NCBI GenBank assembly: GCA_017860675.1
Contig: JAGDMV010000001.1
Coordinates: forward strand, 1-29,260
DNA: 29,260 nt
Direction of reading: 5' to 3'
Source: Chloroflexota bacterium
GTDB lineage: Bacteria; Chloroflexota; Limnocylindria; Limnocylindrales; CSP1-4
Position 1 is the first letter of the stretch. Each line of letters opens with the position of its first letter. The notes under the pieces were generated by a model. That model was not told the origin of the DNA, made no database searches, and worked only from the letters and a program-made list of their open reading frames with translations. A program made the translations under genes and the position numbers. Of this stretch, positions 1 to 29,260 are shown piece by piece.

Positions 1-48
1 CGTTCGAGCGGATGAGTGGTAGCGCGGGTGGTAGCGACCCCAAACCAA

Positions 49-75
49 GACCCCCGGAGGAGTCCTCCGGGGGTC
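49..75 (-). terminator. Putative intrinsic terminator hairpin downstream of tRNA-Pro
   Basis: Perfect inverted repeat GACCCCCGGAGG-(AGT)-CCTCCGGGGGTC. On the minus strand it is followed by a weak U-rich tract (TTGGTTTG) and lies 18 nt past the tRNA CCA end. Confidence 0.6.
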
Positions 76-93
76 ATCTCGTGCTCAGATCGG

Positions 94-170
94 TGGTCGG
101 GGTGCCGCGATTCGAACGCGGGACCTCCTGAACCCCATTCAGGTGCGCTACCAAGCTGCGCCACACCCCG
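94..170 (-). tRNA. tRNA-Pro (anticodon GGG)
   Basis: Reverse complement CGGGGTGTGGCGCAGCTTGGTAGCGCACCTGAATGGGGTTCAGGAGGTCCCGCGTTCGAATCGCGGCACCCCGACCA, 77 nt. It folds as a cloverleaf with anticodon arm CCTGA-ATGGGGT-TCAGG, T-loop TTCGAAT and an encoded CCA. Confidence 0.97.
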
Positions 171-178
171 ACCCGCCG

Positions 179-187
179 AGTCTAGCA
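179..187 (-). promoter_or_regulatory. Extended -10 promoter (TG-C-TAGACT) for tRNA-Pro
   Basis: Minus strand TGCTAGACT ends 8 nt upstream of the mature tRNA 5' end. Motif match only. Confidence 0.6.
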
Positions 188-279
188 GAGGCCGATCGGC
201 CTGCCCAGAGGCGCCCACCAGCCCGCGTCGAGCACCATAGGGGCGGCGCCAGCCCGGTTTGGCGTGCGGACTCGGCCGA

Positions 280-984
280 TCAGCCGTCCTGCCGGCTGAG
301 CCCGTGGGCCAGCTCGGCCAGCGCCAGCGGGTCAACGATGGTGATCTCGTCGCGGCCGATCTCCACCAGGCCCTCGTCGGCGAGCTGGTGCAGGTTGCGC
401 GTCACGACCTCCCGCACCGACCCGATCGCGTCGGCCAGCTCCTGCTGTGAGGCATGCACGACGAGACGGCGTCCCGAGTCCGTCGCCGACAGCACGAGGA
501 GCTCGCGGACCAGCCGCTGCCGGACCGTCAGGAACGCCTGCAGGGAGATCTCGTCGAGCGCCCGCTGCAGCTGTCGCGTCAGCTCCTCGGCGCAGGCATG
601 GGCGACGCCCGCGTCGTCGGCCGCCATGGCCCGCAGAGTGCCGACCCGGAGTGCGATGACCAGCGAGCTCGTCATCGCCTGGATGCTCTCCGGGGCCGGC
701 CCACCGAAGACCATCATCAAGCCCGCCACGTCCCCGCTCTTCGCATAGCGGACCGTGACCTGCCGCCCGTCGGCCGACGCTAGGAAGACCCGCAGCAGGC
801 CATTGACGACGACGATCAGGCGCGGGCTCTCCTCGTGTCGGTAGAGGAGCGCGCCCGCCGGCACGTTGATGCGGATACCTTCGTGGAGCAGGCGCTGCGC
901 CGCCGGCCGTGGAAGCGCGTGCAGAAAACCCCCCTGGAGCCCTGCCAGCGCAACCTGCTCGCGCTCGCGTTCCGGTTCGTCCAT
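280..984 (-). CDS. Crp/Fnr family transcriptional regulator
   Basis: Cyclic-nucleotide-binding-type beta-barrel (NGLLRVFLASADGRQVTV...GDVAG) plus a C-terminal winged HTH (SQQELADAIGSVREVVTRNLHQL...GLVEIGRDEITIVD). Start taken as ATG at 984; the ORF track uses GTG at 1011. Confidence 0.9.
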   Translation of the reverse strand: MDEPEREREQVALAGLQGGFLHALPRPAAQRLLHEGIRINVPAGALLYRHEESPRLIVVVNGLLRVFLASADGRQVTVRYAKSGDVAGLMMVFGGPAPESIQAMTSSLVIALRVGTLRAMAADDAGVAHACAEELTRQLQRALDEISLQAFLTVRQRLVRELLVLSATDSGRRLVVHASQQELADAIGSVREVVTRNLHQLADEGLVEIGRDEITIVDPLALAELAHGLSRQDG

Positions 985-1080
985 CCTCGCAACCGTGTCA
1001 TTGCCCACCACGGCCGACTCGACGATAACCCGCCATCAGCGCCGATCCTAGGGCCGGATGGGTCGATCGATCAGGCCGGG

Positions 1081-1096
1081 CGTGACCTTCGTCACC
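1081..1096. promoter_or_regulatory. CRP-type operator-like palindrome cGTGA-N6-TCACc
   Basis: CGTGACCTTCGTCACC lies in the divergent intergenic region between the Crp/Fnr gene and the DUF4177-like gene. The core and 6-nt spacing match the CRP consensus TGTGA-N6-TCACA. Confidence 0.6.
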
Positions 1097-1203
1097 TTCG
1101 CGGACGACCATGATCACCGACAGCGGCCTGTCGCGGTGGCACCCTGGGGCCATCGGACCGCGGAAGGGCCGCGGTGCGACCAGCAGAAGGGCCAGGGACG
1201 AAG

Positions 1204-1719
1204 ATGGCCACCGAGACCGCCACGGCGACCCGCACCGAGTACCGCCTGGAGCACCTGCCCGTCGAGGAGTACCACCCGGAGGTGAACCTGGCGAAGATCG
1301 TCGAGCTGCTCAACGACCTCGGCCGGCAAGGCTGGCGCGTCGCAGCGGTCGACCTGAGCACCGAGCCCGAGCACAAGCCCGCCGGGGCACCCGAGACGAC
1401 GCTCCCCGTCCTCCTCGAGCGGCCGGTCGACTGGAAGCGGTCGATCGAGTACCGGATCGAACGGATCCCCTTCCAGGACCTGCCGGAGCCGCACTGGGAG
1501 GAGCTGATGGGACGCCTCGCTGAGCTGGACCGAGACGGCTGGGTCGTGATGAGCGTCGATCTCACCTACCATCCGGCTCACTACAAGCCGGGCAACCCGT
1601 GGGCCCTCTACGGGCTCGAGTCCAAGTTCGCCGTGCCCGTCGACACGGACTTGGTCAAGGAGGCCGAGGTCGAGGTGAAGCCGGATCCCGTCTCGGTGCT
1701 GCTCGGCCGGGAGGTCTGA
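1204..1719 (+). CDS. Hypothetical protein with two tandem DUF4177-like domains
   Basis: Two copies of EY[R]..L/I...L..L(G/D)..GW.V..VDL...VLL.R (aa ~11-74 and ~81-171), resembling the DUF4177 EYK/GWE signature. ATG at 1204 chosen over GTG at 1174. Confidence 0.75.
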   Translation: MATETATATRTEYRLEHLPVEEYHPEVNLAKIVELLNDLGRQGWRVAAVDLSTEPEHKPAGAPETTLPVLLERPVDWKRSIEYRIERIPFQDLPEPHWEELMGRLAELDRDGWVVMSVDLTYHPAHYKPGNPWALYGLESKFAVPVDTDLVKEAEVEVKPDPVSVLLGREV

Positions 1720-1753
1720 ACCCGCGTACGCCGGCACAGTGGCAACCCGAAGC

Positions 1754-1782
1754 GTGGAGCCCGGCCCGCAGCCGGGCTCCAC
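1754..1782. terminator. Hairpin between convergent DUF4177-like gene and der, possibly a bidirectional terminator
   Basis: 12-bp perfect stem GTGGAGCCCGGC-(CCGCA)-GCCGGGCTCCAC, 3 nt beyond the der stop codon. U-tracts are weak. Confidence 0.55.
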
Positions 1783-1785
1783 CGT

Positions 1786-3288
1786 TCAGTCGCGCCGGCC
1801 GCCCACGCGCGAGCCGCCCGCACCCCGACGTGCTCCACCCCGGCGAGGCCGCTCGGCACCCCGGTTGCGGAACACCAGCCGGATCGGCGTGCCCATGAAC
1901 CCGGCCGCGTCGCGGATCCGGTTCTCCAGGTACCGGCGGTAGCTGAAGTGGATAGCCGACGCGTCGTTGGCGAAGAAGACGAACGTCGGCGGGGCGACCC
2001 CGGCCTGGGTCGCGAAGTAGAGCCTGGGCCGCCGGGTGCGGACCGCGGGCGGTGGCTGCCGGGCGACGGCATCGGCCAGGATCCGGTTGAGCTCGCCGGT
2101 GGGGATCCGCCGCCGGCGCTCGCCCCACACGTCGACGGCCAGCTCGAGAACACGGTCGGCCCGCTGGCCCGTCTTGGCGCTCAGCGAGACGACCGGGGCG
2201 AAGTCGAGGAACGGGACCTCCCGCCGGATCCAGCCCACGTAGCGGTCGAAGCTGCGGTCGGTCTTGCCCTCGACAAGGTCCCACTTGTTGATGGCGAGAA
2301 CGATCCCCTTGCCCGCCTCGACCGCGTAGCCGGCCACGTGCGCGTCCTGGGCCGTCAGGCCCTCGACCGCATCGATCACCAGCACGGCGACATCCGCCCG
2401 GTCGATCGCCTTGAGCGCACGGAGGGTGGACCAGCGGTCCTCGGCCGGGCCCGAGGCGACCTTGCCACGGCGGCGGATACCGGCCGTGTCGACCAGCACC
2501 ACCTCGCCCTGCCCGTAGCCGAGGCGGGTGTCGATCGCGTCGCGTGTCGTCCCGGGGATCGGCGAGACGATCGCGCGCTGGTGGCCGACCAGGGTGTTGA
2601 GGAGGCTCGACTTGCCGACGTTCGGCCGCCCGACCAGGGCGATCGTGACCGGGCCCGGCTGCGCCTCGTCCACCCAGGCCGCCGGCTCGTCGGGCTCGAC
2701 GCCGGCCGCCAGCTCGTCGGCGATCAGCGCGGCTTCGCGCTCCTCGGCGGCCGTGCGGGCACGGCGGGCTGCCTCGTCGGCCGACTCGGGCGGCAACGCG
2801 GCCACGATCGCGTCGAGCATGTCGGCAACGCCCCGGCCGTGGAGCGCGGAGATCGCCCAGGTCTCGGACCAGCCGAGCGACCAGAACTCGGCCGCGTCGA
2901 GCTCCCGCCGGGCGTTGTCGGCCTTGTTGGCTGCCACGAACACGGGCGCCGAGGCGCTGCGCAGGACCCCGGCGGCCTCCTCGTCGGCGGGGGTGAGGCC
3001 TGCCGCCGCGTCGACCACGAAGACGATGGCGTCGGCCTCGGCGATCGCGATCCGGGCCTGCTCCTGGACGCCGGTCTCGATCGAGTCGCCCGGCTCGATC
3101 TCGAGGCCGCCCGTGTCCACGACCAGGAAGCGGCGCCCGTTCCACTCCGCGTCGGCGTAGATCCGGTCGCGCGTCGTCCGGGCCTGGTCTTCCACGATCG
3201 CCGTGCGCGCGCCCACGAGCCGGTTGAACAGGGTGCTCTTGCCGACATTGGGCCGGCCGACGATGGCGATCACCGGCAGGGTTGCCAC
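1786..3288 (-). CDS. der: Ribosome biogenesis GTPase Der (EngA)
   Basis: Two G domains (GRPNVGKS twice, DTGG/DTAG, NKAD/NKWD) and a C-terminal KH-like domain (PPTFVFF...YRRYLENRIR...GTPIRL). Start GTG at 3288 (VATLPVIAIVGRPN). Confidence 0.97.
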   Translation of the reverse strand: MATLPVIAIVGRPNVGKSTLFNRLVGARTAIVEDQARTTRDRIYADAEWNGRRFLVVDTGGLEIEPGDSIETGVQEQARIAIAEADAIVFVVDAAAGLTPADEEAAGVLRSASAPVFVAANKADNARRELDAAEFWSLGWSETWAISALHGRGVADMLDAIVAALPPESADEAARRARTAAEEREAALIADELAAGVEPDEPAAWVDEAQPGPVTIALVGRPNVGKSSLLNTLVGHQRAIVSPIPGTTRDAIDTRLGYGQGEVVLVDTAGIRRRGKVASGPAEDRWSTLRALKAIDRADVAVLVIDAVEGLTAQDAHVAGYAVEAGKGIVLAINKWDLVEGKTDRSFDRYVGWIRREVPFLDFAPVVSLSAKTGQRADRVLELAVDVWGERRRRIPTGELNRILADAVARQPPPAVRTRRPRLYFATQAGVAPPTFVFFANDASAIHFSYRRYLENRIRDAAGFMGTPIRLVFRNRGAERPRRGGARRGAGGSRVGGRRD

Positions 3289-3295
3289 GCCGAGC

Positions 3296-4249
3296 TCAGT
3301 GCGCCGCGGCCGGCAGGGAGGTCGTCCGGCCGGCGGCCGTGGCCGCCTCCTCCAGGGCGGCATCGGCGAGGGTGCGCGCCCGGGCCGCGCTCTCCGGCGT
3401 GCCCGCGATCTCCAGCACCCGGGCAGCCACCGCCCGGAGGTCCTCGATCGGGGTGGAGGTCCCGCCGGTCACGCCGACGGTCTCGGCGTCGCCGAAGACG
3501 GCCGGATCGCCGAGGTCGATGGCGCCCTCGACCTGGAGCACCGGCGTACCGACGATCTGGCAGAGGCGGGTCAGCTCGCGGGTGTTGGCCGAATGGCGCC
3601 CGCCGACCACCACCATGAAGTCGACGGCCCGGGCAGCCTCGACCGTGTCCTCCTGGCGGCGGATCGTCACCGGGCAGATGGTGTTGACGATCTTGAGCTC
3701 GTACGCGCGCGAGGTCATCAGGGCGGCCAGCCGCTCGAACTTCCAGGGAGGCTGGGTCGACTGCGTGATCAGTGCCATGCGCCTGCGGCGCGGGATGCGC
3801 TCCCACTCTTCCTCGTCGTCGACCACGATCGCGTCCGGGGCGAACCCGAGCAGGCCGACGACCTCGGGGTGATTCCGGGTCCCGAGCAGGACGATGGTGT
3901 AGCCCTCGTGCACCAGCTCGGCCAGGCGCTTCTGCTCTGCGATGACCCACGAGCAGGTGCCGTCGACCACGTCGAGCTGGCGGGCGGATGCGTCCGCCCG
4001 CACAGCGGGGGTGACCCCATGGGCCCGGATGACGACGGTGGCGCCCGCCTCGGCCTCGTCCAGGCTGGCGATCGGCCGGACGCCGCGCGACTCGAGGTCG
4101 TGGATCACGCCCTCGTTGTGGACAACCTGGCCGAGGGTATGCGTGCGCCGGCCGGCGTCGGCGGCCTCCTTGGCCTTGTCGACGGCCTCGCGCACCCCGT
4201 AGCAGAACCCCGTCCGGCGGGTGATCCGGACGTCACTGACGTTCCCCAT
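3296..4249 (-). CDS. ispH: 4-hydroxy-3-methylbut-2-enyl diphosphate reductase
   Basis: GFCYGV, VHN, IRAHG, DGTC, HPEV, TIC..T..RQ, VGG.HSAN and GVTGGTSTP motifs. All three Fe-S cysteines are present. Confidence 0.95.
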   Translation of the reverse strand: MGNVSDVRITRRTGFCYGVREAVDKAKEAADAGRRTHTLGQVVHNEGVIHDLESRGVRPIASLDEAEAGATVVIRAHGVTPAVRADASARQLDVVDGTCSWVIAEQKRLAELVHEGYTIVLLGTRNHPEVVGLLGFAPDAIVVDDEEEWERIPRRRRMALITQSTQPPWKFERLAALMTSRAYELKIVNTICPVTIRRQEDTVEAARAVDFMVVVGGRHSANTRELTRLCQIVGTPVLQVEGAIDLGDPAVFGDAETVGVTGGTSTPIEDLRAVAARVLEIAGTPESAARARTLADAALEEAATAAGRTTSLPAAAH

Positions 4250-4258
4250 CGCCGGGCG

Positions 4259-4267
4259 ATTATGGCA
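4259..4267 (-). promoter_or_regulatory. Extended -10 (TG-C-CATAAT) upstream of ispH, near-leaderless
   Basis: Motif ends 9 nt before the ispH ATG, with no Shine-Dalgarno sequence in between. Confidence 0.55.
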
Positions 4268-4321
4268 CGCGACCCCGTTCGCACCGCCCGGAGGGCCCCG
4301 GCCTGGGCGGGGGCGGCTCGC

Positions 4322-5086
4322 CTACTGGTTCGCCGGCGAGCTCGCAGTGGAGGGCAGCCCGGCACCGTAGACGCCGCGGCTGTCCTCCGGCAGGAGCCGG
4401 GCGATCTGGGTCATCAGCCGCTCGGTGACCTCCTCGAGCGTCTCCTTCCGGCCGTCGGCCAGCACCTGCCGCTCGACGCGGAATGGCTCGCCGACCCGCA
4501 GCGTCACCCGCCCGCCGACGCGCCAGAGCGTCCGTCCGCGCGGCCAGAGCCAATGGGTGCCGACACACCCCACCGGCAGCACCGCCGCCCCCGTGCGCAG
4601 GGCGAGCAGGGCGACGCCTTCCTTGGCAGCCTGGAGCCGTCCGTCCTGGCTGCGGGTCCCCTCGGGGAACGCGCCGAGCACGCGGCCGTCGTCCAGGACG
4701 CGCCGGGCCAGGCGGAAGGCCTCCGTGTCGGCGGACCCGCGCCGGATTCCGAACGCCCCGATTCGCTTGAAGAACCAGCCGGGGACGGTGGGGTCGATCA
4801 GCTCGGCCTTGGCCATCCAGTGGACCGGCCTGCCGAGGGCCGGAACCAGCCAGCAGTGAATCAGCGGCGGGTCGGCATGGGAGGCGTGGTTCGAGGCGAT
4901 GATGAGTGCGCCCTCGCGCGGGACGTGCTCGAGGCCTTCGACACGCACGCGGGTGAAGCAGCGAAACATCACCCGACCGAAGGCGCACGAGGCGCGGATC
5001 AGCCAGGGCAGCCGGTCGGGCGGCAGGGCGAACGCTTCCTCTTCGGCCGTTGACCGGTGGCGCCGGGCGCCCGGCTCGCTGGTCAT
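4322..5086 (-). CDS. plsC: 1-acyl-sn-glycerol-3-phosphate acyltransferase (lysophospholipid acyltransferase)
   Basis: NHASHAD (NHxSxxD), MAKAEL and FPEGTRS motifs. ATG overlaps the cmk stop (ATGA). Confidence 0.9.
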   Translation of the reverse strand: MTSEPGARRHRSTAEEEAFALPPDRLPWLIRASCAFGRVMFRCFTRVRVEGLEHVPREGALIIASNHASHADPPLIHCWLVPALGRPVHWMAKAELIDPTVPGWFFKRIGAFGIRRGSADTEAFRLARRVLDDGRVLGAFPEGTRSQDGRLQAAKEGVALLALRTGAAVLPVGCVGTHWLWPRGRTLWRVGGRVTLRVGEPFRVERQVLADGRKETLEEVTERLMTQIARLLPEDSRGVYGAGLPSTASSPANQ

Positions 5087-5781
5087 CTGCTCCCCTCCCC
5101 TGCCGGTGCCGCGGCATGGACGATCGCCAGCACGGCCTCCACGGTCTGCTCGAAGTCGAGCGAGTCGGTGACGACGATGGAAGCGTCGGGAGCGGGCCGG
5201 GCCGGGGCCGCGGCGCGGCCCGTGTCGGTCGCGTCGCGCCTCCGGAGGTCGGCCAGGATCCGCTCGGCCGCCGGGCTTCCCGGCGCATGGCCGCGCTCCC
5301 TCGCCCGGCGCGCAGCGCGCGCCTCGGTCGAGGCGTCCAGCCAGATCTTCCGGTCGGCCGCGGGCAGGACCACGGTGCCGATGTCACGTCCCGCCAGGAC
5401 GATCCCGCCGCCCTCCGCGTAGGCCCGCTGGCGCGGGAGCAGGGCGGCGCGGACCACCGGCTGACGGGCGACCTCGGGCACCCGTCGCTCGACCGCGGCG
5501 GTCTGGATCTCTGTGGCGACCTCGCGCCCGTCCACGAAGACGCGGGTCAGCCGGCCGCGGTCGTCAGGGACCAGGTCGACCTCGGCCACGAGCGCGGCCA
5601 CCGCCGGCCCGTCGGCCGGGTCGATCGCTCGCTGGAGCGCCAGCCAGGTGACCGCGCGGTACAGCAGACCGGTGTCGAGGAAGCGGTAGCCGAGCCGGGC
5701 TGCCACCGCGGCACCGACGGAGCTCTTGCCCGACGAGGCAGGGCCGTCGATGGCGATGACGAGCGGGTGCCGGTCAGTCAC
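5083..5781 (-). CDS. cmk: Cytidylate kinase
   Basis: IAIDGPASSGKS P-loop, LDTGLLYRA, and GRDIGTVVLP.A..KIWL.AS.E.RA.RR motifs. Confidence 0.96.
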   Translation of the reverse strand: MTDRHPLVIAIDGPASSGKSSVGAAVAARLGYRFLDTGLLYRAVTWLALQRAIDPADGPAVAALVAEVDLVPDDRGRLTRVFVDGREVATEIQTAAVERRVPEVARQPVVRAALLPRQRAYAEGGGIVLAGRDIGTVVLPAADRKIWLDASTEARAARRARERGHAPGSPAAERILADLRRRDATDTGRAAAPARPAPDASIVVTDSLDFEQTVEAVLAIVHAAAPAGEGSR

Positions 5782-5790
5782 GGTGGGCCG

Positions 5791-5796
5791 ATCATA
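5791..5796 (-). promoter_or_regulatory. -10 hexamer TATGAT upstream of cmk, near-leaderless
   Basis: Lies in the rluB-cmk gap, 9 nt before the cmk GTG, with no Shine-Dalgarno sequence. Confidence 0.5.
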
Positions 5797-5820
5797 CGGG
5801 CTGGCCCGTCGTCCGGATGC

Positions 5821-6717
5821 TCACCCGTGCGGGCGAGGGCGGCCGGATGCCCGCCTCGACGCGCGCGGGCGTTCGGCGGCGACGACAGTCGCCGACGAGC
5901 CACCGGCAGGAGCCCCTGTCATCGACCGTGTCCCCGCCGGCACCCGTGACGGGCTCCCGGCGAGACGCTCCACCTCGATCGTCGTCAGCTCGCGGACGGC
6001 GCCCGACTCGAGGTCGTCGAGCCGGACCGTCCCGATCCTCACGCGCACCAGCCGCGCGACCGGGGCACCGACGGCGGCGAGCATCCGCCGAACCTGGCGC
6101 TTCCAGCCCTGGGCCAGGACGAGCCGGTACCAGGCCAGCCCGGGCGCCGGCAGTGGGTCGAGCAGCTCGCCGAGGCGGACCGTCTCGGTCGCTGCCTGGT
6201 GCCTGATGGAGATCACCCTGGCCAGGCCTTCCTCGAGGCGGACCCCGGCGGCGAGCGCGTCCAGGGCCTCCCGGGCGAGCGGCCGGGTCACGGCGACCGC
6301 GTATTCGCGCTCGACGCCGCCGCGCGGGTGGATCACCCGGTCGGCCCAGGGGCCGTCGTTGGTCAGCAGCAGCAGGCCCTCGGAGTCGCGATCGAGCCGG
6401 CCGACCGGGTACAGCCTGGTCGCCGGTGGCACGAGGCCCGGCGGCACGAGATCGAGGACGGTCCGTGCGGCATGCCGGTCGGCGACCGTCGCGGTGACCC
6501 CGGCCGGCTTGTGGAGCGCGAGGTGGACGAGCGCCTGGGCGGGCCCGACGGGCCGTCCGTCCACGGCCACCACGCTCTGCACCGGGTCGGCGCGCTCGCC
6601 CAGGGACGCAGGCCGGCCGTCGATCGTGACCCGCCCGGCGGCCACGAGCTCGTCGGCGCCGCGGCGCGAGGCGATGCCGGCAGCCGCCAGGATCCGGCTG
6701 ATCCGTTCCTCAGGCAT
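5821..6717 (-). CDS. rluB: rRNA pseudouridine synthase (RsuA/RluB family)
   Basis: N-terminal S4 domain (ERISRILAAAGIASRRGADEL) and catalytic GRLDRDSEGLLLLTNDG. ATG at 6717 overlaps the scpB stop. Confidence 0.9.
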   Translation of the reverse strand: MPEERISRILAAAGIASRRGADELVAAGRVTIDGRPASLGERADPVQSVVAVDGRPVGPAQALVHLALHKPAGVTATVADRHAARTVLDLVPPGLVPPATRLYPVGRLDRDSEGLLLLTNDGPWADRVIHPRGGVEREYAVAVTRPLAREALDALAAGVRLEEGLARVISIRHQAATETVRLGELLDPLPAPGLAWYRLVLAQGWKRQVRRMLAAVGAPVARLVRVRIGTVRLDDLESGAVRELTTIEVERLAGSPSRVPAGTRSMTGAPAGGSSATVVAAERPRASRRASGRPRPHG

Positions 6718-7516
6718 CGCCGGCCGGGCCGGCCCCGGCCACCGGTTCTGCGTCAGCGTTGGGTGCTGCCTCCACCCCGGAGCCCGCCGCGCCCGCGCGA
6801 TCACCCGGATCGCCGCCGACGCCCTCGTTGCCGTCGACGACCGGGGCCTGCACGCCGCCGTCCCCCCCGCCGGCTGCGCGCAACCGCTCCTCGATCTCCG
6901 CCTCGAGCACAGGGAGATCGTCCAGGCTCGCCAGCCCGAACCGCTCGAGGAACTCGTAGCCCGTGCCGTAGAGGAAGGGCCTGCCCGGTGTCGGGGCGCG
7001 CCCCAGCTCCACCACCAGCCGCCGGTGGAGGAGTACGCGCAGGACGTAGTCCGAGTCCACGCCCCGGATGCGCTCGACCACGGCCCTCGTCACCGGCTGG
7101 CGGTAGACCACGATGGCAAGGGTCTCGAGCATGGCCGGCGAGAGCCGGGTCGGGTCGCCGCCAACATAGCGTCCGACCAGGCCGCCGGTCTCGGGGGCGG
7201 TGGCCAGGGCCACGCGGTCGCCCGCCGCGACCAGCCGGATGCCGCGGCCGGTGAGGCTGACCTCCAGGTCGCCAAGGAGCTCGTCCACCCGCTCGCCCGT
7301 CGCGCCCGCCAGCGAGGCGATCTCGCGGCGAGCGAGCGGCCGCTCGGCGATGAACAGGAGGGCCTCGAGATCGGCCTCGGTCAGGGCACGGCCGGACTCG
7401 GCGCCGCCGGGCTCGTCGGGGGCCTGCCGCCGATCCCCTGCGGGTTCTGTCTCGTCGGGCACCGCGACGTCCACGCTGTGGTCTCCGACCGAGCCCGTGC
7501 CGTACGCTTCGCTCAC
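6710..7516 (-). CDS. scpB: SMC-Scp complex subunit ScpB
   Basis: LEALLF, LETLAIVVYRQPVTR..VERIRGV, G.P.LYGT..EFLERFGL.SL.DLP motifs. GTG at 7516 overlaps the scpA stop (GTGA). Confidence 0.94.
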   Translation of the reverse strand: MSEAYGTGSVGDHSVDVAVPDETEPAGDRRQAPDEPGGAESGRALTEADLEALLFIAERPLARREIASLAGATGERVDELLGDLEVSLTGRGIRLVAAGDRVALATAPETGGLVGRYVGGDPTRLSPAMLETLAIVVYRQPVTRAVVERIRGVDSDYVLRVLLHRRLVVELGRAPTPGRPFLYGTGYEFLERFGLASLDDLPVLEAEIEERLRAAGGGDGGVQAPVVDGNEGVGGDPGDRAGAAGSGVEAAPNADAEPVAGAGPAGDA

Positions 7517-8388
7517 GAGGTCGGCGCCCTCCCGTCGGCAGGGCGCGCCGCAGGCCCGACCGGGCGGACGACGATCGGCCCCCACGGCTCGTCCTGCCCG
7601 ACCGTCGCCTCCCGCCGCTTCACCAGCTCCAGCATGGCCAGGAAGGTTACCGCCACGACCACCCGGTCGCGAACCCCCCGCAGCAGGTCCTGGAGCACGA
7701 TCGGCCCGGCGGACGCGAGAGCGGCGCGGATGACGGCGGCGCGCTCGACCAGGGTGATGGTCCGGCCGAATGTCCCGGGCGGCGGCGGAGGCGGAGGCAC
7801 GACCCTGAACAGGTCGGTGAGCGCGCCGGCCAGCAAGGCCGGGTCGAGCGACGGGCCGGTGGGAGGCGCCGCTCCCGCCCGGGCCGCGGCCAGCGCGACA
7901 GCCGGTTCGCGTCGAACGAGTCGCAGTCCCGCGGCTGCCCGCTCGCCGAGCGCCTGGCCCGCGTCGCGGAAGGCGCGGTAGACCACGAGGCGCGCCCGCA
8001 GCTCCGCCTCCGGGTCCGGCTCGTCCACGGTTGCCGCCGGTGCCACCGGAGGCCGGGGCAGCAGCTCGCGGCTCTTGATGAGGATCAGCTGGCTGGCGAT
8101 GGCCACGAACGCGCTCACGTTGCCGAGGCGGTCGCCCTCAAGCGTGGCGAGGGCCTCGAGGTAGGCCTCGGCGAGGTCGCCGAGCTTGACAGTGCGGATG
8201 TCGAGCCGACGGGCCTCGACCAGGGCAAGCAGCAGGCCGATCGGGCCCTCCCACTCCTCGAGCCGCACCTGGGTGGCCGTCTCGGGCCGGCGGCCCGCCC
8301 CGAACGAGACGACCGGATCGTGCCCGGGGGCCCCGATCCGGGCCTGGTTCTCCCGGCCTGCGACGGCGGCCGCGCCGGGCTCGATCAT
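7513..8388 (-). CDS. scpA: Segregation/condensation protein A (kleisin)
   Basis: WEGPIGLLL (variant of FEGPLDLLL), LILIKSRELLP, and C-terminal VTFLAMLELVK..Q.EPWGPI. Sits directly upstream of scpB. Confidence 0.92.
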   Translation of the reverse strand: MIEPGAAAVAGRENQARIGAPGHDPVVSFGAGRRPETATQVRLEEWEGPIGLLLALVEARRLDIRTVKLGDLAEAYLEALATLEGDRLGNVSAFVAIASQLILIKSRELLPRPPVAPAATVDEPDPEAELRARLVVYRAFRDAGQALGERAAAGLRLVRREPAVALAAARAGAAPPTGPSLDPALLAGALTDLFRVVPPPPPPPGTFGRTITLVERAAVIRAALASAGPIVLQDLLRGVRDRVVVAVTFLAMLELVKRREATVGQDEPWGPIVVRPVGPAARPADGRAPTS

Positions 8389-8891
8389 CAGGCAGCCTCG
8401 TCGGCTTCGTGGAGCGCACGGGCGACCATCGCGTCACCGGACTGCGCCTCGCCGCGGATCAGGGCGACCGTCCGCGGGCTGCAGCCCGCCCGAGCCGCCA
8501 TGTCGGCCGAACGGGTGTCGTGATCGCGCAGTCGGGCCATCGCCGCGGCCCCGCCGGGTAGACGGCCGGCAGCCGACCAGACCCACGGACCGAGCTGCTC
8601 GCCGAGCGACCAGGCAACCCGGTGCCAGAGCCGGATCGAGCGGCCTTTGCCGGCGTCGTGGAGCAGACCGGCGGCGAGCACCTCGGGGTCGTCGATGCCG
8701 CGCTGACGCAGCCCGGCCACCACGTCGAGGGCGTGGCGTCGGTCGGCACGGGGCATGCTGTCGAACAGGCTGCGCTGGGCCGGCGTGGCCCAGGCGTCGA
8801 GAGCGGCTCGTTCGCCGGGCCCGACCCGGGCCACCAGGTGGCGCCCGAACTGGCGCGCCTTAGAAGCCAACCAGGAAGTCGATGAGCGCAT
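8388..8891 (-). CDS. HD-domain protein (predicted metal-dependent phosphohydrolase fold)
   Basis: DRRH...LLHDAGK...H...AD pattern. Stop overlaps the scpA start (TGATG). Start uncertain: ATG 8891 overlaps the upstream gene by 32 nt; TTG 8870 is an alternative. Confidence 0.8.
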   Translation of the reverse strand: MRSSTSWLASKARQFGRHLVARVGPGERAALDAWATPAQRSLFDSMPRADRRHALDVVAGLRQRGIDDPEVLAAGLLHDAGKGRSIRLWHRVAWSLGEQLGPWVWSAAGRLPGGAAAMARLRDHDTRSADMAARAGCSPRTVALIRGEAQSGDAMVARALHEADEAA

Positions 8892-9510
8892 ACACCGGAC
8901 CGGCGATCAGCTGGCCGGCCACGACGAGCAGCACGATCACGATCAGCAGCCCCCACTGATCCAGCGCCTGGTGGATCTGCCAGATCAGCCTGGGCGGCAG
9001 GAAGGCGAAGAGGACCTTCGACCCGTCGAGCGGCGGCACCGGGATGAAGTTAAAGACGAACAGGATGACGTTGATGGCCACGAAGTAGTAGGTCACGTTG
9101 ACCACGAAGGCGGCCAGCTGGCTGTACTCGGGCTGCATGGCGATGATCGCCCGGAAGACGAGCCCACCGACCACGGCCATCGCCAGGTTCGTCAGCGGAC
9201 CCGCGGCGGCGACCCACGCCTCACCGGTCCGTCCGCCCCGCAGGTTGACCGGGTTCACCGGGGTCGGCTTGGCCCAGCCGATGATGAAGGGGCTGAAGAG
9301 CGCCGACAGAGCGAGGACGCCAGCTCCGAGCGGATCGAAGTGAACGGCCGGGTTCAGGCTCAAGCGCCCGAACAGGCGCGCCGTCCCGTCGCCCAGCCGG
9401 TTGGCGGTCCAGGCGTGGGCGAACTCGTGGACCGGGAAGCCCACGAGCAGGAAGATCGCCACGGCGGCCAGGCGATAGACCGTCTCCGAGTCGAGGGTGA
9501 TGCCGAACAC
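8860..9510 (-). CDS. Site-2 protease family (M50) intramembrane metalloprotease
   Basis: HEFAH (HExxH), AAAGP..N and NFIPVPPLDG motifs, multiple hydrophobic segments, and GGAG ribosome-binding site before the GTG. Confidence 0.93.
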   Translation of the reverse strand: MFGITLDSETVYRLAAVAIFLLVGFPVHEFAHAWTANRLGDGTARLFGRLSLNPAVHFDPLGAGVLALSALFSPFIIGWAKPTPVNPVNLRGGRTGEAWVAAAGPLTNLAMAVVGGLVFRAIIAMQPEYSQLAAFVVNVTYYFVAINVILFVFNFIPVPPLDGSKVLFAFLPPRLIWQIHQALDQWGLLIVIVLLVVAGQLIAGPVYALIDFLVGF

Positions 9511-9545
9511 TGCGCTCCACGTCAGTGCGGGAGTAGGACCCCGGT

Positions 9546-9551
9546 ATGGTA
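9546..9551 (-). promoter_or_regulatory. -10 hexamer TACCAT upstream of the site-2 protease gene
   Basis: Lies in the 114-nt gap, 35 nt before the start codon. Motif match only. Confidence 0.4.
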
Positions 9552-9624
9552 CGCGGGGAGGAGCACGGTCGCGCGGGCTCCTCCCGGCGCCGGCGGGCAG
9601 GGGGTGTCGCGCCCGGAAGGGCGC

Positions 9625-10419
9625 CTACAGCTTTCCCAGCAGCTCTGCCTTCTTGGCGTCGAACTCCTCGGGCGTGAGGATGCCCTCGTCGCGCAGCTTG
9701 GCCAGCTCGCGCAGTTCGTCGGCCGTGCTGGAGACAGCCGGCACGGGCGGCTCGGGCGCGATCGGCTCGGCCGGCGGGACGGCGACCGCGGGCGCGGCGG
9801 GAGCGGCCTGGGCCGTGGCCACCATGCTCGGAGACATCACCGCCGGAGCTGCGATCGGGGGCGACGGCATCCGCGGCGTGTTGATCTCGACCAGGCGCTC
9901 GTTCTTCGCCTCCATGAACTGCTTCTTGAACTCGACCGGCGACTTGACCGTGCGCAGCTCCTCGAGGCCGCTCTCGGCCGCGGTCATGAACTCGAGGTCG
10001 CCGAAGCCCATGATCCGGCCCAGCCAGGGAACCTGGATCGACGCATCTGTGACGTTCTCGAGGGAGCTGTCGGTCGACTGCTTGTTGATGACGCCCTTGA
10101 CGTGCATCACCCGCCGGTCGGTCAGCAGGTACTCCTGGGTCTGCCACTGGATCGTCGACCAGACGAGGCCGATGGCGGCGAACACGAGGGCGAGGACGGT
10201 GACGATCCAGATGATGCTGTTCAACAGGTCGAGCAACGAGTTCACGGCCCCGCCGGTCCCGTTCGACTTGACGACGTTCGCCAGCAGGAAGCCGACGACG
10301 AAGACCACCACGGCGATCGCCACCCAGCGGCCCGCCACCAGGATTGGGAACATCCAGTGCTGGCGCTCGCGCCGGAGAACCCGCTCGTTGGCCGCCAGCA
10401 GACTGTCCGCGTACGTCAT
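9625..10419 (-). CDS. Membrane protein with bacterial PH (bPH_2/YdbS-like) domain and C-terminal SHOCT domain
   Basis: Two TM helices, then YLLTDRRV...G.I.K....L..V.D....Q/V.WLGR..GFGDL (bPH_2-like), a Pro/Ala linker, and ELRELAKLRDEGILTPEEFDAKKAELL (SHOCT). Strong purine-rich RBS. Confidence 0.88.
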   Translation of the reverse strand: MTYADSLLAANERVLRRERQHWMFPILVAGRWVAIAVVVFVVGFLLANVVKSNGTGGAVNSLLDLLNSIIWIVTVLALVFAAIGLVWSTIQWQTQEYLLTDRRVMHVKGVINKQSTDSSLENVTDASIQVPWLGRIMGFGDLEFMTAAESGLEELRTVKSPVEFKKQFMEAKNERLVEINTPRMPSPPIAAPAVMSPSMVATAQAAPAAPAVAVPPAEPIAPEPPVPAVSSTADELRELAKLRDEGILTPEEFDAKKAELLGKL

Positions 10420-10433
10420 CCTGTCCCTCTCCC

Positions 10434-11510
10434 TCAGGCGCGCGGGTGGGCCCGCGCGTACACCTCCCGGATCCGCTCGCCGGTCAGGTGAGTGTATATC
10501 TGGGTGGTCGCGATGCTAGCGTGCCCCAGCAGCTCCTGCACGACCCGGAGATCGGCCCCGCCCTCCAGCAGGTGGGTGGCGAACGAGTGGCGGAGGGTGT
10601 GCGGCGTCACGTTGCGGGCCGCCAGGCCGGCCGCGCTCGCCGACCTGGTCACGATCTCCCATGCCGCCTGGCGACCGAGCCGCCGGCCCCGGACCGACAG
10701 GAAGAGCGGACCGCCGCGGGCGACCGGCGCACGGTGGAGGGCGAGCAGGCCGGGCCGGACCTCCTCGCGATAGCGGGCAAGCCAGTCGAGGGCGATCTCG
10801 CCCACCGGGACGCGTCGCTCCCGGTCGCCCTTGCCGACGACGCGCACCGTCGCCTCGGCCAGGGACAGGTCCTGGGCGTCGAGCCCTGTCGCCTCGGACA
10901 CGCGCAGGCCGGCGGCGTACAGCAGCTCCAGCAGGGCGCGGTCGCGGACGCGGATGGCGGCCGGCGCCGCCTCCCCAGCCGGTGCCTCCTCCCCGGCTGG
11001 TGCCGCGTCATCTGCCGGCGCCTCGTCCCCTGCCGGCCCTCCCTCCCCGGCCGCGACGTCGTCGGGGCAGGCAGCCTCCAGCAGTCGCTCGACGTCGGCC
11101 ACCGACAGCGGGTCGGGCAGGATCCGCGGCTCGCGCGGCAGGTCCAGGAACGCGCCGATGTCGGACGCGACCAGATCCTCGGCCGAGCAGAAGCGGTAGA
11201 AGGCCCGCAGGGCCGCGGTGCGGCGGCGGATGCTCGTCGGGCGCAGGACCCGTCCAGCCGGCCCGGCTGACCCGGTCAGCCGGGCCAGGTAGTCGAGGAC
11301 TGGCTGGGGCGACCGGTCCCACGCCCCGCGTGCCTCGGGGGAGGCGGCGAAGGATCGCAGGTCGTTCCCGTACGCAGCCAGGGTGGCTGCCGCCAGGCCG
11401 CGCTCAACCCGCAGGTGGAGGAGGAACGCGTCGATGGCTGCCACCAGGGCCCGGGGCGGACCGCCAGCGCCGTCTCCGGGCTGTGCCCCGGCGCGGCCTG
11501 CGCCGCTCAC
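10434..11510 (-). CDS. xerD: Tyrosine recombinase XerD
   Basis: Catalytic R (GLRVSE), K (GKG), HxxR (HTLRHSFATHLL), H (LGH) and Y (TQIYTH), with C-terminal HPRA. GTG at 11510 overlaps the recN stop; the longer track ORF from 12170 is run-through inside recN. Confidence 0.9.
   Translation of the reverse strand: MSGAGRAGAQPGDGAGGPPRALVAAIDAFLLHLRVERGLAAATLAAYGNDLRSFAASPEARGAWDRSPQPVLDYLARLTGSAGPAGRVLRPTSIRRRTAALRAFYRFCSAEDLVASDIGAFLDLPREPRILPDPLSVADVERLLEAACPDDVAAGEGGPAGDEAPADDAAPAGEEAPAGEAAPAAIRVRDRALLELLYAAGLRVSEATGLDAQDLSLAEATVRVVGKGDRERRVPVGEIALDWLARYREEVRPGLLALHRAPVARGGPLFLSVRGRRLGRQAAWEIVTRSASAAGLAARNVTPHTLRHSFATHLLEGGADLRVVQELLGHASIATTQIYTHLTGERIREVYARAHPRA
10960..11049. repeat. Five degenerate 18-bp tandem units inside xerD (6-aa PAG[D/E][E/A]A repeat)
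   Basis: Units GCCGGCGCCGCCTCCCCA / GCCGGTGCCTCCTCCCCG / GCTGGTGCCGCGTCATCT / GCCGGCGCCTCGTCCCCT / GCCGGCCCTCCCTCCCCG. Confidence 0.85.
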
Positions 11511-13267
11511 ACCTGTGCGCCCGCGTGGCGGGCGCGCCACGCCTCGGCCCGGGCCAGCAGCTCCCGGGCCGAGGCCGCCACCGCCTCGCCGCCGGCCGGC
11601 CCGGCCAGCATCGCGGCGATCTCTGCCGCCCGCTCCTCGCCCTCGAGCCGGCGGACCTCGGTGATCGTGCGCCCGGCGCGCTCGCCCTTTCGGATCTCGA
11701 ACTGCGCGTCGGCATATGCCGCGATCTGGGGCAGGTGGGTCACGCACAGCACCTGGTGCCGGCGACCGAGCGCCCACAGCGACCGCCCCACCGCCTCGGC
11801 ACTCCGCCCGCCGATGCCGGTGTCGATCTCGTCGAACACGAGCGTCGGCGTCGCGTCGGCGGCGGCCAGCACCTCCTCGATCGCCAGGGCGAGCCGCGAC
11901 AGCTCCCCGCCCGACGCGATGCGGGCCAGCGGCCGGGCCGGCTCGCCCGGGTTCGGCGCGATCCGGAACACGACGGTGTCCGCCCCGCTTGCGTCGAAGG
12001 CCACGGCATCGCCTTCCAGCTCCACGGCGGGCTCGTCCGGCCCGGCCGGGCGGCGACCGACCCCCACCTCGACCCCGATGCCGCTCATCCCGAGGCCAGC
12101 GACGGCCGCCTCGATCGCCGCTCCCAGCCTGGCGGCCGCCTCCGACCGCCGAGCCGAAAGGGCCGCGCACGCCTCGGCGACCGCGGTCAGCAGCCTCGCC
12201 CGCTCGGCCGAGCGGCGCAGCTGCGCCTCGCCGAGGCCGCGCAGCCGCTCGGCCTCGGCGGCCGCTCCGGATGCGCGCTCGATCAGCGCGTCCACCGGAG
12301 CCCCGTACCTCCGTTCAAGCGCGAACAGGGCGGACAGCCTCGCCTCCAGCCCGGCGATCGCCGCCGGGTCGTGGTCGACGGTCTCGACCAGCTGCTGGAC
12401 CTCGCGGGCGGCGTCGTCGAGCTCTGCCTCGAGGCCGCGAAGGCGCTCGGTCAGCGGGCCGAAGCGGGGATCGAGGCGAGCCAGCGCGGCGCCTTCGCGG
12501 GCGGCACGCGCGACCTGGTCCCGCGCCCCAGCCGGCTCGTCGGCGCCCGCCGCGTCGGCAGTCCCGATCAGCAGGCGCGCAACAGCGTTCCCACCGGCGG
12601 CGATCGCCTCCCCGTGCCGCGACGCCCCGAGGCGGGATTGCAGCTCCTCCAGCTCGCCGCGGACGAGCCGGGCCGCGCCGATCTCCGCGGCTTCGTGCTC
12701 CGCCAGGGCGATCCGCCGCTCGAGCTCGAGCGGCTCGACCGCCAGGGCCGCAATCGCGGCCTCGTTGTCGCGCCACGCCCCCACCGCCGCGGCGACCACG
12801 GCTCGCTCGGCCGCGTGTCCGCCGAAGGCGTCGAGCAGCTCGCGCTGCCAGCGCTCATCGAGCAGCCGGGCCTGCTCGTGCTGGCCGTGGATCTCGACCA
12901 GCGGCCCCACGGCCGCGGCCATCCGGGCGGCGGTCACCGTCTCGTCGTCGAGGCGGGCGATCGACCTGCCGGCAGCGGAGACCTCGCGCGAGCTGATGAG
13001 CGGCTCCGGGTCACGCTCGAAGAGCGCCTCGACCCGCGCCGCGTCGGCGCCGTGCCGGACCAGCCCCGGGTCCGCCCGCGCCCCGAGCGCCAGCCCGAGC
13101 GCATCGATGAGCAGGCTCTTGCCCGCCCCGGTCTCGCCGCTCAGCACGTTGAAGCCGGTCGCGAAACGGATTCGCGCTCGCTCGATGAGAGCGAGGTCGG
13201 CCACCGCCAGCTCCAGCAGCCGGCCCGCGGCCGGTCCCTCCGCCGAGGGGCTGGCCGGATCGCTCAC
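11507..13267 (-). CDS. recN: DNA repair protein RecN
   Basis: Walker A SGETGAGKS, coiled-coil middle, signature SGGELSR, Walker B FDEIDTGIGG, and THLPQIA. Confidence 0.96.
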   Translation of the reverse strand: MSDPASPSAEGPAAGRLLELAVADLALIERARIRFATGFNVLSGETGAGKSLLIDALGLALGARADPGLVRHGADAARVEALFERDPEPLISSREVSAAGRSIARLDDETVTAARMAAAVGPLVEIHGQHEQARLLDERWQRELLDAFGGHAAERAVVAAAVGAWRDNEAAIAALAVEPLELERRIALAEHEAAEIGAARLVRGELEELQSRLGASRHGEAIAAGGNAVARLLIGTADAAGADEPAGARDQVARAAREGAALARLDPRFGPLTERLRGLEAELDDAAREVQQLVETVDHDPAAIAGLEARLSALFALERRYGAPVDALIERASGAAAEAERLRGLGEAQLRRSAERARLLTAVAEACAALSARRSEAAARLGAAIEAAVAGLGMSGIGVEVGVGRRPAGPDEPAVELEGDAVAFDASGADTVVFRIAPNPGEPARPLARIASGGELSRLALAIEEVLAAADATPTLVFDEIDTGIGGRSAEAVGRSLWALGRRHQVLCVTHLPQIAAYADAQFEIRKGERAGRTITEVRRLEGEERAAEIAAMLAGPAGGEAVAASARELLARAEAWRARHAGAQV

Positions 13268-14112
13268 GACGGCAGGAGCTCGGCCTTCTGTCGGAGCAGG
13301 TCCCAGAACGGGAGGGCCCCCTCCGGCTCGAGGAAGCGGATCGGCCGCTCGCGGGCGGCCACCGTGACGACGTCGCCGACCTCGATCGGGATGTCCGTCC
13401 GCCCGTCGACCGACACCAGCACCTCGTGCGCCTCCACGACCCGGCAGCGGACCGTCTGGCTCGAGTCGACGACCACCGACCGCAGCGCCGAGAGGTAGGC
13501 GGCGATGGGAGTGAGGACGAGATTCCTGCTCTCGGGCTCCAGGATCGGGCCCCCGGCCGAGAAGGAGTAGCCGGTGGAGCCTGTGGGGCTGGCCACCACC
13601 AGCCCGTCGGCCACGTAGGTGGCGAGATGGGAGCGGTCGATGTCGACGGACAGGTGGACGACCCGGGCCAGCGAGCCGCGGGCGATGACCACGTCGTTGA
13701 GGGCGGTGAAGGTCCGGCCCGGCTCGGCCTCACCGGCCGGATAGATCGCGCCCTGGAGCGCCATCCGCTCTTCGATCCTGAAGGCGCCGCGCTCCACCCG
13801 CTCCAGGGTCTGCTCCAGCTCGTGGGCCTCGGCCTTCGACAGGAAGCCGACCTTGCCCAGGTTGATGCCCACCAGGGGAACGTCCACGAGGGCCACCGCC
13901 CGGGCCGCCAGCAGGATCGTGCCGTCGCCGCCGAGCACCACGAGCACGTCGGTCGTCTCGAGCTCGCGGACGAGCGTCTCGCGCTCACCTGCCGGGGCGC
14001 TCCATGTGGTGATCCCGCGCGCGTCGGCCCAGCGCGTGGCCCGCTCGGCCAGCTCGAGCGCGGCCGTCATCTTGGGATTGTAGGCAAGCCCCAGCCGGCG
14101 AACCCCGGTCAT
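13264..14112 (-). CDS. nadK: NAD(+) kinase
   Basis: GGDGT, GINLGKVGFL, ALND and DGLVVASPTGSTGYSFSAGGP motifs. Confidence 0.96.
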   Translation of the reverse strand: MTGVRRLGLAYNPKMTAALELAERATRWADARGITTWSAPAGERETLVRELETTDVLVVLGGDGTILLAARAVALVDVPLVGINLGKVGFLSKAEAHELEQTLERVERGAFRIEERMALQGAIYPAGEAEPGRTFTALNDVVIARGSLARVVHLSVDIDRSHLATYVADGLVVASPTGSTGYSFSAGGPILEPESRNLVLTPIAAYLSALRSVVVDSSQTVRCRVVEAHEVLVSVDGRTDIPIEVGDVVTVAARERPIRFLEPEGALPFWDLLRQKAELLPS

Positions 14113-14912
14113 GCCGTCACCGCCGCGATCCGGGCGGCGAGATCAGCGGCACCACCCGTCGTCTCCCCCACCCCTGCCAGCAGAAAGAACTCGCGATTGC
14201 CGGCCGGGCCGAGCAACGGGGAGGCCGTCACGTCCCGTGGCTCAAGGCCCAGCCCGGCCGCGATCGACACGATCCGTTCGAGCACGGCTTGGTGGACTGA
14301 CGGGTCGCGCACCACGCCGCGCGGCGCCTGACCGCGACCAGCCTCGAACTGCGGCTTCACAAGGGCCACGATCCGGCCGCCCGGGCGGACGCACGAGGCG
14401 ATCGGGCCGAGCACGAGCCCGAGCGAGATGAACGACACGTCGACCACCGCCAGGTCGACCAGCACGCCCAGCAGGTCGGGTGACAGCGCCCGGGCGTTGA
14501 CCCGGTCGTGGACCACGACCCGCGGATCGCTCGCCAGCGTCGCCGCCAGCTGGCCGCGGCCGACGTCGACGGCGTGGACCCGGGAGGCGCCACGCTGCAG
14601 CAGGCAGTCGCTGAAGCCGCCGGTCGACGCGCCCGCGTCGAGGCAGACGAGGCCGGCAGAATCGACGGCGAACGCGTCGAGCGCGGCGGCCAGCTTCTCC
14701 CCACCTCGCGACACGTACGGGAGGCGTGCCTCCAGCGCCACCGGCACGTCCGCCGGGACGAGGTCGCCCGGCTTCACTCCCGAGCGGCCGGCGTCGCCCG
14801 CGCCCACCCGGACCCGGCCCGCGAGGACGAGCGCCTGGGCGCGCGATCGGGTCTCGGCCAGGCCGCGGTCGACCAGCAGCTGGTCCAGGCGCGTGCGTGC
14901 AGTCGGGCTCAC
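14109..14912 (-). CDS. tlyA: TlyA family rRNA (cytidine-2'-O)-methyltransferase
   Basis: S4 domain (RLDQLLVDRGLAETRSRAQ), YVSRGGEKL, LDAGASTGGF, DVSFISL, LVKPQFE and GNREF motifs. Confidence 0.95.
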   Translation of the reverse strand: MSPTARTRLDQLLVDRGLAETRSRAQALVLAGRVRVGAGDAGRSGVKPGDLVPADVPVALEARLPYVSRGGEKLAAALDAFAVDSAGLVCLDAGASTGGFSDCLLQRGASRVHAVDVGRGQLAATLASDPRVVVHDRVNARALSPDLLGVLVDLAVVDVSFISLGLVLGPIASCVRPGGRIVALVKPQFEAGRGQAPRGVVRDPSVHQAVLERIVSIAAGLGLEPRDVTASPLLGPAGNREFFLLAGVGETTGGAADLAARIAAVTA

Positions 14913-14918
14913 CGGGCG

Positions 14919-14927
14919 ATGATGCCA
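14919..14927 (-). promoter_or_regulatory. Extended -10 (TG-G-CATCAT) predicting a leaderless tlyA transcript
   Basis: Hexamer ends 6 nt before the GTG, so the predicted TSS falls on the start codon. No Shine-Dalgarno sequence. Confidence 0.5.
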
Positions 14928-14987
14928 CCATCGGCTGCACCGGCGCTCATCGAGGCTAGCACCGCCCGGTCGGAGCTGCCCATCCGG

Positions 14988-17057
14988 TCAGCGGGACCGG
15001 TTCCTGCCTGCGCGAGGAGCGGCGGCCGCGGCGACCCGCATGGCCTGCCCACCGGCCTCGTCCACGCTGTCGATCGCGTCGAGCGCTTCGGTCACCTGCG
15101 CGGCGATCCCGTCGACGTCGAGCCGCAGCTTGCGGCGCAGGGCGCCCACCTCGCCATGGTCGACGAACTGGTCGGCCGGGATGCCGACGAGGCGGACCGC
15201 CAGCCCGCGGTAGACGGGATCGACCAGCCGTGCCTCTTCGACAGCGGCCAGCACGGCCGCCCCGAACCCGCCGGCGACCGTGCTCTCCTCGAGCGTGACC
15301 AGGAGGCGCTTGCCACGGGCCTGGTCGAGGAGCAGCTGGCGGTCGAGCGGCTTGGCGAAGCGGGCGTTCACGAGCCCGACGGAGATCCCCCGGGCGGCCA
15401 GCAGGTCGGCCACCTCGGCGGCCCGGGCGACGATCGGACCGAACCCGACGAGGAGCACGTCGCTGCCCTCGCGCAGCACCTCGCCGCGCCCGATCGGCAG
15501 CGGCACGGGCGGGCGCTCGGCGACGCCCAGGCCGGGGTCGCGTGGGTAGTGGAGGGCGAACGGGTGATCGCAGGCGAGGGCGGTGCGCACCATCGCCCGC
15601 AGCTCCTGCTCGTCGCGCGGGCTGGCCACCACGAGGTGCGGCAGCTGCAGCTGGGCCGGCAGGGTGAACATGCCCTGGTGGCTCGTCCCGTCCTCGCCGA
15701 CGAGCCCGGCGCGGTCGACAGCGATGAAGACCGGCACGTCGTTCTGGCAGACGTCGTGGACGACCTGGTCGAAAGCGCGCTGCAGGAAGGTCGAGTAGAG
15801 GGCCACCACCGGGCGCTGGCCGCCAAGCGCCAGGCCGGTGGCCAGGGTGACCGCGTGCTGCTCGGCGATGCCGACGTCGACGAACCGCTCGGGAAACTCG
15901 GCGGCGAACGCCTGCAGACCGGTGCCGGTCGGCATGCCGGCGGTGATGGCGACGATGCGACGGTCCTCGCCGGCCGCGGCGACGAGCTCCTTCGCGAAGT
16001 GGGCGGTGAAGCTGGGCGACCTCGCCAGGGCGGCCTCGGCGGCCGGCACGACGGGCTCGCCGTTCGACAGCCCCGGCGGCCCGCTGACCGAGGGCTCCCC
16101 CGCCCCGAAGGTCGGCGGTGCCGACAGTGCGTGCGCCGCCCGGTCGGCCATGGGTGGCAGGGCCGCGCCGTGGAAGGCTACCCGGTCGCGCTCGGCCGGC
16201 CGGTAGCCCCGCCCCTTCTGGGTCCTGACGTGGACGAGGACCGGCCCGTCGAGCTCGAGCGCCTGGCCGAAGGTGTGCTCGAGGGCGCGCAGGTCGTGGC
16301 CCGGGATCACGCCGATGTAGACGATCCCCAGGTCCTCGAACAGCTGGCCAGGCTGGGCGAAGCTGACCACCGACTTGCGAAGCCGGCGCGACAGCTCGAG
16401 GGCGGTCGGCCCGACGGCCGGGACTCGCTCGACGAAGCTGTCGTAGCCGCGCTTGCCCCGCTCCCAGGCGGACGACAGCTTGATCTCCGACAGGTAGCGC
16501 GAGAGGGCGCCGACCGTGGGGCTGATCGACATCTCGTTGTCGTTCAGGACGACCAGCAGCCGCGCCCGACGGTGGCCGATGTCGTTGAGCGCCTCGAACG
16601 AGAGACCGCTCATCAGGGCGGCGTCGCCGACGACGACCGCGATTCGCTCCAGGCCATGGTGCAGATCGCGCGCCGTGGCCAGGCCCGCGGCGATGGAGAG
16701 CCCCGTGCCGGCGTGGCCGCCGTCGAACACGTCGTGCTCCGACTCGCTTCGGCGGGGAAAGCCACCCACCCCGCCGACCTGGCGGAGGGTCCCGAACCGG
16801 TCGAGCCGGCCGGTCAGGAGCTTGTGGGCATAGGCCTGGTGGCCGGTGTCCCAGACGACCTTGTCCCGGGGCGAGTCCATCAGCCGGTGGAGGGCGATCG
16901 TGACCTCCACCACGCCAAGCGACGATCCGAGGTGACCACCGGTCGTGGCGACCGTGGAGATGATGGTCTCGCGGATCTCCCGGGCGAGCTCGGTGAGCTC
17001 GGCATCGGTCAGGCCTCGCAGGCCTCCCGGCCACTCCAGGCTCGACAGGATCGACAC
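14988..17057 (-). CDS. dxs: 1-deoxy-D-xylulose-5-phosphate synthase
   Basis: GGHLGSSLG, WDTGHQAYAHK, GDAALMSG..FEALN, LNDN, KGRGY, DVGIAEQHAV, YSTFLQRAFDQ and DRAG motifs. GTG at 17057 has GGAG 8 nt upstream; the track start is 17090. Confidence 0.96.
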   Translation of the reverse strand: MSILSSLEWPGGLRGLTDAELTELAREIRETIISTVATTGGHLGSSLGVVEVTIALHRLMDSPRDKVVWDTGHQAYAHKLLTGRLDRFGTLRQVGGVGGFPRRSESEHDVFDGGHAGTGLSIAAGLATARDLHHGLERIAVVVGDAALMSGLSFEALNDIGHRRARLLVVLNDNEMSISPTVGALSRYLSEIKLSSAWERGKRGYDSFVERVPAVGPTALELSRRLRKSVVSFAQPGQLFEDLGIVYIGVIPGHDLRALEHTFGQALELDGPVLVHVRTQKGRGYRPAERDRVAFHGAALPPMADRAAHALSAPPTFGAGEPSVSGPPGLSNGEPVVPAAEAALARSPSFTAHFAKELVAAAGEDRRIVAITAGMPTGTGLQAFAAEFPERFVDVGIAEQHAVTLATGLALGGQRPVVALYSTFLQRAFDQVVHDVCQNDVPVFIAVDRAGLVGEDGTSHQGMFTLPAQLQLPHLVVASPRDEQELRAMVRTALACDHPFALHYPRDPGLGVAERPPVPLPIGRGEVLREGSDVLLVGFGPIVARAAEVADLLAARGISVGLVNARFAKPLDRQLLLDQARGKRLLVTLEESTVAGGFGAAVLAAVEEARLVDPVYRGLAVRLVGIPADQFVDHGEVGALRRKLRLDVDGIAAQVTEALDAIDSVDEAGGQAMRVAAAAAPRAGRNRSR

Positions 17058-17070
17058 GCTGTCGGCTCCA

Positions 17071-17173
17071 ATGCTGCGCCGTGATGCCACGCCGTCCGGT
17101 GCTCGACGTGTGACGGACGGACGACCGTCGTCGTGATGCCTTCGTCGCCCGGGGTCGTCCGGATGCTGCGCCG
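17071..17173. repeat. Two direct repeats in the dxs upstream region
   Basis: ATGCTGCGCCG at 17071-17081 and 17163-17173; CGTGATGCC at 17080-17088 and 17132-17140. Confidence 0.75.
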
Positions 17174-17201
17174 CCCGGACGGCGGGACCGGCGCCCCGCG
17201 G

Positions 17202-17207
17202 AGTCTA
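17202..17207 (-). promoter_or_regulatory. -10 hexamer TAGACT for dxs (about 140-nt leader)
   Basis: Same hexamer as in front of the tRNA, located in the xseB-dxs gap. Motif match only. Confidence 0.45.
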
Positions 17208-17270
17208 CCGTGCCCCGGCGCAGGTGTCCGCCGTCACCCCGGTCGCGCCTCGGCAGCCACCGTCCGACAA

Positions 17271-17534
17271 TCAGGCGGGAGTCTCGTCATCGAGCCGCAT
17301 GTCGGCGGTGGCGACGGCCCCGCGCGCACCCTCGACCAGGCGCCGGACCCTGAGCTCGGCCTCGGCCAGGAGCTGCTCGCAGCGCCGCTCGAGCGCCACG
17401 CCGCGCTCGTAAAGCTCGATCGTCCGCTCCAGCGGCTGGCCACCCGCCTCAAGCTCGGCGACGGTCTGTTCGAGGGCCGCCAGGGCCTGGTCGAAGGTGA
17501 GGTGATCGACTCCTCGATCGGCCGGCTCAGTCAC
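17271..17534 (-). CDS. xseB: Exodeoxyribonuclease VII small subunit
   Basis: LTFDQALAALEQTVAELEAG..PLE..IELYERG..L...C...L..AE.RV..L. GTG at 17534 with GGAGG upstream. Confidence 0.93.
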   Translation of the reverse strand: MTEPADRGVDHLTFDQALAALEQTVAELEAGGQPLERTIELYERGVALERRCEQLLAEAELRVRRLVEGARGAVATADMRLDDETPA

Positions 17535-17832
17535 TGCCACCCCCTCCGAAGTCACCGCCCCCGCTGTCACCGCCCCAATCGCCGCCGGTCGTGACGCCGT
17601 CCCCGCCGTCGCCGCCCGCGGCATCCGTCCCGGCCTCTCTGCCGCCGGCGTCGCCTCCTCCCGGCTCGTCCACGGCGCCCACCGCCATCATCGGGAGGAA
17701 GGCCGCGGCTGCAGCGTCGCCGGGCCCGCGTCGCTGCCCGCGCTTCTGGCGTTCCCGGTACTCGCTGATGACCCACAGGACGAGGACGAGTGCGGCGAAG
17801 CCGAGGATGACCAGCAACGACTCCGTGTCCAT
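17527..17832 (-). CDS. Small single-pass membrane protein with Gly/Asp-rich tail (hypothetical)
   Basis: N-terminal TM (LLVILGFAALVLVLWVI), basic stretch, tail GGDWGGDSGGGDFGGGGSD. GGAGG RBS; starts 5 nt after the xseA stop and its stop overlaps the xseB start. Confidence 0.7.
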   Translation of the reverse strand: MDTESLLVILGFAALVLVLWVISEYRERQKRGQRRGPGDAAAAAFLPMMAVGAVDEPGGGDAGGREAGTDAAGGDGGDGVTTGGDWGGDSGGGDFGGGGSD

Positions 17833-17837
17833 CTCCG

Positions 17838-19343
17838 TCAGCCTCCCTCGGGGTCGGACTGGGCCCCCTCCGATCGTGCCAGGATCGCGCCCTGCGCCAG
17901 CCGGACGTCCAGCGGCGTCCCGGCAGGGGCGTCGGCTGAGGCGCGGACGACGAGCTGGTCGTCAATCCTCCGCACGATCGCATATCCGCGCCCGAGCGTC
18001 GACCCGGGACCGAGGGCGGCAAGGCTCGCGGACGCGACGCGGACCGCAGCCCGTCGCCGTTGAACGTGGCCCTCAACAGCCGGCTCCAGCCGGGTCGCCG
18101 CCCGGCCCGTCGCGTCCCTGGCCGCCCGGAGCCGCTCGGCCGAGGCGCGGGCGGCGCGGTCGAGCAGCTGGCCGGCCCGCTCGCGGGCCGCCGCCAGGCG
18201 GGCGGCCGGCTCCAGCCGGGCCAGCATCCGCCGCTCGGCTGCCACCCGGGTCGCGGACGAGGCGAGTGCCGCCGCGGCCGCGTCGTCGAGCGCCCGGCGC
18301 CTGGCCCACAGCGTTGCCACCACGTCTGGCCGATCGGGGACGACCAGCTCGGCGGCGGCCGAGGGCGTGGGGGCGCGCACGTCGGCGGCGAAGTCGGCCA
18401 GGGTGACATCGGTCTCGTGGCCGATGCCCGCCACCACCGGCACCGGGTGGCCGGCGATGGCCCGGACGACAGCCTCCTCGTTGAAGGCCCACAGGTCCTC
18501 CAGCGAGCCGCCGCCACGGGCGACGATCACCACGGCCGGAGCCTCGTCCGGCCGACCCGCTTCGCGGGCGGTCGCCCCGAACCGCGCCAGCCGGTCGAGG
18601 GCGGCCACGATCGTGGCTGCCGCTCCCTCGCCCCCGACCAGGCAGGGGGCGACGAGCAGGGTGACGAGCGGCCAGCGTCGGGCCAGCACCCGGCGCACAT
18701 CGTGGATGACCGCGCCGGACGGGCTGGTGACGAGCCCGATCGTCGCCGGCCGCGGCGGGAGCGGGCGCTTGCGCGCTCGCTCGAACAGCCCCTCGGCGGT
18801 GAGCCTGGCCTTCGTCGCCTCGAAGCGCAGAGCGAGGTCGCCCAGGCCCGCCGGCTGGACCGCGCTCACGTAGAGCTGGTAGACGCCCTGCGGCTCGAAC
18901 ACGTCGACGCGGCCGTGGGCGACGACCTGGAGCCCGGTGCGCGGCTCGAACGGGCTGGCCAGCCGATCGTCGCGGAAGAAGACGCAGGCGAGCTGGGAGC
19001 GGTCATCCTTCAGCGTGAAGTAGGCGTGCCCCGCGGCGCTCACCGTCACCCGGCCGACCTCGCCCTCCACCCACAGGTCGGCCAGCCGAAGGTCCGCCCG
19101 GAGGAGGTCGCGTACGGCGCCGGTGACCTCGGATACGCCGAGGATGCGGAGACCGAACGACCCACCGGGCGCCGGCGGCCCGCCCGCGGCGAGCGCTCTG
19201 CCCGGCCCCGTCTCGCCCCCCGGCTCCGCATCGTGCGCCTGCGACTGGCCCGGGCTCGGCCGCGTCCCGCCGGCCCGGTCGAGGCCGAGCTCGATCGCGT
19301 CCCAGGCGGGCAGCGCCCAATCGGGTGGCTCGCGCCGGTCCAC
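17838..19343 (-). CDS. xseA: Exodeoxyribonuclease VII large subunit
   Basis: OB-fold (LWVEGEV..V...GHAYFTLKD), ARGGGSLEDLWAFNEE and GIGHETDVTLADFAADVRAPTPSAAAE motifs, with a low-complexity N-terminal extension. Confidence 0.96.
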   Translation of the reverse strand: MDRREPPDWALPAWDAIELGLDRAGGTRPSPGQSQAHDAEPGGETGPGRALAAGGPPAPGGSFGLRILGVSEVTGAVRDLLRADLRLADLWVEGEVGRVTVSAAGHAYFTLKDDRSQLACVFFRDDRLASPFEPRTGLQVVAHGRVDVFEPQGVYQLYVSAVQPAGLGDLALRFEATKARLTAEGLFERARKRPLPPRPATIGLVTSPSGAVIHDVRRVLARRWPLVTLLVAPCLVGGEGAAATIVAALDRLARFGATAREAGRPDEAPAVVIVARGGGSLEDLWAFNEEAVVRAIAGHPVPVVAGIGHETDVTLADFAADVRAPTPSAAAELVVPDRPDVVATLWARRRALDDAAAAALASSATRVAAERRMLARLEPAARLAAARERAGQLLDRAARASAERLRAARDATGRAATRLEPAVEGHVQRRRAAVRVASASLAALGPGSTLGRGYAIVRRIDDQLVVRASADAPAGTPLDVRLAQGAILARSEGAQSDPEGG

Positions 19344-19382
19344 GCGATCAGCCCCGGCCGGACACCTTCACCGCGCCGACGA

Positions 19383-19940
19383 TCAGACCCGGGTGAGGTA
19401 CTCGCCGCTCCGGGTGTCGACCCGGATCGTGTCGCCGGCGGACACGAACAGGGGCACCGACACGACGAGGCCGGTCTCGGTGGTGGCCGGCTTGCGCGCA
19501 CCGGTTGCCGTATCGCCGGCGAAGCCGGGCTCGGTCTCGGTCACGGCCAGGTCGACCGTGATCGGCAGCTCCACGCCCAGGGTCTCGCCCCCGTAGCTGA
19601 TCCGGTCGAGGGTCATCCCGTCCTTGAGATAGCCGACGGCGTCGTCAAGCTGGTCGGCCCGCAGGCCGAACTGCTCGTACGACTCCGCCTCCATGAAGTA
19701 GTAGTCGTCGCCATCGCGGTAGAGGAACTGGATCGGACGCCGGTCCAGCTGGGCGCGGGGCCAGCGCTCGCCGGCCTGGAAGGAGCGCTCGACGATGGAG
19801 CCCTTCTTCACGTTCCGGAACTTGATTCGAACCTGGGCGGAGCCGCGGCCCATCTTGATGTGGTGGTAGTCGAGGATCTGCCACAGGTCGCCGTCGAGCT
19901 CGATGACGACACCCTTGCGCAGCTCACCGGTCGAGATCAT
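19383..19940 (-). CDS. efp: Translation elongation factor P
   Basis: MISTGELRKG N-terminus, loop HIKMGRGSAQVR, QFLY.DG, EPGFAGDTA, A.TETGL.V.VPLFV..GD.I.VDTR.GEY..R. Confidence 0.96.
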   Translation of the reverse strand: MISTGELRKGVVIELDGDLWQILDYHHIKMGRGSAQVRIKFRNVKKGSIVERSFQAGERWPRAQLDRRPIQFLYRDGDDYYFMEAESYEQFGLRADQLDDAVGYLKDGMTLDRISYGGETLGVELPITVDLAVTETEPGFAGDTATGARKPATTETGLVVSVPLFVSAGDTIRVDTRSGEYLTRV

Positions 19941-20009
19941 CGGTGGTTCATGCTCCCTGGGGCGGGGCGCGCGGGCGCGCGCCGGCGGTCGGTCGGTGGA
20001 TCAGCCGCG

Positions 20010-20018
20010 ATCGTAGCA
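20010..20018 (-). promoter_or_regulatory. Extended -10 (TG-C-TACGAT) for efp
   Basis: Lies in the gap between the lipoprotein gene and efp; AGGGAG RBS downstream. Motif match only. Confidence 0.55.
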
Positions 20019-20050
20019 GAGGAACGGGGCAACCCCGCCGCGGGGGCCAG

Positions 20051-20647
20051 CTACGGCGTGGGCGCTGGACCGGCCGAGTAGCTCCAGCCCGTCGATTGCC
20101 GGGTGCCGTCCTCGCGGGTGACGGTGGTCGTGCCCATGCCCAGCGCGTCGGTACAGGGAAGCCTGGTGCAGGCAACCTCGATGGCCACGATCGTCGGGTC
20201 GGGCGTCGCATCCGGGAAGCGACCGGCGTCGGCGAACTCGGCGCACTTGTCGGCAGGCACGGCGATGCACGTCGGACGGATGACGCCGTCCGCTGGACGG
20301 GTGGGTAGCGGGCCGGTCGGCTCGAGCGGGGCGGGCGGGGCAGCCTGCCAGCCCCAGGCCGTGGCGAGGCTGGTGCCATCGGCATAGACGACGACCGTCT
20401 CACCCTGGCAGGCCTGCTCGGTGCACGGTAGATTGATCGCCCGGATGACGATCGCAGTGATCGCCGGCCCGCCGGTGCGGCCGGACATGCGCTCGGCCTC
20501 GCGGACGAGCTCGGGGCAGTGGCCGGCCGGAACACCGGAGCACTCGACCCTCGGCCCGGGCGCGGCCGCCAGCCCGCAGGCGGCGAGCACCAGCCCGGCT
20601 GCGACGACGGCGCAGGCGATCCGGAGCTTGAACCGCGGTCCGGTCAT
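20051..20647 (-). CDS. Hypothetical lipoprotein with two tandem Cys-rich ~65-aa repeats
   Basis: Signal peptide with lipobox LAA-C24. Repeats aa ~34-103 and ~125-193 share C..VP...C, I.AI, LPCT, G.T.V, DGT and W.[WY]. Confidence 0.75.
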   Translation of the reverse strand: MTGPRFKLRIACAVVAAGLVLAACGLAAAPGPRVECSGVPAGHCPELVREAERMSGRTGGPAITAIVIRAINLPCTEQACQGETVVVYADGTSLATAWGWQAAPPAPLEPTGPLPTRPADGVIRPTCIAVPADKCAEFADAGRFPDATPDPTIVAIEVACTRLPCTDALGMGTTTVTREDGTRQSTGWSYSAGPAPTP

Positions 20648-20680
20648 GGCTTGCTCACGATCGCTCGATCGACTCGAAGG

Positions 20681-20707
20681 AGACGCCCGGCCGGGGGTGC
20701 TGTTGCA
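20681..20707 (-). promoter_or_regulatory. ECF-sigma-like promoter TGCAAC-N16-CGTCT
   Basis: Minus strand TGCAAC (20707-20702), a 16-nt spacer, then CGTCT (20685-20681), ending 33 nt upstream of the lipoprotein ATG. Confidence 0.5.
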
Positions 20708-20749
20708 CGGCGGCGGCGCAGCAGCCGCCCACCGTGGCAGTAGCGGTGC

Positions 20750-22426
20750 TCAGCGCGGCGTGTAGAAGTCCATCACCAGGTTCAGGTGACCGCCGGTGAT
20801 CCACAGCCCGATGCCGACGTACTTGAGCCTCGGGTTCATGAGGTTCGCCCAGTGGCCGCCGTTGTACGAGCGTTCGGCCTGGGTGAAGCGGGCGAAGGCG
20901 ACTGCCGCGTCCATCGGATCGCTGTAGAAGCGGCAGCTGATGTTCTCGCCGTAGGCGGCGCCGTAGTAGCCGGCTGCCTTGAGCCGCGAGCCGATCGTCG
21001 TGCCGCCCAGGTAGTGGGTGCACGCGCCGGCCGTGGCCAGTCGCTTGGCATACGGGCGGGCGACCCGGTCGCTGACCCCGGCGTGGAGCTGCAGCGGTGC
21101 GATGCCGCTGCCGCCCGGGCTGGAGCAGGACCCGTTCGACTCCACCCAGCCGCCACCGCGAGTGCAGTTCATCAGCTTGAGCATGTAGCGTTCGACGGCG
21201 TACCACGACGATCGGCCCGCACCGGTGCCGCCCGACGGCGGCCGGGTCGTCGGCCGGGCGGTGGGCTTGGCCCGCGGACCGGTCGAGGTATTGGGACGCG
21301 GGGTGGCTTTCGGCTTCTTGACCGTGGTGAACGAGACCGAACGGCTGCGGTCGAGGGCGACGCCGTCGGCAGAGCGGGCGCTGGCCGCGACCTTCAGGGT
21401 CACCTTCGCCCCGTACGGCAGGTCGCTCTTCGGATCGAGCAGAAGGACGGTGTCGTTCTCGAACCACTGCAGCGCGCCGGTGATGCGCCTGCCGTTCACG
21501 ACCGCTGTGAACGCCTTCTGGGTCGAGGCGCGGTCCATCTTCCGGGTGAAACGGACCGACAGGTCGGCGTCTCGCTCGACGTCATCCGTGCCGCTCCGGG
21601 GCCGGAAGCGGACGACGGCCGGCAAGGCGGTGGTGCGCACGGTCAGCGGCCGGGGCATCGCCACCGGTGCGCCCTCGGCATCGACGAGGCCGCCGCGCAG
21701 GCTCACCACGTAGCGGGTGTCAGGCGCCAGCGGGTCGTCGGGCAGGAAGGTGAGGTCGCGGGTCGTGGCCGAGTCGTTGGCGACGTCGTCGGCGAGAAGC
21801 TCGCCAGCCACGGCCGGCTCGATGACGAAGGCCGCCTTGGCCGCCTCGAGCGGCACCTCGGTGCCGAAGGTGACGACGAAAGCGGTCTCCGAGCGGACCC
21901 GCTTGCCGACCACCTCGGTGGCGATGATCTCCGCGGCCGTCGCCGGGCGGGTCGAGAAGGCGGTCCGCAGCGTGCTCTTGAGCGCCCCTCCGTCGACGTC
22001 GCGCGCCGCGGTTCCGATCGCCACGGTGTAGAAGGTGCCGGGCGCCCAATGCGACGCCGGTCCGATGAGCACCGCCCGGTCATCGTCCAACCAGACGAGC
22101 GAGGTGTCGGCGGCCGGCTCGACGCTCAGCGCCGTCTCCACCGAGGCGCGGTTCATCGGCTTGCTGAACTCGACCAGCACCGTGCCGTCGAGCGGCTGGG
22201 ACGCAACGACTGCCGGGCCGAACCGCTGCGCCTCGACGGGCGCCGGGGTCGTGGCCGGGACGGCCACGGTTCCGCGCGGCAGGATGCCGAAGCCGGCGAG
22301 ACCCAGCAGGCCGCCAACGCCGAGGACGAGCGCCAGCCGTGCGGCGATCCTCTTGCTGGCGATCACCGGGAGATACACCAGCGCGAGGACGGGGACGGCG
22401 AGCACGCTCGCCGCGATCTTGCGCAA
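20750..22426 (-). CDS. Membrane-anchored surface protein: three Big_5 (SbsA-type Ig-like) domains + C-terminal CAP/SCP domain
   Basis: Two N-terminal hydrophobic segments; three repeats of V.F...M...S...A.....P...L.P.T.Y.V.....D..G..L...F.T; Pro/Thr/Arg linker; CAP motifs N..R, H, GENI, GH..NLM, VGIG, DF. TTG at 22426 has GAGGAG 5 nt upstream; the track start is 22507. Confidence 0.85.
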   Translation of the reverse strand: MRKIAASVLAVPVLALVYLPVIASKRIAARLALVLGVGGLLGLAGFGILPRGTVAVPATTPAPVEAQRFGPAVVASQPLDGTVLVEFSKPMNRASVETALSVEPAADTSLVWLDDDRAVLIGPASHWAPGTFYTVAIGTAARDVDGGALKSTLRTAFSTRPATAAEIIATEVVGKRVRSETAFVVTFGTEVPLEAAKAAFVIEPAVAGELLADDVANDSATTRDLTFLPDDPLAPDTRYVVSLRGGLVDAEGAPVAMPRPLTVRTTALPAVVRFRPRSGTDDVERDADLSVRFTRKMDRASTQKAFTAVVNGRRITGALQWFENDTVLLLDPKSDLPYGAKVTLKVAASARSADGVALDRSRSVSFTTVKKPKATPRPNTSTGPRAKPTARPTTRPPSGGTGAGRSSWYAVERYMLKLMNCTRGGGWVESNGSCSSPGGSGIAPLQLHAGVSDRVARPYAKRLATAGACTHYLGGTTIGSRLKAAGYYGAAYGENISCRFYSDPMDAAVAFARFTQAERSYNGGHWANLMNPRLKYVGIGLWITGGHLNLVMDFYTPR

Positions 22427-22497
22427 TCCTGCTCCTCGCTCCTCCGGTCGACGGCGCATCGATCGCTGACCGCCGGGCTCCCCCGCTGGCTGCCGCC

Positions 22498-22506
22498 ACC
22501 ATACCA
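22498..22506 (-). promoter_or_regulatory. Extended -10 (TG-G-TATGGT) for the Ig/CAP gene
   Basis: Lies in the peptidase-Ig/CAP gap, about 70 nt before the proposed TTG start. Motif match only. Confidence 0.45.
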
Positions 22507-22654
22507 CCGCTCCAGCGAGGGCGGCAACCTCTGGGCATGCTGCCGCATCCAGGCTGGCGGCCGGTGTAGCACGCCACGGCGTTCCAGACGCGACACGCGC
22601 CGGAGGACCCCGGGGCAGACGGGTGCCACCCGCGGGCGTTCGCGGCCCGGCCGG

Positions 22655-23896
22655 TCAGCCAGGGAGCACCAGCACCTCGCGGGGGAACCGGGTCAGCCGC
22701 TCGACGCGGCCGGCGGCCCCGTCGAGCAGGACGAGGTCCTCGATCCGCACGCCGGTCCGGCCGCCGAGATACACCCCCGGCTCGACGGAGAACACCGTCG
22801 GGCTGGGGAGCGGCTCGTCGGGCGCCGACCGCGACAGCGCGGGTCGCTCGTGGGTCGCCAGCCCGATACCGTGCCCGAGGCCATGCCCGAAGTGCCGACC
22901 ATGGCCGGCGGCCTCGATCACCGCCCGGGCGGCGGCGTCGACTTCCCGCCCCGATGGCAGGGCCGCCGGGTCACGGGCGACGGCCGCGCCCGCCTCGAGC
23001 GCCCCGATCGCCGCCGCCTGGGCCCTCGCCACCAGCTCGTAGACCGCGAGGTCGCGTGCCGCCGGCTCGCCGACGAACAGGGTACGGGTCATGTCGCTCC
23101 GGTAGCCGGCGACCTGCGCCCCGAAGTCGAGCAGGACCACCTGTCCGGGCCGCAGCCGGCGCGGGCCGGGTGACCCGTGGGGCAGGGCCGCGTTCGACCC
23201 CGCCAGGCAGGCGATGTCGAAGGCGAGTGCCTCGGCCCCGCCCTCGCGCATCAGCATCTCGAGGCGCCAGGCGATTCTCGCCTCGGGGACGCCGGGTCGG
23301 ATCGCCGGCAGGAGGGCGGCCAGCGCCCGGTCCGCGACCGCCGCGGCCGCGACGATCCGTTCCACCTCGGCCGGCTCCTTCACCGCCCGGTCGGCGTCGA
23401 CCCAGGTCGGCGCCGGCACGAGCTCGACCCCAGGAGCGGCCGCCGCCAGCGCCTCCCAGAGCGCGCGCGGGATGTCGCCGGCCGGCACTGCCACGCGCCG
23501 GGCCCCCGCCGAGTCGAGCAGCGCGGGCCATGCTCCGGCAAGGTCGGCGGGAGCATCGAAGATGCGCGCCCCCGGGGCCTCCCGGCGAACCTGGAGCGTG
23601 TAGCGGCTGTCGGCCAGGACGATCACCTCGTCGGCGGTGACGAGGAACCGCCCGGAGTGGCCGGCGACCTTCTCCTCGCCCTCGCCGATGACCACGCCGG
23701 CGAGATAGCGGATCTCCTCGCGGCGCAGCCCGAAGTAGGCGTCGAGACCGGCCTCCGCGAGGCGTGCCCGCAGGCGGCCGAGCCGGGCGGGGCGGGCGGC
23801 CAGGTCAGCCTCTGCCCAGCCGCGCCGGCGACGCTCCGAGGGCGGGGCGGCGAAGTCGGCCGGGACCGGCAGCCCGCGCGTCGTCCGGCGGGTCAC
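22655..23896 (-). CDS. M24 family Xaa-Pro aminopeptidase/dipeptidase (YqhT/PepQ-like)
   Basis: Creatinase-N-like domain, then DFGA...GY.SDMTRT, HGLGHGIGL..HE.P, SVEPGVY and GVRIED metal-ligand motifs. GTG overlaps the mltG stop. Confidence 0.93.
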   Translation of the reverse strand: MTRRTTRGLPVPADFAAPPSERRRRGWAEADLAARPARLGRLRARLAEAGLDAYFGLRREEIRYLAGVVIGEGEEKVAGHSGRFLVTADEVIVLADSRYTLQVRREAPGARIFDAPADLAGAWPALLDSAGARRVAVPAGDIPRALWEALAAAAPGVELVPAPTWVDADRAVKEPAEVERIVAAAAVADRALAALLPAIRPGVPEARIAWRLEMLMREGGAEALAFDIACLAGSNAALPHGSPGPRRLRPGQVVLLDFGAQVAGYRSDMTRTLFVGEPAARDLAVYELVARAQAAAIGALEAGAAVARDPAALPSGREVDAAARAVIEAAGHGRHFGHGLGHGIGLATHERPALSRSAPDEPLPSPTVFSVEPGVYLGGRTGVRIEDLVLLDGAAGRVERLTRFPREVLVLPG

Positions 23897-25407
23897 TTGA
23901 TGTAGCCGTACTTCTTCAGCTTGGCCAGGTGCTGCTCGTAGGTGCGGGAGAAGTCGTGCTTGCCGTCCCCGTTCGGGATCGCCACGAAGTAGAGATAGCC
24001 CTTGGCCTGGTCGGGCTCGAGGGCGGCATCGATGGCGGCCACCGTCGGCGTCGCCAGCGGGCCCGGCGGCAGCCCGTGCTGCTGGTAGGTCTGGTAGCCG
24101 TCCAGCTCGGCCGGCAGCTGCACCTCGGCCATCGGGCTCGGGGGAATGTTCCAGAACGAGTACTGCGGCCAGGCGCCGATCGGCTGCTGCCCGAGCTCGA
24201 CCGCGTCGACACCGTAGATCACGGTCGGGTCAGCCTGGAGCAGCATCCCCTTGTCGAGCCGGTTCTGGTAGACGCCGGCGATCTTCGCCATCTCGCTCTC
24301 GAGTGCCGCCTCGCGCTGCACGATCGAGGCCAGCACGAGCACCTCCCGGAATGACAGGCCGCGCTCCTTCGCCACCTGCAGCCGCTCGGGACCGACCTCG
24401 GCGTACCAGCGATCGAGCATCTGGCGCACCAGCTCCTCGGCGGTGGCATCCGGCAGCAGCCGGTAGGAGCCGCCGGCGAGGTAGCCCTCGAGCGTGCCGC
24501 CCTCGGGCAGGTCGAGCCATGGGTAGTCGGCCAGCAGCGAGGTGGGTGGCTCGGTGACCAGGCCGTAGAAGTCGGCCGCGTCCAGCTGGAGCGAGGCGAT
24601 CTCGGGCGGACGGGACTGCAGCAGCGCGGTGACCTGCTCAAGCCGGATCCCCGGGCGGACCGGGAGCACGACGGACGGGTCCCATACCTCCTGCAGGGCG
24701 GTCACCACCTGGTCGGGGGTCATGTTCCGGCGCAGCAGATGCTGGCCCGCCTCGAACGAGCTGGTCGCGTCGCGCTCGACGGCGGCGAACAGGAAGGCGC
24801 GTGCGTCGCGGACCAGCCCTGCCTCCTCCAGGCGGGCAGCGATCCGGGAGGCGGACTCGCCCGACTCGACGGCGAAGGTGACCGACGCGGGGTCGTCGCT
24901 TGCCGGCTCGGTCAGCACCTCACCGAGGTCGTCGCGCACGATGTCGGCGACGAAGCCGATGCCCCAGGCCCCCGGGTTGTCGCCGGCGACCGCCAGGACG
25001 AGCCCATTGATGGCTGGCCGGGCTACCGTGAGCAGCCCGACGAGCACAATCGCGGCCGTGATCACGAGGAAGGCGAGGAAGCGGATCGAGCCGCTGATCC
25101 CGCCGCCCCGGCGGTCCTGGGGGCGGCCGGCAACCCGGGGCGGGGCAGCACGGCCGGTCTCGTCGGTCCAGCCGGGCGCCTGGCGAACCCCGGGATGGGC
25201 ACGCGCCGCCGGCGACTGCCCGACCGGCGACTGCCCGACCGGATGCGCCGCCGGCGACTGCCCGACCGGCGACTGCCCGACCGGATGCGCCGCCGGCTCG
25301 CCCGCGGGCTGGCGTCCGGCCTCCCCGGACCCCAACCGGTGCGCCATCGATCCCGACCCGGACGACGCCTGATGGTCGCGGGCCCCGCCACCTCCGCGGA
25401 CGGTCAC
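23893..25407 (-). CDS. mltG: Endolytic transglycosylase MltG (YceG family)
   Basis: Long cytoplasmic N-terminus, single TM, LASIVQRE (catalytic Glu), IAGVYQNRL, LQADPTVIY, Y...GLPPGP, YLYFV and H.FS.TY..H motifs. Confidence 0.94.
   Translation of the reverse strand: MTVRGGGGARDHQASSGSGSMAHRLGSGEAGRQPAGEPAAHPVGQSPVGQSPAAHPVGQSPVGQSPAARAHPGVRQAPGWTDETGRAAPPRVAGRPQDRRGGGISGSIRFLAFLVITAAIVLVGLLTVARPAINGLVLAVAGDNPGAWGIGFVADIVRDDLGEVLTEPASDDPASVTFAVESGESASRIAARLEEAGLVRDARAFLFAAVERDATSSFEAGQHLLRRNMTPDQVVTALQEVWDPSVVLPVRPGIRLEQVTALLQSRPPEIASLQLDAADFYGLVTEPPTSLLADYPWLDLPEGGTLEGYLAGGSYRLLPDATAEELVRQMLDRWYAEVGPERLQVAKERGLSFREVLVLASIVQREAALESEMAKIAGVYQNRLDKGMLLQADPTVIYGVDAVELGQQPIGAWPQYSFWNIPPSPMAEVQLPAELDGYQTYQQHGLPPGPLATPTVAAIDAALEPDQAKGYLYFVAIPNGDGKHDFSRTYEQHLAKLKKYGYIK
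25203..25297. repeat. Perfect nested tandem repeat (42-bp unit x ~2.3, each containing 2 x 15 bp) in the mltG N-terminus
   Basis: GCGCCGCCGGCGACTGCCCGACCGGCGACTGCCCGACCGGAT at 25203-25244 and 25245-25286, plus 11 nt of a third copy. Encodes (PAAHPVGQSPVGQS)2. Confidence 0.95.
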
Positions 25408-25883
25408 GGCACCGTCCCCGGGGAGCCGGCGGCCGTCCGCCGGCGCGCCTCGAGCTCGTCCTCGAGGATGACGGCCGCGGAGGCCGCGTCGATCCGGGCC
25501 CGGTGCCTGGCCCGGCGCGTCGGGCCAGGCGGCCCGCCGGCGCTGCCGCGCCGGGCACGTCCCGCCCGGGCGGCAGCCACCTCGCTCGTGAGGCGCTCGT
25601 CACGGAGCGTCACCGGCAGGCCGGACCGCGCCCCGATGTCGATCGCCCAGGTCCGCGCCGCGGCGGCGGCCGGCCCCTCGGCGCCGCTCATGTCCAGCGG
25701 CAGGCCGACGACCAGCTCGGTGGCGCCGTTGGCTGCCGCAATCGCCGCGATCCGGTCGGCATCCTCCGCGGTCGACCGCGAGCGGGTGAGCGTCCCGAGA
25801 GGTACGGCCCTGAGGTCGTCCGCCTCGGCCAGGGCCAGCCCGATCCGCCGGGTCCCTGGGTCGATGCCCAGCAGCCTGCTCAC
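25404..25883 (-). CDS. ruvX: Holliday junction resolvase-like protein RuvX/YqgF
   Basis: LLGIDPGTRRIGLA, VVGLPL.M.G, DERLTS and IDAASA.VILE motifs. GTG at 25883 overlaps the upstream stop (GTGA). Confidence 0.93.
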   Translation of the reverse strand: MSRLLGIDPGTRRIGLALAEADDLRAVPLGTLTRSRSTAEDADRIAAIAAANGATELVVGLPLDMSGAEGPAAAAARTWAIDIGARSGLPVTLRDERLTSEVAAARAGRARRGSAGGPPGPTRRARHRARIDAASAAVILEDELEARRRTAAGSPGTVP

Positions 25884-27799
25884 GGCGCGGGCGTCTCGCC
25901 CGGGAGGGGCGACGGGCCCGGGGTGGCCGACGGCTTCGGAGTGGATGGCGCGGCGGTCGCGTCGGGGCTTGGCGACGCACCCGGCTCGCCATCGGTCGTC
26001 GGCGCGCCAAGCACCTCGACCGTGAGCCGGGCATCGATCGAGGTGATCGTCGGGATCCACTCCGGCCAGACGGTCAGCTCGACGGTCCCGTACGGGGCCA
26101 GCATCTCCGTCGCCTCGGCCGGGGTCTTGCCGGCGATCAGCGCGCGGATCTCGTCCTCGTCCACGATCCGCACCGCGGTGGCGCTGCCGGTGGCCGGCAC
26201 GACCACCAGCTCGCCCTCTACGACGGGGTCCCCGACCTCGATCTCCACGCTGCCCGGGTCGAGCCGATAGTCGGCCGGGACGCTCGCGCCCAGGGTCGCC
26301 GCGGCGACCGAGCGCGCATCGCCGGGATCGACGGCGAGCACGGTCCCGGTGGCAGCCAGCCCGAGCTTGAACTCCGCCACCTCCGTCCCGACCACGGTCT
26401 CCGGGTCCGGCACGGGGGTGGCCTCCCCGCGCTGCGCCGTGCCGGGCACCACGACCGTCCCCGGCGGGATGCCGGGGGGTGCCTCGGCAACGGCGGCCAG
26501 CTGTTCGTCCAGCATGCCCTCGAGCGTGACCAGGGCCGCGTCGACGTCGGCCTGGGTCACCTTGGGGAACTCCTCGCGGCTGCCGCCGCTCGTCGCCCGC
26601 GGGTTCGTGACCTTGATCACGACCGGGTTATAGGCGCCCGGGATGCGGGAGATCGCGCCGGCGCCCACGTTGCCCTCGGGTCCGGCCTTGGAGGCGACGA
26701 CGTCGGCGTTCCGCCGCGAGCACTCGACGCCGATGTTGGGCGGCGTGCCCGTCTGGATGGCCACGGGCAGGAAGACCGGTTCGGTGGTCAGGAAGCCGAC
26801 GCCGCCGGACGTTCGCACGAGCGTGCCGCGCGGGATCGTGTAGGCGGCCGTCTGGTCGCAGTTGAGCCAGCGGACGGTGCCGGAGGCCTTCTGCTCCTCG
26901 ACCCGCTTGCCGGTGGCGTTGAACGTCCCTTCCACCGCCACCGGGAACTCCACCGTTGTGCCCGGGATCGTGCCGGCCGCCGGGTCGGGCTCGCTGGCCC
27001 CCGGGTCGACGCTGATCGTCAGGTCGACCGGGCCGATCGATTTCGTCGCCGGGGTCACCGTCACGGTGGCCGTGGGCAGGAAGACGTACCCGACGACCCC
27101 GCCGACGACCGCCGCCAGCAGCAGCACGCCGACGCCGACGAAAAGCACGACCCGGCGCCGGGAGCGGCCTGGACGGCGGGGCGGTGCGGCGGCCGCCAGG
27201 CCGGTCGACGGGCCGACCGGCCGCAACGGCTCGGTGGCCGGGGGCGTCATGCTCGTCCCGGGATCACCCGGGCCCGAACCCGGCCCGGACGGGGCACGCC
27301 GCGCCTGGTCGCGGGGCCCCGGCGGCGCCGCTCCGACGGCTCCGGCCGCCGTTTCGACCGCACCCCCGACAGACCCGGCTGCCGCTGCCGCACCAGCCCC
27401 GCGGCCCGTCGGGCCTGCCCCGCCGGCCTCACCGAGGGGCTCCCCTGCGCCGGCCATGCCTGCTGCAACGCCGGCTGCCGCCGCAGTCGCCGCCCCGCCG
27501 TCCGCTGCCGGCGCACCAGGCCGCTGGGCGGTGAGCGCGTCCTCGTACTCCATGACCGAGCCGAAGACGGGCAGGCCGGCCGAGGCGGCGAGAGCCCTGG
27601 CCGACGCTTCCGGGGCCACGATCGCCAGCCGGCGGCTGCGTGCCTGGGCCTCGCGAGCGAGCAGCCGGAAGTTGATCCGCGACGTCGCGATCCGCGAGCC
27701 GGCCGGGAGCACGAGCGCGATCCGCGTTTCCTGGGCCTCGCGGATTCGCGCTGCCGCCGAGGTGATCTCGTCATCGATGTCGAGGTAGAAGGTCGTCAT
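25880..27799 (-). CDS. Single-pass membrane protein with extracytoplasmic baseplate J/gp47-like domain
   Basis: Folded N-terminal domain (aa ~1-86), Ala/Gly/Pro linker, RRRR followed by a TM (aa ~217-241), then ASGTV.W.N..TIPRGT.V.T..G..F.T...V.A...G..GNV.AGAI...VTNP.A.SGG, which resembles Baseplate_J. Recognised by eye. Confidence 0.75.
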   Translation of the reverse strand: MTTFYLDIDDEITSAAARIREAQETRIALVLPAGSRIATSRINFRLLAREAQARSRRLAIVAPEASARALAASAGLPVFGSVMEYEDALTAQRPGAPAADGGAATAAAAGVAAGMAGAGEPLGEAGGAGPTGRGAGAAAAAGSVGGAVETAAGAVGAAPPGPRDQARRAPSGPGSGPGDPGTSMTPPATEPLRPVGPSTGLAAAAPPRRPGRSRRRVVLFVGVGVLLLAAVVGGVVGYVFLPTATVTVTPATKSIGPVDLTISVDPGASEPDPAAGTIPGTTVEFPVAVEGTFNATGKRVEEQKASGTVRWLNCDQTAAYTIPRGTLVRTSGGVGFLTTEPVFLPVAIQTGTPPNIGVECSRRNADVVASKAGPEGNVGAGAISRIPGAYNPVVIKVTNPRATSGGSREEFPKVTQADVDAALVTLEGMLDEQLAAVAEAPPGIPPGTVVVPGTAQRGEATPVPDPETVVGTEVAEFKLGLAATGTVLAVDPGDARSVAAATLGASVPADYRLDPGSVEIEVGDPVVEGELVVVPATGSATAVRIVDEDEIRALIAGKTPAEATEMLAPYGTVELTVWPEWIPTITSIDARLTVEVLGAPTTDGEPGASPSPDATAAPSTPKPSATPGPSPLPGETPAP

Positions 27800-27803
27800 C
27801 GCC

Positions 27804-29066
27804 CTAGATCTTCATCGCTCGGAGCACCCGCCGCAGGGCGGCGTCGAGCGGGTCCTGCTCCGCCTGCAGCTCGATCGCCTGGTAGGCCAGGCCGAGCGGG
27901 GTGACGTCCTGCTGGTCGACCAGCAGGTCGGTGGCGTCGGCGATCGTCTCGATCATCCCGGGCGACATGACCGTGACCTCCGGCGGCCGACTGAACGGCA
28001 GGTGACGCCAGAACCCCTCCTGGCGGAGCGCGCCGGCCATCTCGGGCAGCCGCGAGCCGCCGCCACAGAGGTAGATCCGGCCGGGCAGCAGCTCGCCGGC
28101 AGCCAGCTCGTCGAGGACGAGCTCCATCCCGGCGGCCCACACCGCCACGTCGTCGGCCACGATCGCTGCGATCTCGTCCCGACGCTCGACGTCCATCCCC
28201 CGGGCGTAGTCGATCTTGAGTGCCTCGGCCCGGGGGAACGGCAGCTCCAGCCGGTCGGCCAGCGACTTGGTGAAGGCTCGACCGGCCAGGGCGAACATCC
28301 TCGTCCCCTCGATCCCGCCCGAGCGGACGAGGGCAACGTCGGTGGTACCCCCGCCGACGTCGACGAAGAGCGCACCGGCCTGCTGGACCTGCTCCGAGCC
28401 AAGGACCCGGGCGACCGCGTACGGCTCGGCCACCACCTCGAGCAGGTCCAGGTCCAGCTGGGCGGCGACCGACTCGAGCGCCCCGAGGTGGACGAGCGGG
28501 GCGAAGGCGTTGAAGATGCCGATCGAGACGTGGCGGCCCTGGAAGCCCACCGGGTTGGTGACCGGGTAGCCGTCGATGCTGGCCCCGGTGACGGCCGCGT
28601 GGACCAGGCGGACGTCCACGTTCGGGAGACCCGTCTCCCAGGTGATCGCTCGCTCGGCCTCGACGAGGGCATCGTGCTGCACGCTGTCGATCAGCTTCTG
28701 GAGCTCGGCGTCGCTGATGGGCAGGTCCGGCTTCTTGCGCTCCTGGGAGCGGCTGATGGTGAAGCCCTTCACCAGCTCGCCGGCGATCCCGATCACCACC
28801 TGGCCGGGGCGGAAGCCGGCCATCTCCTCGGCCTCCTGGAGGGCGACCGCGCAGTTGTCCACCACCGCGCCGATGTCGGCCACCATGCCCGACTGCATGT
28901 GGGCCAGCCCCTGGCGCTTGCGCCCGACGCCGAGCACCGTGCCGTGGCCGGTTTCGTCGATCTCGAACACCAGCGCCTTGGCGAACTCGGTCCCAACGTC
29001 GAGCGCGGTGCAGGCGGCCAGCCCGTCGCTGCGCTCTCCTTTCCACAGGCGCCGGAGGAAGCTCAT
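27804..29066 (-). CDS. FtsA-family actin-fold ATPase (FtsA paralogue, not next to ftsZ)
   Basis: Phosphate-1 ALDVGTE, SHS2/1C motif IDG....NPVGFQG, connect-1 EPYA, phosphate-2 VDVGGGTTDVA, AEALK, adenosine LCGGGSRL, connect-2 TPLGLA. ATG overlaps the alaS stop (ATGA). Confidence 0.88.
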   Translation of the reverse strand: MSFLRRLWKGERSDGLAACTALDVGTEFAKALVFEIDETGHGTVLGVGRKRQGLAHMQSGMVADIGAVVDNCAVALQEAEEMAGFRPGQVVIGIAGELVKGFTISRSQERKKPDLPISDAELQKLIDSVQHDALVEAERAITWETGLPNVDVRLVHAAVTGASIDGYPVTNPVGFQGRHVSIGIFNAFAPLVHLGALESVAAQLDLDLLEVVAEPYAVARVLGSEQVQQAGALFVDVGGGTTDVALVRSGGIEGTRMFALAGRAFTKSLADRLELPFPRAEALKIDYARGMDVERRDEIAAIVADDVAVWAAGMELVLDELAAGELLPGRIYLCGGGSRLPEMAGALRQEGFWRHLPFSRPPEVTVMSPGMIETIADATDLLVDQQDVTPLGLAYQAIELQAEQDPLDAALRRVLRAMKI

Positions 29067-29260
29067 CGACGCTTCTCGCCGCCGCCGGCCGGGGCGACGT
29101 GAGTCCCGTCGATGCGCGCGGCCAGCGCGGCCCGGACCGAGGCCAGCGCGGCCGGGATCCCGTCGCGCCGCGTGCCCCTGCCCTGGGCCATCTCCGGTCG
29201 CCCGCCCCCCTTCCCGTCGAGGTGGGCGACCGCGTCCCGCACCAGCATGCCGGCGGCGAT
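29063..29260 (-). CDS. alaS: Alanine--tRNA ligase, 3' end (C-terminal DHHA1 domain; gene runs off the window)
   Basis: GKGGGRPEMAQG.G...AL..V is the AlaRS C-terminal motif. The frame is open to the window edge, and the position upstream of ruvX-mltG fits conserved synteny. Confidence 0.85.
   Translation of the reverse strand: MAAGMLVRDAVAHLDGKGGGRPEMAQGRGTRRDGIPAALASVRAALAARIDGTHVAPAGGGEKRR

Follow-up and report, generated by a model that had tools for sequence, protein, structure and literature searches.

The window (the whole 29,260-nucleotide stretch of DNA that was analysed) encodes an FtsA-like actin-fold ATPase, P0001, in an operon with alaS, the gene for a single-pass membrane protein (P0002, hereafter the partner), ruvX, mltG and a gene for an M24 peptidase (Table 1). 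The partner gene starts 4 nt downstream of the FtsA-like gene. The listed ruvX ORF and the 3' end of the partner gene overlap, with the RuvX domain beginning at residue 62.

Table 1. Coordinates of the genes and protein features at the locus.
Feature	Position in window	Strand	Basis
FtsA-like actin-fold ATPase gene (P0001, 420 aa)	27804..29066	(-)	ORF; Pfam, TIGR, AF2 model
Phosphate-1 motif, D23-T26 of P0001	28989-29000	(-)	
1C (SHS2-type) subdomain, ~residues 97-178 of P0001	28533..28778	(-)	alignment, model
Phosphate-2 ATP-binding motif DVGGGTT (P0001 236-242)	28341..28361	(-)	
2B segment flagged at the outset, P0001 residues 280-310 (AEALK ... VW)	28137..28229	(-)	aligns to E. coli FtsA 254-304
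Short loop (residues 289-295) where canonical FtsA has the S12-S13 beta-hairpin	28182..28202	(-)	hhalign gaps, DSSP
Codons for D306 (= E. coli R300), V309 (= E. coli E303), W310	28137..28151	(-)	column counts
Adenosine motif GGG (P0001 335-337)	28056-28064	(-)	
C-terminal amphipathic helix, residues 406-419, candidate membrane-targeting sequence	27810..27851	(-)	helix in AF2 model
Partner gene, 639-aa single-pass membrane protein (P0002)	25880..27799	(-)	Pfam, AF2 model
P0002 layout: STAS-like N-domain 1-92, disordered linker 96-213, TM helix 215-239, ectodomain 243-600			
P0002 baseplate-wedge-type barrel, inside ectodomain	residues 301-408		
alaS 3' end (DHHA1 domain), cut at contig end	29063..29260	(-)	stop overlaps FtsA-like start
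ruvX (yqgF)	25404..26060	(-)	Pfam RuvX 95.5 bits
mltG (YceG family)	23893..25407	(-)	Pfam YceG 226.5 bits
M24 peptidase gene, next after mltG	22655-23896		Peptidase_M24 187.6 bits

Among the loci examined, a homologue of the partner lies directly 3' of the FtsA-like gene in several phyla, followed by ruvX and mltG, and the FtsA-like gene never adjoins ftsZ or ftsQ. The gene-context search used a 12-sequence subset; the 85-member alignment of the family has no sufficiently conserved stretch. Two gene calls, P0199 and P0262, at first sight join the FtsA-like protein and its partner in one natural fusion. This reading was rejected, as the frame breaks between the two parts and both look like frameshift-merged gene calls. 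Being out of frame, they are not counted as evidence of an interaction.

TIGR01174 is the top-scoring family for P0001 (101 bits, under the cut-off of 175.85 and with an alignment that covers only profile positions 3-257), and Pfam FtsA (PF14450) scores 53.8 bits. The AlphaFold2 model (pLDDT 93.9) was compared by VIA-align with known structures, giving Z 40.7 to FtsA 7q6f (353 residues aligned, rmsd 2.4), Z 34.8 to 4a2a (FtsA:FtsZ complex of T. maritima) and Z of about 24 to MreB. The IDG...NPVG..G motif of the 1C subdomain (residues 164-177) is kept and aligns with E. coli FtsA IDYQEGIKNPVGLSG, and the 1C helix is 14 residues longer than in canonical FtsA. Thus, the first-pass annotation was right to call the protein FtsA-like rather than MreB-like. 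An MreB identity is rejected on the structural score, the presence of a 1C domain and the profile matches (PF06723 at 28.2 bits, over residues 196-269 only; TIGR00904 at 22.4 bits, under its cut-off of 365.75). The genome that encodes P0001 also has its own radC-mreB-mreC locus.

The nucleotide-binding motifs are conserved throughout the family (D23, G25, G238 and G335 in 85/85 members, D236 in 84/85 and T242 in 82/85), and G93, G96, R110, E121 and D165 are family-invariant. The C-terminal helix has a hydrophobic moment of 0.73, vs 0.69 for the C-terminus of E. coli FtsA, a value matched by 0/425 internal control windows. This helix probably places the protein at the inner face of the membrane.

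We identified 346 representatives of the FtsA-like family at E <= 1e-30, the most distant full-length matches being about 29% identical. Members of the clade come from Chloroflexota, Saccharibacteria (many), other candidate phyla, Dormibacterota and one cultivated member of the Bacillota. P0001 combines a short 2B, a VW motif and full-length similarity to the family. The protein is 80-86% identical across its own lineage (the whole class), and the saccharibacterial homologues retrieved are 41-46% identical. The literature on FtsA-like and FtsA-paralogue proteins and on baseplate J yielded no description of the family.

Genomes of the same genus also encode a full-scoring FtsA in a ftsQ-ftsA-ftsZ cluster, which sustains the earlier description of P0001 as an FtsA paralogue. 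In one of them (G003), FtsA keeps both the Arg and the Glu (EARMRE) and FtsZ has a canonical tail that ends in DDLEIPSFLRRSK. Canonical FtsA and the FtsA-like protein are both intact in 17/18 same-genus genomes, where the true FtsAs score 388-405 bits against TIGR01174; in the eighteenth (G018), the canonical match falls into two pieces near profile position 266 and reaches 306 bits, still above the cut-off. More broadly, the paralogue occurs in 17/61 sampled Chloroflexota genomes, and canonical FtsA is also present in 16/16 of the paralogue-bearing genomes (excluding the incomplete MAG from which the window derives). A phylogeny, proposed earlier as a check, separates 31 paralogues from 22 canonical FtsAs (SH-aLRT 99/98) and groups the canonical FtsA of Limnocylindria among other Chloroflexota FtsAs. 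The separation from FtsA is thus upheld; the tree comprises paralogues and canonical FtsAs, so the relation to PilM is addressed by profile and structure scores only. Within the FtsA/PilM class of actin-fold ATPases, P0001 falls on a branch that is old and distinct, and the Z-ring tether of the cell would be the canonical FtsA that the ftsQ-ftsA-ftsZ cluster encodes.

P0001 differs from FtsA in subdomain 2B. Translation of the flagged segment gives AEALKIDYARGMDVERRDEIAAIVADDVAVW, exactly the peptide quoted in the first-pass annotation, which had counted by eye 14 residues where E. coli FtsA has 34. The count holds: 14 residues separate AEALK from IAAIV in P0001, and 34 separate AEAIK (254-258) from LAEVIE (293-) in E. 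coli FtsA. A global hhalign alignment of an 85-member FtsA-like family profile with a 61-member canonical FtsA profile reproduces the by-eye register and places a deletion of 4 + 16 residues in the family, removing E. coli FtsA positions ~264-289 (R286 included). Counted from the lysine of AE.LK up to where the long 2B helix begins, the segment is 37 residues long in 53/61 canonical FtsAs (range 32-45), vs 18 residues in 67/85 members of the FtsA-like family (12-22 in 83/85). The short 2B is neither a chance event nor a peculiarity of a single sequence. In the AlphaFold2 model, the 2B of P0001 is all-helical and of PilM-like size, and DSSP assigns no strand between helices 277-288 and 296-322. 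Structure prediction, another check suggested at the outset, therefore agrees with the profile alignment that the S12-S13 hairpin (about 20 residues of 2B) is absent family-wide, as the claim of a missing R286 hairpin required.

The register of the profile alignment, read alongside a predicted structure, equates D306 of P0001 with R300 of E. coli FtsA, V309 with E303 and W310 with L304. The Asp and Val noted earlier at the R300 and E303 positions are thus present, and the substitutions extend through the family. Canonical FtsAs have Arg at the R300 column in 61/61 sequences and Glu at the E303 column in 59/61, whereas the FtsA-like family (n=85) has no Arg, 1 Lys, 45 Asp and 6 Glu at the first, and no acidic residue (0/85) but Val, Leu or Ile in 68/85 at the second. 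D242, invariant in canonical FtsA, is replaced by Arg or Ser. All three equivalents are therefore altered, with charge reversal at two, and a family-specific Trp (W310, in 78/85) lies one turn beyond the altered contact residues.

These positions can be set against what is known of the FtsZ-binding site. E. coli FtsA lacking S12-S13 is reported, in work of Rico and co-workers from 2004, to still reach Z rings and to still interact with FtsZ. A later secondary source conflicts with this and states that S12-S13 is essential for the FtsZ interaction (PMC4281207). We accordingly give hairpin loss small weight for FtsZ binding, as by itself it proves little, and regard the substitutions at R300, E303 and D242 as the stronger argument. 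Three salt bridges hold the FtsZ tail on FtsA and involve the C-terminal carboxylate as well as one conserved Asp and one conserved Arg (PMC3418248). In E. coli FtsA, the tail site is formed by 234-245 and 294-304, consistent with a genetic screen (PMC10769210). R286 is located at FtsA subunit interfaces and is not an FtsZ contact (PMC7613929), so the loss of the hairpin bears equally on self-assembly and FtsZ binding. Thus, the first-pass annotation was correct that the R286 hairpin is missing, and mistaken in treating R286 as an FtsZ contact. Its broader claim, that the 2B determinants for FtsZ docking are absent, is true of the entire 85-member family. Judged from the sequence and the model, in which the known determinants are absent, the canonical FtsZ docking site does not exist in P0001. 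FtsZ or FtsA could bind through another surface.

The partner is predicted to be bitopic. It matches Pfam Baseplate_J (E 1.6e-5), and its ectodomain includes a barrel that resembles baseplate proteins of phages and injection systems, with Z of 9.6-14.3 (e.g., cyanophage baseplate 8kea at 14.3 and Mu baseplate 9ki1 at 12.2) and Foldseek E values as low as 8e-9. The N-domain gives Z 7.0-7.8 to STAS domains, and the N-terminal YLDxDDEITS is strongly conserved between phyla.

Genetic information is available for a likely counterpart of the pair in Southlakia epibionticum ML1 (Saccharibacteria), where the gene order is alaS-0656-0655-ruvX-mltG, with proteins of 427 aa + 556 aa (PMC10633639 Table S1). 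The gene order and sizes match the pair in the window, and the domains of SEML1_0655 (classified by structure as a SpoIIAA-like N-domain and baseplate gp6-like domains; PMC10633639) match the P0002 model. Orthology is based on synteny, length, annotation and other Saccharibacteria sequences. By Tn-seq, with calls that may include polar effects on ruvX, SEML1_0656 was scored NE/NE/GD, with 47 insertions at T0 and a non-essential call, and SEML1_0655 NE/ES/ES, as compared with GD/ES/ES and 1-2 insertions for ftsA and ftsZ (PMC10633639). The two genes are listed but undiscussed by Wang et al. 2023 (PMC10633639). The later-passage GD and ES calls imply a fitness cost when the pair is disrupted, and the pair may thus have a role in growth or division.

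We think it rather probable that P0001, with a remodelled 2B that has no FtsZ dock, belongs to an old FtsA/PilM-class branch that works with a membrane partner at the envelope. The ATPase core and the FtsA-type 1C have been kept, and remodelling has turned 2B into a compact, PilM-sized module made only of helices. P0001 most likely works with the bitopic partner, as PilM does with PilN or FtsA with FtsN. It would bind or organise the STAS-like domain on the cytoplasmic side in an ATP-dependent manner, and this contact would determine where the baseplate-wedge-like ectodomain lies in the envelope or which state it adopts; gene order and sequence features are the basis both for this interaction and for membrane binding. 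The co-occurring FtsA, the fixed partner, the position off the dcw cluster and the Southlakia Tn-seq indirectly suggest that P0001 may be divisome-independent, as was proposed at the outset. It probably has a different, as yet unassigned job at the cell envelope, and the conserved ruvX-mltG neighbourhood hints at a link to peptidoglycan metabolism. A more specific version, tentatively entertained as a possible one, is that the pair forms a new trans-envelope system in which an actin-like ATPase at the membrane, perhaps forming polymers by way of a new 2B interface, uses the STAS-like adaptor to position or switch a surface ectodomain derived from a phage baseplate.

A different account, which we regard as rather unlikely, is that P0001 is still a component of the divisome or septal wall that gets to the division site independently of the canonical 2B site, for example by co-assembling with canonical FtsA (through 1C/2A) or by binding FtsZ elsewhere, and there links the ring, the ectodomain partner and MltG-dependent peptidoglycan processing. 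The overall fold is nearest to FtsA, with an FtsA-type 1C, the domain used in FtsA for lateral contacts and late divisome proteins (PMC7613929); the operon with mltG is conserved across phyla, and disruption in Southlakia leads to a growth defect over passages. However, the residues that contact FtsZ are all changed, two of them charge-reversed, the 2B hairpin of the longitudinal IIA-IIB interface is gone, the gene is never beside ftsZ or ftsQ in the loci examined, and the Southlakia gene tolerates insertions where ftsA and ftsZ have almost none.

It seems improbable to us that P0001 is a diverged PilM and serves a type IV pilus or competence machine as its actin-like platform in the cytoplasm, despite the annotation of the Southlakia homologue as 'pilus assembly protein PilM' and the pairing of PilM, too, with a bitopic protein. 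The family profile at 212-349 matches P. aeruginosa PilM 180-313, with the 2A/2B half co-linear in length, M. xanthus PilM scores 93 bits against the profile, and the model aligns to PilM 2ych at Z 31.8 over 327/336 residues. FtsA nevertheless outscores PilM in both structure and profile comparisons, and the PilM families score far under their cut-offs (TIGR01175 24.1 bits vs 133; PF11104 13.4 vs 27). No pilN, pilO or pilQ is adjacent, the partner is Baseplate_J-like rather than PilN-like, and the PilM of Southlakia is a different protein (SEML1_0104, to which structure classification gives a probability of 99.6%). The 61 sampled Chloroflexota genomes include none with a PilM above cut-off and 17 with the FtsA-like gene. 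Resemblance of the ectodomain barrel to baseplate proteins could also suggest that the pair is left over from a prophage or a contractile injection system and has no cellular role, a reading that we find barely credible and reject on operon content, synteny, conservation and partner architecture. Genes for a sheath, tube, spike or gp25 are lacking from this operon of alaS, ruvX, mltG and M24 peptidase genes, the chromosomal position is identical in several phyla, the FtsA-like protein is highly conserved within its lineage, and the partner has a TM helix and cytoplasmic domain that baseplate subunits do not have.

The current gene names ('cell division protein FtsA', 'rod shape-determining protein' and 'PilM') are not supported by the present tests. 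If the more speculative trans-envelope version is correct, it would add a third actin-based envelope machine to the divisome (FtsA) and elongasome (MreB), a trans-envelope system common to Chloroflexota, Dormibacterota and the Candidate Phyla Radiation that might organise wall remodelling or cell-cell attachment. With the ATPase core and 1C kept, the FtsZ dock lost and a fixed partner gained, the family offers a testable case of the re-targeting of a cytoskeletal tether. Experimental entry points are the genetically tractable S. epibionticum and the cultivated Natroniella sp. ANB-PHB2.

FtsA, MreB and PilM are the known couplings of an actin-like ATPase to membrane-spanning envelope machinery, and the FtsA-like family is a fourth, well-conserved lineage, found in a quarter of the sampled Chloroflexota. 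P0001 shares with FtsA (PDB 7Q6F, 7Q6D, 4A2A) the four-subdomain fold in which 1C replaces the 1B of actin, the ATP motifs, the AE.LK motif, the C-terminal amphipathic helix and a place beside bitopic membrane proteins. Unlike FtsA, it has no S12-S13 hairpin, carries D for R300, a hydrophobic residue for E303 and (in the family) Arg/Ser for D242, is encoded outside the dcw cluster, forms a separate clade and co-exists with a true FtsA. MreB, with RodZ or MreC, is likewise a membrane actin-fold ATPase coupled to bitopic envelope proteins, but has a 1B domain where P0001 has 1C. PilM-PilN (PDB 2YCH, 5EOU) provides a plausible working analogy: PilM, too, is an actin-like ATPase that has a 1C domain and a compact 2B equal in length, is encoded beside a single-pass protein and binds the cytoplasmic N-terminus of that protein in its 1A-1C cleft. 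PilN, however, combines a short cytoplasmic peptide with a ferredoxin-like periplasmic domain, whereas in P0002 a folded STAS-like domain is followed by a long disordered linker and an ectodomain of baseplate-like type.

The paralogue family of P0001, the FtsA-like actin-fold ATPase of the window, differs from canonical FtsA (TIGR01174 type) in subdomain 2B. In a three-way MAFFT alignment with E. coli FtsA and a canonical FtsA from one same-genus genome, P0001 skips ~19 residues behind AEALK and has 14 extra residues in the 1C helix. We compared profiles of 85 full-length family members (28-86% identity to P0001) and 61 canonical FtsAs (E. coli included; Pseudomonadota, Bacteroidota, Chloroflexota, Nitrospirota, Bacillota and others) by global hhalign. 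Opposite E. coli 260-293 the family reads YARG----MDV, 16 gaps and ERRDEI; because of these gaps of four and 16 residues, the E. coli stretch ESVEVPSVGGRPPRSL, R286 included, is absent. The register (P0001 D306 = E. coli R300, V309 = E303, W310 = L304, S268 = D242) is the one the first-pass annotation had read by eye, with Asp at the R300 position and Val at E303.

The R300 column is Arg in 61/61 canonical sequences and in none of the 85 paralogues (Asp 45, Glu 6, Lys 1). E303 is Glu in 59/61 canonical FtsAs and Val, Leu or Ile in 68/85 paralogues (acidic in 0), D242 is Asp in 61/61 versus Arg 36, Ser 16, Ala 11 and Lys 5 among the 85, and the L304 column (Ile 27, Leu 19 and Thr 12 of 61) is Trp in 78/85. 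The AE.LK lysine and the 2B helix are 37 residues apart in 53/61 canonical FtsAs and 18 in 67/85 paralogues. By these counts the earlier observation on 2B is correct and general to the family. Nucleotide-binding residues (D23, G25, D236, G238, T242, G335, G336) are each kept in 82-85 of the 85 sequences.

An AlphaFold2 model of P0001 from the 85-row family alignment (pLDDT 93.9, pTM 0.92) builds 2B from helices 262-273, 277-288 and 296-322 with a 7-residue loop between helices and no strands. VIA-align ranks V. maritimus FtsA 7q6f highest (Z 40.7; 353 aligned, rmsd 2.4), then E. coli FtsA 7q6d (38.5; 354 aligned), the T. maritima FtsA:FtsZ complex 4a2a (34.8; 351/377), PilM 2ych (31.8; 327/336) and MreB (about 24; 250-263), bearing out the view of the protein as FtsA-like rather than MreB-like. 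The 2A/2B half (family profile 212-349) is co-linear with P. aeruginosa PilM 180-313 and of the same length. Thus, P0001 is FtsA-like overall, with a 2B of PilM size. The hydrophobic moment of its C-terminal helix is 0.73.

Positions in the window and features of P0001 and of P0002, its bitopic membrane partner
Feature	Window position	Strand	Remarks
P0001 gene	27804-29066	minus	420-aa ORF
P0001 residues 280-310	28137-28229	minus	peptide quoted in the first-pass annotation; by translation
P0002 (639 aa)			4 nt downstream of the P0001 gene; Pfam Baseplate_J, E 1.6e-5
P0002 residues 1-92			alpha/beta N-terminal domain, confident in model
P0002 residues 96-213	27161-27514	minus	predicted disordered; Ala/Gly/Pro-rich
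P0002 residues 215-239			single TM helix (model)
P0002 residues 243-600			ectodomain, confident in model
P0002 residues 301-408	26576-26899	minus	barrel

Three salt bridges, in which conserved Asp and Arg residues and the terminal carboxylate take part, bind the tail of FtsZ to FtsA (PMC3418248, citing Szwedziak 2012), and the E. coli site comprises 2B residues 234-245 and 294-304, consistent with the Pichoff-Lutkenhaus screen (PMC10769210). The strong case against canonical FtsZ docking thus comes from the replacements at R300, E303 and D242, two of the three being charge reversals. R286 is located where FtsA subunits meet, and IIA-IIB forms the longitudinal contact (PMC7613929), so the hairpin loss bears mainly on self-assembly. 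The claim that 2B lacks FtsZ-binding determinants therefore stands for R300, E303 and D242 and not for R286. In work by Rico in 2004, E. coli FtsA without the hairpin (S12-S13) reportedly still arrives at Z rings. A secondary source (PMC4281207) has the opposite, calling S12-S13 essential for FtsZ interaction.

Neither ftsZ nor a full-scoring ftsA was found in the window's MAG, which is only 64.5% complete; its radC-mreB-mreC locus is present (L002:904-1956, contig C211). All 18 same-genus genomes (85-95% complete) encode canonical FtsA above cut-off, the paralogue (~100 bits), MreB and an additional actin-fold match. The canonical FtsA is full length at 388-405 bits in 17/18 and split at about profile position 266 in the other (G018, 306 bits). 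In G003 it is the middle gene of ftsQ-ftsA-ftsZ and retains the Arg and Glu (EARMRE), and FtsZ ends in a standard tail, DDLEIPSFLRRSK. We infer from the MreB locus and from the relatives' FtsA that the source organism has MreB, paralogue and FtsA. Across 61 evenly sampled Chloroflexota genomes the paralogue profile gave two score classes: full-length paralogues (288-542 bits) in 17/61, with the unpublished G068 tallied solely among paralogue-negative genomes, and canonical FtsAs (76-138 bits). All 16 carriers besides the window's own MAG have canonical FtsA (truncated by a contig end in G088). No paralogue match was found in the 12 genomes of a sister family of the same order (G019-G030; 1.0-1.4 Mb, 87-93% complete), where canonical FtsA and MreB are present; this streamlined family apparently lost or never gained the module.

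Relatives at E <= 1e-30 number 346 in a library of 50%-identity representatives. Loci occur in Limnocylindria, other Chloroflexota, many Saccharibacteria, Peribacteria, Dojkabacteria, Dormibacterota and the cultivated Natroniella sp. ANB-PHB2 (Bacillota); one more (L027) is labelled Bdellovibrionales in its record title. In a quick IQ-TREE analysis (LG+C20; 31 paralogues, 22 canonical FtsAs and MreB, PilM left out), branches with SH-aLRT 99 and 98 separate paralogues from canonical FtsAs, and Limnocylindria FtsA clusters with other Chloroflexota FtsAs; the duplication is thus old rather than lineage-specific. Two homologues alignable over their full length (40-43% identity), P0148 (808 aa) and P0137 (969 aa), have long N-terminal extensions, one with a TIR domain (PF13676, E 7.5e-20) and the other with a caspase-like Peptidase_C14 match (E 4.6e-4; 20.4 bits, below the gathering cut-off of 21.4 bits), hinting at ties to conflict or cell-death type effectors in some lineages. 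Apparent fusions with neighbouring genes (P0199, P0262, P0122, P0222) are probably not genuine: frameshifts or run-through in gene calling on very GC-rich contigs would account for them.

The window's gene order is alaS (3' end), FtsA-like gene, partner, ruvX, mltG and M24 peptidase. In loci from all listed phyla a P0002 homologue with a conserved YLDxDDEITS motif in its N-terminal part lies directly 3' of the FtsA-like gene, and next come ruvX and mltG. Within the lineage, identity is 46-52% for the partner and 80-86% for the ATPase; the partner changes much faster. The P0002 barrel resembles baseplate wedge barrels of phages and injection systems (Z 14.3, 8kea; 12.2, Mu 9ki1) and, comparably, the barrel at the N terminus of Streptomyces GlxA (Z 13.4, 4unm). 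GlxA, an oxidase anchored in the membrane, takes part in depositing glycan at hyphal tips. Residues 1-95 match STAS/anti-sigma-antagonist domains at middling Z (7.0-7.8), and a ~120-residue cytoplasmic linker of highly variable length (partner 506-768 aa) joins this domain to the TM helix. PF21110 was found in P0002 homologues. The modelled domains agree with the published classification of the Southlakia homologue (PMC10633639). The complete genome of Natroniella sp. ANB-PHB2 (NZ_CP175562.1), a possible laboratory model, has the module at L044:5971-8794 (FtsA-like 430 aa, partner 506 aa with hhalign probability 99.9%, ruvX, two small ORFs, mltG), with a gene other than alaS upstream.

In the model we prefer, P0001 would be a member of the FtsA/PilM class that binds ATP, associates with the membrane and has switched its target from FtsZ to its own bitopic partner. 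Divisome-independent function, as the first-pass annotation proposed, would be a reasonable reading. The chief alternative to our model is that P0001 would act with the divisome via other surfaces. In Tn-seq of Southlakia epibionticum (alaS-0656-0655-ruvX-mltG; Wang et al. 2023, Table S1, PMC10633639), HMM calls at P0/P1/P2 are NE/NE/GD for SEML1_0656 ('PilM', K03590; 47, 65 and 49 insertions at T0, T1 and T2), NE/ES/ES for SEML1_0655 (baseplate J/gp47; 25, 7, 2), and GD/ES/ES for ftsA (SEML1_0174; 2, 0, 0) and ftsZ (SEML1_0175; 1, 0, 0). The pair, flagged core and Patescibacteria-enriched and not discussed in that paper, is still needed for fitness; the data fit a role apart from the essential Z-ring tether.
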